Position numbers and translations under genes: made by a program. 64,000 nucleotides of DNA from Pyrinomonadaceae bacterium (GTDB lineage: Bacteria; Acidobacteriota; Blastocatellia; Pyrinomonadales; Pyrinomonadaceae): contig JAHCHG010000002.1 of NCBI GenBank assembly GCA_026129865.1, positions 244,096-308,095 on the forward strand, written 5' to 3'. Below the pieces are notes generated by a model. The model saw only the letters and a list, made by a program, of their open reading frames with translations. It made no database searches and had not been told where the DNA came from. The number at the start of each line of letters is the position of its first letter. Positions within the stretch are counted from its first letter, which is position 1. This document shows, piece by piece, positions 1-64,000 of this stretch.

Positions 1-1005
1 CAGCCGACCGCCGATGTCGTGCTGCTTGAAAACGATATTCTACTTGTCCGATGCAATTTGGAAGAGATCCGCGCGATGCAGGAGCGCGAAGGCGTGCAGC
101 TGAAACCTCAGGTAAAATGGGGCGATGACAGTATATCGACAGACGAATACAGCCTTCTTGAAGTCGTTATTCCGGCAAATTCCGCGCTCGTCGGTAAAAC
201 GCTGCAAACGTCTGATTTTCGCGAAAATTACGGCTCGATCGTGCTGGCGATCCGTCATCGCGGCAGGCTTTTGCGCGAAAAGATCTCGGACACGGTTCTC
301 AGCGCGGGCGATCTGCTGCTCGTAGAAATTCACCGCGAACGGCTCGGTCAATTTAGACGAAGTCAGGAATTTATCATCACGTCGGAAACCGAAAAGGTAG
401 AATTCCGCCGTAATAAAGTATTTATCGCGGTCGCGATCGTCGCCGGCGTTGTCGCATCGGCTAGTCTGGGATTAGCCCCGATCGTCGTGGCATCGGTTAT
501 CGGTGCCGTTTTGATGATCTTGTTCCGGTGCCTTACGCTCGACGAAGCGTACGACGCGATCGATTGGAAGATAATTTTCCTGCTCGCAGGCGTTTTATCG
601 CTCGGCATTGCGCTGGAACAATCCGGCGCAGCGGCTTTGATCGCTTCAAACATCGTTACTTCCGTCGGCGCTTTGGGTTTGATCGCGCTTGTGTCCGCAT
701 TTTATTTGCTTACATCCGTGCTAACCGAAACCATGTCGAACAACGCGACCGCCGCGCTGCTCGCTCCGATCGCAATTGCGACCGCGGCTACGCTGGGGGT
801 CAGCCCACAGCCGTTTCTCGTCGCCGTCACGTTTGCGGCTTCGGCAAGTTTTATGACTCCGGTCGGTTACCAAACGAACACGATGATCTACGGACCCGGA
901 CAATATAGATTTTTCGATTTTGTAAAAGTCGGAACGCCCTTAAATATCATTTTCTGGATGCTGGCGACATTTCTCATTCCGGTGTTCTGGGAGTTTAAGC
1001 CGTGA
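1..1005 (+). CDS. SLC13/DASS-type anion permease, C-terminal part with a TrkA-C (RCK_C) domain; 5' end cut by the window
   Basis: The frame is open from base 1, upstream of the GTG at 19. A TrkA-C-like segment (LLEVVIPANSALVGKTL..IVLAIRHRGRLL) is followed by several hydrophobic helices and FMTPVGYQTNTMIYGPGQYRFFDF, typical of SLC13 permease C-termini. Confidence 0.7.
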   Translation, partial: QPTADVVLLENDILLVRCNLEEIRAMQEREGVQLKPQVKWGDDSISTDEYSLLEVVIPANSALVGKTLQTSDFRENYGSIVLAIRHRGRLLREKISDTVLSAGDLLLVEIHRERLGQFRRSQEFIITSETEKVEFRRNKVFIAVAIVAGVVASASLGLAPIVVASVIGAVLMILFRCLTLDEAYDAIDWKIIFLLAGVLSLGIALEQSGAAALIASNIVTSVGALGLIALVSAFYLLTSVLTETMSNNATAALLAPIAIATAATLGVSPQPFLVAVTFAASASFMTPVGYQTNTMIYGPGQYRFFDFVKVGTPLNIIFWMLATFLIPVFWEFKP

Positions 1006-1107
1006 ACGATTCTTTTTTGACGTTAATTGGGCAAATCGAGAACGAACCGAAAGCGCGGCTTATTAACTAAAAAGGCAAAATAAGCAATAATGGTTCCGGG
1101 ATTAATA

Positions 1108-1491
1108 ATGAAGAACATTCCGCGAGTAAAAGTAACCGAAGATGCGAAAAAGGTCATCAATGAACTTCGAACGAAATTTGGCGACCTGATGTTTCATCAA
1201 TCGGGCGGCTGCTGCGACGGCAGTTCGCCGATGTGTTTTGAAGCGGGCGAATTTCTTGTCGGATCGTCCGATGTTTGGCTCGGGCAGATCGACGGGTGCG
1301 ATTTTTGGATGGCGAAAGATCAGTTTGAATTTTTCAAGCATACGGAACTGACGATCGACATAACCGAAGGTCGCGGCGCTTCGTTTTCGCTCGAGATCCC
1401 GATGGGAGTCCGGTTCATTACAAAATCGAGAATTTTTACTCACGAAGAAACACAGAATCTGGTCGAAACGCGACCGAGCGGCATGATATAA
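1108..1491 (+). CDS. DUF779 domain-containing protein
   Basis: The FHQSGGCCDGSSPMCF motif and a size of about 127 aa fit DUF779. An alternative start lies at 1090. Confidence 0.75.
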   Translation: MKNIPRVKVTEDAKKVINELRTKFGDLMFHQSGGCCDGSSPMCFEAGEFLVGSSDVWLGQIDGCDFWMAKDQFEFFKHTELTIDITEGRGASFSLEIPMGVRFITKSRIFTHEETQNLVETRPSGMI

Positions 1492-1497
1492 AAAGAT

Positions 1498-1854
1498 ATG
1501 AGCAAAAAGATAACCGTTTACGAAAAACCGACCTGAACGACCTGCCGAAATCTGGCTAAGTTGTTTCGTGAAAACAACATCGATTTTGACAGCGTCAATT
1601 ATTTTAACCAGCCGATCAGCGAAACAAAGCTTCGCGACCTATTGAAAAAAGCTGGTCTTAACGCAGCGGACGTGCTTCGCAAAGGCGATCAAGTTTATAA
1701 AGAACTAAACCTCGGCGACGAAACCGATCAGGATAAATTGGTCAAACTGATCGTCGAAAATCCCAATCTTCTCCAACGTCCGATCGTTGAGGTCGGCGAC
1801 AAAGCGGTCTTGGCTCGTCCGATCGAAAAAGCTTTGGATTTGATTGACCGCTAA
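1498..1854 (+). CDS. ArsC/Spx/YffB-family thioredoxin-fold protein with an in-frame TGA at 1534..1536 (candidate selenocysteine, UxxC; otherwise a nonsense pseudogene)
   Basis: ATG 1498 is in frame with track ORF 1561..1854 and only one TGA interrupts it. The joined product is MSKKITVYEKPT-[TGA]-TTCRNLAKLFRENNIDF...LLQRPIVEVGDKAVLARP. This is the strand/CxxC/helix layout of the family, with TGA replacing the first Cys. Confidence 0.55.
1560..1578 (+). promoter_or_regulatory. Candidate SECIS-like hairpin downstream of the TGA
   Basis: GTTGTTT-CGTGA-AAACAAC forms a 7-bp stem with a 5-nt GU-containing loop, starting 24 nt after the TGA. The stem is weak and AT-rich and has not been evaluated energetically. 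Confidence 0.3.
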
Positions 1855-1858
1855 CGGA

Positions 1859-1879
1859 GCGCAGGCAGCCTGCCTGCGC
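1859..1879. repeat. GC-rich palindrome (REP-like or terminator-like)
   Basis: GCGCAGGCAG-C-CTGCCTGCGC lies directly after the ArsC-like stop. A related palindrome GCCGGCAG-G-CTGCCGGC sits at 1944..1960. Confidence 0.45.
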
Positions 1880-1969
1880 GTGGTTATTCGCTTTGAACGC
1901 ATTAGTCTTTCGGCAAAGATTCTTTCGCGCGTCCGCGTTCAGTGCCGGCAGGCTGCCGGCGCTCTATTT

Positions 1970-2434
1970 ATGAATTCCATAGAACATCTTCGCGGGCTTT
2001 ATCTTTACAACGACTGGGCGAACCGTCGTACGATCACCGCTTTGAAATCTGCTCCCAGTGAAAAGGCTTTGAAAATCTTGTCGCATATTTTGCTGACTGA
2101 AAAAGAATATTATGCGCGTCTTTTTGGCAAAAATTCCACGGGTTTTGATTTCTGGCAGGAATTGTCGCTCGACGAATGCAGCAAACAGGCGATGGAAAAT
2201 GCCGAGAACTACGAGGGTTTGTTAAAACGGTTCGACGACGAAGGTTTGGGGCAGATCGCGAATTATAAAACCAGTGACGGCAAACCGGTCGTAAACAGTT
2301 TTCGCGAAGTCCTAACGCATGTATTATTTCATTCGATGAATCATCGCGGTCAGGTAAACGCAGCCATTCGCGAAGACGGTTTCGCGCCGCCGTCGACCGA
2401 TTACATAATCTATGCTCGCGAGGTTAAGTTTTAA
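1970..2434 (+). CDS. DinB-family (DinB_2) metal-dependent protein
   Basis: MNSIEHLRGLYLYNDWANRRT at the N-terminus and the C-terminal LFHSMNHRGQV motif. The start was moved to the internal ATG (aa 43 of the track ORF). Confidence 0.75.
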   Translation: MNSIEHLRGLYLYNDWANRRTITALKSAPSEKALKILSHILLTEKEYYARLFGKNSTGFDFWQELSLDECSKQAMENAENYEGLLKRFDDEGLGQIANYKTSDGKPVVNSFREVLTHVLFHSMNHRGQVNAAIREDGFAPPSTDYIIYAREVKF

Positions 2435-2510
2435 AAGTCATTACCATCTGCGGTGGCGAATGATTTGAGATTTTCGTCGATTTTCTTAATTATTAATCGA
2501 AAACCGTCCG

Positions 2511-3308
2511 ATGCCGCAGACGGTTCCTAACATTTTCATGGACGTAGATTCCGAACAACTAGTCTTTGATTTCGAGAACGTGCAGCCGCATATCGAGCGC
2601 GAGTCGCGCGATCAGATAAAACTGACGCTCGGCGAATTTGCCGGTCCGCTCGATCTGCTTCTTTATCTGATCCGGCAGGAAAAGGCGAACATTTTCGATA
2701 TTCCGATCGCGAAGATCACGGACGAATATCTGCGATATATTCGTCTTTTGAAATCGATGGACATAACGCTTGCGACCGATTTTCTCGTCATGGCAGCGAC
2801 CTTGATCGAGATAAAATCGAAAATGCTTCTGCCGCGCGATCCGGTTTTTGAAGGCGACGAAGAAGCTGAGGATCCGCGTCAGGAACTTGTCGATCAGCTG
2901 CTGGAACATGAAAAATTCAAACGCGCTTCCGAGATGCTGTATGAACGTTCGACCATTGAACAAGCGACTTTTTCGCGCGGGCTGATCGAATCGGACGACA
3001 ATAATCTCGAAATAAATGCCACGGTTTTCGATATTTTAAAAGCGTTTCAGCAGATAATGGAACGCCGCAAGGAAGAAATTCAAATGGAGATCGCACGCGA
3101 GGAAATGTCGCTGGCGGAAATGCTGAAAAACATTAGATCGCGAATTTTCACTTCGGGAAAAATTACTCTTTTGGAGATATTCGAAGAGCTGAAAACGAAA
3201 AATGAATTTGTCCTGGCGTTCATCGCCGTGCTCGAGATCGTTCGAACGGAAAGCGTCCGCGTAATTCAAGAGCAGGTTTTTGGAGAAATAACGCTGACGC
3301 GAACCTAA
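2511..3308 (+). CDS. scpA: Segregation and condensation protein A
   Basis: The FAGPLDLLLYLIRQEKANIFDIPIAKITDEYL kleisin N-terminal motif, followed immediately by scpB. Confidence 0.85.
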   Translation: MPQTVPNIFMDVDSEQLVFDFENVQPHIERESRDQIKLTLGEFAGPLDLLLYLIRQEKANIFDIPIAKITDEYLRYIRLLKSMDITLATDFLVMAATLIEIKSKMLLPRDPVFEGDEEAEDPRQELVDQLLEHEKFKRASEMLYERSTIEQATFSRGLIESDDNNLEINATVFDILKAFQQIMERRKEEIQMEIAREEMSLAEMLKNIRSRIFTSGKITLLEIFEELKTKNEFVLAFIAVLEIVRTESVRVIQEQVFGEITLTRT

Positions 3309-3330
3309 CGTTTCGCGCCTGCCGCAATTA

Positions 3331-3888
3331 ATGGAAGAGGTAAACAAAGAGAAAACAAGTCGAACCGAAGCTGAGCTGATGTCGATCTGCGAAGCGCTGA
3401 TATTTGTTTCCGACGAACCGGTGCCGCCGAAAGTACTCGGCGATGTATTGGGTGAACCGAAACAAAAGATCGAAAAGGCGCTGGACGATCTGCGCTTGAG
3501 CTATGAGGCGAGAGACGGCGGACTTCGCCTTCGCGAGATCGGCGGCGGTTGGCAGATCGCGACGCGGACGGAGCTGCACGAAGAAGTTCGGGAGTTTTTG
3601 AAAACCCGCCCGAGCGCAAAGCTTTCGCTTGCCTCGCTTGAAACTCTCGCGGTCATCGCCTATCGACAGCCCGTTACCGTGCCTGAAATTCTGGAAATTC
3701 GCGGCGTTCAATCTGCATCGTCGATCAAAACCTTGCTCGATAAACGCCTGATCGTTTCAAAGGGGCGAAAAGACACGGTCGGACGCCCGATGATGTACGG
3801 AACGTCAAAAGATTTTCTGATCCAATTCGGCTTAAAAGACCTTTCCGAACTTCCTTCGATAGAAGATTTCGAAGACCTGATCCAATAA
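3331..3888 (+). CDS. scpB: Segregation and condensation protein B
   Basis: EALIFVSDEPV, LETLAVIAYRQPVTVPEILEIRGV and GRPMMYGTSKDFL are typical ScpB winged-helix motifs. Confidence 0.85.
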   Translation: MEEVNKEKTSRTEAELMSICEALIFVSDEPVPPKVLGDVLGEPKQKIEKALDDLRLSYEARDGGLRLREIGGGWQIATRTELHEEVREFLKTRPSAKLSLASLETLAVIAYRQPVTVPEILEIRGVQSASSIKTLLDKRLIVSKGRKDTVGRPMMYGTSKDFLIQFGLKDLSELPSIEDFEDLIQ

Positions 3889-4428
3889 ATGCATGCTCAC
3901 CGGACCGAAAATGAACTAGTCATTCAGGAAACGCCGGGATGTCTCTGGTTCGTCGGCGGATTTTTCGCGCTCGTCGGTGCTCTTTTCGTTTACGGCGCGC
4001 TCGGCGGATTTTCAAATTGGAGTTCCGTGCCGTTGTGGCAGCTGGCGCTTTGCGTGGTTATTGGTTCAAGCGGTGTCGGAATCGGTTTTTGGTCGATCCA
4101 TAAAGCGCCGATCTCAAAATTGATCATCGACCGCATCGACGACCGGATAATTTTAACGCGGCGCGGACTTTTTTCGAGGTCTAAAACGGTTTTCAGTTTT
4201 GTGGAGGTCGAGTATTTCTGCCTGGTCGAAGACGTTGACGACGAAGGAAATACGATCTGGGATTTTGGAATGCAGCTGCTAGACGGCGAAATTATAAAGA
4301 TCACTTCCCTTGCGACTCATTCCGAACAGTATCATCGAAATTTCGTTTTTGCCGCAAATGAATTTGCGCGAAAACATCTGCCGTCAGCGACCGCGCTTCA
4401 CGAACTCGAAAACGAATACGAAAATTAA
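3889..4428 (+). CDS. Hypothetical membrane protein (2 TM helices plus a soluble C-terminal domain)
   Basis: The ATG abuts the scpB stop (TAAATG). Two hydrophobic helices (LWFVGGFFALVGALFVYGAL, LALCVVIGSSGVGIGFW). I recognise no family. Confidence 0.5.
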   Translation: MHAHRTENELVIQETPGCLWFVGGFFALVGALFVYGALGGFSNWSSVPLWQLALCVVIGSSGVGIGFWSIHKAPISKLIIDRIDDRIILTRRGLFSRSKTVFSFVEVEYFCLVEDVDDEGNTIWDFGMQLLDGEIIKITSLATHSEQYHRNFVFAANEFARKHLPSATALHELENEYEN

Positions 4429-4480
4429 TAATTTTTTACGGAATGCTCGTAACCGGGAAATTATGGTTAAATAGTGGCTT

Positions 4481-5254
4481 ATGCAGGAAAGACTCCAAAA
4501 ATTGATCGCGCAGGCGGGTATTGCGTCCAGAAGAAAGGCTGAAGTATTGATTCAGGAAGGTGAAGTTTCGGTAAATGGCGAGATCGTTACGGAACTCGGG
4601 ACGAAAGCCGACCCTGAGACAGATCACATAAAAGTCGGCGGAAAGCTGATAAATCCGATCCTCGAGAAACGCGAAAAGGTTTACATTTTGCTGAACAAAC
4701 CGAAAGGCTATCTTTCCAGCGCAGCCGATCCGGAAGACCGCCCGCTGGTCGTTGATCTGATCCCGAAAAAATTCGGCTCGGTTCATCCGGTCGGACGTCT
4801 CGATTTCAATACCGAAGGATTGATCATTATTACTAACGACGGTCAATTTACAAATCTCGTCGCGTCATCGAAAAAGATCCCAAAAGTTTACGAGGTAAAG
4901 GTTAAAGGTCTTCCGAACGCTAACGCGATCAATAAGCTGCGCCGCGGCGTTCGTCTTGAGGACGGATTCAAAACCGCTCCGGCGACTATCACAGAGCTGA
5001 AATCTACGCCGAAAAACGGCTGGTACGAGGTCGTTCTTCATGAAGGGCATAACCAGCAGATCCGGAAAATGTTCGATTCGATCGGAAATTCGGTTGTAAA
5101 ACTGCGGCGCACCGCGATCGGGCATATCAAGGAAGAATCGCTAAAACCGGGCGAATTCCGGTTTTTGACACCTTCGGAAGTTCAGGGTTTTCATCTTCCG
5201 AAGGACAAAAGATCCGCCGCGAAACCTCGAAAACGTACGGCGAAAAAGTCTTAA
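4481..5254 (+). CDS. rluB: 23S rRNA pseudouridine synthase, RluB/RsuA family
   Basis: S4 domain (RLQKLIAQAGIASRRKAEVLI), the catalytic GRLDFNTEGL motif and a basic C-terminal tail. Confidence 0.85.
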   Translation: MQERLQKLIAQAGIASRRKAEVLIQEGEVSVNGEIVTELGTKADPETDHIKVGGKLINPILEKREKVYILLNKPKGYLSSAADPEDRPLVVDLIPKKFGSVHPVGRLDFNTEGLIIITNDGQFTNLVASSKKIPKVYEVKVKGLPNANAINKLRRGVRLEDGFKTAPATITELKSTPKNGWYEVVLHEGHNQQIRKMFDSIGNSVVKLRRTAIGHIKEESLKPGEFRFLTPSEVQGFHLPKDKRSAAKPRKRTAKKS

Positions 5255-5355
5255 TGCAGTCCGGATCTCTCTTCTTACGGATTCGTTTCAACCGGAAACA
5301 GAATATAGAGATCGATCGGTTAAAATTTTCTGAACCATTCTAAAAGCTTTTCAAA

Positions 5356-6534
5356 TTAAGCCTTTGGACGGATTTTTGTCCGAGCCGCCAGCATCACCTG
5401 AATTATTAGCAGGAGCACCGCACTGCCAAGCAGTATGAACATTCCCGATCGAAGACTGCTGTAATTAGTCGAAACAACGCCGATCAGCCATGTTGTGAAC
5501 GCGGCTCCGAGCGTTCCGCAAATGAAAAAGGGCGTTGCGCGACGCGAAGCGGTCGGACCGAACGTTCGGGTAAAGCGCGACATATTTGTCGGAAAAATGG
5601 CTGAAGTTCCGAATCCTGCGATCGACGCGCCGATTCCGAGAGTAGTTATATCGCGGGCGAAAAGCAGCGTGATCATGCCGGCAACGACGACCAGCAGGCT
5701 GAAAAACAGCATTCCGCTTTCATCAAAAAATCTAAAGAACAACGGCGCAATTCCGCGCCCGGCGACAAAAAACAGGTAAAAAAGAAAGATCGGCGGAAAC
5801 CATAATTGGACCGAATCCATGCGCTCGGTATAGGTTTTCAGCCATCCGCCCATACCGCTTTCAAATCCTACGTGAACAAAATTAAACGCGGCGATCGCCC
5901 AGGCAGCGGGACTTGACCAGATCGGCGGATTCGTTGTGCGAGGTTCTTTTCCTGCGTCGCTCACCGGCGTCGGAATATCGAGTTTGACTGCGAACAGAGC
6001 GAGTCCGACGATGAGCAGCGCGGCTGCGAGCAATGCGGTCGGAAGTAAAATATCGGTTCCGCGGCTTAAGAGATCGACAAACGGCTGGCTCAGGATCGCA
6101 CCGAATCCCCAGAAAAAGTTCAGGATGCTCAATGCTGAAGCCGCGCGCACAGGATCGAGTTCCAAAACAAGCATATTGATCGACGGCAGCGTCAGACCAA
6201 TACCGACTCCATTAACAAAGAACCCGGCAAGACAAATTTCGAAACTTCCGAGATTAAGCATCAAAACGCCGGCTGACATCGCAATGCAGCCGATCGCGGC
6301 GGCAAGTAAAAAGCGGTCCTTTTTTCCAAACCAGTTGGTCAAAAATGTGCCGATCAATGATCCGGCGAACTGAGCCGGAAAAAAATTTGCAGTCTGTTCG
6401 TCGTCTAGAGAAAATTTTGATGAAAGGATAGGCAAGACCTGTCCGATCAAAACCGTGCAAATTCCGGACGCGAAGAATCCGAGGTGCAAAAGGATCTTCA
6501 AAATGCTGTTAGTTTGCGCGCGAGGGTTTTGCAT
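5356..6534 (-). CDS. MFS transporter
   Basis: 392 aa with about 12 hydrophobic helices in a two-halves layout. Confidence 0.8.
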   Translation of the reverse strand: MQNPRAQTNSILKILLHLGFFASGICTVLIGQVLPILSSKFSLDDEQTANFFPAQFAGSLIGTFLTNWFGKKDRFLLAAAIGCIAMSAGVLMLNLGSFEICLAGFFVNGVGIGLTLPSINMLVLELDPVRAASALSILNFFWGFGAILSQPFVDLLSRGTDILLPTALLAAALLIVGLALFAVKLDIPTPVSDAGKEPRTTNPPIWSSPAAWAIAAFNFVHVGFESGMGGWLKTYTERMDSVQLWFPPIFLFYLFFVAGRGIAPLFFRFFDESGMLFFSLLVVVAGMITLLFARDITTLGIGASIAGFGTSAIFPTNMSRFTRTFGPTASRRATPFFICGTLGAAFTTWLIGVVSTNYSSLRSGMFILLGSAVLLLIIQVMLAARTKIRPKA

Positions 6535-6683
6535 CAGCCGATATTCTTGCAGTGGATTCGGACAAATTCAAGCCAAAAGAATAAACTCGCTCCCACGCCC
6601 GTTAAAATCAATAACGCTTTGAATTTTCGGGTTTCAAAAGAGATAATCGGACAAAATCACGATTTGGGAGGATCTTCGGCGAT

Positions 6684-6956
6684 ATGGATTTCTATTTCTT
6701 GCTATTTTCACTTTTCGTTCCGCGGATAACGATGGTCGTTGCGCTATTTCTCGGGAATTTTCCGGCAAATTCCGTCCCGCAGATCTTTGACATTCTGCTC
6801 GGCATTTTTGTTCCGCGAATACTGATCCTGATCTATATTTACCAGAATATGGGTTACGAAAATGTCTGGTTCGTCGCTCATCTCGTTGTTTTGATAATTA
6901 CGTATTTCGGCGGTTCGCGTGAAACTCACAGACGCGTTCGACGGCGCCGGGATTAG
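6684..6956 (+). CDS. Small hypothetical membrane protein
   Basis: A GGGAGGA Shine-Dalgarno lies about 8 nt upstream of the ATG. Three hydrophobic helices and a basic tail. No family recognised. Confidence 0.4.
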   Translation: MDFYFLLFSLFVPRITMVVALFLGNFPANSVPQIFDILLGIFVPRILILIYIYQNMGYENVWFVAHLVVLIITYFGGSRETHRRVRRRRD

Positions 6957-6968
6957 ATCGTCAAAAGA

Positions 6969-7403
6969 TCAGCGCGCAAGAGCGCGGTGTTCGACCATCA
7001 AACAAAGGTTTTGAACAACCTTGATCCCCTCTTTTGCGAGCGATTCGGCAACATCGTCGTTGCGAATTCCGGACTGCATCCAGACCGCTTTCGGTCGCTT
7101 TTCCAGAATATCATCGAGATGTTTAGGAACGTCGGCAGAACGCCTGAAGATATTTACGAGATCTATTTCACCGTGAATATCCGTCAGGTTCCGGTAAACA
7201 GTTTCTCCAAGAATCTCCGTCGCGTCCGGATAATAGACCGGAACCGGAATAACGGTGAAACCGGCGCTCTTTAGATAATTCGGCACATAATAAGCCGGTT
7301 GGTTTTCCTCCATTTTAATCCCGATAACGGCGATCCGCTTGACCTCTTTCAACATCGCGGCGATCTCTTCGCCGCCGTGCAAAATATTTTCTTTCCAATC
7401 CAT
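6969..7403 (-). CDS. CoA-binding domain protein (YccU-like)
   Basis: KRIAVIGIK..PAYYVPNYLKSAGFTVIPV...VNIFRR...AVWMQSG pattern. The start was moved to Met32 of the track ORF. Confidence 0.75.
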   Translation of the reverse strand: MDWKENILHGGEEIAAMLKEVKRIAVIGIKMEENQPAYYVPNYLKSAGFTVIPVPVYYPDATEILGETVYRNLTDIHGEIDLVNIFRRSADVPKHLDDILEKRPKAVWMQSGIRNDDVAESLAKEGIKVVQNLCLMVEHRALAR

Positions 7404-7584
7404 AAATTCAAGTCTCGCTCTTCGCACGGGTTTTGTAAACCGCTGCAAAAAATTTCCGAGCAGCTTTAATTGAAGAGGAAATAGAAGTTGCGTCAAAACG
7501 GTATTCAGACCGGTGCAATGCGTAATTTCAACCGTTTATGATAAATTTAGTTCATCCAATATTTTTGAAACTGATTTGATTTTT

Positions 7585-8727
7585 ATGAATTTTGAACTGT
7601 CCGAAGAACAACAGCAAATAAAGATGAGCGTTCGCGAATTCGCTGAAGCCGAGATCGCTCCGCATGTAATGGAGTGGGATGAAACCCAGCATTTTCCGGA
7701 AGAGCTGCGTCCAAAGCTCGCCGAGCTCGGTCTTTTGGGAATTCTTTTTCCCGAAAAATACGGCGGTTCGGCGATGGGTTATGTCGAATATGCGACGATC
7801 ATCGAAGAGATCGCGCGCGTGTGCGGATCGGTCGGATTGTCGGTCGCTGCGCATAATTCGCTCTGCTCGAATCATATATTTATGTTCGGTACGGAGAAGC
7901 AAAAGGAAAAATATCTTGCGCCGCTCGCGCGCGGCGAATCGTTCGGCGCTTGGGGCTTAACCGAAGCCGATGCGGGCAGCGACGCCAGCGGAACCAGAAC
8001 GACCGCCGTTCGCGAAAACGGACATTTTGTTGTTAACGGTTCTAAAAATTTTATTACGCATGCGATCAGCTGTCATACTTGCGTCGCTGTCGCCGTAACC
8101 GATAGAAGCAAGGGCAATAAAGGAATTTCCGCGTTTATTTTTGATAAATCGATGGAGGGATTTCGTCCCGATCACAAGGAAAACAAGCTCGGCATGCGTG
8201 CTTCAGAGACCGCTTCGGTAGTTTTTGAAGATTGTAAAGTGCCGGAAGAAAACCTTTTAGGAAACGAAGGCGAAGGTTTTCTTCAGGCAATGAAGATCCT
8301 AGACGGCGGCAGAATTTCGATTGCGGCGTTAAGCGTCGGAATCGCGCAGGGCGCATATGAAGCGGCGGTCAGATACGCAAAGGAACGCCAGCAGTTCGGC
8401 AAACCGATCGCAGAATTTCAGGCTATCCAGTTTAAATTAGCCGACATGGCGACCGAGATCGAAGCTGCGCGTTTATTGACGATGCAGGCGGCATTTCTCA
8501 AGGACAATAATAAACGCGTCACGCGTCAATCGGCGATGGCGAAACTTTTCGCGTCGGAAGTTGCGGTCCGCGTTTCGGAAGAATCGATACAGATCCACGG
8601 GGGTTACGGCTATACGAAGGATTATCCTGCCGAAAAATACTGGCGCGACTCAAAGCTTTGCACCATCGGCGAAGGCACCAGCGAGATTCAGCGGCTCGTG
8701 ATAGCAAAAGATCTGCTCCGTGCGTGA
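7585..8727 (+). CDS. Acyl-CoA dehydrogenase (short/branched-chain type)
   Basis: [10 protein letters not shown] start, [11 protein letters not shown], and [36 protein letters not shown] at the C-terminus. Confidence 0.9.
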
Positions 8728-8753
8728 AACCTTTTGCCCGGCGCCATTTTTGA

Positions 8754-9716
8754 ATGACAATTCGTTTCTATTATAAAAAAAGCGTAACTATTCTCTTTTT
8801 GATCGTTATTGCAATTTTTTTAGCTGCTTGTTCCAGCGACGAACAAAAACTGCAGGACGATCCGACCGCGTCGGCTTCGATCGCGCGTTTGAACGCCGCT
8901 TTGTCATCCGGGCAAAAGCTTTCGGTCGAAGAATTTGCCGCGCTCAAAGAGATAATTCAAAAATATCCGGCGTCGGAAACCGTTCGCAAAACATACAAAT
9001 CCGCGCTTATCCGGCGCGAAGATTGGGCGGCGCTCGAGGCTTTTATTTCCGAGACGCCGTTTGACGAACTCTCACCGGAAGACAAGATAAATCTCGGCAA
9101 GGCGTACTATAAACTTGGTCGATATTCCGACGCCGCGAAAGCTCTTGAAAACGTCCCGGGCAATGCGGAAACAAATGCAGTTCTTGCCGGGTCCTATTTT
9201 CATTCCGGCAATTACGCCGCTGCTAAACGCCTGATCGATGCGGATTGGGAACGGATCAGATCGCAAAAAGCGGTCGAAGAAATTACGCTTCGCGGGCTTA
9301 TTTATTTTCACGAAAATGAAATGGATAAGGCGATCGAAACGCTTTCGCTCGCGCTTGAAACAAAGCCGGATAACATACCGGCAGCCAACGCTTTGAGCCG
9401 TATTTACGCAGCGCGCGGCGACGAAAAAAAGGCGGAAGAATATCTTAAAAAGGTTCAGCAAACTTTCGATTCTGTGACGGCAGAAGAACGCAGGAAAACG
9501 GTCGAAGTTGAGAATATTTATAAACTTCAGGACGCTTTCAAAGCCAAACGATTTGACGAGGTGATCACTCTGGCAAACAAGCTTTTGCCGGAGGCAAACC
9601 CGCAAAACAAACTCGCGCTTTATCAGTTTTTGTACAATTCCTACACCGCTCTCGGCAAAACGGACGAAGCGCAGGAAGCGTTAAACAATATCCGCCGAAT
9701 GCAGCAGCAGCGATGA
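8754..9716 (+). CDS. TPR-repeat lipoprotein
   Basis: Signal peptide with lipobox FLAAC and several TPR-like repeats. Its stop overlaps the next start (ATGA). Confidence 0.7.
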   Translation: MTIRFYYKKSVTILFLIVIAIFLAACSSDEQKLQDDPTASASIARLNAALSSGQKLSVEEFAALKEIIQKYPASETVRKTYKSALIRREDWAALEAFISETPFDELSPEDKINLGKAYYKLGRYSDAAKALENVPGNAETNAVLAGSYFHSGNYAAAKRLIDADWERIRSQKAVEEITLRGLIYFHENEMDKAIETLSLALETKPDNIPAANALSRIYAARGDEKKAEEYLKKVQQTFDSVTAEERRKTVEVENIYKLQDAFKAKRFDEVITLANKLLPEANPQNKLALYQFLYNSYTALGKTDEAQEALNNIRRMQQQR

Positions 9717-11431
9717 AAAACTTCAAATTTTTATTACTTTCGTTCTTGGTTGTCTTTCCGGCAGCATGCAAAACGGAGAATTCGGCAACGGGTCCGTCCG
9801 GCGAATCTCCGCAGAGTAAGATCAAGTTTACCGACCGCACACAGCAAAGCGGCGTAAACTTCAAACATTTTGCAGGTCTTTCTCCGGAAAAATGGATGCC
9901 CGAGGTTCTTGCTGCCGGCGTTGCCGCCGTCGATTTCGACCGCGACGGCGATGTCGATCTTTTATTCACGAACAGCGGAAAGTTTGGCGAGGAACGACCT
10001 TCGGAAGCGAAAAACGCGCTCTTTATAAACGACGGCAAGGGCAATTTTCAAGACAAAACGGCTGAATGGAACCTGACCGGTTTTGGCTACGGACAGGGAG
10101 CCGCGGTCGGCGATGTCGACGGCGACGGTTTTCCGGATGTTTTCCTGACAAATTTCGAAGGAAACAATCGACTTTTAAAAAATTCCGGTTCGGGCTTTGT
10201 CGATGTAACCGAAAGTGCGGGATTTCCGACCGAAGGAAAATGGTCGACAAGCGCCGGTTTTGCCGATTTTGATAACGATGGCGACCTCGATCTGTTTCTT
10301 GTGAGATATATCGAATACAACAAGCAGATCCATCAAAATACCTTTAACAACAGAATGCTGACCTATTCCGCGCCCTACCTTTACAGCGGAGTTTCCGATC
10401 AAATTTGGCGCAACGACGGAAACGGTAAGTTTACCGATGTTTCAAAAGAAGCCGGCGTTGCCGATGCGCCGCAAAAAGGACTCGCGCTCGCCATCGGCGA
10501 TATCGACAAAGACGGCGATCAGGACGTTTACGTCGCCAACGATACTTCGCCGAACCAGCTTTGGATCAATGACGGCAGCGGAAAATTTAAAGATATTGCG
10601 CGTCTTTCAGGCGTTGCGTACAGCGAGGTCGGCAAGGAAGAAGGTTCGATGGGCGCGGATTTTTCGGACGTTGACGGCAACGGTTTGCTCGACATAACTG
10701 TTACAAATTTTCAGGAAGAGCCTACTTCCCTTTACAGCCAGACCGATCCGCTTATTTTTCGCGAGATATCGGACGCAAAGGGTATCGGGCAAAATTCGCG
10801 TCAGAGACTTTCGTTCGGGATCGATTTTTTCGATGCAGATAACGACGGCGATGAAGATCTGATAATGGCAAACGGGCATATCGACGACACGATCGAGAAA
10901 AATTCGGAATCGATCAAATTCGCCCAGCAAAATTTGCTGTTTGAGAATCTCGGAGATGGAAATTTTACAGACGTCACTTCGTCTGCCGGCGACGCTTTTG
11001 CGGCAATGCAGGTTTCGCGCGGTCTTGCTGTCGCCGATCTCGACAACGACGGCGATCTGGATTATGTCATTGCAAACAATAACGGTCCGCCGCAGATAGC
11101 GTTTAACGAGAGTGTTGATAGCGGCAATTTTGTTTCGCTTTGGCTTGACGGTGAAAAGACAAACCGAAGCGCGATCGGAACACGGATCGAAGCGAAGATC
11201 GGCGAGAAAAAATTTGAACGCCAGATAATGGGCGCACAGAGCTACCTATCGTTGAGCGATCTCCGCGTTCATCTCGGACTCGGCAAAAGTGAGAAGATCG
11301 ACGAACTGACGATATTTTGGGCTGGCGGAGAAAAGCAAACGATTACGGGGCTCGGCGGCGGAAAATTTTACTACATCCGCCAGGGCTCCGAACCGAAAGA
11401 ATTCACGCCGGGTGAAAAACCGATCAATTGA
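9713..11431 (+). CDS. CRTAC1-family lipoprotein (FG-GAP/VCBS repeats plus an ASPIC/UnbV domain)
   Basis: Lipobox FPAAC. Repeated Ca-binding-like DxDxDGxxD motifs (DFDRDGDVD, DVDGDGFPD, DFDNDGDLD, DIDKDGDQD, DADNDGDED, DLDNDGDLD). C-terminal NRSAIGTRIEAKIG...GAQSYLSLSDLRVHLGLG. Confidence 0.8.
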   Translation: MKNFKFLLLSFLVVFPAACKTENSATGPSGESPQSKIKFTDRTQQSGVNFKHFAGLSPEKWMPEVLAAGVAAVDFDRDGDVDLLFTNSGKFGEERPSEAKNALFINDGKGNFQDKTAEWNLTGFGYGQGAAVGDVDGDGFPDVFLTNFEGNNRLLKNSGSGFVDVTESAGFPTEGKWSTSAGFADFDNDGDLDLFLVRYIEYNKQIHQNTFNNRMLTYSAPYLYSGVSDQIWRNDGNGKFTDVSKEAGVADAPQKGLALAIGDIDKDGDQDVYVANDTSPNQLWINDGSGKFKDIARLSGVAYSEVGKEEGSMGADFSDVDGNGLLDITVTNFQEEPTSLYSQTDPLIFREISDAKGIGQNSRQRLSFGIDFFDADNDGDEDLIMANGHIDDTIEKNSESIKFAQQNLLFENLGDGNFTDVTSSAGDAFAAMQVSRGLAVADLDNDGDLDYVIANNNGPPQIAFNESVDSGNFVSLWLDGEKTNRSAIGTRIEAKIGEKKFERQIMGAQSYLSLSDLRVHLGLGKSEKIDELTIFWAGGEKQTITGLGGGKFYYIRQGSEPKEFTPGEKPIN

Positions 11432-11468
11432 TCGCTTCCCTACGGCGATCGTTACGACCTGAATAAAA

Positions 11469-14400
11469 ATGCAAAAATATCTGGTTGCAGCAGCTTTTAT
11501 TTTACTGGCAGTTTTGTCCGGCTGCACAAATTCGCTGCCGGAAAAAGCGTCCGACGACTACAAAGCAGCAATTACGGCGTTTTATGTCGGTTTAGCCGCG
11601 CAGCAGGTCGGCGACGATCCGCGCGCCGCCGCGGAACTTGCGAAGGCTTCGGCGTTAGCGCCCGACGAACCGGCTGTTTGGAACAATTTGGGCGTCTTGC
11701 ATTTGCGCCAGAAGGATTTTGAAAATAGTGCGGGATCGTTAAAGAAAGCTCAAGATCTAGCTGCGGATAACGCGATCATATTTTCAAATTTCGCCGTCCT
11801 GGAAACGCAGCGCGGAGAATTTAACAAGGCGATCGAATATTTGACAAGATCGATCGAGCTGGATCCCGGAAATGTCCATTCTCTCTACACGCTTGCGCGC
11901 GAACAGGAACGTCAAAACAACGAAGCGGAGGCGCGCAGACTTTTCGAACGAATCCTTGCGCTTAAACCCGCGAATTTACCCGTAAGGCTTGAGATAGCAC
12001 GACTTGCCGCCAAGGCAAAAGATACGGAAACCTTAAAAAGGACAGCCCTGGAGATCGGTCCAAAATTAGAAAATCGCACCGGCGAAATTAAGGAACAGTT
12101 CGATGCGTTTCGCAACGCAGCTAACGCGGGTGACGCGCAAAAAGCATCGACGCAGGTAACTTATCTTAGAAACGTCCTTCTTCGACTTCCGGAATTTCGC
12201 GGCGCGATCGACGAAGTTCAGCCGTCAAATACAACGCTCGGCGAACTCATAACACGACCGCTAAAACTTCAAACACCCGATTTTTCGCCTGCTGAGCCCG
12301 ATACGGCAATTACTTTTGACCCGCAGCCGGCAGAAAACGTGAAAGCAAATTTAGCAAAAGCCGTCTTTCTAAACGGTGAAAGCCCGCCGGTCGTTGCGTG
12401 GTCTGACGAAAAAGAAACGCACGTCGGAAAGGCGGTTTTGCCAATTTCTCTTTCAAATGCTAACCAAATAATCGCTTTTGATTTCGATTACGATTTCAAA
12501 AACGATCTGGCAATCGCGACCGAAAAAGGGTTCCGGGTTTTTAAGGAGGGTGACAATGAAAATTTTACGGATGTCACGGCGAATACGCATCTTTCGAACG
12601 AAGTTCTGCAAGGATCGTATGCCGGTGTTTGGACTTTCGACGCCGAATCGGACGGCGATCTGGATCTGATCTTAGCAAACGAAGCGCGCAGCCCGATCGT
12701 TTTACAGAACAATTCGGACGGTAGTTTTTCGGTTGTTGCAATGTTTGAAAATGTCAAAGATCTGCGCCAATTCCTCTGGGCTGATCTTGACGAAGACGGC
12801 GACGGCGACGTTGTTTTTTTGGATTCAGCTGGTAAAGTTCAATTCTTTTCAAACGAGCGCGGCGGTCGTTTTAACGAAAAAGCGGTTCCTATCGCGCCGG
12901 CTGCCTCAGCAATTGCCGTCGGCGACGCAAATGGCGACGGCAAACTGGACCTGACCGTTTTGCTCAATAATTTATTGACCTCCGTTTCCTACAAAAGCGA
13001 CGGTTCGGATTTTCATGCAGTCATAACAAACTCGCTTCCCGTCGATTTATCTTGCGGCGAAAATCAGGTCGATACAGAAAATAAAGCGGAGTCCCAAAAT
13101 TTCGAGCTTTGCTCGATAAAAATTGCCGATCTAGACAATAACAGTGCGAACGATGTTTTGATCTCCGACGGAATTCACACACAAATCTTTTTCGTTGGAA
13201 AAGATGCTAAGTTTTCGCCTTTGACCGATAAATTCAATGGTCGGATCGAATCGATTGCCGAAACAAACGGCGATGGAAAACTGGATTTGATCGGGATTGA
13301 CGCCGAAGGCAATCCGGCAGCTTTTCAAAACAATTCGGCGAAAAATTATCACTGGCAAATAGTCCGTCCGAAAGCTGCGAAGACCGAAGGCGATCAGCGC
13401 GTGAATAGTTTTGGGATCGGCGGCGAGATAGAAATTCGTTCGGGTCTTTTGGCGCAAAAACAGCTTATCGATTCGCCGCAGGTGCATTTCGGTCTAGGCG
13501 AAAATGCGAGTGCGGACGTTTTGCGGGTCGTTTGGGGAAACGGTTATGTTCAAGCGGAATTTGACTTAAAAGCCGACGAGACGATAGCCGCGGAACAGCG
13601 TTTAAAAGGATCTTGTCCGCATCTGTTTGCCTGGAACGGTTCTGAGTTTGCACTCGTCAAAGACGCGCCGCCGTGGTCGCCGGCGCTTGGATTAAAAATA
13701 AACGCGCAGGACACTTACGGAATTTTGCAGACCGAAGAATGGTTTAAGATCCCGGGCGAAGCGTTAAAAGCGAAAGACGGCTTTTATGAGCTTCGGATCA
13801 CCGGCGAATATTGGGAAAGTTTTTATCTGGATAATTACAAATTGCTTGCGGTGGATCACCCCGAAAACACTGAGATCTTTACCGACGAGCGGTTTGCTAT
13901 TCCGCTGCCGCCGCTAAAAGTTTTTACAACCGAAACAACACGTGAATTTGCTTCCGTGAAAAACGACAAAGGCGAAGACGTATCGGAAATCGTTAAAAAT
14001 CTGGACGAAAATTATTTGGACGGCATCGAGCGCGGAAAGTTTCAGGGCGTTGCGAAAGAACATTTTGTCGAATTTGAACTGCCGGAAAACGCGCCGAACG
14101 GAAAGAAAATTTGGATCGTCGGGGACGGCTGGATGCATCCGACAGATGCTTCTATCAACGTTCAGCGCGGACAGATTCCCGGCGTAAAACCGCCGAAAAG
14201 TCTTAGTCTGGAAGTTTTAAAGGACAACGGCAACTGGAAAACTGTAAAAGAAAATCTCGGTTTTCCCGCCGGCAAGATGAAAACGATCCTGATCGACCTT
14301 CCGGCGAATGGTCGGAAATTTAGATTATCAACCGAGCTTGAGATCTTTTGGGATAAACTGGCTTGGGCTGTTGATCTGCCTGACAATCAAACGCGGGAAA

Positions 14401-14894
14401 ATTCGCTTGATCTTTCGACAGCCGAACTGCGTTACCGCGGATTTTCCGTTATTGAAAAGCGTAGCGAATCTTCGCCGGAAGTCCCCGTTTACGATAAAAT
14501 TCTGACGACCAATCAGCGTTGGCGCGACCTTGAGGGTTTTTATACGCGCTTCGGCGATGTGCTAGAATTACTTGTAAAGACAGACGATAGGGTCGTTTTA
14601 ATGAATGCGGGCGACGAGTTGATTTTGAAGTTTCCGGCTTTGCCGGAACCGCCGCAAGGGTGGAAACGGGATTTTGTAATAATCGGAAACGGCTGGATCA
14701 AGGACGGCGATCTTAATTCGGTTTTTTCGAGAACTCTTTTGCCATTGCCGACGCACGCGACGAACGATTATTCGCGTCCGCCTAATGGTTTAGAAGACGA
14801 TCCGGTTTTCCAAAAAAACAAGACCGATTGGCTCGAATTTCATACGCGATACGTTTCGCCGGATGGTTTTCGTAACGCTTTAAGAAATAGGTGA
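11469..14894 (+). CDS. Large lipoprotein: N-terminal TPR, FG-GAP/VCBS repeats, an ASPIC/UnbV-like segment and an unassigned C-terminal region of about 440 aa
   Basis: Lipobox LSGC and TPR repeats (aa ~40-200). Repeats DAESDGDLD, DLDEDGDGD, DANGDGKLD and ETNGDGKLD. NSFGIGGEIEIRSG..VHFGLG..VVWGNG. The C-terminal part (from about aa 700) matches nothing I recognise. Confidence 0.75.
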   Translation: MQKYLVAAAFILLAVLSGCTNSLPEKASDDYKAAITAFYVGLAAQQVGDDPRAAAELAKASALAPDEPAVWNNLGVLHLRQKDFENSAGSLKKAQDLAADNAIIFSNFAVLETQRGEFNKAIEYLTRSIELDPGNVHSLYTLAREQERQNNEAEARRLFERILALKPANLPVRLEIARLAAKAKDTETLKRTALEIGPKLENRTGEIKEQFDAFRNAANAGDAQKASTQVTYLRNVLLRLPEFRGAIDEVQPSNTTLGELITRPLKLQTPDFSPAEPDTAITFDPQPAENVKANLAKAVFLNGESPPVVAWSDEKETHVGKAVLPISLSNANQIIAFDFDYDFKNDLAIATEKGFRVFKEGDNENFTDVTANTHLSNEVLQGSYAGVWTFDAESDGDLDLILANEARSPIVLQNNSDGSFSVVAMFENVKDLRQFLWADLDEDGDGDVVFLDSAGKVQFFSNERGGRFNEKAVPIAPAASAIAVGDANGDGKLDLTVLLNNLLTSVSYKSDGSDFHAVITNSLPVDLSCGENQVDTENKAESQNFELCSIKIADLDNNSANDVLISDGIHTQIFFVGKDAKFSPLTDKFNGRIESIAETNGDGKLDLIGIDAEGNPAAFQNNSAKNYHWQIVRPKAAKTEGDQRVNSFGIGGEIEIRSGLLAQKQLIDSPQVHFGLGENASADVLRVVWGNGYVQAEFDLKADETIAAEQRLKGSCPHLFAWNGSEFALVKDAPPWSPALGLKINAQDTYGILQTEEWFKIPGEALKAKDGFYELRITGEYWESFYLDNYKLLAVDHPENTEIFTDERFAIPLPPLKVFTTETTREFASVKNDKGEDVSEIVKNLDENYLDGIERGKFQGVAKEHFVEFELPENAPNGKKIWIVGDGWMHPTDASINVQRGQIPGVKPPKSLSLEVLKDNGNWKTVKENLGFPAGKMKTILIDLPANGRKFRLSTELEIFWDKLAWAVDLPDNQTRENSLDLSTAELRYRGFSVIEKRSESSPEVPVYDKILTTNQRWRDLEGFYTRFGDVLELLVKTDDRVVLMNAGDELILKFPALPEPPQGWKRDFVIIGNGWIKDGDLNSVFSRTLLPLPTHATNDYSRPPNGLEDDPVFQKNKTDWLEFHTRYVSPDGFRNALRNR

Positions 14895-14942
14895 CTGGAG
14901 CGCACGCGGGACGCTTGCCCTCCAGTCTAAGGCTTGCGCTCC
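14895..14942. repeat. REP-like element with two alternative stems
   Basis: CTGGAG...CTCCAG and GGAGCGCA...TGCGCTCC both lie directly after the stop at 14894. It shares the GGAGCGCA(G/C)GC start with the palindrome at 1856-1879. Confidence 0.4.
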
Positions 14943-14955
14943 AATCGAATAATCA

Positions 14956-16722
14956 ATGAAACGAATTACGAAAATATTTCTTATCGTACTTTTTCTTGCA
15001 CTTTTGGCTGTGCCGCTTGTGGTCAAGCGTTTTTACAATTCCGCCGAATCCGAGATCGATACCGAAACCGCGATGCAGCGGTACGGTTTCTATTTTGAAG
15101 AAGTCGCTAAACAGTCGGGCGTCGATTTTACGCATCTCGCTCCAAAATTAGATTCAAAACTCGAAAATATAATGCCTCAGATCGCATCGATGGGCGCCGG
15201 CGTTTCGATCGTCGATTTTAATAAGGACGGCTGGAACGACATTTACCTGACGAACAGCGGAGAAGGTTCGCAGAATGCGCTTTTTAAGAACAACACCGAC
15301 GGAACTTTTTCAGATGTAGCCAAAGATCTCGGCATCGCGGATGTAAATCAAAAAGAATCAGGCGTTTCGATGGGCGCCGTGTGGGGCGATTACGACAACG
15401 ATGGTTTTGAAGACCTCCTTGTTTACAAATGGGGCAAAACGCAGCTTTTTAAGAACAATGGCGGGACTTCGTTTACAGCTGTTGAAGCCGGACTTCCCGT
15501 TTGGGCAAATATAAACTCGGGAATCTGGTTCGATTTCGACCGCGACGGGCGGCTTGATATTTTTCTCGGCGGCTATTTTCCCGAAAATCTGAATCTTTGG
15601 AATCTCGAAAATACGCGGATAATGCCCGAGAGCTTTGAATACGCAAAAAACGGCGGCAGGAAATATCTCTATCGAAATCTCGGCGGCGGTCGATTTGAAG
15701 AAGTAAGCAAGCAGTTCGGGATCGATTCAAACCGCTGGGCGCTTGCCGCGGCGGCAGCCGACATTACCGGAAACGGATTTCCCGACCTATTCGTTTCAAA
15801 CGATTACGGAATCTCGGAACTTTACTTAAACGATGGCGGAAAACGGTTCATCGATGCGAGTGAAACTTCCGGGATCGGATTTTCGCCGAAAAGCGGTATG
15901 AACGCGAGTTTCGGCGACGTTTTAAATGACGGTCAGCTTGCTATTTATGAATCGAATATTTCTGAGGAAGGAATTCTTCTCCAGGGAAACAACCTTTGGA
16001 TGCCGCGGCGGAACTCTTCCGGAATGGAGGTGAAATTTGACAATCTTGCGTCCGATTTTGGCGTCGATCACGGCGGTTGGAGCTGGGGCGCGCAGTTCGG
16101 CGATCTAAACAACGACGGAAATCTCGATATTTTCTTAACGAACGGATACGTTTCCGCCGATCGCAACTCCAGTTACTGGTACGATTTTGCAAAGGTTACT
16201 GTCGGAAATAACACAATAATCGGCGACGCCGCAAATTGGTCGCCGATGAACGGTCGCAGCCTTTCCGGTTTTCAGCGAAAGAAAGTCTGGATAAATGACG
16301 GATTCGGAAAATTTAACGAGGTCGCGCAGATGGTGGGCGTTAACGAAACTTTTGACGGACGCGCGGTTGCTGTGGCAGATCTATGGAACCGCGGCGTGCT
16401 CGATGTTGTCGTCGCAAACCAAAACGCGCCGGTTTTGATCTATAAAAACACCGTCACGCCCGAAAACGGCTGGATCGCGTTCGCGTTTGAAGACGGCAAT
16501 CCGATCGGTGCACGTGCAACTATCTTCTGGGACGGAAAACGGCAGACACAGGAGATTCACGGAGGAAGCGGATATTGCGCGCAGAATCAGCGTCGTTTCC
16601 ACTTTGGACTCGGGCGGGCGGAAAGCGTCGAAAAGGCTGAAATTCGTTTTCCTGACGGAAGCACAAAAGTGATCGAAAATCCGGAAAGGAACAAGCTGCA
16701 TTTGATCAAACGAGACTTTTAA
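14956..16722 (+). CDS. CRTAC1-family protein (FG-GAP/VCBS repeats plus ASPIC/UnbV), signal-anchored
   Basis: N-terminal hydrophobic anchor. DFNKDGWND, DYDNDGFED, DFDRDGRLD and DLNNDGNLD repeats. C-terminal GARATIFWDGK..GGSGYCAQNQRRFHFGLG. Confidence 0.8.
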   Translation: MKRITKIFLIVLFLALLAVPLVVKRFYNSAESEIDTETAMQRYGFYFEEVAKQSGVDFTHLAPKLDSKLENIMPQIASMGAGVSIVDFNKDGWNDIYLTNSGEGSQNALFKNNTDGTFSDVAKDLGIADVNQKESGVSMGAVWGDYDNDGFEDLLVYKWGKTQLFKNNGGTSFTAVEAGLPVWANINSGIWFDFDRDGRLDIFLGGYFPENLNLWNLENTRIMPESFEYAKNGGRKYLYRNLGGGRFEEVSKQFGIDSNRWALAAAAADITGNGFPDLFVSNDYGISELYLNDGGKRFIDASETSGIGFSPKSGMNASFGDVLNDGQLAIYESNISEEGILLQGNNLWMPRRNSSGMEVKFDNLASDFGVDHGGWSWGAQFGDLNNDGNLDIFLTNGYVSADRNSSYWYDFAKVTVGNNTIIGDAANWSPMNGRSLSGFQRKKVWINDGFGKFNEVAQMVGVNETFDGRAVAVADLWNRGVLDVVVANQNAPVLIYKNTVTPENGWIAFAFEDGNPIGARATIFWDGKRQTQEIHGGSGYCAQNQRRFHFGLGRAESVEKAEIRFPDGSTKVIENPERNKLHLIKRDF

Positions 16723-16742
16723 CTATCCGGTATACGAGCGAT

Positions 16743-17588
16743 ATGAGTACAAATTCCGCCAGTCTGACTCCCGTAAAAGTCTCGTCCGATGTTATTCCGA
16801 CAAAGATGTTCGGTATCGATTCTAGATTTATCGCGCCGATCCTTATCACTTTGATCCTGCTCGGCGGTCAAATATCGTTCGGAATTCTCGAAAGCTTTCT
16901 TCAAACGGCGGTCGCGATCTTAACTTCGATAATTTTCGAGATCGTGCTGTCGAAGATTACTTTAAATAAGTTCCCGCATCTTGCCAGTGCGTATATTTCC
17001 GGAATTAGTGTCGGGATACTTGTCCGCTCGCCTGATATTTACTGGACTTTCGCGCTTTGCGCAGCAATTTCGATCACATCAAAATACGTTCTGCGCGTCA
17101 AAGATAGACATATTTGGAATCCTTCGAATTTCGGAATTTGCGCGATGCTCTTTCTTGCGCCTTACGCGGTCGCCAGCCTCTCAATTCAATGGGGCAACAA
17201 TCTTTACGCAATGGCGGTGATCTGGATTCTCGGTTCGGTGATCATTTACAGGTTAAAACGTTTTCACATTACTTTGACTTATGTCATAAGTTTCTTTGTT
17301 TTCAGCTATTTTCGGAGTCTTTACACCGGCGATCCATACTTTGCTGAGATCGCGCCGATCACCGGCGCCATGTACCAGCTTTTCATTTTCTTTATGATCA
17401 CCGATCCGAAAACCACTGTCCGATATTCAAAATCTGCTCAAATCGGGGTGGTGATTTTGATCGCCTTTGTAGAGTTAATTTTTCGATTGTTTGAAGTCGT
17501 TCACGCGCCATATTATGCCCTGTTTATTGTCGGTCCGGTCGCGAATTTAGTTGATATTTATTGCCTTTCACGTAAAAGCGGCGCATAA
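16743..17588 (+). CDS. Polytopic membrane protein, RnfD/NqrB-like; resembles proteins annotated as enediyne-cassette UnbU (from memory)
   Basis: About 8 hydrophobic helices with SKYVLRVKDRHIWNPSNFG and FFMITDPKTT motifs. It starts 20 nt after the preceding gene on the same strand. Confidence 0.55.
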   Translation: MSTNSASLTPVKVSSDVIPTKMFGIDSRFIAPILITLILLGGQISFGILESFLQTAVAILTSIIFEIVLSKITLNKFPHLASAYISGISVGILVRSPDIYWTFALCAAISITSKYVLRVKDRHIWNPSNFGICAMLFLAPYAVASLSIQWGNNLYAMAVIWILGSVIIYRLKRFHITLTYVISFFVFSYFRSLYTGDPYFAEIAPITGAMYQLFIFFMITDPKTTVRYSKSAQIGVVILIAFVELIFRLFEVVHAPYYALFIVGPVANLVDIYCLSRKSGA

Positions 17589-17707
17589 TCGGTCCACCCG
17601 AAAGAACGAAAGGATCGTGAAACATGTTCCTGTTTCATGTTGCATAGATGATACATTTTTGTTATTCTTTCATCCTTTCAAAAATTCAAAAATAAGGAGA
17701 CCTGGTT

Positions 17708-18232
17708 ATGAGTACAAGTGCAACACAAAGCCCGCGGTTAAACAGCGGATTTCTGGGCGAACTTCAGCATGAAGCGGCAACGACACGAACCGTTTTGGAA
17801 CGCGTATCGGAAGACAAATTTGACTATAAACCCCATGATAAATCTATGTCTTTCGGACGTTTAGCAACCCATGTTGCCGAGATGTTCGGTTGGATAAAGA
17901 CGACTTTTGAGGTGGATATTCTTGATTTTTCAGAGAACGATTATGCGCCGTTCGAGCCAAAATCAAATGCCGAACTGCTTGATTATTTTGACAAATGCGT
18001 CGCCGAAGCGACCGAAGCATTAACAAACGCTGCCGATGAATCATTTTTCAAAGATTGGACATTGCGAAACGGCGAAACGGTATATTTTACGATGCCGAAA
18101 ATTCAGGTGCTTCGCAGTTTTTGTCTGAATCATATAATTCACCACCGCGGGCAGCTTTCGGTTTATCTCCGTTTGAACAACATACCTGTGCCGCAGATCT
18201 ACGGTCCGTCGGCTGACGAAGGTCAGATGTAA
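17708..18232 (+). CDS. DinB-family protein
   Basis: AAGGAGA Shine-Dalgarno upstream and the C-terminal NHIIHHRGQLSVYLR motif. Confidence 0.75.
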   Translation: MSTSATQSPRLNSGFLGELQHEAATTRTVLERVSEDKFDYKPHDKSMSFGRLATHVAEMFGWIKTTFEVDILDFSENDYAPFEPKSNAELLDYFDKCVAEATEALTNAADESFFKDWTLRNGETVYFTMPKIQVLRSFCLNHIIHHRGQLSVYLRLNNIPVPQIYGPSADEGQM

Positions 18233-18255
18233 GATTCTAAATTCTGAACATAACT

Positions 18256-18290
18256 AAAAGCGGCGCGTGCGAAAGACACGTGCCGCTTTT
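18256..18290 (+). terminator. Rho-independent terminator
   Basis: AAAAGCGGCGCGTG-CGAAAGA-CACGTGCCGCTTTT (one mismatch in the stem) followed by a T-run. Confidence 0.6.
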
Positions 18291-18332
18291 GCATTTGCCC
18301 GAAAAAATGCGAGAATAGGCGTTTGATTTTTC

Positions 18333-19271
18333 GTGATGAAAACACCGGAATTACTTGAAAAACTCTTACTCGGCGAAACCCGCGCCGTCGCGCGCGCTAT
18401 CACAAAAGTCGAGGATGGATCGAGCGACGCCGGCGTGATCATGAAAACGATCTTTCCAAAGACTGGAAATGCGGTGGTTATAGGTATTACCGGCTCGCCG
18501 GGCGCAGGTAAATCGTCGCTGGTCGATAAGTTAGCGCTGCATTACCGCGATCAAGGCGACCGCGTCGGCATAGTTTGTGTCGATCCGTCCAGCCCGTTTT
18601 CCGGCGGCGCGATCTTAGGCGACCGAATCAGAATGCAGACGCTCGGTTTGGATAAGAACGTTTTTATCCGTTCTATGGCGACCCGCGGCAATCTGGGCGG
18701 GCTATCCCGGGCGACCGTCGATGCGGTCGCAATTCTCGACGCAGCGGGTTTTGATAAGGTGATCGTAGAAACCGTCGGGGTTGGTCAGGACGAGGTTGAG
18801 ATCGTTAAAACAGCGGACGTATCGGTCGTCGTGCTCGTGCCCGGAATGGGTGACGATATTCAGGCTATAAAAGCCGGAATAATGGAGATCGGCGATGTTT
18901 TTGTAATTAATAAAGCCGACCGCGACGGTGTTCTCCGGACCGAAAAGGAATTGGAAGCGCTTTTGAGCCTTGCACATCGACCGGATCTCTGGAATCCGCC
19001 GATCGTTAAGACGGTCGCGACCGAAAACAAAGGCATCGAAGATCTTTCGAAAGCCATCGAAAGCTTTGACGAATTTCAGAAAAGAGACGAATCAAGCCTC
19101 GAACGCCGGAAAGCGATCGCTAAATGGCGGCTTTTAGAACTCGTCCGCGAAAAACTTCTGATCGATGCGCTCGCGAAAACGGGCACCGCGGAAAAAATAG
19201 ACGAATTTGCGCTTAAGGTTGCGAAAAAGGATTTTGATCCTTATTCAGCCGTAGAAGAGATTTTGAAATGA
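18333..19271 (+). CDS. meaB: Methylmalonyl-CoA mutase-associated G-protein chaperone (MeaB/ArgK)
   Basis: P-loop GITGSPGAGKSSL, DPSSPFSGGAILGDRIRM, ETVGVGQ and NKADR. Confidence 0.85.
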   Translation: MMKTPELLEKLLLGETRAVARAITKVEDGSSDAGVIMKTIFPKTGNAVVIGITGSPGAGKSSLVDKLALHYRDQGDRVGIVCVDPSSPFSGGAILGDRIRMQTLGLDKNVFIRSMATRGNLGGLSRATVDAVAILDAAGFDKVIVETVGVGQDEVEIVKTADVSVVVLVPGMGDDIQAIKAGIMEIGDVFVINKADRDGVLRTEKELEALLSLAHRPDLWNPPIVKTVATENKGIEDLSKAIESFDEFQKRDESSLERRKAIAKWRLLELVREKLLIDALAKTGTAEKIDEFALKVAKKDFDPYSAVEEILK

Positions 19272-19666
19272 AGATCAATCATCTTGGCATAGCAACAAAA
19301 GGACTAACTGAGGCGCTGAAGTTTTGGGAAGACGCGCTCGGGCTGGAAAACGTTCATACCGAAGTCGTTGAAGATCAAAAAGTTAGGGTTGCAATGCTGC
19401 CGCTCGGCGAAAGCCGGATCGAACTGCTTGAACCGACTTCCGAAGATTCGCCAATATCGAAATTTTTAGAAAAGCGCGGCGGCGGAATTCATCATGTTGC
19501 CGTTGAGGTCGATGACATTAAAGCAGCGCTCGCAAAACTTAAAAAAGAAGGTGCACGTTTGATCGACGAAGAACCGAGGATCGGTGCAGAAGGCTGTCTC
19601 GTCGCTTTTGTTCACCCTTCGTCGGCAAACGGCGTTTTGTTAGAATTAGTTCAAAGTATTGAGTAA
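19268..19666 (+). CDS. mce: Methylmalonyl-CoA epimerase (VOC family)
   Basis: INHLGIAT..., IELLEP and GGGIHHVAVEVDDI. The start overlaps the meaB stop (ATGA). Confidence 0.8.
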   Translation: MKINHLGIATKGLTEALKFWEDALGLENVHTEVVEDQKVRVAMLPLGESRIELLEPTSEDSPISKFLEKRGGGIHHVAVEVDDIKAALAKLKKEGARLIDEEPRIGAEGCLVAFVHPSSANGVLLELVQSIE

Positions 19667-19689
19667 GTTAAATTTAAGAGGAAATTTTA

Positions 19690-21210
19690 ATGAATAACGA
19701 AGAAAACGGAGAGATAAATAACTCCGAAGAATTTGAGACCGGCATTAACGAAACCGCGGAAACGCCGGCTCCGGAAACAGTTTCGACTTTCGGAACCGAA
19801 GGAAAATCAGCTTCGGTCACCTCAAAACCAGCCGGAATGAGCTCGATGGCGAAAGGATTGATCGTGGTTGCGATCGTGTTCTTGGTTGGCGCCGGTCTAG
19901 TGGTTTGGAAAGCCAAATTTGGACACAGCGGCGATGCTGCGCTTAACAAGATCACGGCGGAAGAGATGGAAATTCTCTTGAAAGATGCCAATCCGATGAT
20001 GCTCAAACGTCTCGCCGATGATCCGGAACTGCGCAAGCAGCAGGCGGAAAATCTGCAGCAGCTTCTTGCGGTCGCATCGCAGGCTCGAAAAGAAGGTTTC
20101 GATCAGGATCCGGCTGTGAAGGTCGAACTTGAGAACATGAGATCTGAGGTTCTTGCGGTAAATTACGATCAAACGATCAATAAGGACAAAGGTCCCATGC
20201 CTCCGTTCGGATTCATCGGTGAAGACCGCGTTAAGGAATTCTGGGCAAGCGGCAGCCACGAAGCCGAATTCCAAAAATTTCTCGATGCTAAGATCAAGCT
20301 GATGAAGGAAAACAATCCTTCAATGCAGGACCGCGAACCGAGCGAAGAAGAAATTCAGCAGGCAAAAGATTATTTTGCGAAGGTTCGTATTTACGAAGAA
20401 GAAGCTAAGCAAAAGTTGGCTTCGGGCGAACTCGGCGAAGATTTTCAGCGAAAAGTCGCTCTGCAAACCAAGCTTCAGCAGGCTCAGCTGCTTGCAAGAA
20501 TGTACGCGCAGAAAGTGCTTTCGAAAAAGGCGGAAGTTACCGATGCCGAGATCGATAAATACATTGCCGAGCATCCCGAACTGAGCCCCGAAACAAAGAA
20601 AAAGCAAGCCGAAGAAATTCTCGCCCGCGCTAAAGGCGGCGAAGATTTCGCAAAGCTCGCCGATGAATTTTCGCAGGATCCGGGCAACAACGGCGCGGAC
20701 GGCAAGAAGAACGGCGGACTTTACGCGAACGTCACCAAAGGCAAGATGATGCCGGAGTTTGAGGCAGCCGCATTGGCGCTCGAACCCGGAAAAGTGGCAG
20801 ACAATCTGGTCGAAACGCCGTACGGTTTCCATATCATCAAATTGGAACGAAAAGGCGAAACAAAAGATCAGAACGGTCAAGTTTCGGAATCGTACGACGT
20901 ACGCCACATTTTGATCTCGACAACGGTCAAGGACGAAGAGAATCCGATGGGTCGCGAATTGCCGGTCAGGGAAATGGTCCGTGCGAAACTCGAAGCCGAA
21001 CGCGAGAAGAAGACCCTGGATGACATTTTGGCGAACAATCCTGTCGAAGTTGCGGTCGATTACAAGATTCCGGAAGTTTCTGAAGAAGATCTTAAAAAGA
21101 TCATGGAGAAACAAATGCAGCAGCAGATGCCCGAAGGCGCTGCACCGCCGGCGGAAGTTCAGCCGAAACCGGACGCTAAGGAAAAGCCGAAGACTGAGAA
21201 GAAAAAGTAG
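19690..21210 (+). CDS. Membrane-anchored parvulin-type peptidyl-prolyl isomerase (PpiD/SurA-like)
   Basis: Acidic N-terminal tail, one TM helix (LIVVAIVFLVGAGLVVW), a parvulin core (GGLYANVTKGKMMPEFE...ETPYGFHIIK) and a Lys/Glu-rich tail. Confidence 0.8.
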   Translation: MNNEENGEINNSEEFETGINETAETPAPETVSTFGTEGKSASVTSKPAGMSSMAKGLIVVAIVFLVGAGLVVWKAKFGHSGDAALNKITAEEMEILLKDANPMMLKRLADDPELRKQQAENLQQLLAVASQARKEGFDQDPAVKVELENMRSEVLAVNYDQTINKDKGPMPPFGFIGEDRVKEFWASGSHEAEFQKFLDAKIKLMKENNPSMQDREPSEEEIQQAKDYFAKVRIYEEEAKQKLASGELGEDFQRKVALQTKLQQAQLLARMYAQKVLSKKAEVTDAEIDKYIAEHPELSPETKKKQAEEILARAKGGEDFAKLADEFSQDPGNNGADGKKNGGLYANVTKGKMMPEFEAAALALEPGKVADNLVETPYGFHIIKLERKGETKDQNGQVSESYDVRHILISTTVKDEENPMGRELPVREMVRAKLEAEREKKTLDDILANNPVEVAVDYKIPEVSEEDLKKIMEKQMQQQMPEGAAPPAEVQPKPDAKEKPKTEKKK

Positions 21211-21225
21211 CTTGATTCGTTATTC

Positions 21226-21274
21226 AAAGGTCGGTCGCGGTTGTTTTTCGGAACAGCTCGATCGACCTTTTTTA
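21226..21274 (+). terminator. Probable rho-independent terminator
   Basis: AAAGGTCGGTCG ... CGATCGACCTTT (one mismatch, loop of about 22 nt) followed by TTTT. Confidence 0.45.
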
Positions 21275-21289
21275 ACTTGAGACCCATCG

Positions 21290-22204
21290 ATGAATTTTGG
21301 CGATTACAGAGTTGAGATCGTTCCCGACAGCGAATTTCGGCTGGACGGCGGTGCAATGTTTGGCGTCGTCCCGCGCGTCCTATGGGAAAAAAAATGCCCG
21401 CCGGATGAACTGAACCGGATAAAACTGCAGATGAACTGCGTTTTTATTGACACAGGCAAAGAAAAAATACTTATCGAAACAGGCATCGGCGAAAAATGGA
21501 CGAGGAAACAAACGGAAATTTACGGAATTTTTCGCGAAAAGCCTTTTGCCGAAACGCTTTTTGAAAGCACGGGATGCGACCCGAAAGATATTACCATCGT
21601 CGTCAATACGCATCTGCATTTCGACCACGCGGGCGGAAACACGATATTGTCAAAACCGTCGGCGCTAGTTAATCGTTTATCCGACGAAGATTTGCCCGCG
21701 AATTACGCGAATTTTTACGACTTAAATAACTTCAAAGCTGTCCCACAGTTTCCAAACGCGCGTTATTTTGTTTCGGAATCTGAATTTAATGCCGCTGAAA
21801 ATCCGCACGAACGCGACCGGGCAAGTTATTTGCCGGAAAATTGGCGACCTTTGCAGAAAAGCGGGCAATTGGAATTAAAACCGGACAATTACGAAGTTGT
21901 CGAAGGTTTAGAAATGATAACCGAACGCGGGCATTCTCAAACGATGCAAACCTGGAAATTAACTCGCGGCGGCGAAACCATTTACGGCTTTGCCGATCTC
22001 ATCCCGACGAGGGCGCATATTTCCCTGCCGTGGATAATGGGCTACGACCTCTATCCGACAGAAACCTTGGAATTTAAGAAAAAGATCTTGCCGCAAGCCG
22101 TTAGAGAAAATTGGATTTGTCTTTTTTATCACGATTTTAAGACACCGCTTTGCCGTTTGACGGAAATTGATGGAAAATTAAGGGCAATAACTTATGAAAG
22201 CTAG
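21290..22204 (+). CDS. MBL-fold metallo-hydrolase
   Basis: The HLHFDHAGG metal-binding motif and a size of about 300 aa. Confidence 0.75.
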   Translation: MNFGDYRVEIVPDSEFRLDGGAMFGVVPRVLWEKKCPPDELNRIKLQMNCVFIDTGKEKILIETGIGEKWTRKQTEIYGIFREKPFAETLFESTGCDPKDITIVVNTHLHFDHAGGNTILSKPSALVNRLSDEDLPANYANFYDLNNFKAVPQFPNARYFVSESEFNAAENPHERDRASYLPENWRPLQKSGQLELKPDNYEVVEGLEMITERGHSQTMQTWKLTRGGETIYGFADLIPTRAHISLPWIMGYDLYPTETLEFKKKILPQAVRENWICLFYHDFKTPLCRLTEIDGKLRAITYES

Positions 22205-22394
22205 AACGATCGAAAATGTTGTTACAAAAATCAGTTTCGACAAGCAAAAGTCAGACTTTGCATATTGGCAAACCAAGAGTTACTCCGAAAGATTAGCCGC
22301 TTTGGAAGAAATCCGCGAAAAATGCAATAACTGGAAATATACCGATGCTGAACGAAGATTTCAGAGAGTTTGTCGAATCGTTATACCCAAATAA
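22194..22394 (+). CDS. Small hypothetical protein
   Basis: 66 aa, overlapping the MBL stop by 11 nt. It resembles small proteins with the pattern ...ERL.ALEE...RFQRV.RI, but I cannot name the family. Confidence 0.4.
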   Translation: MKARTIENVVTKISFDKQKSDFAYWQTKSYSERLAALEEIREKCNNWKYTDAERRFQRVCRIVIPK

Positions 22395-22402
22395 CTGGAA
22401 TT

Positions 22403-22660
22403 ATGTCGAAATCCGATAAAATCACAGCTCGAATTTTATCCGGAAATTCCGACGGAAACATTGATTTCAACGCTCTCCGAAACCTTCTGATAAAATTTGG
22501 ATTTAATGAAAGGATAAAAGGCAGTCACCATATTTTTACCAAAGATCGGGTAGAGGAAATAATAAATATCCAATCAATCGGATCGAAAGCCAAAGCGTAT
22601 CAAGTCAAACAAGTGCGAAATTTGATTTTGAAATATAAACTTGGAGCAAGCGATGAGTAA
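22403..22660 (+). CDS. hicA: HicA-family toxin (type II TA)
   Basis: FGFNERIKGSHHIF...KAKAYQVKQVRNLILKYKL. The stop overlaps the hicB start (ATGAGTAA). Confidence 0.65.
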   Translation: MSKSDKITARILSGNSDGNIDFNALRNLLIKFGFNERIKGSHHIFTKDRVEEIINIQSIGSKAKAYQVKQVRNLILKYKLGASDE

Positions 22661-22862
22661 GTACGAAATTATTATTTATTGGAGTGAAGAAGATAATTCT
22701 TTTATCGCCGAAGTTCCCGAACTTGCGGGCTGTATGGCAGACGGCGCGACTTATCAGGAAGCCCTTGCCAATGCGGAAATCATTATCGAAGAATGGATTG
22801 AAACGGCGCGGGATTTGGACAGACAAATTCCCGAACCGAAGGGTAGATTGGTTTTTGCATAG
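22653..22862 (+). CDS. hicB: HicB-family antitoxin
   Basis: YEIIIYWSEEDNSFIAEVPELAGCMADGATYQEALANAEIIIEEWIE is a typical HicB N-terminal domain. Confidence 0.75.
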   Translation: MSKYEIIIYWSEEDNSFIAEVPELAGCMADGATYQEALANAEIIIEEWIETARDLDRQIPEPKGRLVFA

Positions 22863-22866
22863 TTAT

Positions 22867-23397
22867 ATGGCGGTATTAGTCGAAGCAATTTCAGTAATAA
22901 TAAAAAAAGAAGCTGTTGAGCGGGAATTTTCTAAAGGTATTAATGAATTTGTTGATTTTGTTCCAAACAAAACTTTGTGTGCTGATGATGAAATTATAAG
23001 AGTAGGGTTTATGACTCCTGATGATGTAGAAAACTTCGTCAGACAGCTCGAACAAAACGGAATAGCATTTTTAGAAAATGGAAAATCTGTAGAAATTGCT
23101 GTAGTTGACCAATTTAACGGAATTACAACTGATTGCGACTGGCTTGATTATGGAACTGTATTACTTGAAGGAAAATATAAAATCGCGGCTTGTCAAATTG
23201 TTGATAGTAAAGTCAGTGTCGTTTTAACTCCTGAGGGATGGGATTATAAAAATTCATTAAGCCACAATCCGGGTAATATCCTTCCGGAAAGATTAAAGAA
23301 AAGTTTTAAATTTTTAAGACACGAAAATGGTTTAGATGTTTATCTCAATCTCGCTACTGGAAAAGAAATTTTTGTTGGGCGAACTGAAAAAACTTAG
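22867..23397 (+). CDS. Hypothetical protein, AT-rich orphan
   Basis: 176 aa starting 5 nt after hicB. It is visibly more AT-rich than its neighbours. No family recognised. Confidence 0.5.
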
Positions 23398-23411
23398 AAA
23401 AATTTTATTTT

Positions 23412-24305
23412 ATGGAACAAGTAAAAATCGGAATTATCGGCGGCTCTGGATTGTACCAGATGCCGGAATTGACGGATGTCAAAGAAACGGAAGTCGACAC
23501 GCCGTTCGGCAAGCCTTCGGACGCTTTTATTATCGGAACGCTCGAAGGCGAGCGCGTCGCTTTTTTGCCGCGTCACGGGCGCGGGCATAAACATCTGCCG
23601 ACGGAACTTCCCTTCCGGGCGAACATCTACGCGATGAAAATGCTCGGCGTGGATTATATTTTGTCGGTTTCGGCGGTCGGAAGTTTAAGAGAAGATTACG
23701 CGCCGACGGATTTTTGTATTCCCGATCAGTTTTTCGACCGGACGCGTGCGCGAGCCGAAGAATCGACATTTTTCGGCGAAGGCATTGTCGGTCACATTAC
23801 ATTTTCGCATCCGGTCTGTGAAGAATTGGGCGATATTTTGGAAGAATCGTGCAAAACGGTCGAAGATCTGAAGATCCATCGCGGCGGAACTTATATTTGC
23901 ATGGAAGGTCCGGCGTTTTCGACGAAAGCCGAATCGAACGTTTACCGAAGTTGGGGAATGGACATTGTCGGAATGACCAATTTGCAGGAAGCAAAACTCG
24001 CGCGTGAGGCTGAGATTGCTTATGCAACTTTGGCATTAGTTACCGATTACGATTGCTGGCACGAAGACCACGACGCGGTTTCGATCGATATGGTTGTAGA
24101 ATATCTGACGAAAAACGTCCGCAATGCTCAGCTTGTGTTAAAGGAAGCCGTGAAGCGAGTTGCAAACAAGGAAACGCCTAATCCTTTCGAAGGCGCGACC
24201 AAAAACGCGATTTTTACGCAGCCCGAACATTGGAATCCGGAAACGGCAAAAAAACTCGATGCCATTATCGGAAAATACGGTCCGAAATCGGCATCGGTTG
24301 AGTAG
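23412..24305 (+). CDS. mtnP: S-methyl-5'-thioadenosine phosphorylase
   Basis: [44 protein letters not shown] and ALVTDYDCW. Confidence 0.85.
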
Positions 24306-24336
24306 ATCGACGGTAAATTAAAACGAGCGGAGCGAA

Positions 24337-24834
24337 TTATTTATTCGCTTCGCTTTTTCGTTCGGCTTCCTTTTGCGAATCGACAGTCGTGCTTTTACCG
24401 GTTTTTATAATTTTGGGCGCTTTTCCGCCGATGCCTTCGCCGTAAACTACCTTGTTGCTAATGCCCGAAGCATTTATCTCGCCGACTTTTTCAACCGACA
24501 CTTTGTTCGAAACGCCTTTTACAGTCAGCTTTTTGCATTCGCCGGTAAATTTATAAGTATTAGCCGTCGCGTCGTCTTCGATCACGACCTCGCGCCCGCT
24601 ACATTCGATCGTTCGATCTTCGGCGGTCGCATTGAGAACGAGTTCGCCGCCCTGTTCCTCGGTTTTTGACTTATTTGCATTGTTTGCGTCGGAACTATTC
24701 GCCGAAACGGGATCCGTACCGCGCTGGTTTGCTACTTCCGCAGAATTAACGTTATTCGCCTGCGGAGTTTCTTTGAATTCATAATTGCAGCCGAACGTGA
24801 AAACTGTAATTGCGATGATAAATGCTTTTTTCAT
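24337..24834 (-). CDS. DUF3060-like lipoprotein
   Basis: Lipobox TFGC and repeated GxSNKVxV strands (VKGVSNKVSVEKVGEINASGISNKVVY). Confidence 0.65.
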   Translation of the reverse strand: MKKAFIIAITVFTFGCNYEFKETPQANNVNSAEVANQRGTDPVSANSSDANNANKSKTEEQGGELVLNATAEDRTIECSGREVVIEDDATANTYKFTGECKKLTVKGVSNKVSVEKVGEINASGISNKVVYGEGIGGKAPKIIKTGKSTTVDSQKEAERKSEANK

Positions 24835-25024
24835 AAATATTTTCGGCGGTCAGTTTTATTAATTCTTGGAACTTTGCTACTCGCCGGAATTCGGCAATGA
24901 TAGCATCTGAAAGAGTAATATGTAAAAATTCGTTTTGTTCAGTTCGCTGCCGGTGTTTCGAACCTTTGTGCATTTTTCGGCATCTGACAACCCGAATCAA
25001 CTGATTTTTTATTCGGATAATTTT

Positions 25025-25489
25025 ATGAAAAAGATAGTTTTTTTGTTCTGTTTATTGTTTTTCTCTGCGGCGCTGTCGCAATCGGCGACGGCACAGGATA
25101 AGCCCGATGAACCCGTTTCGATCGATGTTTTGTTCGAGCAAGACGCCAAACATAATTTAAATGTTGCGAATCAATATTTTAAATTAAAAAAGGCTTATAT
25201 TGCGGTTCTTGCACGGTTTGAGGAAACGCTCGCGGCTTACCCGCAGTTTTCCAAAATGGACGAATTTTATTATATCGCCGGCATGAGCAGTTATTATCTG
25301 TCTGAAAACAAAGGCAAGCAGAAGGTTGAACTTTTGAACCTTTCGGATGAAGAGAAAGAAAAATACGCTCCTGAAAAATTGAAGGAGGACGCGACGGCTT
25401 ATTTCGGAATTATTCTTGAAAAATATCCGAACAGCGAACGACGCGGCGATGCAGAGAAAATGCTGAAAAAACTAAAAGACGAGAAATGA
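25025..25489 (+). CDS. Secreted helical (TPR/BamD-like) protein
   Basis: Signal peptide MKKIVFLFCLLFFSAALSQSATA and helical repeats. The start was moved to Met31 of the track ORF. Confidence 0.45.
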   Translation: MKKIVFLFCLLFFSAALSQSATAQDKPDEPVSIDVLFEQDAKHNLNVANQYFKLKKAYIAVLARFEETLAAYPQFSKMDEFYYIAGMSSYYLSENKGKQKVELLNLSDEEKEKYAPEKLKEDATAYFGIILEKYPNSERRGDAEKMLKKLKDEK

Positions 25490-25875
25490 ATCTCAATCAG
25501 CTGACGATCTTCACGAATAAACCTCTTGAAACGGTCGAATTTTATGAACGGCTGGGTTTAACGCTGATCGTCGATTCGCGTCCGCGCTATGCTCGGCTTC
25601 TCTGCCCCGACGGCGATTCCACGCTTTCTGTCCACGAAGATCGATCCGACCGCGTCGGTTCCGGGATCGTCATTTATTTTGAATGCGAGGATCTCGATTT
25701 TAAGGTCAGCGAATTAAAATATCTCGGGCTTCAGTTTGACGAAGATCCGACAGATAAAGAATGGCTCTGGCGCGAAGCCTATTTGAACGATCCAGCCGGC
25801 AATCGCGTTTGTCTGTTTTATGCGGGCGAAAATCGCATAAATCCTCCGTGGCGTGTCGGTGAAAACGCTGAATGA
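25486..25875 (+). CDS. VOC (glyoxalase/bleomycin-resistance) family protein
   Basis: 129 aa with a beta-alpha-beta-beta-beta style pattern (FYERLGL...IYFECEDLD...DPAGNRVCLF). The start overlaps the previous stop. Confidence 0.7.
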   Translation: MNLNQLTIFTNKPLETVEFYERLGLTLIVDSRPRYARLLCPDGDSTLSVHEDRSDRVGSGIVIYFECEDLDFKVSELKYLGLQFDEDPTDKEWLWREAYLNDPAGNRVCLFYAGENRINPPWRVGENAE

Positions 25876-25978
25876 AATATCTTCGTCCTTTCAAAACGAC
25901 CTTCTTTGCTCAAACGTCTCATAACCCTTATAATCTTGAGTTTTTAACAGCAATAATAATTCACAGGAGCAATTTAAG

Positions 25979-26914
25979 ATGTCTTTAACAGTTGTAGGTT
26001 CGGTTGCGTTTGACGCATTGGAAACGCCGTTTGGCAAACGTGATCGTTTATTGGGCGGTGCGGCGACGCATTTCTCACTTTCGGCGAGTAATTTTACGGA
26101 TGTTCGATGTATCGGCGTCGTCGGAAACGACTTCGGCGACGGCGAATGGGCGGTTTTTAATCGTCATAACATCAACACGGACGATATTGAGGTCGTTGCG
26201 GACGGCAAAACGTTTTTCTGGCGCGGAAAATATGAATACGATCTGAATACGGCACACACGCTGGACACGCAGCTTAATGTTTTTGAAAATTTCCAGCCGA
26301 AACCGTCGGAAGAATCGAAAAATTCCAGGCTTTTATTTTTAGCGAATATTCTGCCGATGCTCCAAAAAGAAGTAAGAGAATCTTCAAATGCCGAATTTGT
26401 CGCGATGGATACGATGAATTTCTGGATCGATTCGATGAAAGACGCGGTGATTGAAACCGTTAAAGTCGTTGACTGCGTGATAATTAACGACGCTGAAGCG
26501 CGCCAGCTTGCCGACGAACCGAATATTCACAAAGCAGCCCGCAAAATCATGAGCTGGGGACCGAAAGCGATCGCGATCAAACGCGGCGAATACGGCGCGG
26601 CGCTTTTCACGAAAGAAAATTACTTTGCGATTCCGGCATACCCGCTCGAATCCGTTTTTGATCCGACCGGCGCAGGCGATACATTTGCGGGCGGTTTTAT
26701 GGGTTATCTTGCCAGCCAGGAAAAGATAGACGAATCTGCAATGCGCCGCGCGATGATCTATGGTTCGGTTATGGCTTCGTTTAACGTTGAAGAATTCGGC
26801 ACGGAGCGAGTTGACCGTTTGACGCATGACGAGATCAACCAGCGTTTCAGCGATTTCAAGCAGTTTACGCATTTTGAAGAGATCCCGTTCGAACGCGCGT
26901 CGTCTGCCGCTTAA
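25979..26914 (+). CDS. PfkB-family sugar/nucleoside kinase
   Basis: GGAATHF near the N-terminus and the DPTGAGDTFAGGF anion-hole motif. AGGAG Shine-Dalgarno upstream. Confidence 0.85.
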   Translation: MSLTVVGSVAFDALETPFGKRDRLLGGAATHFSLSASNFTDVRCIGVVGNDFGDGEWAVFNRHNINTDDIEVVADGKTFFWRGKYEYDLNTAHTLDTQLNVFENFQPKPSEESKNSRLLFLANILPMLQKEVRESSNAEFVAMDTMNFWIDSMKDAVIETVKVVDCVIINDAEARQLADEPNIHKAARKIMSWGPKAIAIKRGEYGAALFTKENYFAIPAYPLESVFDPTGAGDTFAGGFMGYLASQEKIDESAMRRAMIYGSVMASFNVEEFGTERVDRLTHDEINQRFSDFKQFTHFEEIPFERASSAA

Positions 26915-26923
26915 AACGAAGAT

Positions 26924-26990
26924 CGGAATAGATGAAAGATGGGAAGGAAAAGGTATTTGAAAAACTCATCTTTCATCTTTCATCTATCCG
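26924..26990. repeat. Long hairpin built from AAGATGA-type heptads
   Basis: CGGAATAGATGAAAGATG pairs with CATCTTTCATCTATCCG (17 bp, one bulge, loop of about 32 nt). The right arm is a tandem CATCTTT CATCTTT CATCTAT. Confidence 0.6.
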
Positions 26991-27019
26991 GAAATTATCG
27001 CCGGTCTAGAATTTAACCG

Positions 27020-27442
27020 ATGAAACAATTTATCGTTCTAACGCTGCTAACTGCGATCCTTTCCTTAAACATATTTGGACAGAACGATTCCGCCGCTGCT
27101 CCGCGTCAAATGCCTGCGGATTTTAAGAGCGACGGCTGTTCGCTTTTCCCGGACGGAAAGTACCGCGACTGCTGCGTTGCGCATGATACGGACTATTATT
27201 TCGGCGGCTCGTGCAAAGCGCGGCTCAAATCGGACAACCGGCTTTTTAAATGCGTCGCCGCCAAAAAAGGCGTTTATCCGAAATTGATCGCGCCTTTTAT
27301 GTGGCTCGGTGTAAGAGTTTTCGGAGTTTCGTTTTTGCCCACGCCGTTTCGCTGGGGATTTGGTAAGAACAATTCTGCAAAAACAAAAGAGGAAGCGAAA
27401 CCGAAAAAAGATTTGAAGATCAAGAAAGCTGCCGAGCCGTAA
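27020..27442 (+). CDS. Secreted phospholipase A2-like protein
   Basis: Signal peptide, then DGCSLFPDGKYRDCCVAHDTDYYFGG, which resembles the CCxxHDxxY catalytic signature of PLA2. Lys-rich tail. Confidence 0.5.
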   Translation: MKQFIVLTLLTAILSLNIFGQNDSAAAPRQMPADFKSDGCSLFPDGKYRDCCVAHDTDYYFGGSCKARLKSDNRLFKCVAAKKGVYPKLIAPFMWLGVRVFGVSFLPTPFRWGFGKNNSAKTKEEAKPKKDLKIKKAAEP

Positions 27443-27552
27443 ATTCAAGCTTAGCTTAAATTTCTTAATTAATTTTTGAAGATAATTTTAATGGTCAGGT
27501 TTTAAATTTTCAGTTGTTTCATCGAAACACAGAAGATAGGTCGAGATTAAAA

Positions 27553-28266
27553 ATGAGCAATTTATCCGATATCGGATTTCCGGTAAAAGGTGAGCAGGAT
27601 GTTAACGATGTGATCATGAAAGTTCTTGACCATGCGAAAGATATTCCCTGCCCCAACGGGTTTTACCTGAAATTTTCGGATGAATCCGGTGCGCAGATCT
27701 TTCTGCAGGGAAACAAGGCTCAGGAATTGATCGGATTTAACCCGCATTTCGCTGGAACGAGCCGTAGAAAGATTCGCGTCGAAAAATCTATCGAGCGTGA
27801 GTCGTCCGAACTCGACGGCGGGTTTCTCGCTTCTGACGAGTCAGGCGACTTTACATTCGTTTTCGACGTTCCGGATTTTCGAACGGTTTCGCAAAAAGGA
27901 CTTCCGGCGGTTCGCGAAATTCAGCTGACGGCATTCGCTTCGAACGATCTGAAGATATTTGAATCGGAAAAGATCTTTTCAGCTTCACAGGACGGCTCGT
28001 CCAGGTCTTTTGCCGCGAGCGGTCTTTTTGCTCCGGATTCGGATGAACCGCAGGATTCGCCCAATCCTTTCGGAAAGATTTCCGGCGAGATAACGGAATT
28101 TGAGCTAAAAACCAACTCGATGACCGGTGAAAACTTTTACTGGTTTCTGATCGAAACGCTCGGCGGCAAGATCGACGTTGTCGCAGACTCGAAATTGATC
28201 GATATCGAACCGGAAAAGGGCTCGATCGTTAGCGGACAATTTTGGCTGTCGGGCAGATTTATGTAA
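27553..28266 (+). CDS. Hypothetical cytoplasmic protein
   Basis: 237 aa with no signal peptide. No family recognised. The start was moved to Met14 of the track ORF. Confidence 0.5.
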   Translation: MSNLSDIGFPVKGEQDVNDVIMKVLDHAKDIPCPNGFYLKFSDESGAQIFLQGNKAQELIGFNPHFAGTSRRKIRVEKSIERESSELDGGFLASDESGDFTFVFDVPDFRTVSQKGLPAVREIQLTAFASNDLKIFESEKIFSASQDGSSRSFAASGLFAPDSDEPQDSPNPFGKISGEITEFELKTNSMTGENFYWFLIETLGGKIDVVADSKLIDIEPEKGSIVSGQFWLSGRFM

Positions 28267-28277
28267 GGATTGTTTTC

Positions 28278-28586
28278 ATGATCGTCGTTTTAACCACCAC
28301 ATCGACAGAAAAAGAAGCTGAAAAGCTCGCGCGCAAGATTTTGGCAACACGGTTAGCCGCGTGTGTGCAGATTCTTCCGCAAATGAAATCTTTGTATGTT
28401 TGGGAAGGAACGATTCAAACGGATAACGAGAATCTGCTTGTTATCAAAACTTCGAAGGACAACTTTACGCAGCTTCGTGAATTCATTTCGGAAAACCACA
28501 GTTACGATACGCCCGAAATAGTAGCGCTCGAAACGGCGGGAGTTAGCGAAAAGTATGCTAAATGGCTTTCGGATTCAGTGATCTAG
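28278..28586 (+). CDS. cutA: Divalent-cation tolerance protein CutA
   Basis: IVVLTTTSTEKEAEKLARKILATRLAACVQI...YVWEG...YDTPEIVAL is the typical CutA1 pattern. Confidence 0.8.
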   Translation: MIVVLTTTSTEKEAEKLARKILATRLAACVQILPQMKSLYVWEGTIQTDNENLLVIKTSKDNFTQLREFISENHSYDTPEIVALETAGVSEKYAKWLSDSVI

Positions 28587-29389
28587 GAATCGGAATTTTC
28601 CACTCCGTTCTCGTCGCAGCAGTTTTTAATAAAATCGACCGCGTCTTTGGGCGAATCGGTCAAATACATTAGACCGAGGTCTTTGGAATTAATGTTCTTT
28701 TCTTTCAGCATGGTGGAAGTTATCCACGAAACCAAGCCTTTCCAGTATGACGAATCGAACAGAACGACCGGAAAGTTTCTGATCTTCCGCGTTTGAATTA
28801 ATGTAAGCGCTTCAAAAATTTCATCCATAGTCCCAAATCCGCCGGGAAATATCACATAGGCATTGCTGTATTTTATGAACATGGTTTTGCGAACCATGAA
28901 ATATTTGAATGTTAAAAGATGGGTTTGATAAGGATTCGGGATCTGTTCAAACGGCAGTTCGATATTGCAGCCGACCGATATCCCGCCCGCCTCAAAAGCA
29001 CCGCGGTTTCCGGCTTCCATTATTCCGGGACCGCCGCCGGTCAGAACTTCAAAACCGGCTTCGGCAAGAAGTTTGCCCGTTTCACGTGCGGCTTCATAAC
29101 TTTCGTGTCCTTCAGGCGTTCTTGCAGATCCAAATATGGTTACTCCGCGCGTAATTGTCGCCAGAGCATCAAAACCGTTTACGCACTCGCTCATGATACG
29201 AAAAACACGCCACGAATCCGAACTTTTAAACGCATCGTCCGGTTCGGGAGACCGCAGCAATGCTTCATCTTCCGTAACTTGCCAAACCATCGAAGCCTGT
29301 TCCTTGGCTTCTGCAACCGTTTCGGGTTCGTCGAACGTCTTCGCCTTCGGCGATTGTTTTCTTCTACGCTTTTTCAAATTTTCCGCCAT
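28583..29389 (-). CDS. LOG-family (TIGR00730) nucleotide phosphoribohydrolase
   Basis: GGGPGIMEAGNRGA and PGGFGTMDEIFE motifs, with an N-terminal extension of about 60 aa. Confidence 0.85.
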   Translation of the reverse strand: MAENLKKRRRKQSPKAKTFDEPETVAEAKEQASMVWQVTEDEALLRSPEPDDAFKSSDSWRVFRIMSECVNGFDALATITRGVTIFGSARTPEGHESYEAARETGKLLAEAGFEVLTGGGPGIMEAGNRGAFEAGGISVGCNIELPFEQIPNPYQTHLLTFKYFMVRKTMFIKYSNAYVIFPGGFGTMDEIFEALTLIQTRKIRNFPVVLFDSSYWKGLVSWITSTMLKEKNINSKDLGLMYLTDSPKDAVDFIKNCCDENGVENSDS

Positions 29390-29401
29390 ATTTGTGAGGT
29401 C

Positions 29402-30163
29402 TTAAATTCCGATTATGTTGAATCCGCAATCTACGTATATCGTTTCGCCGGTAATGCCGGACGACATATCGCTTACGAGAAAAAGAGCGGTATTTCCGAC
29501 TTCGCGCGCTTCGACATTTCTGCGAAGCGGAGCGCGCTCTCCGATATGCGAGAACATCGCGCCCATGTTCTTAACGCCGCGTGCCGAAAGTGTGTTCAAA
29601 GGTCCGGCGCTGATTGCATTGACACGAATATTCTGTTTGCCGAGATCCTCAGCAAGGTATCGCGTGGAGGATTCCAGAGCTGCCTTTGCGACGCCCATGA
29701 CGTTGTAATTTCTAACCACTTTTTCGGCGCCGTAATAGCTCATCGTAACGATGCTGCCGCCATCCTTCATCAGCGGTGCAGCCGCGAGCGAAAGCTGCGT
29801 CAGCGAAAAAGCGCTGATCTCAAGCGCTGTCAAAAACGCCTCGCGGGTTGTCGTCACAAATTCGCCTTCGAGCGCTTCGCGCGGAGCAAATGCGATCGAA
29901 TGGATCAGAAAATCTAACCGACCGTATTTCTTTTCAACCGCCTCGAATGCCGCGTCCACCTCGGCTTGGTTCGTCACATCGCACGGAACGACCAGCGACT
30001 CCGGCAATTCGGACGTCAGTTTTTCGACGTTTTCCTTCAGCCGTTCGCCCTGATAGGTAAATGCGAGTTTCGCGCCGTTTTCCGAAGTAGCCTGTGCGCA
30101 AGCCCATGCTATCGAGCGTTTATTTGCAACGCCAAAGATCATTCCAACTTTATTTTCAAGCAT
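29402..30163 (-). CDS. fabI: Enoyl-ACP reductase (NADH), FabI
   Basis: GVANKRSIAW, SYYGAEKVVRNYNVMGVAKAALE (Y-x6-K) and ISAGPLNTLSA. Confidence 0.9.
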   Translation of the reverse strand: MLENKVGMIFGVANKRSIAWACAQATSENGAKLAFTYQGERLKENVEKLTSELPESLVVPCDVTNQAEVDAAFEAVEKKYGRLDFLIHSIAFAPREALEGEFVTTTREAFLTALEISAFSLTQLSLAAAPLMKDGGSIVTMSYYGAEKVVRNYNVMGVAKAALESSTRYLAEDLGKQNIRVNAISAGPLNTLSARGVKNMGAMFSHIGERAPLRRNVEAREVGNTALFLVSDMSSGITGETIYVDCGFNIIGI

Positions 30164-30188
30164 AATTTTTTAATTGTGGAAAAGGTGA

Positions 30189-30269
30189 AAAGTGAAAAAG
30201 TAAATCTTCCTAAGCAACAACGCTGCTCGCGATATTTACAATTTTCCCTTTTTTCTACTTTTTCACTTT
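30189..30269. repeat. Long hairpin built from TGAAAAG-type heptads
   Basis: AAAGTGAAAAAGTA (30189..30202) pairs perfectly with TACTTTTTCACTTT (30256..30269), with a loop of about 53 nt. It lies between a minus-strand stop and the fabI start. Confidence 0.5.
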
Positions 30270-30271
30270 CC

Positions 30272-31051
30272 CTAAACCGTGTATATCTGCTGCAACTCTT
30301 CAAAACCGTAAAAAGCTATTTCAAAATAATTTACCGGAATCTTTGCAAATTTATCCTTCGTTAATTTTGATCTGAGCTCAGCCTCGCCGAGCGCATCTAG
30401 CTGTGTAACGACAACATATAGAAGCTTTAGATTCGAATTTGGAAATTGCCTGTCGGCAACCTTTTTCGCATCCTGCATCTTGGCGGAAATCAGATCGATC
30501 TTTTCGTCGCTCAGATCGGGTTTAACTAAAAAAGTAACATCAACGCAGGTGATTAGATTTTCAGTTAAAAGGATCGCGTCAAACTCGGTTTCGCCGATCT
30601 TTGCGTGCCGGATCAAAGGCTGCCGCGCTTCCTGCTGGATCTGGCGAAGCGAAAGATCTTCTGCAACGATATATGCAAGCAGCAGGTCGCTGTATTGATC
30701 TTCGGGAATGTCCATCAAGGCGGCAATTTCGCGGACTTCCCAATTGAGTTTGTGTTTCTGGCTCTCGGGATCGCTGATCGACCAAGGAACCGTCATATTT
30801 CCCTTTTCAATTGCGTTGTTCCGTGTTTTTTTCAGGATCAGCCCGGTCGCAACGATGACGCCGAAAATTGCCGCCAATGTCAAAAAGATAGAAAAAACAC
30901 GCGCCGTCGAATTCCCAAAACCTTCGGTCGCAAACGCAATAAAAAGCACGGCGATCAGAAATATCAACGCAATCAGATTGATCGAAACTGCCGATTGATT
31001 TACGCGGTTTCTTGCGAAATCGGTTAACGAAGGGGATTTTTTCTTTGCCAT
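30272..31051 (-). CDS. Hypothetical membrane protein (2 TM helices plus a soluble domain of about 180 aa)
   Basis: Two N-terminal hydrophobic helices. No family recognised. The start was moved to Met15 (MAKKKSPSL). Confidence 0.55.
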   Translation of the reverse strand: MAKKKSPSLTDFARNRVNQSAVSINLIALIFLIAVLFIAFATEGFGNSTARVFSIFLTLAAIFGVIVATGLILKKTRNNAIEKGNMTVPWSISDPESQKHKLNWEVREIAALMDIPEDQYSDLLLAYIVAEDLSLRQIQQEARQPLIRHAKIGETEFDAILLTENLITCVDVTFLVKPDLSDEKIDLISAKMQDAKKVADRQFPNSNLKLLYVVVTQLDALGEAELRSKLTKDKFAKIPVNYFEIAFYGFEELQQIYTV

Positions 31052-31146
31052 GAGCCGTAACGGATGATTCTCATCAAAAATTCGGAAGCACAATAATATG
31101 TCGCGACCTCCGTTCTTGACAAATGCCGCGGCAAAACTGTTTCTTC

Positions 31147-32445
31147 CTAATTTGCAGAGGTCGAATCGCTTTTGTCGGTTCGCAAACGGTGAGCATAAAG
31201 CGGAAATTTATCTGTAAGTTCCGCGACCTCGCGTTTAACGCGTGATTTTACGTCTTCCGAATCGGGCTCGCGAACGATATCTGCGATCAGGCGTCCGACG
31301 GTGCGCATTTCGTCTTCCTTCATTCCGCGCGTCGTCAGCGCCGGCGTTCCGAGACGAATTCCCGACGCAACGAACGGCGAATTGGTATCGAACGGGATCG
31401 TGTTCTTGTTAACCGTCAAGTGAACCGCATCAAGCGCCTTTTCCGCGACCTTTCCGGTAATTCCGTTTCCGTTCTGGAAAACGTCCACCAGAATCAGATG
31501 ATTATCCGTTCCGCCGGAAACCAGGCGAAGTCCCTGTTTTTTGAGTTCTTCAGCAAGCGCCTGTGCGTTATCGAGAATCTGCTGCTGATAAACTTTGAAA
31601 TCATCGCGCAGCGCTTCGCCAAACGAAACCGCTTTCGCCGCGATTATATGCATCAGCGGACCGCCCTGAACGCCCGGGAACACGGCTTTATTTACATCTT
31701 TTGCAAATTCTTCACGGCACAGGATCAGACCGCCGCGCGGACCGCGAAGCGTTTTATGAGTTGTCGTCGTGACATATTCACAATGAGGAACCGGCGACGG
31801 ATGAAGCCCGACGGCAACCAAACCCGCGATATGTGCAATGTCCGCCATTACAATCGCACCGACCGATCGTGCGATCTCACCGATCCGCTCAAAATCGATA
31901 GTTCGCGGATAGGCGGAAGCGCCGCAAATGATCATTTTCGGTTTGTTCTCATGAGCAATTCTTTCCAGTTCGTCGTAATCGATCGTTTCTGTCTCGTTGC
32001 TGACGCCGTAATCGGAAACTTCGTAATTAATGCCCGAAAAATTCATCGGATGCCCGTGCGTCAAATGCCCGCCGTGCGACAGATTCATCCCCAAGATCTT
32101 ATCGCCGTGATTTAACGATGCGAGAAAAACCGCCATATTCGCCTGCGCTCCCGAATGCGGCTGAACATTTGCGTGTTCCGCACCGAAAATTTCCTTCGCA
32201 CGGTCGATCGCCGCCTGCTCGACAACATCTGCAAACTCGCAGCCGCCGTAATAACGCTTTTTCGGATACCCTTCGGCGTATTTGTTTGTAAAAACCGTCC
32301 CCATCGCCTGCAGAACGGCTTCGGATACGAAATTTTCCGAAGCGATAAGTTCTAAACCGTTCGTCTGGCGCATTATTTCATTGTTGATCGCCTCGTTTAT
32401 AACCGGATCAACTTCCGCTAAATTTGCTGTAAAAAGATCGTTCAT
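31147..32445 (-). CDS. glyA: Serine hydroxymethyltransferase
   Basis: [16 protein letters not shown] and [14 protein letters not shown] (PLP lysine). The start was moved to Met9. Confidence 0.92.
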
Positions 32446-32455
32446 TTTATTATTT

Positions 32456-32842
32456 TTATTTTTTATCACGCAGCCAATTTTCTATCTCGTCAACTTTCCA
32501 AGCGTCCGATTCGACGGCTAAACACATTTCATATAAATCTTTTGATGTTGCTGTCAATTCAAAATTATTGCGAAACAAAAATTCTTCCATCAGAAAACTT
32601 GCCGTTCGTTTGTTGCCGCCCGTCCACGGATGATTTTTTATCAAACCGAAAACAAGAGTCGCAGCTTGACGACCGACGTCTGCGTTTTCATAAATCGCCG
32701 CATGTTTAGGTCGCGCCAGAGCGGATTCGATCAAATCACGGCTCTCGACTCCGAAACGGGTTTCGCCCCGCATTTTCATAAGAGCGAAATGCAGATCAAC
32801 GGCTTCGACGTAATCAATGTATGAAACATCTTCACCCGTCAA
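32456..32842 (-). CDS. doc: Doc (death-on-curing) Fic-family toxin
   Basis: Fic/Doc motif [14 protein letters not shown] start overlapping the antitoxin stop. Confidence 0.8.
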
Positions 32843-33086
32843 TTTCTCGCATCTCCTTCATAAAATCGCCGTATTTGCCGATAAATCTCTCGGCGGATCG
32901 TTCGGCTTTTTTAGACGGATGAATATATGAAGTCTGAATTCCGCCGTTTCTGAAAGTCAGGCTGACAAGCGTTCCTTCCGCAAAACCTTCTTTTCGGCAG
33001 ATTTCTGCGGGAACTTCCAGAACCCAAGTGTTCTTTTCAACGTTAACTGTCTTCAAGTTCTTTGTTTCTTCCAAAGCTTCAGCCAT
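32832..33086 (-). CDS. AbrB/MazE-like antitoxin partnered with Doc
   Basis: 84 aa with a WVLEVPAEICRKEGFAEGTLVSLTF swapped-hairpin-like pattern. It overlaps doc by 11 nt. Confidence 0.55.
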   Translation of the reverse strand: MAEALEETKNLKTVNVEKNTWVLEVPAEICRKEGFAEGTLVSLTFRNGGIQTSYIHPSKKAERSAERFIGKYGDFMKEMREIDG

Positions 33087-33100
33087 TTTTTTCTCCGAAT

Positions 33101-33338
33101 TTATTGCATTTCCCGCCTTATTTCTTCTCCGGCTTCTTCGAGCAGTTCGTCCAATTCGTCCTCGCTTATTCCGTTCGCCTTTATTTGCTCCCGCACCGGA
33201 GCGAACAAAACGCGCATACTCAGGGTTTTTCAAATCTTCTTCGATCAATTACCGCACATAATCGTCCGCAATCGCGCCGATTTCCTTCGCCCTGTTTTCA
33301 ACCGCTTCGGTCATTGAAGGCTGCAGATTCGTAATTTA
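33101..33338 (-). pseudogene. Remnant of a small ribbon-helix-helix-like gene (in-frame stops and a frameshift)
   Basis: The minus strand reads *ITNLQPSMTEAVENRAKEIGAIADDYVR*LIEEDLKNPEY... Another frame then reads ...KANGISEDELDELLEEAGEEIRREMQ*. Confidence 0.3.
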
Positions 33339-33413
33339 TGTCGGATCGGTCAGCATATTCTTCGCCTCACAAAATTATAACAACTTGCGCTGTGTGCGCA
33401 GTAAAAAGATCGT

Positions 33414-33893
33414 TCACCTTTGTTTAATATTTTGGATAGGTCGTAATAATTTTAACGATTCGACGCTTTTGAAGGCTCTGAATCTCTGCCGGAACTCCTT
33501 TGCTTCGTCGCTAAAATCCGTCATTAAGTCAAGTAAATCTCTGTCGCGGCTGACGATGTAATCGGCTCTCCTATTCGATTGCCAGATTGATATACGGTAT
33601 ATCGTCAATATCGCGCAAATATTGAAATTTCGGCGGCACATTTTTGATTTCAACCGCAAATACGAAAATTTTTCTAAAAATGCGTCAATTTGCGGAAGTG
33701 TCGTATTCGGAAACCGGGCGATTAATTTTGGACGCTGCAAAACCTCTCTGATTTCCAAAACCGTCTCCGACGACACGAAAAGCACAACTTCATTACGCCT
33801 GACTGCTTCAAAACATCTGTTCGCGACGCCGTTCGGATTGAACAAAGCCAGAACATAAGTGTTACAGTCAAAAACCGAACGCACTATTTCCAT
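33414..33893 (-). CDS. PIN-domain toxin (TIGR00305-like) whose catalytic core is read out of frame; probably inactivated
   Basis: The N-terminal VFDCNTYVLAL and C-terminal ADYIVSRDRDLLDL fit PIN. The expected core appears only in another frame, as KIFVFAVEIKNVPPKFQYLRDIDDIPYINLAIE*. Confidence 0.6.
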   Translation of the reverse strand: MEIVRSVFDCNTYVLALFNPNGVANRCFEAVRRNEVVLFVSSETVLEIREVLQRPKLIARFPNTTLPQIDAFLEKFSYLRLKSKMCRRNFNICAILTIYRISIWQSNRRADYIVSRDRDLLDLMTDFSDEAKEFRQRFRAFKSVESLKLLRPIQNIKQR

Positions 33894-34141
33894 TACTTCG
33901 CTTCTTTTTCTTCACGCATTCCCCGCCGTTCGGATTTGATAAGCGCGTCTAAATCGTCTTCGGTCATTCCGCTTTTCGCAAAATCTTCACGCATCGGCGC
34001 GAGAATTTCGTCCAATGACGGTTTGACCGCCTGGCGTTCGACCAGCGTTTCTATAAATTCTTTAATGTTCTGACCTTTTTCAGCAGCCTTCCGCCCTAAA
34101 ATTTCTTCGATTTTCGGTGGAACTGAAATTGTAACTTCCAT
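33893..34141 (-). CDS. RHH-type antitoxin partnered with the PIN gene
   Basis: MEVTISVPPKIEEILGRKAAEKGQNIKEFIETLVERQ. The stop overlaps the PIN start (TAATG). Confidence 0.55.
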   Translation of the reverse strand: MEVTISVPPKIEEILGRKAAEKGQNIKEFIETLVERQAVKPSLDEILAPMREDFAKSGMTEDDLDALIKSERRGMREEKEAK

Positions 34142-34221
34142 ATTTACCTCGAAAAAAATTGTAGCATTTTCATTCTTCCGATTATTACTAAATTTCTTGC
34201 AAAACGATCGGCAATCAATTT

Positions 34222-34680
34222 TCACAGATCCAAACTGTTTTCATTTTCGGCTTTGTCTTTCCGAAATAACCTGACGCCTAATCCGACACTGCCATAAATC
34301 AGCCCGAACATAGCAATTTGCAAGAATAATTTAATTCTGCCGCCAACCGCCTCAAGATCGCTTTGACTTTGTTCCAGTTCTCTTTCTAATATTTTAATTC
34401 TTCGGCTGTTCTTTTCTATATCACTTTTTACGCCTTCAACGTCGGTTAATTTAGAATAACTGTTTTCATTTTCGGAAAAATTATGTGCCCAGCCTACATG
34501 CGGGAAAGTGATTATCCAATACATCGAGGAAAAAAGAAATACTGCAAGGCAGACTATTTTTCCGATCGAATACGCAGATTTGAATTTGTCTGTCGGTTCT
34601 AAAAACAGAAAGTGACCAATCATCATCACGCTGAGAATGCTCAAACCGTAAATTGCCCACTCATAACCTTCAATTCCCAT
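34222..34680 (-). CDS. Hypothetical membrane protein (TM helices plus a coiled-coil-like segment)
   Basis: Start taken at Met32 (MGIEGYEWAIY...). The 31 upstream codons of the track ORF are the C-terminal remnant of a doc pseudogene. Confidence 0.5.
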   Translation of the reverse strand: MGIEGYEWAIYGLSILSVMMIGHFLFLEPTDKFKSAYSIGKIVCLAVFLFSSMYWIITFPHVGWAHNFSENENSYSKLTDVEGVKSDIEKNSRRIKILERELEQSQSDLEAVGGRIKLFLQIAMFGLIYGSVGLGVRLFRKDKAENENSLDL

Positions 34681-34713
34681 TATAATTTTGTCCTTTGAAA
34701 CAAGTCTGATTAT

Positions 34714-35092
34714 GTAACGCAGCCAACCTTCGATCTCGTCAGCTTTCCAGGCGTCCGATTCGACGGTTGTCACCCGTTCATGCAGATCAGTCCGCGTCGC
34801 GGTTAGCTGATACGCGCTGCGAAACTGAAATTCCTTTACCAGAAAGTTTGCAGTTCGTCTATTTCCGCCTGTCCACGGATGATTTTTTATCTATTCCGAA
34901 AACGAGTGCAGCGGATTACCGAATCCAATCGGTGTTTTCATAAATTGCGGCATGTTTTGGACGCGCCAAAGCAGATTCGATCAAATCGCGGCTCTCAGCT
35001 CCGAAGCGAGATTCGCCCCAAATATTCATTGAGGCAAGATGCAAATTAACCACTTTGACATAGTATATATACTTGACCGTTCCATCTGTCAA
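34714..35092 (-). pseudogene. doc pseudogene (paralog of 32456..32842)
   Basis: The minus strand reads [65 protein letters not shown]. It then shifts frame to HPWTGGNRRTANFLVKEF...VESDAWKADEIEGWLR. One in-frame TAA and at least one frameshift. Confidence 0.75.
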
Positions 35093-35332
35093 AATCCTCG
35101 ACCTCCTTCATAAAATCGCCATCTTTCGCAACGAATCCTTCAGCCGATTTCACTGCACTTTCAGAAGGACGAAGGTACGATTATTTAATTCCGCCGCTTT
35201 TGAAAGTTAAGCTTACAAGAGATTCTTCTGATAATCCTTCCTGTGCGCAGATCCCTCGTTTGCGCAGATCTCTGAAGAAACTTGCAAGATCCACGTGTAT
35301 GTCCTGCAAGTTAGGATTCTAGCTGAAGACAT
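35082..35332 (-). pseudogene. Antitoxin pseudogene (paralog of 32832..33086)
   Basis: It reads ...TYTWILQVSSEICANEG, then a frameshift next to a short duplication (GATCTGCGCA twice). The second part reads QEGLSEESLVSLTFKSGGIK*SYLRPSESAVKSAEGFVAKDGDFMKEVEDFD. Confidence 0.7.
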
Positions 35333-35492
35333 AAGATTAATAAATCTTAAAGAAATTATTCGCTTGACCGAAAGGAATTGATGAACAGTCTATCAATTTG
35401 TGCGGTTTGAGCGTTTTGTGTAAGCTTGAATGACGGCGATTCAAAATTTGAAACTTTCATCAATACGAATTCCCGAGAACTTTTCTTAATTT

Positions 35493-36389
35493 ATGGTTCC
35501 TTCGAAAAGCCTTACCACAAAAGAGGTTGCGCAGCTTTGCTGCGTCAGCGACGCAACCGTCAAACGTTGGGAAAGCGCGGGGCTGCTTTCTTCGGAACGC
35601 ACGCTCGGCGGGCACCGCCGGTTCCGGATCGAGGAAATTGCAAGATTCCAAAAGAAGACAGGTTTAGGTCTTCAGCGATCTAATTCGGACGATTCGATAG
35701 TTTCTTCGATCTTTCGTCGAAACGATTCGGAGGTAAGGTCTGAGTGCGACTTTTTCAATGCATTGATTTGCGGCAGTGAGGAGAAAGCCTGCAACTATTT
35801 GATGGAAAAGGTGCTTGGAGAGCTGCCGCTTGAAGAGATTCTGGATCGGTCGATCGCTCCGGCGCTGCAGCATGTGGGTCAACTTTGGTTTGAAGGAAAA
35901 CTGACGATCGCGCAGGAGCATCTCGCCACACGAACCGTATTTTGCGCGTTGTACAAGCTACGGTCGATCCTGCCGGTTAAGGAATCCAACGGAATGGCGG
36001 CAGTTTGCTGCAGCATCGAAGGAGATTTCCATGAACTGCCCGCGCATTTTGCACAGATGATTCTCGAAAACGAAGGCTTTGAAGTGCTGAATTTCGGCGC
36101 GAATATGCCCGTTTATGCACTTTGCGATGAGATATCGCAAACTTCGCCCTCAATTATTTGTATTTCATCCGCAATACTTTCCGACATGGACCGTTTGGCG
36201 CGCGATTTTCAGATTTTTAATGAAAAACTCTGCCGAAACAAAGCCTGCGTTGTGCTCGGCGGGCGCGCATTTGAGAATATCGACGTCCAAAAACGCTTTC
36301 CTGCCGAATTTTATGCGAAAAATTTCAGCGATCTTTCCGGATTCGCTCAAAATATTTCGCGATCCGCGAAATCGATTTCCGTAAATTAA
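35493..36389 (+). CDS. CarH/LitR-like B12-dependent photoreceptor regulator (MerR/HTH_17 plus a cobalamin-binding domain)
   Basis: N-terminal LTTKEVAQLCCVSDATVKRWESAGLL helix-turn-helix. W132-x9-E142-H143 (LWFEGKLTIAQEHL). GDFHELP with His180 at the cobalamin lower-ligand position, then LNFGANMP. Confidence 0.8.
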   Translation: MVPSKSLTTKEVAQLCCVSDATVKRWESAGLLSSERTLGGHRRFRIEEIARFQKKTGLGLQRSNSDDSIVSSIFRRNDSEVRSECDFFNALICGSEEKACNYLMEKVLGELPLEEILDRSIAPALQHVGQLWFEGKLTIAQEHLATRTVFCALYKLRSILPVKESNGMAAVCCSIEGDFHELPAHFAQMILENEGFEVLNFGANMPVYALCDEISQTSPSIICISSAILSDMDRLARDFQIFNEKLCRNKACVVLGGRAFENIDVQKRFPAEFYAKNFSDLSGFAQNISRSAKSISVN

Positions 36390-36480
36390 ACCGAGTACCC
36401 GCTCGCAAAAACCTTCGAGGGACAACGGTTCACGTCGTGCCTGCACCAAACCGTTATCAACTTTTGAGGAGAGAAAAAGT

Positions 36481-37764
36481 ATGGGACGCAGATTTGCTTT
36501 GGTCATCGGTGTAATTTTCGCCTCGGTGCTTTTCGCCCATGCGAATTCCTATAGCGATCTTGCCCGGCAGACAGTTTCGTCTGAACCCGAACAGGCTGCG
36601 GCAGCTTCTAAAACCCTCCGAACGTTGGGACAAAAAGGGCTCGATTCGCTTTTTCTAGAATTCGGGTCGGAGATCGCGGCATATAATGCAACGGGCGAAC
36701 GCGGCGAAAGATGGTTAAAGATATCGGAAGCTATCGACCGCGTCGCGATGCAGAAGGACGCGTTTTCATCGCGACTTTATTGGTTTACTGATCTTGAAAA
36801 AGCTCAACTCGAATCGGAAAAAACCGGGAAACCGCTAATTTCTCTCAGGCTTTTAGGCAATCTGAACGAAGAATTCAGCTGCGCAAATAGCCGGTTTTTC
36901 CGGTCGATTCTTTACACCGATCCGACGATTTCACGTCTTTTGCGTGAAAACTTCGTGCTCCATTGGCAATCTGTCCGACCGGCGCCGCGAATCACGATCG
37001 ATTACGGAGACGGACGAAAACTCGTTCGAACGATCACCGGAAACAGCATCCATTATTTGATCGATTCCGGCGGAGCCGTTCTTGACGGCTTGCCGGGTTT
37101 GTACGATCCGAACGAATTCGCAGATTACCTAAAACTCTGGTCGAATTTTTACCGTTCTCGTGCATCCGATATCCAAAATCGGAACAGCTTTTATCAGTTA
37201 CGCCGGCAGCAGCTGATCTCAAAATGGAAAGGCGACTTGAAAAAACTTGGCGTTACGCCCGAAAACATTGAACCGAAGTCCGATCCAGTTTCCGTAAATC
37301 CGCCGGGCGCGCTTCGTGCAGCACCGGTTGCAGTTTCCAAAATGGCAGCCGAACTACCCGCAGTTTCGCTTTTGCAGGACGACGAAGTATTAACTTTTGC
37401 TGCAATGTCGGACTCCCTAAATTGGAAACGCATCGGTCAACTGAGGCGGCAGTTTGATTTTTCCGATGAAACGATGCGATTCATCCGTCGCCAGGTTTCG
37501 GGCGCACCGGAGCTGACGGAACGAAATTTTGCACAAATGACTGCGCAGTTAAAGCAAAATATCGCCGCTGACACTGCCCGCAACGAATATTTGCTGCATA
37601 CGCGAATCTATAAACTTATCAGTGAAAACCCTTCGTGGAATTCCAGCCGGTTGAACGAGTTCATCTACGACCGTCTATTTCTGACGCCGTCTTCCGACGT
37701 CTGGCTAGGACTTTATTTTTCCGCCGATTACACGGGTTTAGACGGGAATGGCGTAATTCAATAA
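36481..37764 (+). CDS. Secreted hypothetical protein with a thioredoxin-like CxxS segment
   Basis: GAGGAGA Shine-Dalgarno and a signal peptide. WFTDLEKAQLESEKTGKPLISLRLLGNLNEEFSCANSRFF resembles a Trx-fold with CANS in place of CxxC. Confidence 0.55.
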   Translation: MGRRFALVIGVIFASVLFAHANSYSDLARQTVSSEPEQAAAASKTLRTLGQKGLDSLFLEFGSEIAAYNATGERGERWLKISEAIDRVAMQKDAFSSRLYWFTDLEKAQLESEKTGKPLISLRLLGNLNEEFSCANSRFFRSILYTDPTISRLLRENFVLHWQSVRPAPRITIDYGDGRKLVRTITGNSIHYLIDSGGAVLDGLPGLYDPNEFADYLKLWSNFYRSRASDIQNRNSFYQLRRQQLISKWKGDLKKLGVTPENIEPKSDPVSVNPPGALRAAPVAVSKMAAELPAVSLLQDDEVLTFAAMSDSLNWKRIGQLRRQFDFSDETMRFIRRQVSGAPELTERNFAQMTAQLKQNIAADTARNEYLLHTRIYKLISENPSWNSSRLNEFIYDRLFLTPSSDVWLGLYFSADYTGLDGNGVIQ

Positions 37765-37852
37765 AATTTTGGTCTTTCGAATCGAAAAAAGCACCGAACA
37801 AAGAAAAAAGCGAAAGCCGCATTCTTGCTCGACGCTTTTTCATTTATAAAAT

Positions 37853-37882
37853 TTGTTACGGGATGTCTTAAGGCTCTATAAT
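37853..37882 (+). promoter_or_regulatory. Sigma70-like promoter candidate
   Basis: TTGTTA, an 18-nt spacer, then TATAAT, ending 14 nt before the ATG at 37896. It is preceded by a hairpin AAAAGCG...CGCTTTTT. Confidence 0.35.
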
Positions 37883-37895
37883 TTGAGCTCAATAG

Positions 37896-39323
37896 ATGAA
37901 CCGCATATTTCTTACAATTTTTGCTTTGATCTTCGCGTTCGCGAACGCCGCGTTCGCTCAGGACATACTCCCGCTGCTCGTAAAAAAGGTCAAACCGTCG
38001 GCGGTGGCGATCGAAACCTTTGATTCAAAAGGAAGAACCATCTCACGCGGGAGCGGATTTTTTATTGCTCCGGATCAGGTGATTACAAACCGGCATGTTA
38101 TTGAAAGAGCGAGCAGCGTAGTGATCCATTTGAATGACGGCAAAAAATATCCTGTTTCAGGCGTGATAGCGGTTGACGGCGAAGGCGACATTGCGGTTTT
38201 GCGCGTCGATCTTCCGGGAGTCTTCGTTCAACCGCTCGCAATTACGCAGCAAATTCCGCAGGAAGGCGAAAGCATCGTCGTTATCGGAAATCCTTTCGGT
38301 CTGGAAGGTTCTATTTCCAACGGCATAGTTTCAGCGGTTCGCGATTTTCCGGGTTATGGCAAGATCATTCAAATTACCGCGCCGATCTCGCCAGGGTCGA
38401 GCGGTTCGCCGGTCGTAAATATGTCGGGACAGGTGATCGGGGTCGCGACGCTCCAGGCGGCGGAAGGGCAGAGCTTGAATTTTGCCGTGCCGAGTGAACG
38501 GATCGCTAACTTAAAGATCGGCGAATTAAAGTCCTTTGATGCGCTTCGAACCGAATCTGCCGAGAACAAACGTGCGGCGGCGGAACGTTTTTATTCGCAA
38601 GGTCTAGGTCAATTGTCGCGCGACGATTACGCAAAAGCCGCGCCGCTGTTTGAGAAAGCGGTTGCCCTCGACCCGGAATATGCCGAAGCCTGGTATCAGG
38701 CGGGATATGCGTATGGAATGCTTGGAAAGCACGATCTCGCGCTCGATGCATCGAAAAAAGCTGCTCAGCTTCGTCCGCGATGGTCGGAAACTTATATCAA
38801 TATCGGCGCTTCAAATTATGCGTTGAAAAATTTCGACGATGCCGTAAAAGCTTATATGCAGGCGGCTCGACTTAACCCTTACAAGGCTGAGATCCAACTG
38901 TCTTTGGGATTATCGCTGAATAAACTCGGGAGAACCGACGAAGAAATTCTTGCTTATAAGCGGGCGATCGAATTAAAACCGGACTTTGCCGGCGCATTCG
39001 AATATCTCGGTGCGGCTTATTTCAAACGGCGAGATTTTTCGCTTTCAGCCTCGGCGTTTGAACAACTAAAAACGTACAAACCGGACGCAAAAACCTACAA
39101 TTATCTCGGTGAAAGTTACTTCGAACTCGGAAAGCTGGATGAAAGTTTCGAAGCCTTTAACAGCGCGGTCAATTTTAATCCAAATTTTGATCAGGCTCGG
39201 TTCAATCTGGCGCGAACTTATCTAAAAATGGGCGATCGCGATTCCGCCGGCGTTCAATATCAAATTCTCAAGAACTCGCAATCCGAATGGGCGGACAAAC
39301 TTTTCGTTTTGATCAATCCTTAA
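37896..39323 (+). CDS. Secreted trypsin-like (S1C) serine protease fused to TPR repeats
   Basis: Signal peptide. Catalytic triad context [15 protein letters not shown] and GSSGSPVV. The C-terminal half is TPR repeats. Confidence 0.8.
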
Positions 39324-40072
39324 TCAACCTTTTTATTGATCAGACTAGCAACGAATCCTGCGCCAAATCCGTTATCGATATTTACGACCGTAACGTTTGA
39401 CGAACACGAATTTAACATTCCCAAAAGCGCGGCAATTCCGCCGAACGACGCTCCATAACCGATCGAGGTCGGAACGGCGATGACCGGAACACTGACGAGC
39501 CCGCCAACGACAGACGGAAGCGCGCCTTCCATTCCGGCGGCAACGATGACGACTCGCGACCCCTGCAAAACTTCCCGTTCGGCTAAAATGCGATGAATAC
39601 CTGCAACACCTGCATCCCAGATCCGCAAAACCTTATTGCCCATTGTTTCCGCCGTTAATGCGGCTTCTTCCGCAACCGGAATGTCGCTCGTTCCTGCCGT
39701 AACGATAGCTATTTCGCTGGTCCCCGACACGGTTTTGTCGCGCCAAACCCGGATCAGCGATGCCGACTCGTGCCATTCTGCGTCGCTGTAAACGTTTCGA
39801 ATTTCTCCGAAGACTTCGGCACTAGCGCGAGTGATCAGCAAGTTCGGCGATTTGGCAAGTAATTTTTCAAAGATCCCAACTATCTGAGCCGGGGTTTTGC
39901 CCTTCCCGAATATCACCTCCGGAAAGCCCTGCCGCGATGCGCGCGCATGATCGACTCTAGCAAAGCCGATATCTTCAAACGAAAGATTCTTTAACTTTAC
40001 TGCGGCATTTTCTAAAGAAAGATCGCCCGCCGCGTACATTTCTAAAATTTGTTCAATGTTTGTTCGATCCAT
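39320..40072 (-). CDS. larB: Nickel-pincer cofactor biosynthesis protein LarB (PurE-like carboxylase/hydrolase)
   Basis: [55 protein letters not shown] and [11 protein letters not shown]. Confidence 0.8.
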
Positions 40073-40122
40073 TACGATTCGATTTTACAATATCAGAACC
40101 GTCTTGCGCCTTTCCGAAAACG

Positions 40123-40152
40123 AAAAAAACGGCGGTTAATCACTCCGCCGTT
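40123..40152 (-). terminator. Rho-independent terminator on the minus strand
   Basis: The minus strand reads AACGGCGG-AGTGATTAA-CCGCCGTT followed by TTTTTTT. It lies about 50 nt upstream of the larB start. Confidence 0.55.
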
Positions 40153-40181
40153 CCTTCATTCCAATTCAACAAACAATTTAC

Positions 40182-40301
40182 TCAAATAAACAAACTGACA
40201 TATTTATAAGCTGAACAAATTTTTACGAAAGCCCATGTAACAACATCGCTGCTGACAACTTTCAAAATTGCTTCACTTGTAAATACCGGTTCATTCATCA
40301 T
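40182..40301 (-). CDS. Candidate 39-aa small ORF (or part of a small RNA)
   Basis: MMNEPVFTSEAILKVVSSDVVTWAFVKICSAYKYVSLFI, ending about 30 nt before the minus-strand terminator. Weak Shine-Dalgarno and no homology evidence. Confidence 0.2.
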   Translation of the reverse strand: MMNEPVFTSEAILKVVSSDVVTWAFVKICSAYKYVSLFI

Positions 40302-40446
40302 CGTAACGATTCACCCGAAATATCGGGAGCTAGTCGATTTTGTTGAATGCAATCACGATGCCAAAGCACATCCACTCCGCGCGGCACTGATTTTCCACGT
40401 CTTTGCTCGATAATGCGCGCAGGTCGATCAAATTAACCGGTCAAAT

Positions 40447-40463
40447 TGACATAATTTATGTCA
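40447..40463. promoter_or_regulatory. Perfect palindrome flanked by TTGACA boxes (candidate operator)
   Basis: TGACATAA-T-TTATGTCA within AAATTGACATAATTTATGTCAGAATTGACAC, about 95 nt upstream of ubiX. Confidence 0.4.
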
Positions 40464-40557
40464 GAATTGACACAAACTCGGACGATTTTGAAACTCTTTT
40501 CAATAAGTTCGCGAATTAGTTCAATTCGGCGGTCTAGTGTTAAAATTTGAGGTCTCT

Positions 40558-41178
40558 ATGGAATTAACAGTCGCCATTACGGGTGCATCGGGAACGATCT
40601 ACGCGCAGCGAACTCTTCAGCTATTGATCGAGAGCGGAGCGGTCGAAACGATCAATTTAATAATGTCCGGCGTTGCTCCGGTCGTCGCGCAAGTCGAACT
40701 CGGCGCCGATCTTCGCGATCCCGATTCAAAAAAGATCAATCGCTGGCTGGGACTTTCGGAAAATTCGAAAATTATCCGTTTTTGGAAGTTAGATAATCTC
40801 GCAGCAAAACCTTCGTCCGGATCTAATAAGCAGGAAGGAATGATAATCGTCCCGTGTTCGATGGGAACGCTCGGGGCGGTCGCATCAGGCGCGGGAACAA
40901 ATTTGATCCATCGCGCAGCTGACGTTGCGCTTAAGGAAGGAAGAAAACTCGTTATTGTCCCGCGCGAAACTCCGTTCAACGCGATCCATCTTGAAAATAT
41001 GCTGCGTCTTGCCCGCGCCGGCGCGCGGATCCTGCCGGCTAGTCCGGGATTTTATCATCGACCGAAATCGATCGGTGAACTAGTGGATCATTTATGTTTT
41101 CGAATCTTGGACCAATTCAATATCCCGCATTCTAAGAAAACGCAATGGTCAGGAACCGAAGTAGACCTGGAAGATTGA
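40558..41178 (+). CDS. ubiX: Flavin prenyltransferase UbiX family
   Basis: VAITGASGTIYA, IIVPCSMGTLGAVASG and VPRETPF. Confidence 0.85.
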   Translation: MELTVAITGASGTIYAQRTLQLLIESGAVETINLIMSGVAPVVAQVELGADLRDPDSKKINRWLGLSENSKIIRFWKLDNLAAKPSSGSNKQEGMIIVPCSMGTLGAVASGAGTNLIHRAADVALKEGRKLVIVPRETPFNAIHLENMLRLARAGARILPASPGFYHRPKSIGELVDHLCFRILDQFNIPHSKKTQWSGTEVDLED

Positions 41179-41182
41179 TCTT

Positions 41183-41941
41183 ATGAAAAAAGACACGATC
41201 GGACGTTTTTCAGACCGGGTAGAAAATTACGTCAAATATCGCCCCGAGTATCCGGCGGAAATGCTCGATGTTTTTCGCAGTGAACTCGGGTTAACCGGCG
41301 ATTCCGTCATTGCAGATATCGGTTCGGGTCCCGGAATTTCGTCAAAGTTGTTTCTCGAGAACGGAAATAAAGTGTACGGCGTCGAACCAAACGCGACAAT
41401 GCGTGCAGCCGCAGCGCTTTATTTAAACGACTTTGGTAGTTTCGTAAGCGTTGACGGCACGTCTGAGAAGACGACACTCGACCCGGAAAGCATCGATATA
41501 ATAATTGCCGCCCAGGCATTTCACTGGTTCGATCGGGAAGCGACGCCGCGCGAATTTCGCCGGATTCTGAAAAAAGGAGGTTTTTGCGCGCTCATCTGGA
41601 ATGAGCGTCAGCTTACTTCAAACCGGTTTCTTCGGGAATATGAATCGATCTTAGTAGAATTCGGAATCGATTATAATGAAGTGCGGCACGAAAATGTCAC
41701 ACCGGAAATACTTGAGAAAGTATTCGGTACGCCTTTTAAACTAGAGATTTTAGCAAATTCCCAAACGCTTGATTTTGACGGTATGCTCGGCAGAATTCTT
41801 TCTTCTTCGTATATGCCGTCGCCCGAACATCCGCGTTTTAATGAGCTTACCGAAAAGCTCAAAAGCCTTTTTGCAGAACATCAGAAAAGCGGTAAAATAC
41901 AACTTTTGTATAACACGAACATTTTCTACACGCAGTTTTAA
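41183..41941 (+). CDS. Class I SAM-dependent methyltransferase
   Basis: The SAM motif I VIADIGSGPGISS and AAQAFHWFD. It starts 4 nt after ubiX. Confidence 0.75.
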   Translation: MKKDTIGRFSDRVENYVKYRPEYPAEMLDVFRSELGLTGDSVIADIGSGPGISSKLFLENGNKVYGVEPNATMRAAAALYLNDFGSFVSVDGTSEKTTLDPESIDIIIAAQAFHWFDREATPREFRRILKKGGFCALIWNERQLTSNRFLREYESILVEFGIDYNEVRHENVTPEILEKVFGTPFKLEILANSQTLDFDGMLGRILSSSYMPSPEHPRFNELTEKLKSLFAEHQKSGKIQLLYNTNIFYTQF

Positions 41942-41944
41942 TAT

Positions 41945-42793
41945 ATGGACGCAACGGCAGAAAAACGCATTATCTCTGTAGCTCATTCGCCTGATTCGGA
42001 TGACGCCTTTATGTTTTACGGCTTGGCAACAAACAAGCTTGAAACCAACGGATTGAAGTTTGAACATGTCCTCAAAGACATACAAACCTTAAACGAAGAC
42101 GCCAAAAACGGGGTTTACGACGTGACTGCGATCAGCTTTCACGCATACGCATACGTTTCCGATAAATACGCATTGCTTCCGCACGGCGCGAGCATCGGCG
42201 ACAAATATGGTCCGATCCTTGTTTCAAAAGATCCGCGAAAACCGGAAGAAATTCCGCAAATGAAGATTGCCATCCCGGGTGAATTGACCAGCGCTTTTCT
42301 CGCGCTGAGAATTTACAATCAGGATTTTGAATATATTGTCGTTCCTTTTGACGAGATCATCGACACGGTTCTTAAAGGAAAGGCGGACGCCGGGCTTCTT
42401 ATTCACGAAGGACAGCTTTTTTACAAGCAAATGGGTCTGGACAAGGTTCTTGATCTTGGCGAATGGTGGTTCGATAAAACCGGACTTCCGCTGCCGATGG
42501 GCGGTAACGTAATTCGCCGCGATCTCGGCGGAGACCTGATGCGTCAAGTTTCAAAACATCTACATCGAAGCATTGTTTATTCAATGGAAAACCGCGAAGA
42601 CGCGCTTTCATACGCAATGCAGTTTGCTCGCGATATGCCGCCTGAGCTTGCCGACCGCTTTGTCGCGATGTGGGTCAACGACCTTACTCTGGATTACGGT
42701 GACCGCGGTCGCGAAGCAGTAAAGCTTTTGCTGAAAGAAGGATTTGAAAAAGGAATTATTAAGAATAATGTCGAGATCGAGTTCGTCGATTAG
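41945..42793 (+). CDS. MqnA/MqnD-family (VitK2 biosynthesis, periplasmic-binding-protein fold) protein
   Basis: [18 protein letters not shown]...[13 protein letters not shown]...ISFHAYAYV pattern. It starts 3 nt after the methyltransferase. Confidence 0.65.
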
Positions 42794-42816
42794 GTAATTT
42801 CCGGGAATTTTTTAAT

Positions 42817-42850
42817 GAAAACCGTCGAAGATCTTTCGGCGGTTTTTTCA
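42817..42850 (+). terminator. Rho-independent terminator
   Basis: GAAAACCGTCGAAG-ATC-TTTCGGCGGTTTTTTC (one mismatch). Confidence 0.6.
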
Positions 42851-42936
42851 TTTGCAGGAATAAAATCGAGTTTCATTCAAACTATTTTTGGACAAGAGGC
42901 ATCTTTTTTAATAGTTTTATACCGGAAAGAAAAATC

Positions 42937-43773
42937 ATGAAAAAATTAATTCCCTTTTTATTGATCGGAGCGGCGGTGTTTTCGTTCACTGTTTTGGCTG
43001 GCGCGCAAACCACCATTACGCCGTACGACGCAAAGCCGGGAGAGGTCGACAAGATCATTAAAAAAATGGCGGAAAATGAAGATGAATTTCGCCGTGCTTT
43101 GACGGAATATGTTTTTACCAGAAAGGCAAAAATCGAAACGGTCGGACTTGGCGGTCAAATAACCGGAACTTACCGGCGCGATTCGTTCATGACCTTTAAC
43201 CAGGACGGTAAACGATTTGAAAGAATACTTTACGCGCCTGTTTCGACAGTTAAAGATATCCGTATTACGCCCGAAGACATCGACGATCTGGGCGGCATCA
43301 ATCCATTTGCGATAAAACCGACGGATATTGATCTCTATAATTTTACGCTCCTCGGAAAAGAGAAGATCGATGAACTGAATCTGTTTGTATTTGAGGTAGC
43401 TCCTAAAGTTATGCCCGATCCGAAAAAGTCCGATCTCAGGCTTTTTCAAGGGAGGATTTGGGTGGACGATATCGATCTGATGATCGTCAAATCGCGTGGT
43501 AAGGCGGTTCCCGAAGGCAAAAACAAGCAGGGGATCGATCAGAGATTTCCGGTCGTAGAAACGTGGCGAACTAGCGTTGACAATAAGTATTATTTTCCGG
43601 TTTATTCGTCCGCTGACGATGAACTTGTTTTTGGAAACGGTACCGTCACTAGAATGAAGATGCTTGTCCGTTATTCCGATTATGCACAGGGACGAACTTC
43701 GGTAAAGGTTTTGGACGACGATCAGCCGGTCGATGAAAATCAGCCGCCGCCGCTGCCGAAAACTAAGCCGTAA
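42937..43773 (+). CDS. Secreted hypothetical protein, possibly with a LolA-like lipoprotein-sorting fold
   Basis: Signal peptide. The LFVFEVAPKV...LFQGRIWVDDIDLMIVKSRGKAV pattern resembles outer-membrane lipoprotein-sorting proteins (from memory only). Confidence 0.45.
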   Translation: MKKLIPFLLIGAAVFSFTVLAGAQTTITPYDAKPGEVDKIIKKMAENEDEFRRALTEYVFTRKAKIETVGLGGQITGTYRRDSFMTFNQDGKRFERILYAPVSTVKDIRITPEDIDDLGGINPFAIKPTDIDLYNFTLLGKEKIDELNLFVFEVAPKVMPDPKKSDLRLFQGRIWVDDIDLMIVKSRGKAVPEGKNKQGIDQRFPVVETWRTSVDNKYYFPVYSSADDELVFGNGTVTRMKMLVRYSDYAQGRTSVKVLDDDQPVDENQPPPLPKTKP

Positions 43774-43778
43774 TCGTC

Positions 43779-44594
43779 TTAATCTAATTTTTTAACCGGC
43801 GTGTCGCTCGCAAGTTCGACTGCGATCGCGCCCCGAGCTTTTTCAAGCAGCGTGGTCAGACCGGTTTCGATGTCGAATCCGTCAGTTTCGATCGGTTCAA
43901 GCATCACGAGCTCGATCGTCCCCGGATACGCCGTTCCGTTACGCTTTCCCATCATCCAATCGGTATTTTTGATCGCAACCGGAACGACCGGCGCATTTGT
44001 CTGCAGCGCCAGATGGATCGCACCTTTTTTGAACGGCAAAAGTTCGCCCGGCATTGCCCGAGTGCCTTCGGCGAAAACACCGAACGAATAACCGTCATCA
44101 ACTACCTTTTTCGCCTTCGCCATCGAACGCCTCGCCCGTTCGGGGTTTGAACGGTCGATCGCGATTATATTGACGAATCCCATACCCTGACCGAGGACGG
44201 GAACCTTCAGCAGTTCCTTTTTCGCAACAAGACCGATGCGGCGACCCGTAAAACCAAAAAGCGCCGCTGTATCGAGATAAGAGCGGTGATTTGCGACAAA
44301 AATATAACCTTTTCCCTTTTCGAGTTTTTCCATCCCTGAAACGCGCACTTTTGCTCCGCACATCCTCAGCCAAAACCGCGCACCCCATAAACAAAGCGGG
44401 TAAAGCCAAAGTCGTTTCCCGATAAGCTGAAGAAATATCATCGCCGGAAGCGCAATAAATAGCAGTAAAAACCCGGCGACAAAAAAACACCACCAATAAC
44501 GAAGTTTGCCGAAAAGTTTAGATTTGCTAGACTCAATCTCAGCAAATTCAATTTTCTTATTCTGCTTAATCGCTTCTAAAGGAAGGTCTTGCAT
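43779..44594 (-). CDS. plsC: 1-acyl-sn-glycerol-3-phosphate acyltransferase
   Basis: ANHRSYLD (HX4D), FAEGTR and PVVPVAI. The start is taken at Met49 of the track ORF and is uncertain. Confidence 0.8.
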   Translation of the reverse strand: MQDLPLEAIKQNKKIEFAEIESSKSKLFGKLRYWWCFFVAGFLLLFIALPAMIFLQLIGKRLWLYPLCLWGARFWLRMCGAKVRVSGMEKLEKGKGYIFVANHRSYLDTAALFGFTGRRIGLVAKKELLKVPVLGQGMGFVNIIAIDRSNPERARRSMAKAKKVVDDGYSFGVFAEGTRAMPGELLPFKKGAIHLALQTNAPVVPVAIKNTDWMMGKRNGTAYPGTIELVMLEPIETDGFDIETGLTTLLEKARGAIAVELASDTPVKKLD

Positions 44595-47037
44595 GCTTAT
44601 TAGTCTAAGGTCAAAAGTCCGCAACCCAAAGTTTACAAAGAACGAATTTGGTTCAGTGCCATTGATTCGACTTCTGTTTTCGTCGTTCTTTATCATAACT
44701 GCGGCTTTCATGTTCGCGGTTAACGCACAAATTCCCACGCCGAAATCGGTTCTGGGTTTTCATCCAACGGACGACAGAACAATTGCCGATTGGAAACAAA
44801 TAACCGATTATTTCGCCAAATTAGACGCGGCGAGCGACAAAGTAAAAGTAGAAGAGATCGGCAAAACGACGCTCGGCAAACCGCAGATCGTCGCTTTTAT
44901 ATCTTCGGCGGACAATATTAAAAATCTCGAAAGATATAAAAACTATAATTTTGCGATAAACAATCCCCAAATAACTATTGCTCAAACTGAATCAATTGAT
45001 TTAACCAAAGCAGGTAAAACAATTGTCGCAATTTCGTGTTCGATTCATTCGACTGAGATCGTCGCTTCGCAAATGTCAATGAATCTCGCTCACGATCTGG
45101 CGACCGCGACTGATGAAACGACGAAGGAAATTCTGGAAAATACGATTTTGCTGCTTATTCCATCGGCAAATCCCGACGGAATTGACATTGTTGCCAATTG
45201 GTATCGCAAAACGCTCGGCACGAAGTTTGAAGGAACTTCGCCTCCTGAGCTTTATCATCATTACGCCGGACACGATAACAATCGCGATTGGTTTATGATG
45301 AATCTTGCGGAAACGCGAAATATCACGAAACTCTTTTGGCAGGAATGGTTTCCGCAGATCGTCTATGACGTTCACCAACAAGGACAAACCGGCGCGAGAA
45401 TGACGATTCCGCCTTTCTACGATCCGCCGAACCCGCGAATTGATCCGCTGATCCTGCGCGAACTCGGTCTTCTCGGTTATAAAATGGCGGCAGACCTGCA
45501 AAGAACGGATCAAGCGGGCGTTACGACCAATGCGACTTACGACACATGGTGGCACGGAGGTTTTCGTTCCGCGCCTTATTATCACAACTCCGTCGGAATT
45601 TTGTCGGAAGCCGCAAGCGCGGAGTTGATGACTCCCGTTACGATCAATAAAGAAGCCCTTTCGCGTCCGAATCCTTCGCGCGGCATCGCTTCGATGCTCG
45701 AACCGGCGACGAATATTCCCGATCCGTGGGAAGGAGGAGTTTGGGGTCCGAAAGACATTGCGCGAATCGAAACGGTTTCCGCGCTCGCTGTTTTGGAAAT
45801 GGCGGCAAAGTTTCGTGAGCGTTATTTGAAAAATTCTTATGATCTGGCGAGCAAAAATCTCAAACCGTCAAATAATGAACCACAGGCATTTATCGTTTAT
45901 GCAGGTCAGCCAAATCAGGAACCTGTTGCGCGTTTTCTGGAGATTTTGATGTGGCAAGGAATGGAAGTTCATGAAATGACGCGCGAACTTGAAATAATCC
46001 ACGAGCAAAACGATAAAAACAATTTTCATGAAATGCCTTTGGGAAGCTTTCTCGTTTTCGTAAATCAGCCCCAGAAAAATAATGTTTTAAGTCTTTTTGA
46101 AAAACAGGTTTATCCGAAACGCCTGAACGCGAAAGGCGAAGCCGAAGTTCCGTATGACGTTGCAGGTTGGACACTGCCGTTGCAAATGGGCGTTGAAACT
46201 GTTGCGGCTTGGAACATAAAAGATTTAGAAAAACATCGCAGCACTCTGAAAAAAGTCGAAAACATCAATCAGGCGCGAACGGTTTTGAATCTCAAACCGA
46301 ACAAAACTTCATTCGACAAATTGCCGAATCCGCTAAAATCTTCTCCGAAGATCGGGCTTTACAAAGGATTTACAGGTTCGATGGACGAAGGCTGGACGCG
46401 GCTTGTTTTGGACAATCATCAAATTCCATACACATCGCTGATGGATTCGGATTTTCGTGAAGATAAATTAAATTACGACGCGATAATTCTGCCTTCGATC
46501 TCCGAAAGAGGAATCGTTTCCGGCTTGCCGAAAGAGCGTTATCCCGAAGAATTTACAGGCGGAATCGGCGAGAGCGGCGTTGCGAATTTAAAGAAATTCG
46601 TCGAAAATGGCGGAAAGTTAATTTGCTTTGATGACAGTTGCGAACTCGTTATCAAACAATTTAATTTGCCGATGAAAAATGTCTTGGGCGGTCTGAGCCG
46701 CGCTGAATTTTACAGTCCGGGTTCGATCTGGCAATTGGATGTTGACACATCAAATGGGCTCGCCAAAGGTTTCAACAAACAAACTCCGGCATATTTTATC
46801 AACAGTTCGGCTTATGAAATTTCGGATTCGGGCAAATTAAGATCAGTTGCAAAATACGCTGAAAAAGACCTTTTGCTTTCCGGTTGGATTTTGGGCGAGA
46901 AATACGCGCTCGGAAAAACGGCGATCGCGGAAAGCGATTTCGGCAAAGGAAAACTAATTTTATTCGCGTTTAGACCCCAGCATCGCGGACAAACTTTCGG
47001 AACTTTTCCGTTTATTTTCAACGCTTTGGAAAAATAA
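44593..47037 (+). CDS. M14-family zinc carboxypeptidase-like protein, secreted
   Basis: SIHSTEIVASQ (HxxE), NPDG and HQQG. The likely signal peptide is PLIRLLFSSFFIITAAFMFAVNAQ. The start is uncertain (ATG 44593 or GTG 44656). Confidence 0.8.
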   Translation: MLISLRSKVRNPKFTKNEFGSVPLIRLLFSSFFIITAAFMFAVNAQIPTPKSVLGFHPTDDRTIADWKQITDYFAKLDAASDKVKVEEIGKTTLGKPQIVAFISSADNIKNLERYKNYNFAINNPQITIAQTESIDLTKAGKTIVAISCSIHSTEIVASQMSMNLAHDLATATDETTKEILENTILLLIPSANPDGIDIVANWYRKTLGTKFEGTSPPELYHHYAGHDNNRDWFMMNLAETRNITKLFWQEWFPQIVYDVHQQGQTGARMTIPPFYDPPNPRIDPLILRELGLLGYKMAADLQRTDQAGVTTNATYDTWWHGGFRSAPYYHNSVGILSEAASAELMTPVTINKEALSRPNPSRGIASMLEPATNIPDPWEGGVWGPKDIARIETVSALAVLEMAAKFRERYLKNSYDLASKNLKPSNNEPQAFIVYAGQPNQEPVARFLEILMWQGMEVHEMTRELEIIHEQNDKNNFHEMPLGSFLVFVNQPQKNNVLSLFEKQVYPKRLNAKGEAEVPYDVAGWTLPLQMGVETVAAWNIKDLEKHRSTLKKVENINQARTVLNLKPNKTSFDKLPNPLKSSPKIGLYKGFTGSMDEGWTRLVLDNHQIPYTSLMDSDFREDKLNYDAIILPSISERGIVSGLPKERYPEEFTGGIGESGVANLKKFVENGGKLICFDDSCELVIKQFNLPMKNVLGGLSRAEFYSPGSIWQLDVDTSNGLAKGFNKQTPAYFINSSAYEISDSGKLRSVAKYAEKDLLLSGWILGEKYALGKTAIAESDFGKGKLILFAFRPQHRGQTFGTFPFIFNALEK

Positions 47038-47096
47038 CCGGGAAGTCGTCCGAAATTTTGCAATCGTTTGAAATCAAAAGCGGTTTTATTTTGAAA

Positions 47097-47160
47097 TAGA
47101 TTAAAGATGAAAGATAGTACCGGAAAGATCCAACCGTTATCATCTATCATCTCTAATCTA
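47097..47160. repeat. Long imperfect hairpin built from AAGATGA/TAGATTA heptads
   Basis: TAGATTAAAGATGAAAGATAG pairs imperfectly with TATCATCTATCATCTCTAATCTA. It has the same heptad vocabulary as 26924..26990. A CCTGACCGGTCAGG palindrome follows at about 47193. Confidence 0.5.
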
Positions 47161-47267
47161 TTGCGAAGTTTTTCGTCTGAAGCATCGTAAATCCTGACCG
47201 GTCAGGCGTTGCGGTTTTCAAGCTCTTGAGTTTCCGAATCTCTGCAACCTTTCTACTACCTGCTTGT

Positions 47268-47553
47268 TTATCTTTCGCTCGATTCGATGCGTTTCAAATC
47301 TCTTGCAGAAGGAAGTTTTTGGCGGCGTTGCTGAACGGCGAGAATGTAAATACGATTTTCAAATTCCTCGAAAGCGCATATTTCCTGAAAATTTGCTTTT
47401 TTTCAATGGGCGAAAACAGTTTAATGGCGCGAAACGGCTGTTGAGTTTGGCGTCCATTTCGTGAAGTTGCTGTAATAGATAGACACGACCGATAATTTCG
47501 AGGAAAGCGAGTTTCAATTTTTTTGAGCATTCTTTTAACTCTATTTTCGACAA
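47268..47553 (-). pseudogene. Small minus-strand gene apparently split by a frameshift at an A7 run
   Basis: Frame 1 reads MSKIELKECSKKLKLAFLEIIGRVYLLQQLHEMDAKLNSRFAPLNCFRPLKK. After AAAAAAA a second frame reads ANFQEICAFEEFENRIYILAVQQRRQKLPSARDLKRIESSER*. No family recognised. Confidence 0.3.
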
Positions 47554-47571
47554 AATGCTAAAATTAATCTC

Positions 47572-49935
47572 ATGATTTTAAGTTCCCGATCATTGTTCGC
47601 ATTTTTGATTCCGCTCTTATTCCTTTCGACAAACATATCCGCGGTCGACACGAGTCTTTTTTACCTGGAAAATGAGCCCGTTGTAAGAATCGGTCTTTCA
47701 ACTAATTCACGGTCTGTAACGATCACGACCAGCGATACTTCCCTTGTCGCTTTCAGTCCCGACGAACCGCAGAAACTGCTTGATACGACTAAAGTTGCCG
47801 TTTCCGCGAGATCGTATCGCCCGCCCGAGGTAGAATTTTTTAATTTATCGATTACGAATATCGAAACTTCGGCGGATGCGTCCGAACTTGCGGAAGAAGT
47901 CCGAAAGGCGACCGGCGAAAAAGTAGCATTTGACATCGATACCGCAACAAACACCTGGACGATCAAAATCGGCGAACCGCGCAACAGCCTCGAGGAAGCC
48001 GATGAATTTAAAGCAGCACTCGCGGAAAGAGGATTCGAAAACGCCGAGATCGTAAGCACGAAAGTCACCCAGCCTTCTGACGAAGCGGTAGCGCTGACCC
48101 AACAACTCGCGGGGAATCCTAAATCGAATGTTCGAAGCATTTTGTCCGAACGTGCAAATCCAAACAAGATCTCGCCAACATCCTCGAGCCGTCCGACTAC
48201 AGACTATGTAAATCCAAATCTTAGAGAAGTTATCGTCAACGGCGCCGGCGAAAATGCAAAGTTTTCGTCGCTGAAAGCCGTTTCGTTCGGATCGCTCAAT
48301 GAGCGAACGGTTCCGGTTCGATATAACGGAAAGGAATACCGCGGCAGAATCGAGGTATTCGTCAATTCCGGCGGCAGTTTGACCGTCGTAAATGTTGTGC
48401 CGATGGAACAATATCTGCTCGGCGTTGTTCCGAAAGAACTTAGTCTTCCGCAGATCGAAGCTCAAAAAGCTCAAGCGATCGCGGCTCGAACGTACGCGGT
48501 TGCAAATACGAATGGTTTTGTCTCGCAGGGTTTCGATATGTACCCGACCGTCCGTTCACAGGTTTACGGCGGCGTTTCGGCGGAAAGCCGGATGGGTTCG
48601 CAGGCGGTTCGCGAAACCCGCGGGCTTATCGCGACTTACAAGGGAGAGCCCATAACCGCCTATTACACTTCGACCTGCGGCGGTCGAACCGAAGATTCGG
48701 AAAATATTTTCGACCACGCCGAACCGTATTTGCGGGGTGTCAACTGTTCGCTCGAAGGAAAAGCGCATTTCGCACCGTTCATGGTGCGCAGTTCGCGCGA
48801 GCTTGCTGACGTTCGAAATGAAGCAAATTATGAACTTGCGCGGTTAGCCGCGCAGTATTCTGTCAATAATTTTCTTTTCGTTACGAATAAGTTCACAGAC
48901 GAGTATTTCGAAGAAGCTCCGAGCGAAACCGAACTTCGAAGCTGGCTGAATCAAATTGCGGCAAAAAATTCAAAACCCTTTCCGTTGGCGGTGACAAAAG
49001 ACACTTCAAAACCGCTGGTGCTCGCGAAAATTCTCGCAGATATTCTCTATTCGGATGCAAGCCAATCGGACACGCTTTTGAGCGAAGCCGACATCAATTA
49101 CCAATTGTCGTTTCTTGATGGCGGAGAAGTGCCTCCGTCGATGCGTGCGACGCTTGCCGGCTTGATGCGCGACGGCTATTTTGCGATCTATCCCGATTTG
49201 ACGATAAAGCCGCAAAAGCATTTTTCCCGCGCAAAGGTGCTGCGGCTTATCGAAAATATCTATTCCAAAAAAAATTGGAGCAACAGTTTTGAGTCCGGCG
49301 AGGCAAAGCCTACCGAAGACGGCAAGCTGATCATTCGCGCGGGTCGCGGCGAAAAGGAAATATTCATAAATCCGAATGTATATCTCTTTAGAAAGTTCGG
49401 TGATTCATTTTTTCAGGTCAAAGAAGCCGCGTTGGTCGGCGGCGAACGCGTAACTTACAAAACGAATGCCGCCGGCGAAGCGATTTATCTGGAGATCGAA
49501 CCGACGACGAAAACGACCGTCGCCGAACGCGATTCGAGCTTTACAAACTGGAACAAAAGCTTTTCCGCCGGTACTGTGCGGGCAAACCTCAGCCGTTATG
49601 TCCGCGGACTCGGAACGCTTATCGATCTAAAGATAGCAAAGCAGGGATTTTCAAAGCGTGCAACCGATCTTGAGATAATTACGACGACCGGTACTTTTCA
49701 TTTGAAGGGCGGAAAGATCCGTTCGGCGCTGCGGCTGAACGAACAGCTTTTCGTGATCAATAAAAAATACGATTCCGCCGGTCGCGTCTCGAGCTATACT
49801 TTCACGGGTCGCGGGTGGGGACACGGCGTAGGAATGTGTCAATACGGCGCTTACGGCTTAGCAAAAATGGGTGTCAAAGCCGAAGCGATCATTAAACATT
49901 ATTACACCGGAGTCGATGTAACGAAGGCTTATTGA
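47572..49935 (+). CDS. SpoIID/LytB-domain protein (peptidoglycan lytic enhancer-like), large
   Basis: Signal peptide. EAQKAQAIAARTYA, YYTSTCGGRTE and GRGWGHGVGMCQYGA. Confidence 0.8.
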   Translation: MILSSRSLFAFLIPLLFLSTNISAVDTSLFYLENEPVVRIGLSTNSRSVTITTSDTSLVAFSPDEPQKLLDTTKVAVSARSYRPPEVEFFNLSITNIETSADASELAEEVRKATGEKVAFDIDTATNTWTIKIGEPRNSLEEADEFKAALAERGFENAEIVSTKVTQPSDEAVALTQQLAGNPKSNVRSILSERANPNKISPTSSSRPTTDYVNPNLREVIVNGAGENAKFSSLKAVSFGSLNERTVPVRYNGKEYRGRIEVFVNSGGSLTVVNVVPMEQYLLGVVPKELSLPQIEAQKAQAIAARTYAVANTNGFVSQGFDMYPTVRSQVYGGVSAESRMGSQAVRETRGLIATYKGEPITAYYTSTCGGRTEDSENIFDHAEPYLRGVNCSLEGKAHFAPFMVRSSRELADVRNEANYELARLAAQYSVNNFLFVTNKFTDEYFEEAPSETELRSWLNQIAAKNSKPFPLAVTKDTSKPLVLAKILADILYSDASQSDTLLSEADINYQLSFLDGGEVPPSMRATLAGLMRDGYFAIYPDLTIKPQKHFSRAKVLRLIENIYSKKNWSNSFESGEAKPTEDGKLIIRAGRGEKEIFINPNVYLFRKFGDSFFQVKEAALVGGERVTYKTNAAGEAIYLEIEPTTKTTVAERDSSFTNWNKSFSAGTVRANLSRYVRGLGTLIDLKIAKQGFSKRATDLEIITTTGTFHLKGGKIRSALRLNEQLFVINKKYDSAGRVSSYTFTGRGWGHGVGMCQYGAYGLAKMGVKAEAIIKHYYTGVDVTKAY

Positions 49936-49936
49936 A

Positions 49937-50545
49937 ATGACGACACTTTCCGCCGCACTTCTGCTTTTTCTGGTAATGGATCCGCTGGGGAACATTCCGC
50001 TTTTTATGACGACGCTTAAAAAGGTCGATCCGAAGCGGCAGCGAAAGGTCGTGGTGCGCGAATTGATTATCGCGTTTGTCGTACTTGTCGGATTTTTATT
50101 TCTCGGTCAATATTTGCTGCAGATCCTTCACCTTTCGCAAACCGCATTAACGACAGCCGGCGGCATAATTTTGATGATCATCGCGATCAAGATGATCTTT
50201 CCGTCGCGTCATGCTTCGCTGCAGGAAGATGTTGAAGGCGAACCTTTTATCGTTCCGCTTGCAATTCCGTATGTCGCCGGACCATCGGCGATGGCGACCG
50301 CGCTTTTGATGATGAGCGGCGATCCGACGCGTTGGGCAAACTGGCTTTTAGCGGTTTTCATGGCGTGGCTCGCTTCTGCAATAATCATTTATTTTTCGAG
50401 CTATTTTGCCCGGTTTCTCGGTGAAAAAGGCTTGATCGCGATCGAACGTCTGATGGGAATGCTGCTGATAACTGTCGCGGTGCAGATGCTTTTGACGGGA
50501 ATTGCCGAATTTGTCGGAGAGAGCCTAAATAAAGTTCCCGCATAG
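49937..50545 (+). CDS. MarC/NAAT-family (UPF0056) membrane protein
   Basis: LLFLVMDPLGNIPLF start and about 6 TM helices. Confidence 0.8.
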   Translation: MTTLSAALLLFLVMDPLGNIPLFMTTLKKVDPKRQRKVVVRELIIAFVVLVGFLFLGQYLLQILHLSQTALTTAGGIILMIIAIKMIFPSRHASLQEDVEGEPFIVPLAIPYVAGPSAMATALLMMSGDPTRWANWLLAVFMAWLASAIIIYFSSYFARFLGEKGLIAIERLMGMLLITVAVQMLLTGIAEFVGESLNKVPA

Positions 50546-50614
50546 ATTTTTTTAGATTTACTGCATCTTTTGCCATTTAAACGGCAACTGTACAAACGAT
50601 TGCACAACTAAATT

Positions 50615-51265
50615 ATGAAAGAACTGACCAACGGATTAACGATCGAAGAACTCGCAAATACGCTGACACACGGGCTCGGGCTGGTGTTGAGCGTTGCCGG
50701 ACTGATAATTCTGATGGTTTTGGCAAGCATAAAAGGCGATTCATGGCATTTTTTCAGCGCCGTCGTTTACGGCATTTCGCTCATTTCGCTTTATGCCGCA
50801 TCGACCTTTTATCACGGAGCAAGATCCCCGCGGCTAAAAGAGAAACTTCGGATAGTCGATCATTGCTGCATTTACCTTTTGATCGCCGGAACGTACACGC
50901 CGTTTACCCTGGTCGCGCTGCGCGGTTATATCGGCACGAGTCTTTTCATATTTGTCTGGCTTTTCGCCCTGCTCGGAATTGCGTTTAAGATCTTTTTCCA
51001 TAGGCGTTTCAAGGCGGCGTCGGTTGTTTCTTATCTTGTTTTAGGCTGGGTCGCGATTCTTGTAATTCAGCCGATATTTCTAAAACTCGGTCTTGCGGCA
51101 CTCGTTTTGATCGTTGGCGGCGGGCTTGCTTATTCGATCGGAACCGTATTTTTTAGATGGGAAGGATTGAAACATCATCATGCCGTCTGGCATTTGTTTG
51201 TTTTAACAGGCAGTCTGCTGCATTTTCTTGCAATTTCCATTTACGTAATTCCGCTGGCAATGTAA
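50615..51265 (+). CDS. Hemolysin III / PAQR-family membrane protein
   Basis: ELANTLTHGLG, YAASTFYH, DHCCIYLLIAGTYTPF and HHHAVWHLFV. Confidence 0.85.
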   Translation: MKELTNGLTIEELANTLTHGLGLVLSVAGLIILMVLASIKGDSWHFFSAVVYGISLISLYAASTFYHGARSPRLKEKLRIVDHCCIYLLIAGTYTPFTLVALRGYIGTSLFIFVWLFALLGIAFKIFFHRRFKAASVVSYLVLGWVAILVIQPIFLKLGLAALVLIVGGGLAYSIGTVFFRWEGLKHHHAVWHLFVLTGSLLHFLAISIYVIPLAM

Positions 51266-51271
51266 ATCGCG

Positions 51272-51358
51272 ATGCGCTTTTCCAGAAATCAGATACTCGG
51301 ATCGTTAATTTTGCTCACACTCATTTTGCTCGTCGCGCTGTTTCGGCTTTATTCGTAA
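51272..51358 (+). CDS. Candidate 28-aa single-TM peptide
   Basis: MRFSRNQILGSLILLTLILLVALFRLYS, starting 6 nt after the hemolysin III stop. No other support. Confidence 0.25.
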   Translation: MRFSRNQILGSLILLTLILLVALFRLYS

Positions 51359-51446
51359 AGAACCGGACTTCCCCGGAATCATCCTGATTTTTCAGACGTT
51401 TCGCGTTAGAATTGCGTTAGCAAAGGTTGATCGGCACCGGAACGTT

Positions 51447-52409
51447 TTGAGGACAAATTCAAAAAAACCGATTTATTCGATCGCGGGACCGACGGCTTCG
51501 GGTAAGACCGAACTCGGCGTTGCGCTCGCACTGCATTTGGGAAATGCCGAGATCATTAATTGCGATTCCGTGCAAATTTACAAAGAAATCCAGATCGCAA
51601 CCGCAAAACCGAGCGCCGCAGAAATGAAAGGTGTGCCGCATCATCTGATCGGGTATGTTACGGCTGACGTTAATTATACGGTTGCGGCGTGGGCAAAAGA
51701 TGCGTCTCGTAAGATCAAAGAGATCGAATCGCGCGGAAACACCGCGATACTTGTCGGCGGAACCGGATTTTATCTTCGAACGCTCCGCAATCCGCTTTTC
51801 GACAGCCCGCCGACCGATGAGGCTCTGCGCAAAAAACTTACTCAACTAAAAGAAACAAAAGGTGCCGCGCATATTCATAAAATTTTAAGCCGCGTCGATC
51901 CGGCGGCAGCTGAAAAGCTTTTTCCTCGCGATTACGTTCGAACGATTCGCGCTTTGGAAGTGTTTTTTCAAACGGGTAAACCGTTTTCCGAACTTCAGCC
52001 GAACCGAGCCGAACCGCCGGAATTCGCGCGACGAATTAAGCTTTTTGTGATAAATCCGCCGCGCGACGTTCTTTATCGGATCATTAACGAACGAACCGAG
52101 TGCCATTTTCAGAACGGCTTGGTCGATGAGGTTGCCGAACTTCGAGCTGCCGGAATTCCCGACGACACCAACGCGCTCGGCGCACATGGATACCGGCGCG
52201 TTTGCGAATTCCTGCGCGGCGAACGAGACCTTGAAAGCGCCGTCGAAAAGACGAAACAGGACATAAGAAATTATGCGAAACGTCAGATCACCTGGTTTAA
52301 ACGTGAACCGGACGCGACCTGGCTAAGTGGTTTCGGCAGCGAACCTGAAGTTCAAAAGCAGCTTTTCAGCGCCGTTAAAGACGGTCTCGCAAGATCTGAA
52401 CGGGATTAA
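51447..52409 (+). CDS. miaA: tRNA dimethylallyltransferase
   Basis: GPTASGKT P-loop, DSVQIYKEIQIATAKP, VPHHLI and VGGTGFYLR. Confidence 0.9.
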   Translation: MRTNSKKPIYSIAGPTASGKTELGVALALHLGNAEIINCDSVQIYKEIQIATAKPSAAEMKGVPHHLIGYVTADVNYTVAAWAKDASRKIKEIESRGNTAILVGGTGFYLRTLRNPLFDSPPTDEALRKKLTQLKETKGAAHIHKILSRVDPAAAEKLFPRDYVRTIRALEVFFQTGKPFSELQPNRAEPPEFARRIKLFVINPPRDVLYRIINERTECHFQNGLVDEVAELRAAGIPDDTNALGAHGYRRVCEFLRGERDLESAVEKTKQDIRNYAKRQITWFKREPDATWLSGFGSEPEVQKQLFSAVKDGLARSERD

Positions 52410-52533
52410 CTCGCTCGATTCGAGCAGTTCCGATTCTTGAAGTTTTTTTCCACATTCAATCTTGTAACCATAGCTTTAATTGTTATAAACTTATGGGCAT
52501 TCGTAAGTTAATCTTAATAAACGAGAAAACGTA

Positions 52534-52761
52534 ATGGAAAAGCAAAGTGTCCAAAATATCCAAGATGCGTTTCTTAACACGGCGCGTCGTGAGAAATACG
52601 GCATTGTGGTTCATCTCATGACCGGAGAAAAGCTTTCCGGAAGGATCAAGAGCTTTGATAAGTTTTCCGTATTGATCGACACAGGCGGACATGACAACCT
52701 TATTTTTAAGCATGCGATCTCTACGATTTCACAATCACGTCGCGGGCACGATTCCGATTAA
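52534..52761 (+). CDS. hfq: RNA chaperone Hfq
   Basis: [36 protein letters not shown]...[10 protein letters not shown] (Sm1/Sm2 motifs). Confidence 0.9.
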
Positions 52762-52767
52762 TACATT

Positions 52768-53412
52768 TTGCAAGGAAAATTCATAACTTTTGAAGGCATC
52801 GACGGCAGCGGCAAAACAACGCAGCTGCGGATGATAGCCAATGACCTGCGCGTAGACGGTTTCGACGTTTTGACAACATGCGAACCCGGCGGAACGCCGC
52901 TCGGACGACGACTGCGCGCGACGCTTCTCGAAACGGAAGAAAATGTTGCGCCGATGGCGGAACTTCTGCTATTTGCCGCCGACCGCGCTCAGCATGTCAA
53001 TTTTCTTGTTAAACCGGCACTTGCCGAAGGAAAGATAGTAATTTCCGATCGCTACGCCGATGCGACCGTCGCGTATCAAGGTGCGGGAAGAGGCTTCAGC
53101 CCGGCGACGATCAAACAGGTTGTAAAGCTTGCAACCGGCGGTCTAAAACCCGATCTGACCTTGTTTTTCGATCTTCCCATCGAAAAATCGCTGATGCGAA
53201 CGAGTTCGCGAAATGATGCGGGTGAGCAAAAGAACCGTATGGATTTTGAGACCGCCGATTTTTACGCCCGCGTTCGCGAATGCTATTTGGAAATTGCTCA
53301 AAAAGATTCGAAGCGTTTTCGAATTATCGACGCAGCCGGTTCGATCGCCGAAGTTCATCAATCGGCACTTGCGGTTTTGCGTGAGTTTATCGGACCGAAA
53401 GTTTCCGCCTAA
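52768..53412 (+). CDS. tmk: Thymidylate kinase
   Basis: FITFEGIDGSGKTTQ, DRY and AYQG. Non-ATG start. Confidence 0.9.
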   Translation: MQGKFITFEGIDGSGKTTQLRMIANDLRVDGFDVLTTCEPGGTPLGRRLRATLLETEENVAPMAELLLFAADRAQHVNFLVKPALAEGKIVISDRYADATVAYQGAGRGFSPATIKQVVKLATGGLKPDLTLFFDLPIEKSLMRTSSRNDAGEQKNRMDFETADFYARVRECYLEIAQKDSKRFRIIDAAGSIAEVHQSALAVLREFIGPKVSA

Positions 53413-53424
53413 ATTTTTGCAGCT

Positions 53425-54459
53425 ATGTTCGATAATTTGATCGGAAACGAAAAGATCTCGGAATTTTTCCGCCGGTCTATCAAATCCGGAAAACTCCCAA
53501 ATTCTTTGTTGTTTTCAGGAGAACGCGGCGTCGGAAAATTTAAATTCGCGGTTGATGCCGCAAAAGCCTATCTTTGTCTGGCTCCGGTCGATTTCCAAGC
53601 CTGCGGAAAATGTTCAAACTGCAATCGCGCATCTGTCTTTAACTATCCAAAGTCCGACAACAAAGATGCGCATAAAGAGGTTGTGTTTAGCAATCATCCC
53701 GATTTGGGAATCCTCATCCCATATAATCGAAACATTTTAGTCGATGCCGTCCGCGATCTCGAAAAACACGCAAACTTTCGCCCGTTTGAAGCAAAAGCAA
53801 GATTTCTGATAATCGACGACGCGGAGAAAATGAACGCCCACGCATCGAACGCGCTGCTTAAAACTCTCGAGGAACCGCCGGAAAACTCGTTTATATTTTT
53901 GATCACTTCGCGAATCGACTCGCTTTTGCAGACGATCCGTTCGCGTTGTCAGATCGTCAGATTTTCGCCGATCGACGAACTTGAGATCGTTAAATTCCTT
54001 GTCGAGCGGCGCGAATTTTCGCAAAAAGACGCGCGCCTTGTCGCAAAACTCGCCAACGGCAGCATCGGTCGCGCGCTGGAAACCGATCTCGCAGCATTTT
54101 TGGAAAACCGCGATCTTATGCTGCGTGCGGTTAGAGCCTTGATCGAATCAAATGACCGCGCCGACCTTCTGCGGCTCGCATCATCGCTCGGCGATCCGAA
54201 ATTCAAGGACGATTTCGAGCCGCGACTGGAAAGCTTCCAGATAATTTTGCGCGATATCTGGTCGCTGAAACACGGCGTGCGGACCGACAAAATAATTAAT
54301 TCCGACATTTCGGATAATTTGTTAAAATTCTCGGAAAAAGCGGAATCAAAAAATCTTGCGGAGTGGATGCTTCAGATCGAAGAACTCCGCGAGCAGCTAA
54401 AGTTCAATTTGAATAAAAAGATCGCGTCGGACGCATTGTTTATGCAGATGGCAGGTTAA
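53425..54459 (+). CDS. holB: DNA polymerase III delta-prime subunit
   Basis: FSGERGVGK, the Zn module CGKCSNC, NALLKTLEEPP and SRCQ. Confidence 0.8.
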   Translation: MFDNLIGNEKISEFFRRSIKSGKLPNSLLFSGERGVGKFKFAVDAAKAYLCLAPVDFQACGKCSNCNRASVFNYPKSDNKDAHKEVVFSNHPDLGILIPYNRNILVDAVRDLEKHANFRPFEAKARFLIIDDAEKMNAHASNALLKTLEEPPENSFIFLITSRIDSLLQTIRSRCQIVRFSPIDELEIVKFLVERREFSQKDARLVAKLANGSIGRALETDLAAFLENRDLMLRAVRALIESNDRADLLRLASSLGDPKFKDDFEPRLESFQIILRDIWSLKHGVRTDKIINSDISDNLLKFSEKAESKNLAEWMLQIEELREQLKFNLNKKIASDALFMQMAG

Positions 54460-54552
54460 TAGATTTTAAGAAATTTACAAAGGGGGCGCGGGCAGCCGGA
54501 ATAGCTGGAATTTGATCGACAAAAATATTCTGCAGCCTGATCGAAAAAAATC

Positions 54553-55875
54553 ATGAAAAACCTAACAATTTTCGCACTTTTAATTCTCGTTTTTGCGTCG
54601 GCGACCATATCGGCACAGACCGATACTCCCAAAACGATTTCCGGCGGAGTGGTCAACGGCAAAGCGGTTTCGTTACCTGTTCCTGAGTATCCCGCCGCGG
54701 CGGCAGCCGTCGGTGCAAGCGGTGCAGTAAGCATTAAAGTTTTGATCGACACAGAAGGAAAAGTCGTCGAAGCTGACGCTATTTCCGGTCATCCGCTGCT
54801 TCGTTCGGCTGCCGAATCTGCAGCACGAAAGGCAAAATTTAACCCGACCGAACTTAGCGGTGTCCCTGTAAAAGTATCGGGGACATTGGTTTACAACTTC
54901 AATTGCCCGTTTGCCGACAAATCAAAATGCACATCGGAAAGTCCGAAAATTGGAGCAATTACCCGAATCGGTACGTCGGACACCCCGTCTTTCCCAACCC
55001 GAACCTTACCTGCTGAAGGCTCGGGCGGCGGAACAATAAACGGGGGCGTCGTTTCGGGCAAAGCTCTCAACCTTCCCGCACCCAAATATCCGGCGGCAGC
55101 CGCGGCGGTCGGTGCCGTCGGATCGGTAAAGGTCCAGGTTTTGATCAATGAAGACGGCAATGTAGTGTCGGCAACAGCGGTTGAAGGTCATCCCTTGCTT
55201 CGTTCATCCGCGGAAAAAGCGGCGATGGCATCCGTTTTCCGCCCGACATTGCTTGAGGGAAGACCGGTAAAGGTTGCGGGAATCATCAACTACGTTTTTG
55301 GTAACGGAAAAAAGGATGCGGATGCGGATGATGCAAAGCCGTTAACGATGATGGGACTCGGCGCGTCGCTCCAGATCTTAAAGTTAAAAGGTCCGGAGCA
55401 ATATTCGAGACAAGATCGCTTTTATCTGAACTCGCTTCCTCTGATGTCCACACTTCCGTCTGCTAAGACTCTGTTCGAACCGCTCAACCAGATCGGCGAA
55501 AAGACGACGAAAGATCAGGCTGATGCGGTCTTTGAATCGGTCTTCGGGAATCTGAATTCCGAGCTCGATGTCAGCGGCGCCTGGCAGTTGGGTTTTGGAC
55601 GAAAGCTTAGCGAAGTTGTTTGGGCATCGCGAAGCGGGGCGTTCGATGTAAACGAAGTAAGGTCGAAACTTCAGGCATTGGAAGTTTCGCTAGCATATGG
55701 CGAAAAAGATCTTCCCGCAAATTTTGTCGCAAAGGCGAAAGAATTAACTTCTTTCGCGCGAAACGACGATCTTTCGGAAGATTCGGTAAAGACCGATTTT
55801 GAAGCGGCGCTTGCCGCGGTTGTATCGATTGCCGCGCGCGCGACGCCAAGCTTAGGGATAACGAAAGTTCCTTAA
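54553..55875 (+). CDS. Secreted protein with two tandem TonB-C-like domains and an unassigned C-terminal half
   Basis: Signal peptide. Two 88-aa repeats (aa 29-116 and 162-249), each with P.YPAAAAAVGA.G.V.V.VLI...G.V..A....GHPLLRS.AE.AA. Confidence 0.65.
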   Translation: MKNLTIFALLILVFASATISAQTDTPKTISGGVVNGKAVSLPVPEYPAAAAAVGASGAVSIKVLIDTEGKVVEADAISGHPLLRSAAESAARKAKFNPTELSGVPVKVSGTLVYNFNCPFADKSKCTSESPKIGAITRIGTSDTPSFPTRTLPAEGSGGGTINGGVVSGKALNLPAPKYPAAAAAVGAVGSVKVQVLINEDGNVVSATAVEGHPLLRSSAEKAAMASVFRPTLLEGRPVKVAGIINYVFGNGKKDADADDAKPLTMMGLGASLQILKLKGPEQYSRQDRFYLNSLPLMSTLPSAKTLFEPLNQIGEKTTKDQADAVFESVFGNLNSELDVSGAWQLGFGRKLSEVVWASRSGAFDVNEVRSKLQALEVSLAYGEKDLPANFVAKAKELTSFARNDDLSEDSVKTDFEAALAAVVSIAARATPSLGITKVP

Positions 55876-55894
55876 CGTATCAGGACTTTAAGAA

Positions 55895-56311
55895 ATGAGC
55901 TCGCAGCATTCAATTTTGGAACGCGCCTTAGCCGGTGCCGGCTTACTTTTCGGTTTAGCCGGCGCCGCGCTTGTGGCGCGTTTCGATCCTTCCGTTTCGA
56001 GATTTTTTCCCGTTTGTCCAATGCATGCTTTGACGGGTATCAGCTGCCCCGGATGCGGTTTGACGCGCGGGTTTCACTCTCTGTTTCACGGCGATATTTG
56101 GATGGCGCTGCAGTTTAATTTAATGCTTCCGGTCTATTTCGTCGCGATGATATTTATCGCGATCTCGCTGACGTCGATCGTAATTCGCGGGCGGAACATA
56201 AAATTTCAGTTGTTTTCATCGCAGAACGCATATTATTTCTTTGTCGCAGCCGGAATTTTTTTCATCCTTCGAAATCTGCCGTTTTATCCATTCAGCCTGT
56301 TTTCGCATTAA
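55895..56311 (+). CDS. DUF2752-domain membrane protein
   Basis: CPMHALTGISCPGCGLTRGFHS followed by TM helices. Confidence 0.7.
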   Translation: MSSQHSILERALAGAGLLFGLAGAALVARFDPSVSRFFPVCPMHALTGISCPGCGLTRGFHSLFHGDIWMALQFNLMLPVYFVAMIFIAISLTSIVIRGRNIKFQLFSSQNAYYFFVAAGIFFILRNLPFYPFSLFSH

Positions 56312-56348
56312 AAAAGCCTGCCCGAACTCAATGCTCAGACAGGCTTTT
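56311..56348. terminator. Bidirectional terminator between convergent genes
   Basis: AAAAAGCCTG, a 19-nt loop, then CAGGCTTTT, with A/T runs on both sides. Confidence 0.55.
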
Positions 56349-56368
56349 AATTACTTAAGCTGTGAAAT

Positions 56369-57481
56369 CTAAGTTATTTGAACGAGCGGCTTTTCGCTGA
56401 CTAGCGGTTTTGCTTCCTTTCCTTCTTTTCGCAAAATTTCAACTTCTTTTACAAACTCTTCTACGATATCGACGCCGTCAACACGTCGCATCGGAACACC
56501 GTCTTTGAATATCATTCCGACATTTCTGCCGAACGTAATGCCGAGCTGCGAATCGTGCGCCTCGCCCGGACCGTTGACCGCGCAGCCCATGATCGAAAGA
56601 TGCAGCGGTTCTTCAACATGTTGAAGCCGCCGTTCGACCTCGGTTACGATCTCGACGAAATTATCGATATCAAGCCGCCCGCAGGTCGGACAGGCAACGA
56701 CGGTAACGCCGCGCTTTCTCAGTTCCAGAGATTTCAAAATTTCCCAACCGACGCGAACTTCTTCGTGCGGTTCGGCGGCTAAAGAAACGCGGATCGTGTC
56801 GCCGATTCCGTCGAAAAGCAAGATCCCGAGTCCCATCGCCGATTTGATCGTACCGCCGAACGGCGTTCCGGCTTCGGTGACGCCGAGATGAAGCGGATAA
56901 TTGACCTTTTCCGCCATCAAACGATACGCCGCTACCGTTCGCTGAACGTCAGATGCCTTCAGCGAAATTATGATGTCCGAAAACCCGAGATCTTCCAAAA
57001 TACGGACATGCCTCATTCCGGATTCGACCATCGCTTCCGGCGTCGCGGTTCCATATTTTTTCAACAGATCTTTTTCAAGCGAACCACCGTTTACTCCGAT
57101 CCGGATCGGAATCTTTCGCGCTTCCGTCGCACGGACAACTTCGCGAACACGGTCTATCGAACCGATATTACCGGGATTGATCCGCAATTTATCGATCCCC
57201 GCGTCGAGCGCCATCAGCGCCAATTTATAATGAAAATGAATGTCGGCGACGATCGGGATCGTAACTTTTTTACGAATTTCTTTCAGCGCGATCGCCGATT
57301 CTTTGTTCGGAACCGCAATGCGGACGATCTCGCAGCCGGCTTCGACCATCTGTTCGATCTGACGAACCGTACCGGCAACGTCTTCCGTATCGGTTTTCGT
57401 CATCGACTGAACGGCAACCGGCGCGCCGCCGCCGATCTGCACGTTTCCGACCATTACCGCTTTTGTTTCTCGTTTCAACAT
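56369..57481 (-). CDS. ispG: 4-hydroxy-3-methylbut-2-en-1-yl diphosphate synthase
   Basis: VQSMTKTDT, RINPGN, VACPTCGR and GCAVNGPGEA. Confidence 0.92.
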   Translation of the reverse strand: MLKRETKAVMVGNVQIGGGAPVAVQSMTKTDTEDVAGTVRQIEQMVEAGCEIVRIAVPNKESAIALKEIRKKVTIPIVADIHFHYKLALMALDAGIDKLRINPGNIGSIDRVREVVRATEARKIPIRIGVNGGSLEKDLLKKYGTATPEAMVESGMRHVRILEDLGFSDIIISLKASDVQRTVAAYRLMAEKVNYPLHLGVTEAGTPFGGTIKSAMGLGILLFDGIGDTIRVSLAAEPHEEVRVGWEILKSLELRKRGVTVVACPTCGRLDIDNFVEIVTEVERRLQHVEEPLHLSIMGCAVNGPGEAHDSQLGITFGRNVGMIFKDGVPMRRVDGVDIVEEFVKEVEILRKEGKEAKPLVSEKPLVQIT

Positions 57482-57561
57482 ATTTGAAATTATAAATTAA
57501 TGGAGTTAACCGAAAGCTCAAATTTCAGCCAACTCCAAAATTTTCTTCAGCTTTCCCGAAC

Positions 57562-58926
57562 CTAACCGAATATTCGCGCGATGTCCAAATACATCACCAA
57601 AACCATCAGAACAAGAATTATTCCAAGTCCGGCAAGCTGGATCTTTTCTTTCACTGCCATCGAAAGCTCGGTTCCGAACCACGAAAGAACTTTGTCGATT
57701 CCCAAAAACGCTATCTGCCCGCCGTCGAGCATCGGGATCGGAAGAAGATTAAATATTCCGAGATTTAAACTGATGACCATCAGGATCGGAAAAAGCCCGG
57801 CAAAACCGGCTTCGCGAACCATTTGCGAGATGATCTGTACGATCCCGACCGGACCCGCAACTCCCGCGTCCTTTACCGAGCGTTCGCCGGCAAACATTTG
57901 TCCAAAAACCTTTGCGGTCAGACGAACTATCTCTGCGTTTTGATCCCACGCGAAAGTTACAGCCTGTCCCACGCCAACCGGTTCGCGTTCCGTTTCGAGC
58001 CGTTTGAAGCCGATCCCGATGCGGTAGGTGCCTTTATCGTCCTGCTTCGTCCGCGTCGTGATCTCTTTCCGTTCGCCGTTTCGGTTGACGACCATATTGA
58101 TCGGCTGATCTTTGACCTCACCGACGATCGTCGTCATCTGCGTGCGGTTTCGAATCGGCGTTCCGTTGACCGAAACGATCCAATCGCCGACCTGCAAGCC
58201 CGATTCAGCCGCCGGCATTCCCTCTTCGATCTTGCCGACAGTTACAGCTTCCGCTTCGCCTTCGGGTTCGAGATCGATCATTCCGACCGTATTTCCGCCT
58301 TGCTCAACCTTTGTCGGTTTGATCGTCAGAGGAACGCGATTCCCTCCGCGTTCGACGACCAACGGAATTTCACGATCCGGTGATATCAGCGAGTCGTTGT
58401 TTATACGCCGCCAGGTCGGATTTTCTATGCCGTCAAACTCAACGATCCTGTCGCCGACCTTGACCTGAGCGATCTCGGCAGCACCGCCGGGTTTGACCAT
58501 TCCGACGATCGGTGCCGGCGACGACGGCACACCCATTGTCAGAGCCGCGACGAACGGGATCATGAACGCCAGCAGAAGATTCATGAACGGACCGCCGATC
58601 ATTACAAGAAATTTCTGCCATCGCGGGCGAAGTTCGTAATGTTCGGATTCCGGCACGACCTCTTCCTGCCCGTCCGCACCTTCCAAAGGCGCGGTCGCCT
58701 CGTCGCCGTATAGTTTTACATAGGCACCGAGCGGAATAGCGCTGATTCGATAATCGGTATGCCCGATCTTAAAGCCCCAGATTCGCGGACCAAGTCCAAA
58801 AAACGAATATGCATCGACGCGCATGCCGAACAACTTCGCGACAATAAAATGACCGAACTCGTGAATATTGATCGCGACACCAAGAACAAATATGACCGCG
58901 AAAACAACCAGTAAAATATCGTACAT
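57562..58926 (-). CDS. rseP: RIP site-2 metalloprotease RseP
   Basis: HEFGHF zinc motif, two PDZ-like segments and NLLPIPMLDGG. Confidence 0.9.
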   Translation of the reverse strand: MYDILLVVFAVIFVLGVAINIHEFGHFIVAKLFGMRVDAYSFFGLGPRIWGFKIGHTDYRISAIPLGAYVKLYGDEATAPLEGADGQEEVVPESEHYELRPRWQKFLVMIGGPFMNLLLAFMIPFVAALTMGVPSSPAPIVGMVKPGGAAEIAQVKVGDRIVEFDGIENPTWRRINNDSLISPDREIPLVVERGGNRVPLTIKPTKVEQGGNTVGMIDLEPEGEAEAVTVGKIEEGMPAAESGLQVGDWIVSVNGTPIRNRTQMTTIVGEVKDQPINMVVNRNGERKEITTRTKQDDKGTYRIGIGFKRLETEREPVGVGQAVTFAWDQNAEIVRLTAKVFGQMFAGERSVKDAGVAGPVGIVQIISQMVREAGFAGLFPILMVISLNLGIFNLLPIPMLDGGQIAFLGIDKVLSWFGTELSMAVKEKIQLAGLGIILVLMVLVMYLDIARIFG

Positions 58927-59021
58927 AGTTAATTAAAAACTCTTGAAAAACGTACCGATTTAGAACCAAAATAAATGCGCCGCGTTGCAAATTAAAAGTC
59001 TAAAACCCGCAACGACAGGCG

Positions 59022-60224
59022 TCAACCTTGCGCCAGGCTATTTTGCGCAGCGGAAACCTGTTCGCTGCGGAGCAATGTTTGAGCCGCCTCGCGCGCCGAT
59101 CTGTCGGCATCGAGCACGGCTTCGAGCGACGAAGCCGGGACTTTCTCCGCGTTGTCCATTACGCGGGCGTTAAATCGCGGAATATCGGATAATTTAATTT
59201 TTCCGTCGAGAAAAGCGCGAACCGTTATCTCGTTTGCCGCATTCAGCGTTGCCGGCATTGTACCGCCTTCGCGAAGGGCTTTATACGCAAGCGCCAAACA
59301 CGGAAATTTATCCATGTCCGGCTCTTCAAACGTCAATTTCGAAATTTCGCGAAAATCGAGCGGCGGCAGGCAGTTTTTTTGGCGCTTTGGAAATGTCAGC
59401 GCATATTGGATCGCGTGTTTCATATCGGTAACGCCAAGCTGCGCGATTATCGAACCGTCGACGAACTCGACCATCGAATGAACGACGGATTGTGGATGCA
59501 CGACCACGCCGATCGCGTCCGCGTCGAAACCGAAAAGACAATGCGCTTCGATGACCTCAAGACCTTTGTTCATCAGCGTTGCGGAATCGATCGTGATCTT
59601 GTCGCCCATGTTCCAAGTCGGATGATCGAGCGCTTGTTCACGCGTCGCGTTTTCGATCTCGGACTTGGATTTTTCGCGGAACGGTCCGCCCGACGCGGTC
59701 AAGATCAACCGCCGAACCTCCTGTGCCGATTCTCCGCGGAGACATTGATGAAGCGCGTTGTGCTCGGAATCGACCGGCAAGATCTCTGCGTTGTTCTCGC
59801 GCGCCGCCTTTGTCATCAGATCGCCCGCCATGACGAGTGTTTCTTTATTTGCAAGCGCAACACGTTTTCCGGCTTCGAGAGCCCGCAGCGTCGGTACAAA
59901 ACCGACCGCGCCGACCGTCGCGGACACAACCGTTTCAGCTTCTGCCATCGTCGCGACCTCAACGAGTCCTTTTTCGCCAAGCTCAATTTTGGGGATGCTT
60001 GCGTTCATTGAATGAAGCCTTTGCAATAGCTCTTCGGCGCAGTATTCATCGTCGCAGGAAACCATTTCTGGCTGAAATTCGGCGACTTGCCGCGCGAACA
60101 ATTCCATGTTGCGACCCGCCGCAAGTGCCGCGACGCGGTAGTTTCCTAAAAATTTTACGACTTTTAAGGTGTTGCAGCCGATCGAACCGGTCGAACCGAG
60201 GATTGAAATTACGGATTTAGACAT
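59022..60224 (-). CDS. dxr: 1-deoxy-D-xylulose 5-phosphate reductoisomerase
   Basis: ILGSTGSIG, LANKE, DSEHNA, NKGLEVIEA and HPQS. Confidence 0.92.
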   Translation of the reverse strand: MSKSVISILGSTGSIGCNTLKVVKFLGNYRVAALAAGRNMELFARQVAEFQPEMVSCDDEYCAEELLQRLHSMNASIPKIELGEKGLVEVATMAEAETVVSATVGAVGFVPTLRALEAGKRVALANKETLVMAGDLMTKAARENNAEILPVDSEHNALHQCLRGESAQEVRRLILTASGGPFREKSKSEIENATREQALDHPTWNMGDKITIDSATLMNKGLEVIEAHCLFGFDADAIGVVVHPQSVVHSMVEFVDGSIIAQLGVTDMKHAIQYALTFPKRQKNCLPPLDFREISKLTFEEPDMDKFPCLALAYKALREGGTMPATLNAANEITVRAFLDGKIKLSDIPRFNARVMDNAEKVPASSLEAVLDADRSAREAAQTLLRSEQVSAAQNSLAQG

Positions 60225-60508
60225 AAAAATCTGTAAGACAGATTATCACAACGCGGGAATCTTGATTAACCACCACTTACCGAAAGTCCGAATTTTCCTT
60301 TTTTTATTCTTCGCGATCTATAATTTAAAACGGCGTTTGAGCGGGCGCGAAAAGCGATTGCTCCAATTCGCGATCGATCGTTAACCGTAAGCAGGCATCC
60401 GTAGATGCCGATTGAGCGGCAGATAAACTGCAACGACATTAGTTTTAAAAGGCTCTAATAACATGCGGCTGATTGTTTTGACCGCTGATCGAATATGGGA
60501 GAGGTTTT

Positions 60509-60949
60509 ATGAAAGTTATACTATTGTTACTGGCAGTTACGATATACATTGGCACAGCTCAAGTATATGCGCAGGGTTCAGATGAAAAGGTTTCGTTGCG
60601 CGTTAGCGAAGAAAAATCTGTCGGCGGCGACGATTTTAAGATAAAATTCCTTTCGGTTCTTGAAGATTCCCGCTGTCCTGAAGGCACTAATTGCATTTGG
60701 GCTGGAAACGCGAAAGTCGAATTGGAGATCGACGCCGGTGCGAACGGAATGCAGAAATTTGAACTTAATTCGGACGGCGATCCGCGCGAGATCGTTTTCG
60801 CCGGACGAACCGTAACGATCGTCGATCTGACACCGCGACCTGCGGAAAACGTGAGAATCGACAAAAATGCGTATGTAGTTACGCTAAATGTTGCCCGAAC
60901 GGCTGACCCGGTCGACCCGGCACCGAATAAATGCTTAGAAAAACCGTGA
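60509..60949 (+). CDS. Secreted hypothetical protein
   Basis: Signal peptide MKVILLLLAVTIYIGTAQVYA and an EDSRCPEGTNCIWAGNAKV motif. No family named. Confidence 0.5.
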   Translation: MKVILLLLAVTIYIGTAQVYAQGSDEKVSLRVSEEKSVGGDDFKIKFLSVLEDSRCPEGTNCIWAGNAKVELEIDAGANGMQKFELNSDGDPREIVFAGRTVTIVDLTPRPAENVRIDKNAYVVTLNVARTADPVDPAPNKCLEKP

Positions 60950-61839
60950 AATTATTAGGATATATGTTCCTTAGCTTTGTCGTTGTACTGGCAGGAACAT
61001 ACGTATATGTCGCGATGTCGCCGGGAAAACCTGCGGCGCGGTCGCGACTGTATGAAAAGGAAAATCCGCGACCGCTTGTCATCGCGCACCGCGGCGGCGC
61101 AGGGCTCGCTCCGGAAAATACGCTTGCCGCATTCAGACGCTCCGCGGAACTTGGCGCAGACATCCTAGAGATCGACATCCGAAGAACTTTAGACGGCGAA
61201 CTCGTCGTCATTCACGATTCAAAAGTCGATAGAACCACGAACGGCTCCGGCGAAGTCGCGGAAATGATGCTCGCGGAATTAAAGAAGCTCGATGCGGGTT
61301 TTCGATGGACGAATGACGGCGGAAATACTTTCCCTTTTCGCGGAAGCGGAATAACGATACCGACGCTTCGCGAGGTTTTCGAAGCATTCCCCGAAAAGAT
61401 CATCAACATAGAACCGAAATTTTCGACGCCTTCACCGGCAATTCAGCTTTGCACGCTGATAGAAGAGTTTAAAAGAAGCGATAAAGTGATCGTCGGAACT
61501 TTTCGCGATGAGGTTTTGGAAGAATTTCGCGCGATCTGCCCGAGCGTCGCTACATCTGCAAGTCCGTCCGAAGCGATCTATTTTCTCGCGCAATACCAGA
61601 TCGGTCTGAGTGAAAGCTACAGCCCGGAAATGCAGTTTTTTCAGATCCCGAGCAAACTTCGCAGCTGGGAGATAGTAACCGAAGATTATGTCCGCGCTCT
61701 TCACGAGCGAAATCTGGACGTCCATGTTTGGACGATCAACGACTCCGAAGAGATGAAACGATTGATCGAACTCAAGGTCGACGGCATCATGACCGACAAA
61801 CCGGATCTACTTATCGAAACGTTGTCGAGCGTTCAATAA
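60931..61839 (+). CDS. Glycerophosphodiester phosphodiesterase, membrane-anchored
   Basis: VIAHRGG, LEIDIR and HVWTIND. An alternative start at 60964 would remove the 19-nt overlap with the previous gene. Confidence 0.8.
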   Translation: MLRKTVKLLGYMFLSFVVVLAGTYVYVAMSPGKPAARSRLYEKENPRPLVIAHRGGAGLAPENTLAAFRRSAELGADILEIDIRRTLDGELVVIHDSKVDRTTNGSGEVAEMMLAELKKLDAGFRWTNDGGNTFPFRGSGITIPTLREVFEAFPEKIINIEPKFSTPSPAIQLCTLIEEFKRSDKVIVGTFRDEVLEEFRAICPSVATSASPSEAIYFLAQYQIGLSESYSPEMQFFQIPSKLRSWEIVTEDYVRALHERNLDVHVWTINDSEEMKRLIELKVDGIMTDKPDLLIETLSSVQ

Positions 61840-61840
61840 G

Positions 61841-62254
61841 CTAGCGTGCGAATGGATTTGTCAAAAGCATTTGAATTAGCAGCAGAATAAAATAAGGAAC
61901 CAGAACAGCCGCTCCAGGATAATCTTTCGCGATTCGCTGACCAAAAAACAGCGCAGTAATCGCACCGGCTCCGAGCAAAGCTGCGTAAAATATCAGAACG
62001 GTCGAACCTGTAAATAAAAAGTAAAAGATGGCGATTCCGCTCAGAAGCCCCGTGAGCAATTCGAGCACGGTGATCTTCGCAAGCATCAGCGGAACCATCG
62101 GAGCGAGAAACGTCTCCTTAAAATGCCCCGTCAGCCATCCGAGATTTCCCTTCCAATCGAAAATTTTATCGAGCGACGACTGCAGAAATAAAATGCTAAC
62201 AAACAGCGAACATAAAAGCGCAGGCAGATTTTTACCGATTTCTTCAATTGTCAT
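61841..62254 (-). CDS. DoxX-family membrane protein
   Basis: 137 aa with 4 TM helices and an LQSSLDKIFDW-type N-terminus. Confidence 0.65.
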   Translation of the reverse strand: MTIEEIGKNLPALLCSLFVSILFLQSSLDKIFDWKGNLGWLTGHFKETFLAPMVPLMLAKITVLELLTGLLSGIAIFYFLFTGSTVLIFYAALLGAGAITALFFGQRIAKDYPGAAVLVPYFILLLIQMLLTNPFAR

Positions 62255-62318
62255 GTAATTAATACTTCTCCAATGACGTAATTTCTCTAGCGGGAAAAAA
62301 CATAGATCCCAAACCTAT

Positions 62319-62449
62319 AAACTCCCCTCCTTGGATAAGGAGGATAAGGAGGGGTTGGGGGTGGTTCGATCTGCACGCAAATTTTCAACTTCGAAACCGG
62401 TTCAACCACCCCGCCCTTCGGGCACCCCTCCTGATCTCAGGAGGGGAGT
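62319..62449 (+). repeat. Structured repeat element, copy 1 (131 nt)
   Basis: AAACTCCCCTCCTTGGATAAGGAGG(ATAAGGAGG)GGTTGGGGGTGGTTCGATCTGCACGCAAATTTTCAACTTCGAAACCGGTTCAACCACCCCGCCCTTCGGGCACCCCTCCTGATCTCAGGAGGGGAGT. Confidence 0.8.
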
Positions 62450-62480
62450 ATTATGCCGCCGGCAAATAGTCAAAACTCCA

Positions 62481-62602
62481 AAACTCCCCTCCTTGGATAA
62501 GGAGGGGTTGGGGGTGGTTCGATCTGCACGCATATTTTCAACTTCGAAACCGGTTCAACCACCCCGCCCTTCGGGCACCCCTCCCGATCTCGGGAGGGGA
62601 GT
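62481..62602 (+). repeat. Structured repeat element, copy 2 (122 nt), followed by T7
   Basis: Same as copy 1 but without the 9-nt duplication. One A/T substitution, and a paired T-to-C / A-to-G change in the terminal hairpin. TTTTTTT follows. Confidence 0.8.
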
Positions 62603-62606
62603 TTTT

Positions 62607-63932
62607 TTAGCTTTTCGCGCTTTTAGATTTCTTAGAGCTCATAATCGCTTCGATTTCATCGGGATCTTTCGTAACTTTGTCAGTTAAATTTAGATTCCCG
62701 GTTTCCGTAACGACGATATCGTCTTCGATCCTGATGCCGATTCCGCGGAATTTCGCCGGGCAATCTTTGTCATCGGGCGGAAAATATAGTCCCGGTTCGA
62801 CCGTCAGGACCATTCCGGGCGCGAACGGTCGCGAATTTTTCGCAGCCTGATCGGTAAAATATCGTCCCGCGTCGTGGACGTCCATTCCGATGTAATGCCC
62901 TACGCCGTGCATGTAATATTTTTCATATTTTTTGTTCTTTATCAGATCGGCGGTTTTTCCTTTTAAAACGCCGAGTTTTTTCAAGCCTTCCGTCAAAAGT
63001 TCGATCGAAAGATCCTGGCGCTGTTTTATCGTCGTGCCTGTTTTCGTAACCTCGATACATGCAAGCTGCGTTTCCAGAACGACGTCATAAACATCGCGCT
63101 GAGGTTTTGTAAATTTTCCGTTCACCGGAAATGTCCGCGTGATATCCGAGGCGTAACCCTGATACTGCGCTCCCGCATCGATCAAGATCAGATCGCCGTC
63201 CTTGAGCGGCATATTATTTTCGACATAATGCAGGATCGTCGCATTATCGCCGCCGCCGATGATGGAGTTATAAGCAACGCCCGCCGCGCCCTGCTGCTTC
63301 ATGTAATTTTCCATTAGCGCTTCGACCTGATATTCATTCATTCCCGGTTTAACCGATCTCATCGCCAAAATATGCGCTTCGGCAGCTATCTCGCCGGCTT
63401 TTTTCATCAGCTCGATCTCTTCGTCCGTCTTATGCAGGCGCATTTCGCCGATGATCACCGACGGATCGATAATGGTATGCGGCGGATATCCCGTTTTCAA
63501 ACGACGAAAATGCTGTTTTGAAAGATAGTTAAGGATCAATTGATCGAGCTTTCCGTCCACTCCGAAACGATAATAAAGCTTCTCATGTCCGTCGAGAATT
63601 TTATTTAATTCGGATTCGAATTTTTCTACCGGCAAAGCCCTGTCCGCGCCGAAATTCTTGAGCGCGCCTTCGGTTCCCAGACGGCGCCCGTACCATGTTT
63701 CCATCAAAGGATCGCGCGGTCTTACAAACAGAGTGTATTTATTCTTTTTGCTCGACGGATCGATCACCGCGATAGCGTCCGGTTCGGGAAAACCGGTCAA
63801 ATAATTAAAACTCGGGTCCTGATGAAACTTAAATTCCGTATCGTAGCTTCGCGTAACTTCGTGTGCCGCGGGAATAATCGCAACGGCGTTTTCGCCGATC
63901 TCGGACATAAAATCCTTTAATTGTTTTCGCAT
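62607..63932 (-). CDS. pepP: Xaa-Pro aminopeptidase (M24B)
   Basis: DAGAQYQGYASDITRT, HGVGHYIGMDVHD, EPGLY and RIEDD. The start was moved to Met22 of the track ORF. Confidence 0.88.
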   Translation of the reverse strand: MRKQLKDFMSEIGENAVAIIPAAHEVTRSYDTEFKFHQDPSFNYLTGFPEPDAIAVIDPSSKKNKYTLFVRPRDPLMETWYGRRLGTEGALKNFGADRALPVEKFESELNKILDGHEKLYYRFGVDGKLDQLILNYLSKQHFRRLKTGYPPHTIIDPSVIIGEMRLHKTDEEIELMKKAGEIAAEAHILAMRSVKPGMNEYQVEALMENYMKQQGAAGVAYNSIIGGGDNATILHYVENNMPLKDGDLILIDAGAQYQGYASDITRTFPVNGKFTKPQRDVYDVVLETQLACIEVTKTGTTIKQRQDLSIELLTEGLKKLGVLKGKTADLIKNKKYEKYYMHGVGHYIGMDVHDAGRYFTDQAAKNSRPFAPGMVLTVEPGLYFPPDDKDCPAKFRGIGIRIEDDIVVTETGNLNLTDKVTKDPDEIEAIMSSKKSKSAKS

Positions 63933-64000
63933 CTTTCGGTTAAACTCCTTTTGCTTGAAATTGTATCGCAATATCGGAAAAAATTCGAAAATCAATTAAT

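Follow-up and report, generated by a model that had tools for sequence, protein, structure and literature searches.

The 64-kb window (the whole 64,000-nucleotide stretch analyzed here, from a soil Pyrinomonadaceae bacterium) very probably carries, at positions 1498-1854, an intact gene for a UxxC selenoprotein of the ArsC family, in which UGA 1534 is read as selenocysteine (Sec). An earlier note on this DNA had suggested an ArsC/Spx-family selenoprotein with a UxxC motif, and that reading is supported by tests on the homologous alignment column, on covariation in the downstream stem and on the integrity of the ORF in relatives. The features to which the text refers are the following.

1090..1491, + strand: upstream DUF779 gene (Pfam PF05610, 1.4e-45); its stop lies 6 nt before ATG 1498
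1498..1854, + strand: whole CDS of the predicted ArsC-family selenoprotein; 118 residues including Sec13; TAA at 1852-1854
1534..1536, + strand: UGA, predicted Sec13 codon; matches the nucleophilic Cys12 of R773 ArsC
1543..1545, + strand: TGC, Cys16, second redox residue of the U-T-T-C motif, as read from the sequence
1560..1578, + strand: SECIS-type hairpin (candidate); 5′ arm 1560-1566 GUUGUUU, loop 1567-1571 CGUGA, 3′ arm 1572-1578 AAACAAC
1561..1854, + strand: truncated ORF of GenBank from a TTG start, 97 aa (MCW5959437.1, "hypothetical protein KIS76_04695")
1678..1680, + strand: CGC, Arg61, aligned to Arg60 of R773 ArsC; among the matches listed, 167 of the 169 TGA-type proteins have Arg here
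1777..1779, + strand: CGT, Arg94, aligned to Arg94 of R773 ArsC; Arg in 169 of 169 TGA-type proteins among the matches listed
1816..1818, + strand: CGT, Arg107, aligned to Arg107 of R773 ArsC; among the matches listed, 167 of the 169 TGA-type proteins have Arg here
1859..1879, + strand: GC-rich terminator-like palindrome, 5 nt past the stop; 9 pairs, 7 of them G-C; weak T tail
1970..2434, + strand: downstream DinB-family gene (Pfam DinB, 2e-12)
2511..3888, + strand: scpA (2511-3308) and scpB (3331-3888), ORFs used as syntenic anchors

Reading frame and active site

Translated from ATG 1498, the frame reads MSKKITVYEKPT*TTCRNLAKLF... through to the TAA at 1852-1854, and TGA 1534 is its sole interruption. 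The ATG and the in-frame TGA (1534-1536) lie where the earlier note had placed them, as do the TTG at 1561 that opens the listed 97-aa ORF and the gap of six bases between the end of the DUF779 ORF (1491) and the ATG. The product from TTG 1561 lacks the first strand and the entire redox motif; this ORF is an annotation artefact and no separate gene. The full length of 118 aa equals the median ORF length of the TGA-type orthologues among the matches listed.

When U was changed to C, the protein matched Pfam ArsC (PF03960) above its gathering score (56.3 bits, cutoff 24, E = 4.1e-15), in agreement with the ArsC/Spx-family assignment first made from the sequence. It fell below the curated cutoffs of all the specific NCBIfam models. 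For TIGR00014 (arsC), this was a near miss (97.3 bits, cutoff 106.05), relatives scoring 90.2 and 100.7 bits, and for this reason the protein is not filed as an arsC equivalog. The Spx/MgsR model TIGR01617 gave 67.4 bits (cutoff 75.05), and NF041106, the model for ArsC family (seleno)proteins, only 20.9 bits (cutoff 85).

The matches to solved ArsC structures in the PDB were unambiguous. They included 3RDW (1.5e-17) and the R773/E. coli ArsC, which aligns along its whole length (E = 5e-14, residues 4-116) and to whose Cys12 (1I9D/1JZW) U13 aligns. The nucleophile position and the Arg60/Arg94/Arg107 triad of TIGR00014-type ArsC are thus both conserved, the nucleophile being the predicted Sec. 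Where R773 ArsC has CGTS, the window protein has UTTC, with Sec for Cys and a second Cys three residues on, suggesting that resolution takes place within the molecule and not through glutathione. By analogy with CxxC/UxxC chemistry, Cys16 is presumed to be the resolving cysteine; as the search pattern itself required this residue, its invariance in the collected set does not count as independent evidence. Spx/MgsR (TIGR01617; 1Z3E) shares the ArsC fold and the placement of a CxxC-type motif with an Arg after it, but its PDB alignments (HMMER) run from residue 5 to residue 97-98 of the window protein, so that the ARP-motif stretch with Arg107 falls outside them. Resemblance to Spx/MgsR is seen in a more distant TGA clade, the Acidoferrum type.

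The TGA column among homologues

About one quarter of the best 120 database homologues (30 of the 119 counted) show a W at the U13 column; for three of these (L001-L003), the DNA reads TGA there. All the sequences used were metagenome assemblies. A DNA search with a pattern that did not include the hairpin returned at least 119 genome loci and at least 120 metagenome loci. An intact ArsC-like ORF with TGA in the identical column was found at at least 188 loci in Acidobacteriota and Gemmatimonadota, covering at least 100 species, while a Cys codon (TGC or TGT) takes this column in syntenic orthologues. The closed or near-closed genomes OZ252034.1, OZ243957.1 and CAVXPU010000005.1 are among the carriers of the TGA form. 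The earlier note had asked whether Cys or TGA occupies this position in homologues; one or the other does, at exactly the U13 column.

The gene order (Aldedh-)DUF779-ArsC-DinB-ScpA-ScpB-RluB is common to the Sec and Cys forms, and this shared order around scpA and scpB makes them positional orthologues. DUF779 lies directly upstream in 45 of the 159 TGA-type loci with room for it (among the matches listed) and is also found near Cys-type orthologues. Downstream, again among the matches listed, DinB lies at most 1.5 kb away in 54 of 130 loci and ScpA at most 3 kb away in 84 of 130. Loci L245-L248 show this order too, their scp genes matching Pfam SMC_ScpA and SMC_ScpB.

Selection acts on the protein before and after the TGA. 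Of the complete TGA-type ORFs among the matches listed, 177 of 178 extend at least 90 residues beyond the U, and the further disabling mutations that would mark a plain pseudogene were absent. Ahead of the TGA, at codons -8 to -5 (I-T-V-Y; n = 179, among the matches listed), the amino acids are kept while all synonymous codons are used, indicating that the N-terminus is translated and under protein-level selection. The UGA therefore stands at the Cys position of the homologues with conservation on either side, as in a selenoprotein gene. As far as comparative sequence evidence goes, the TGA at the catalytic Cys column, the orthologous Sec/Cys pairs and the protein selection flanking the TGA are established. 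Multiple Sec/Cys switches at this column are roughly indicated by a Fitch minimum of 14, against 26.7 after shuffling, on a rough and poorly resolved tree of short proteins.

These data bear on two readings of the codon itself. TGA and TGC are one base apart, and since the sequence comes from a MAG, an error in sequencing or assembly could have hidden a true TGC or TGT, but the same base recurs across hundreds of assemblies made independently, in different projects and with different technologies, and it comes with a specific conserved loop; we consider such an error vanishingly improbable. The W that gene callers give here in many orthologues would fit a TGA read through without any dedicated Sec system, either after reassignment (Trp/Gly, codes 4 or 25) or by leaky near-cognate readthrough. 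However, these W calls stem from code-4 translation of what is TGA in the DNA, and Trp or Gly in the place of the catalytic Cys would inactivate the enzyme. In the window, TGA is a normal stop that ends 13 of the 51 long ORFs, and table-11 ORFs span 82% of the sequence, so that a genome-wide reassignment is out. As readthrough would also leave the covarying hairpin described below unexplained, this reading is very unlikely.

The stem-loop downstream of the UGA

The hairpin GUUGUUU-CGUGA-AAACAAC that the earlier note described at 1560-1578, starting at the 24th base past the TGA, is present. It consists of a perfect 7-bp stem and a 5-nt loop, with a UGA-to-stem spacing of 23 nt. Folded alone, it reached -5.2 kcal/mol (z = -2.1; 8 of 200 shuffles were as good), and the 67-nt fold around it gave z = -1.6. 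The long lower stem of that 67-nt fold was missing from the consensus structure. In a 50-nt fold, a rival pairing, ACGAC/GUUGU, outcompeted the hairpin. By itself, then, the hairpin is modestly above chance, and its significance rests on the comparison across sequences.

That comparison used an alignment of 150 sequences from the matches listed, whose members were not chosen for pairing. RNAalifold gave exactly the 7 pairs of the window hairpin. Among these matches, 96.3% of the cells in the hairpin columns pair, against at most 67.6% in slid controls, five of the seven pairs show double changes, and the covariation was 0.389 versus 0.234, with none of 500 shuffles as high. The third positions of the Phe and Glu codons in the stem are coupled (TTT-GAA 108, TTC/CTC-GAG 38, TTC-GAA 1, among the matches listed). 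On a tree built from the flanks only, the pair 33-39 changed jointly 15 times in the same matches, against 15 and 14 changes for its single columns, which means that nearly all changes were compensatory; about a dozen independent compensatory switches among the matches listed tie these two synonymous codon positions together. The hairpin is thus kept in TGA-bearing orthologues and covaries, synonymous sites included, which answers the question of conservation and covariation raised when the hairpin was first noticed. On this comparative evidence, selection on the hairpin at the RNA level is shown.

The loop is constrained as well. Its first three bases are CGU in 134 and CGG in 13 of the 150 aligned matches, the loop Arg codon being CGT 134, CGG 13 and CGC 1; the adjacent Arg codon, among the matches listed, is CGC 89, CGA 25, CGT 18 and CGG 13. 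In the bacterial SECIS consensus, the first or second base of the apical loop is a G (PMC13582414). With its G at position 2, the window loop CGUGA provides the conserved stem-loop of a bacterial selenoprotein gene.

If the TGA were a true stop, the gene would be a nonsense pseudogene, the alternative named in the earlier note, or only the 97-aa ORF from TTG 1561 would be made, and the hairpin would be coincidental or serve another purpose. This agrees with the GenBank annotation, a TTG start is available at 1561, and the hairpin taken alone is weak. Yet the same TGA, with the frame intact on both sides, recurs across the loci and species counted above, the protein upstream of it is under purifying selection, the 97-aa product would have no redox motif, no extra disabling mutations have accumulated, and two synonymous sites have covaried about a dozen independent times so as to preserve the stem. 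We give a true stop very little credence, and the intact TGA-bearing orthologues together with the stem covariation contradict the pseudogene in particular. More generally, the TGA loci, the Cys orthologues, the covarying hairpin, the N-terminal selection and the normal use of TGA as a stop leave no room for a dead gene, a sequencing error or a reassigned code.

The relation of the hairpin to the TGA is not one to one. The closest Cys-type orthologues retain the full hairpin, so that our first negative control failed, informatively: the stem-loop alone is no proof of Sec decoding. R-E-N at the loop codons was found in 29 of 29 TGA-type but only 22 of 89 Cys-type homologues (among the best 120). 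Three diverged Cys-type genes, the only such genes in the set, have loops AAAGA, GAAGA and ACCGA and form no hairpin. The other TGA clades have hairpins of their own: the Gemmatimonadota type with a CGUGA loop at +20 and the 11-nt spacing of E. coli fdhF, and the Acidoferrum type with a GU loop (AGUU/GGUC) at +24.

A second stem directly after the TGA (ACGA...UCGU around GCC...GGC) had also been suggested. It is present in the sequence, but as an RNA element it was rejected. Its 89% pairing comes only from column conservation, its covariation equals that of shuffles, and every change breaks a pair; it also uses column 33, which belongs to the real stem, and competes with it.

Decoding, known relatives and setting

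Under the Sec reading, translation would start at ATG 1498, probably on the DUF779 transcript, and the ribosome would pass UGA 1534 without terminating, the hairpin at 1560-1578 serving as a bacterial SECIS that recruits SelB and Sec-tRNA(Sec) so that Sec is inserted. The product would be a 118-residue ArsC-family protein with a U13-T-T-C16 center, in which Sec takes the place of Cys12 and Arg61/94/107 are kept. In the likely chemistry, the selenolate would attack arsenate or a related oxidized substrate, Cys16 would resolve the adduct to a selenenylsulfide, which would then be reduced again by a system of the thioredoxin or glutaredoxin type. The SelB-dependent decoding, the selenium insertion and the substrate are what we infer.

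tRNA and Rfam scans of the window gave no match, and tblastn with E. coli SelA, SelB and SelD gave none at 1e-3, either in the window or in related loci totalling 1.48 Mb; no tRNA(Sec) turned up in this DNA either. With no sel match near the locus or in these loci, the machinery would be unlinked. Our literature search found nothing specific on Sec machinery in Pyrinomonadaceae, Blastocatellia or Gemmatimonadota; Sec use is known in other Acidobacteriota (PMC13582414 among the sources). A naive listing of ORF pairs split by a single TGA produced noise, and a scan of the window and all loci for CxxU/UxxC followed by a hairpin gave 35 non-ArsC matches, none of them convincing. A recurring case among the candidates, RCCF-TGA, proved to be a wrong-frame low-complexity ORF.

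The UGA and the hairpin could both be functional and the product still be an ordinary CxxC protein, if a SelC*/tRNA-ReC delivered by SelB read the codon as Cys. tRNA-ReC is reported to decode UGA as Cys when a SECIS follows (PMC13582414), and odd tRNA(Sec)-like "allo-tRNAs", possible suppressors, have been reported from Acidobacteria (PMC5389517). The conservation of the TGA and the SECIS covariation would fit equally well, and the frequent TGA/TGC interchange (Fitch minimum 14, rough tree) would be easy if both codons meant Cys. However, tRNA-ReC is a minority system and was found alongside canonical tRNA(Sec) in that study (PMC13582414), and selC* has been reported from anaerobic Firmicutes, Thermodesulfobacteria, Nitrospirae and Proteobacteria, not from Acidobacteria (PMC5389517). 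It is also hard to explain why more than 100 species would maintain a costly recoding signal just for Cys, with TGC one mutation off. We therefore regard decoding as Cys as improbable and retain decoding as Sec.

UxxC ArsC-like selenoproteins have been on record since 2006-2008, and the window gene joins that known kind. They appear as "ArsC-like" in Zhang et al. 2006 (PMC1794560), as "Arsenate reductase 2, cd03032, UxxC" in the GOS study (PMC2398784) and as "Arsenate reductase-like protein, COG1393, UxxC" in a 2022 review (PMC9312934). Compared by descriptions only, the published proteins and the window gene share the ArsC domain, Sec as the first residue of UxxC at the catalytic Cys, Cys homologues that far outnumber the Sec forms, and a stem-loop after the UGA. 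Deltaproteobacteria and marine metagenomes supplied the published examples, whereas the window clade comes from soil Acidobacteriota and Gemmatimonadota, and the GOS group is Spx-like (cd03032), whereas the window clade matches TIGR00014 best and keeps the ArsC arginine triad.

NF041106 (ArsC_rel_Se_1), a curated model of an ArsC-related Sec/Cys family, belongs to the same superfamily, but the window protein and both representatives of the other TGA clades fall outside it: beyond the score given above, other representatives reached 23.1, 27.9 and 28.6 bits, the last two being those of the other TGA clades. This score below the cutoff is probably why the NCBI pipeline missed the Sec codon. As the whole family lies under the cutoff of NCBI's selenoprotein-aware model, the error is systematic and affects at least 100 species of soil bacteria that are abundant. 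The family's entries in public protein sets are either truncated or bear a false Trp at the catalytic position. The practical value is hence an annotation fix, since the deposited record leaves the product without its active site. The window gene reveals no new mechanism.

The E. coli fdhF SECIS and the window hairpin are both short stem-loops in the coding sequence past the UGA with a GU apical loop (GGUC and CGUGA, respectively) whose first or second base is a G. The fdhF stem starts 11 nt past the UGA, contains a bulged U and closes a 4-nt loop, whereas the window stem, with its perfect 7 bp and 5-nt loop, starts 23 nt past it, twice as far; the Gemmatimonadota-type relatives share the 11-nt spacing.

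Unlike a glutaredoxin-coupled ArsC, the window gene is not part of an ars operon: no arsR, arsB or acr3 was found nearby, the neighbors being DUF779, DinB, ScpA/ScpB and RluB, which makes the substrate uncertain. The DUF779 gene is probably co-transcribed with the selenoprotein gene, and the DUF779-arsC transcript probably ends at the palindrome at 1859-1879. A related copy of this palindrome lies at 1941-1963, with no further copies within the window.

For Pyrinomonadaceae and their relatives, the gene adds what is, judged from sequence, a well-supported case of Sec use, and its clean pairs of Sec and Cys orthologues, some with the hairpin and others lacking it, should be useful for studying SECIS evolution. 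A wider reading is tentative, and we hold it to be the less probable one: the gene may belong to a large unmodelled UxxC clade of the ArsC-proper type, ranging over soil Acidobacteriota (Pyrinomonadaceae, Chloracidobacterium, Blastocatellia) and Gemmatimonadota, in which the SECIS shifts its register and phase by lineage and many Sec/Cys swaps leave "fossil" stems. If so, the clade would be a compact natural series on how SECIS elements arise, move and decay within coding sequence, and Sec would be far commoner in aerobic soil Acidobacteriota than annotations imply. The loops observed lie at +33 for the window clade, at +20 for the Gemmatimonadota type and at +24 for the separate Spx-like clade.

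A TGA at the catalytic position of an ArsC-family gene

The frame opening at ATG 1498, which the sequence read directly places six bases past the DUF779 stop codon, runs to TAA 1852-1854 with TGA 1534-1536 as its sole interruption, and its translation across the TGA is MSKKITVYEKPT-[TGA]-TTCRNLAKLFRENN... The earlier note had described the ATG, the single TGA and the downstream frame accurately. In both the mechanical ORF list and GenBank the gene begins at TTG 1561, giving a 97-residue "hypothetical protein" (MCW5959437.1, KIS76_04695, from a Pyrinomonadaceae MAG, on a 552,507-nt contig). We consider it highly probable that 1498-1854 is a genuine selenoprotein gene, of a known type and wrongly annotated.

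Features of the gene and its surroundings (window coordinates; counts are distinct proteins with TGA at the catalytic column, among the matches listed)
1063-1091: weak promoter-like site
1090-1491: DUF779 gene (Pfam, 1.4e-45)
1498-1854, + strand: ArsC-family gene, TGA at 1534-1536
1560-1578: hairpin, arms 1560-1566 and 1572-1578, loop CGUGA 1567-1571
1678-1680: Arg aligned with R773 Arg60, kept in 167/169
1777-1779: Arg aligned with R773 Arg94, kept in 169/169
1816-1818: Arg aligned with R773 Arg107, kept in 167/169
1859-1879: GC-rich terminator-like palindrome

Read with Cys at the TGA, the 118-residue product scores 56.3 bits against Pfam ArsC (cutoff 24), and its top NCBIfam model is TIGR00014, for glutaredoxin-type arsC, at 97.3 bits, slightly below the curated cutoff of 106.05. 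NF041106, the dedicated ArsC selenoprotein model of NCBI, scores 21-29 bits for this protein and for representatives of the other clades (cutoff 85), which probably accounts for the truncated GenBank annotation. Residues 4-116 align with solved arsenate reductases (3RDW, 1.5e-17; R773 ArsC, 1I9D/1JZW, about 5e-14), and the structure-sequence alignment sets the TGA (residue 13) opposite Cys12, the ArsC nucleophile, in agreement with the earlier proposal that selenocysteine (Sec, U) lies where the nucleophilic Cys is expected. The R773 motif is C-G-T-S, whereas that of the window protein is U-T-T-C, with an extra cysteine three residues on.

Recurrence of the TGA and selection on protein and RNA

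Searching 5.8 billion proteins returned 2,572 homologues; among the best 120, about a quarter (30/119) read PTWTTC (P0002, P0004, P0005, P0007, P0009 and about 25 others) and the remainder PTCTTC. Trp at the catalytic Cys position is implausible, and since the coding DNA of three of these entries has TGA (L001:618, L002:392, L003:793), the W is a product of genetic code 4 gene calling on short contigs, a systematic route by which metagenome protein sets hide selenoproteins. Public genomes and metagenomes were also scanned at the DNA level with GARAARCCNACNTGAACNACNTGY, which deliberately ends before the hairpin, and matched at least 119 and at least 120 loci, respectively. After filtering, at least 188 loci remained whose ArsC-like ORF is intact and carries TGA in that very column (median 118 aa), so that both Cys and TGA occupy this column in homologues, a check suggested earlier. 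About 45 more among the matches listed form a more distant ArsC-like clade; chance matches were a handful among those listed, with about nine estimated for the complete genome scan. The genome matches listed are species representatives, mostly of Pyrinomonadaceae, Chloracidobacterium, Blastocatellia and other Acidobacteriota, and also of Gemmatimonadota.

Further disabling mutations in TGA-bearing orthologues would, according to the earlier note, indicate a plain pseudogene; among the matches listed, 177 of the 178 complete ORFs extend 90 residues or more past U. A few TGA-type copies, perhaps paralogues in decay or products of misassembly, are shortened by a frameshift or early stop beyond the hairpin. 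Two TGA-type copies are present in some genomes (for example the single-MAG pairs L039/L046 and L017/L065). Of the two matches in locus L110, one is an intact gene (115 aa) and the other has a frame of 55 aa, and L121 has a TGA-type copy of 46 aa only.

At the four codons upstream of the GARAARCCNACNTGAACNACNTGY pattern, I-T-V-Y is near-invariant while codon usage is free (ATC/ATT/ATA, ACC/ACA/ACG/ACT, GTT/GTC/GTA/GTG and TAC/TAT; n = 179, among the matches listed). Such a pattern marks a protein that is read in frame across the TGA and is under purifying selection; a start at TTG 1561 and a pseudogene are both incompatible with it.

The hairpin, put forward earlier as a SECIS candidate to be checked for covariation, was recovered from an alignment of 150 distinct sequences, picked regardless of pairing with only the shifted-hairpin clade left out, and gap-free from the TGA to +66 (nt after the TGA). 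RNAalifold returned a single structure, a 7-bp stem at columns 27-33/39-45, corresponding to window 1560-1566/1572-1578. Paired cells reach 96.3% in this stem versus 41-68% with the 3′ arm slid by 1-3 columns, double changes occur in five of the seven pairs, and the covariation score is 0.389 versus 0.234 shuffled (0/500 shuffles as high). The strongest single fact for RNA-level selection, as judged from the alignment, is pair 33-39, formed by the third bases of a Phe/Leu and a Glu codon (TTT-GAA 108, TTC/CTC-GAG 38, non-pairing TTC-GAA 1); because both sites are synonymous, protein selection cannot yield this pattern. On a rough flank-only tree, columns 33 and 39 change at least 15 and at least 14 times and their joint state only 15 times, so joint changes about equal single-column changes and imply, as far as this tree goes, roughly a dozen independent compensatory events. 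The loop is under constraint too: its Arg is written CGT in 134 sequences, CGG in 13 and CGC in 1, against CGC in 89, CGA in 25, CGT in 18 and CGG in 13 for the Arg seven codons upstream. The second base of the CGUGA loop is G, as reported for the bacterial SECIS consensus (PMC13582414).

ACGAC 1537-1541, directly after the UGA, can pair with GUUGU 1560-1564 of the SECIS 5′ arm. When the window sequence is folded in short pieces, this pairing beats the hairpin; with more 3′ sequence the minimum-energy fold contains the hairpin. Speculatively, ribosome pausing at the UGA would mask ACGAC and release the SECIS stem.

Cys-type orthologues and hairpins of other clades

The window and the Cys-type loci share the gene order (aldehyde dehydrogenase, DUF779), ArsC, DinB, ScpA, ScpB, a 173-179-aa ORF and RluB, which identifies the Cys-type homologues as positional orthologues. 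Among the matches listed, TGA-type loci with enough flank have ScpA within 3 kb downstream in 84/130, DinB within 1.5 kb downstream in 54/130, and DUF779 directly upstream in 45/159. The ORF between scpB and rluB (window 3889-4428; 2467-2988 in the Cys-type relative L245) is without a Pfam match and has predicted membrane-like segments.

R-E-N at the loop codons is found in 29/29 TGA-type versus 22/89 Cys-type database homologues. In three diverged Cys-type genes the hairpin is not formed (loops AAAGA, GAAGA and ACCGA; 4-6 of 7 positions pair). The three closest Cys-type orthologues, with TGC, retain all seven pairs of the stem, with CGUGA or CGGGA as the loop (L245:183-250, L247:5036-5100, L249:559-625); they are apparently products of recent TGA-to-TGC conversion that still carry a residual SECIS, or else pre-adapted for the reverse conversion. 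Cys forms with residual SECIS are described for other selenoproteins (PMC13582414). A rough parsimony count, 14 versus 26.7 shuffled, suggests many Sec/Cys switches.

Sequencing error and the pseudogene that the earlier note gave as its alternative are both excluded by the recurrence of the TGA, the N-terminal selection, the Cys orthologues and the hairpin covariation. The note's selenoprotein interpretation is supported by the position of this recurrent TGA on the catalytic Cys column, together with the selected N-terminus and the covarying hairpin.

The window's hairpin is absent from the 19 distinct sequences of a Gemmatimonadota type (including L015, L049, L050, L057, L060, L063, L081, L111 and L115), which have GAAGCU-CGUG(A/C)-AGCUUC at +13 to +31 (loop +20 to +24), in a different codon phase (K-L-V-K-L-L) and about 12-13 nt nearer the TGA. 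Its 18 bases are near-invariant (one loop base A/C) while adjacent synonymous sites vary; as the stem is invariant, it offers no covariation to test. Its UGA-stem spacing of 11 nt equals that of E. coli fdhF, where the stem begins 11 nt past the Sec140 UGA and the loop GGUC lies at +21 to +24, and its loop is the CGUG(A) of the window clade. The window clade's loop lies about 12 nt further downstream than in either, probably still inside the range used by bSECISearch. A distant ArsC-like clade, the Acidoferrum type (30 distinct sequences, mostly Candidatus Acidoferrum, including L004, L007, L009, L014, L018, L023, L059, L069, L086, L089 and L116), reads FLEKPTUTTCRKARSFLL..., with the TGA as first position of UxxC and a conserved 7-bp hairpin of its own at +17 to +34 (loop AGUU or GGUC); its best NCBIfam match is Spx/MgsR, below cutoff.

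Decoding, function and transcript

TGA is the stop of 13/51 long ORFs in the 64-kb window, and table-11 ORFs span 82% of it; TGA is thus an ordinary stop in this genome, which excludes code reassignment. The sole rival that fits the sequence data equally is SECIS-dependent Cys insertion at the UGA by a tRNA(Sec)-like tRNA (tRNA-ReC/SelC*), which we regard as very improbable. Scans of the window and the fetched loci gave no hit to a tRNA, an Rfam family, SelA, SelB or SelD, and we infer Sec decoding in this organism from the comparative signature. Acidobacteria had three selenoprotein families and four selenoproteins in Zhang 2006 (PMC1794560), Occallatibacter riparius is a listed Sec-utilizing genome, and Acidobacteriota include Sec-type hydrogenases (PMC13582414); no literature on Sec use specific to Pyrinomonadaceae was found.

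ArsC-like selenoproteins are already established, and the window gene adds a member of that type. They appear as "ArsC-like" in Zhang et al. 2006 (PMC1794560), as "ArsC 1" (UxxS) and "Arsenate reductase 2" (cd03032, UxxC; 42 Sec and 238 Cys sequences) in the GOS study (PMC2398784), and as "Arsenate reductase-like protein, COG1393, UxxC" in a 2022 review (PMC9312934). Compared by description only, the window clade combines an ArsC-proper signature (TIGR00014 as top model, the arginine triad) with UxxC, whereas the UxxC group in the literature was placed in an Spx-like subfamily.

Family membership, active-site layout and genomic context are direct observations. The selenolate at position 13 would be the nucleophile, forming a selenenylsulfide with Cys16 that a thiol system would re-reduce. 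Arsenate is the obvious candidate substrate because the arginine triad is kept. It is only a candidate: no ars operon genes were seen around the window gene or the TGA-type and Cys-type loci examined, and the steady neighbours are DUF779, a DinB-family protein and ScpAB.

DUF779 and the selenoprotein gene probably form one two-gene transcript. The spacer between the selenoprotein gene and DinB is filled by two related GC-rich, terminator-like palindromes, 1859-1879 and 1941-1963 (GCGCAGGCAGCCTGCCTGCGC and GTGCCGGCAGGCTGCCGGCGC); the rest of the 64 kb has no copy of the motif (4 matches on both strands versus 0.08 expected). The mechanical DinB ORF, 1844-2434, starts from TTG 1844, inside the 3′ end of the selenoprotein gene; DinB homology begins only after ATG 1970, which is therefore probably the true start.
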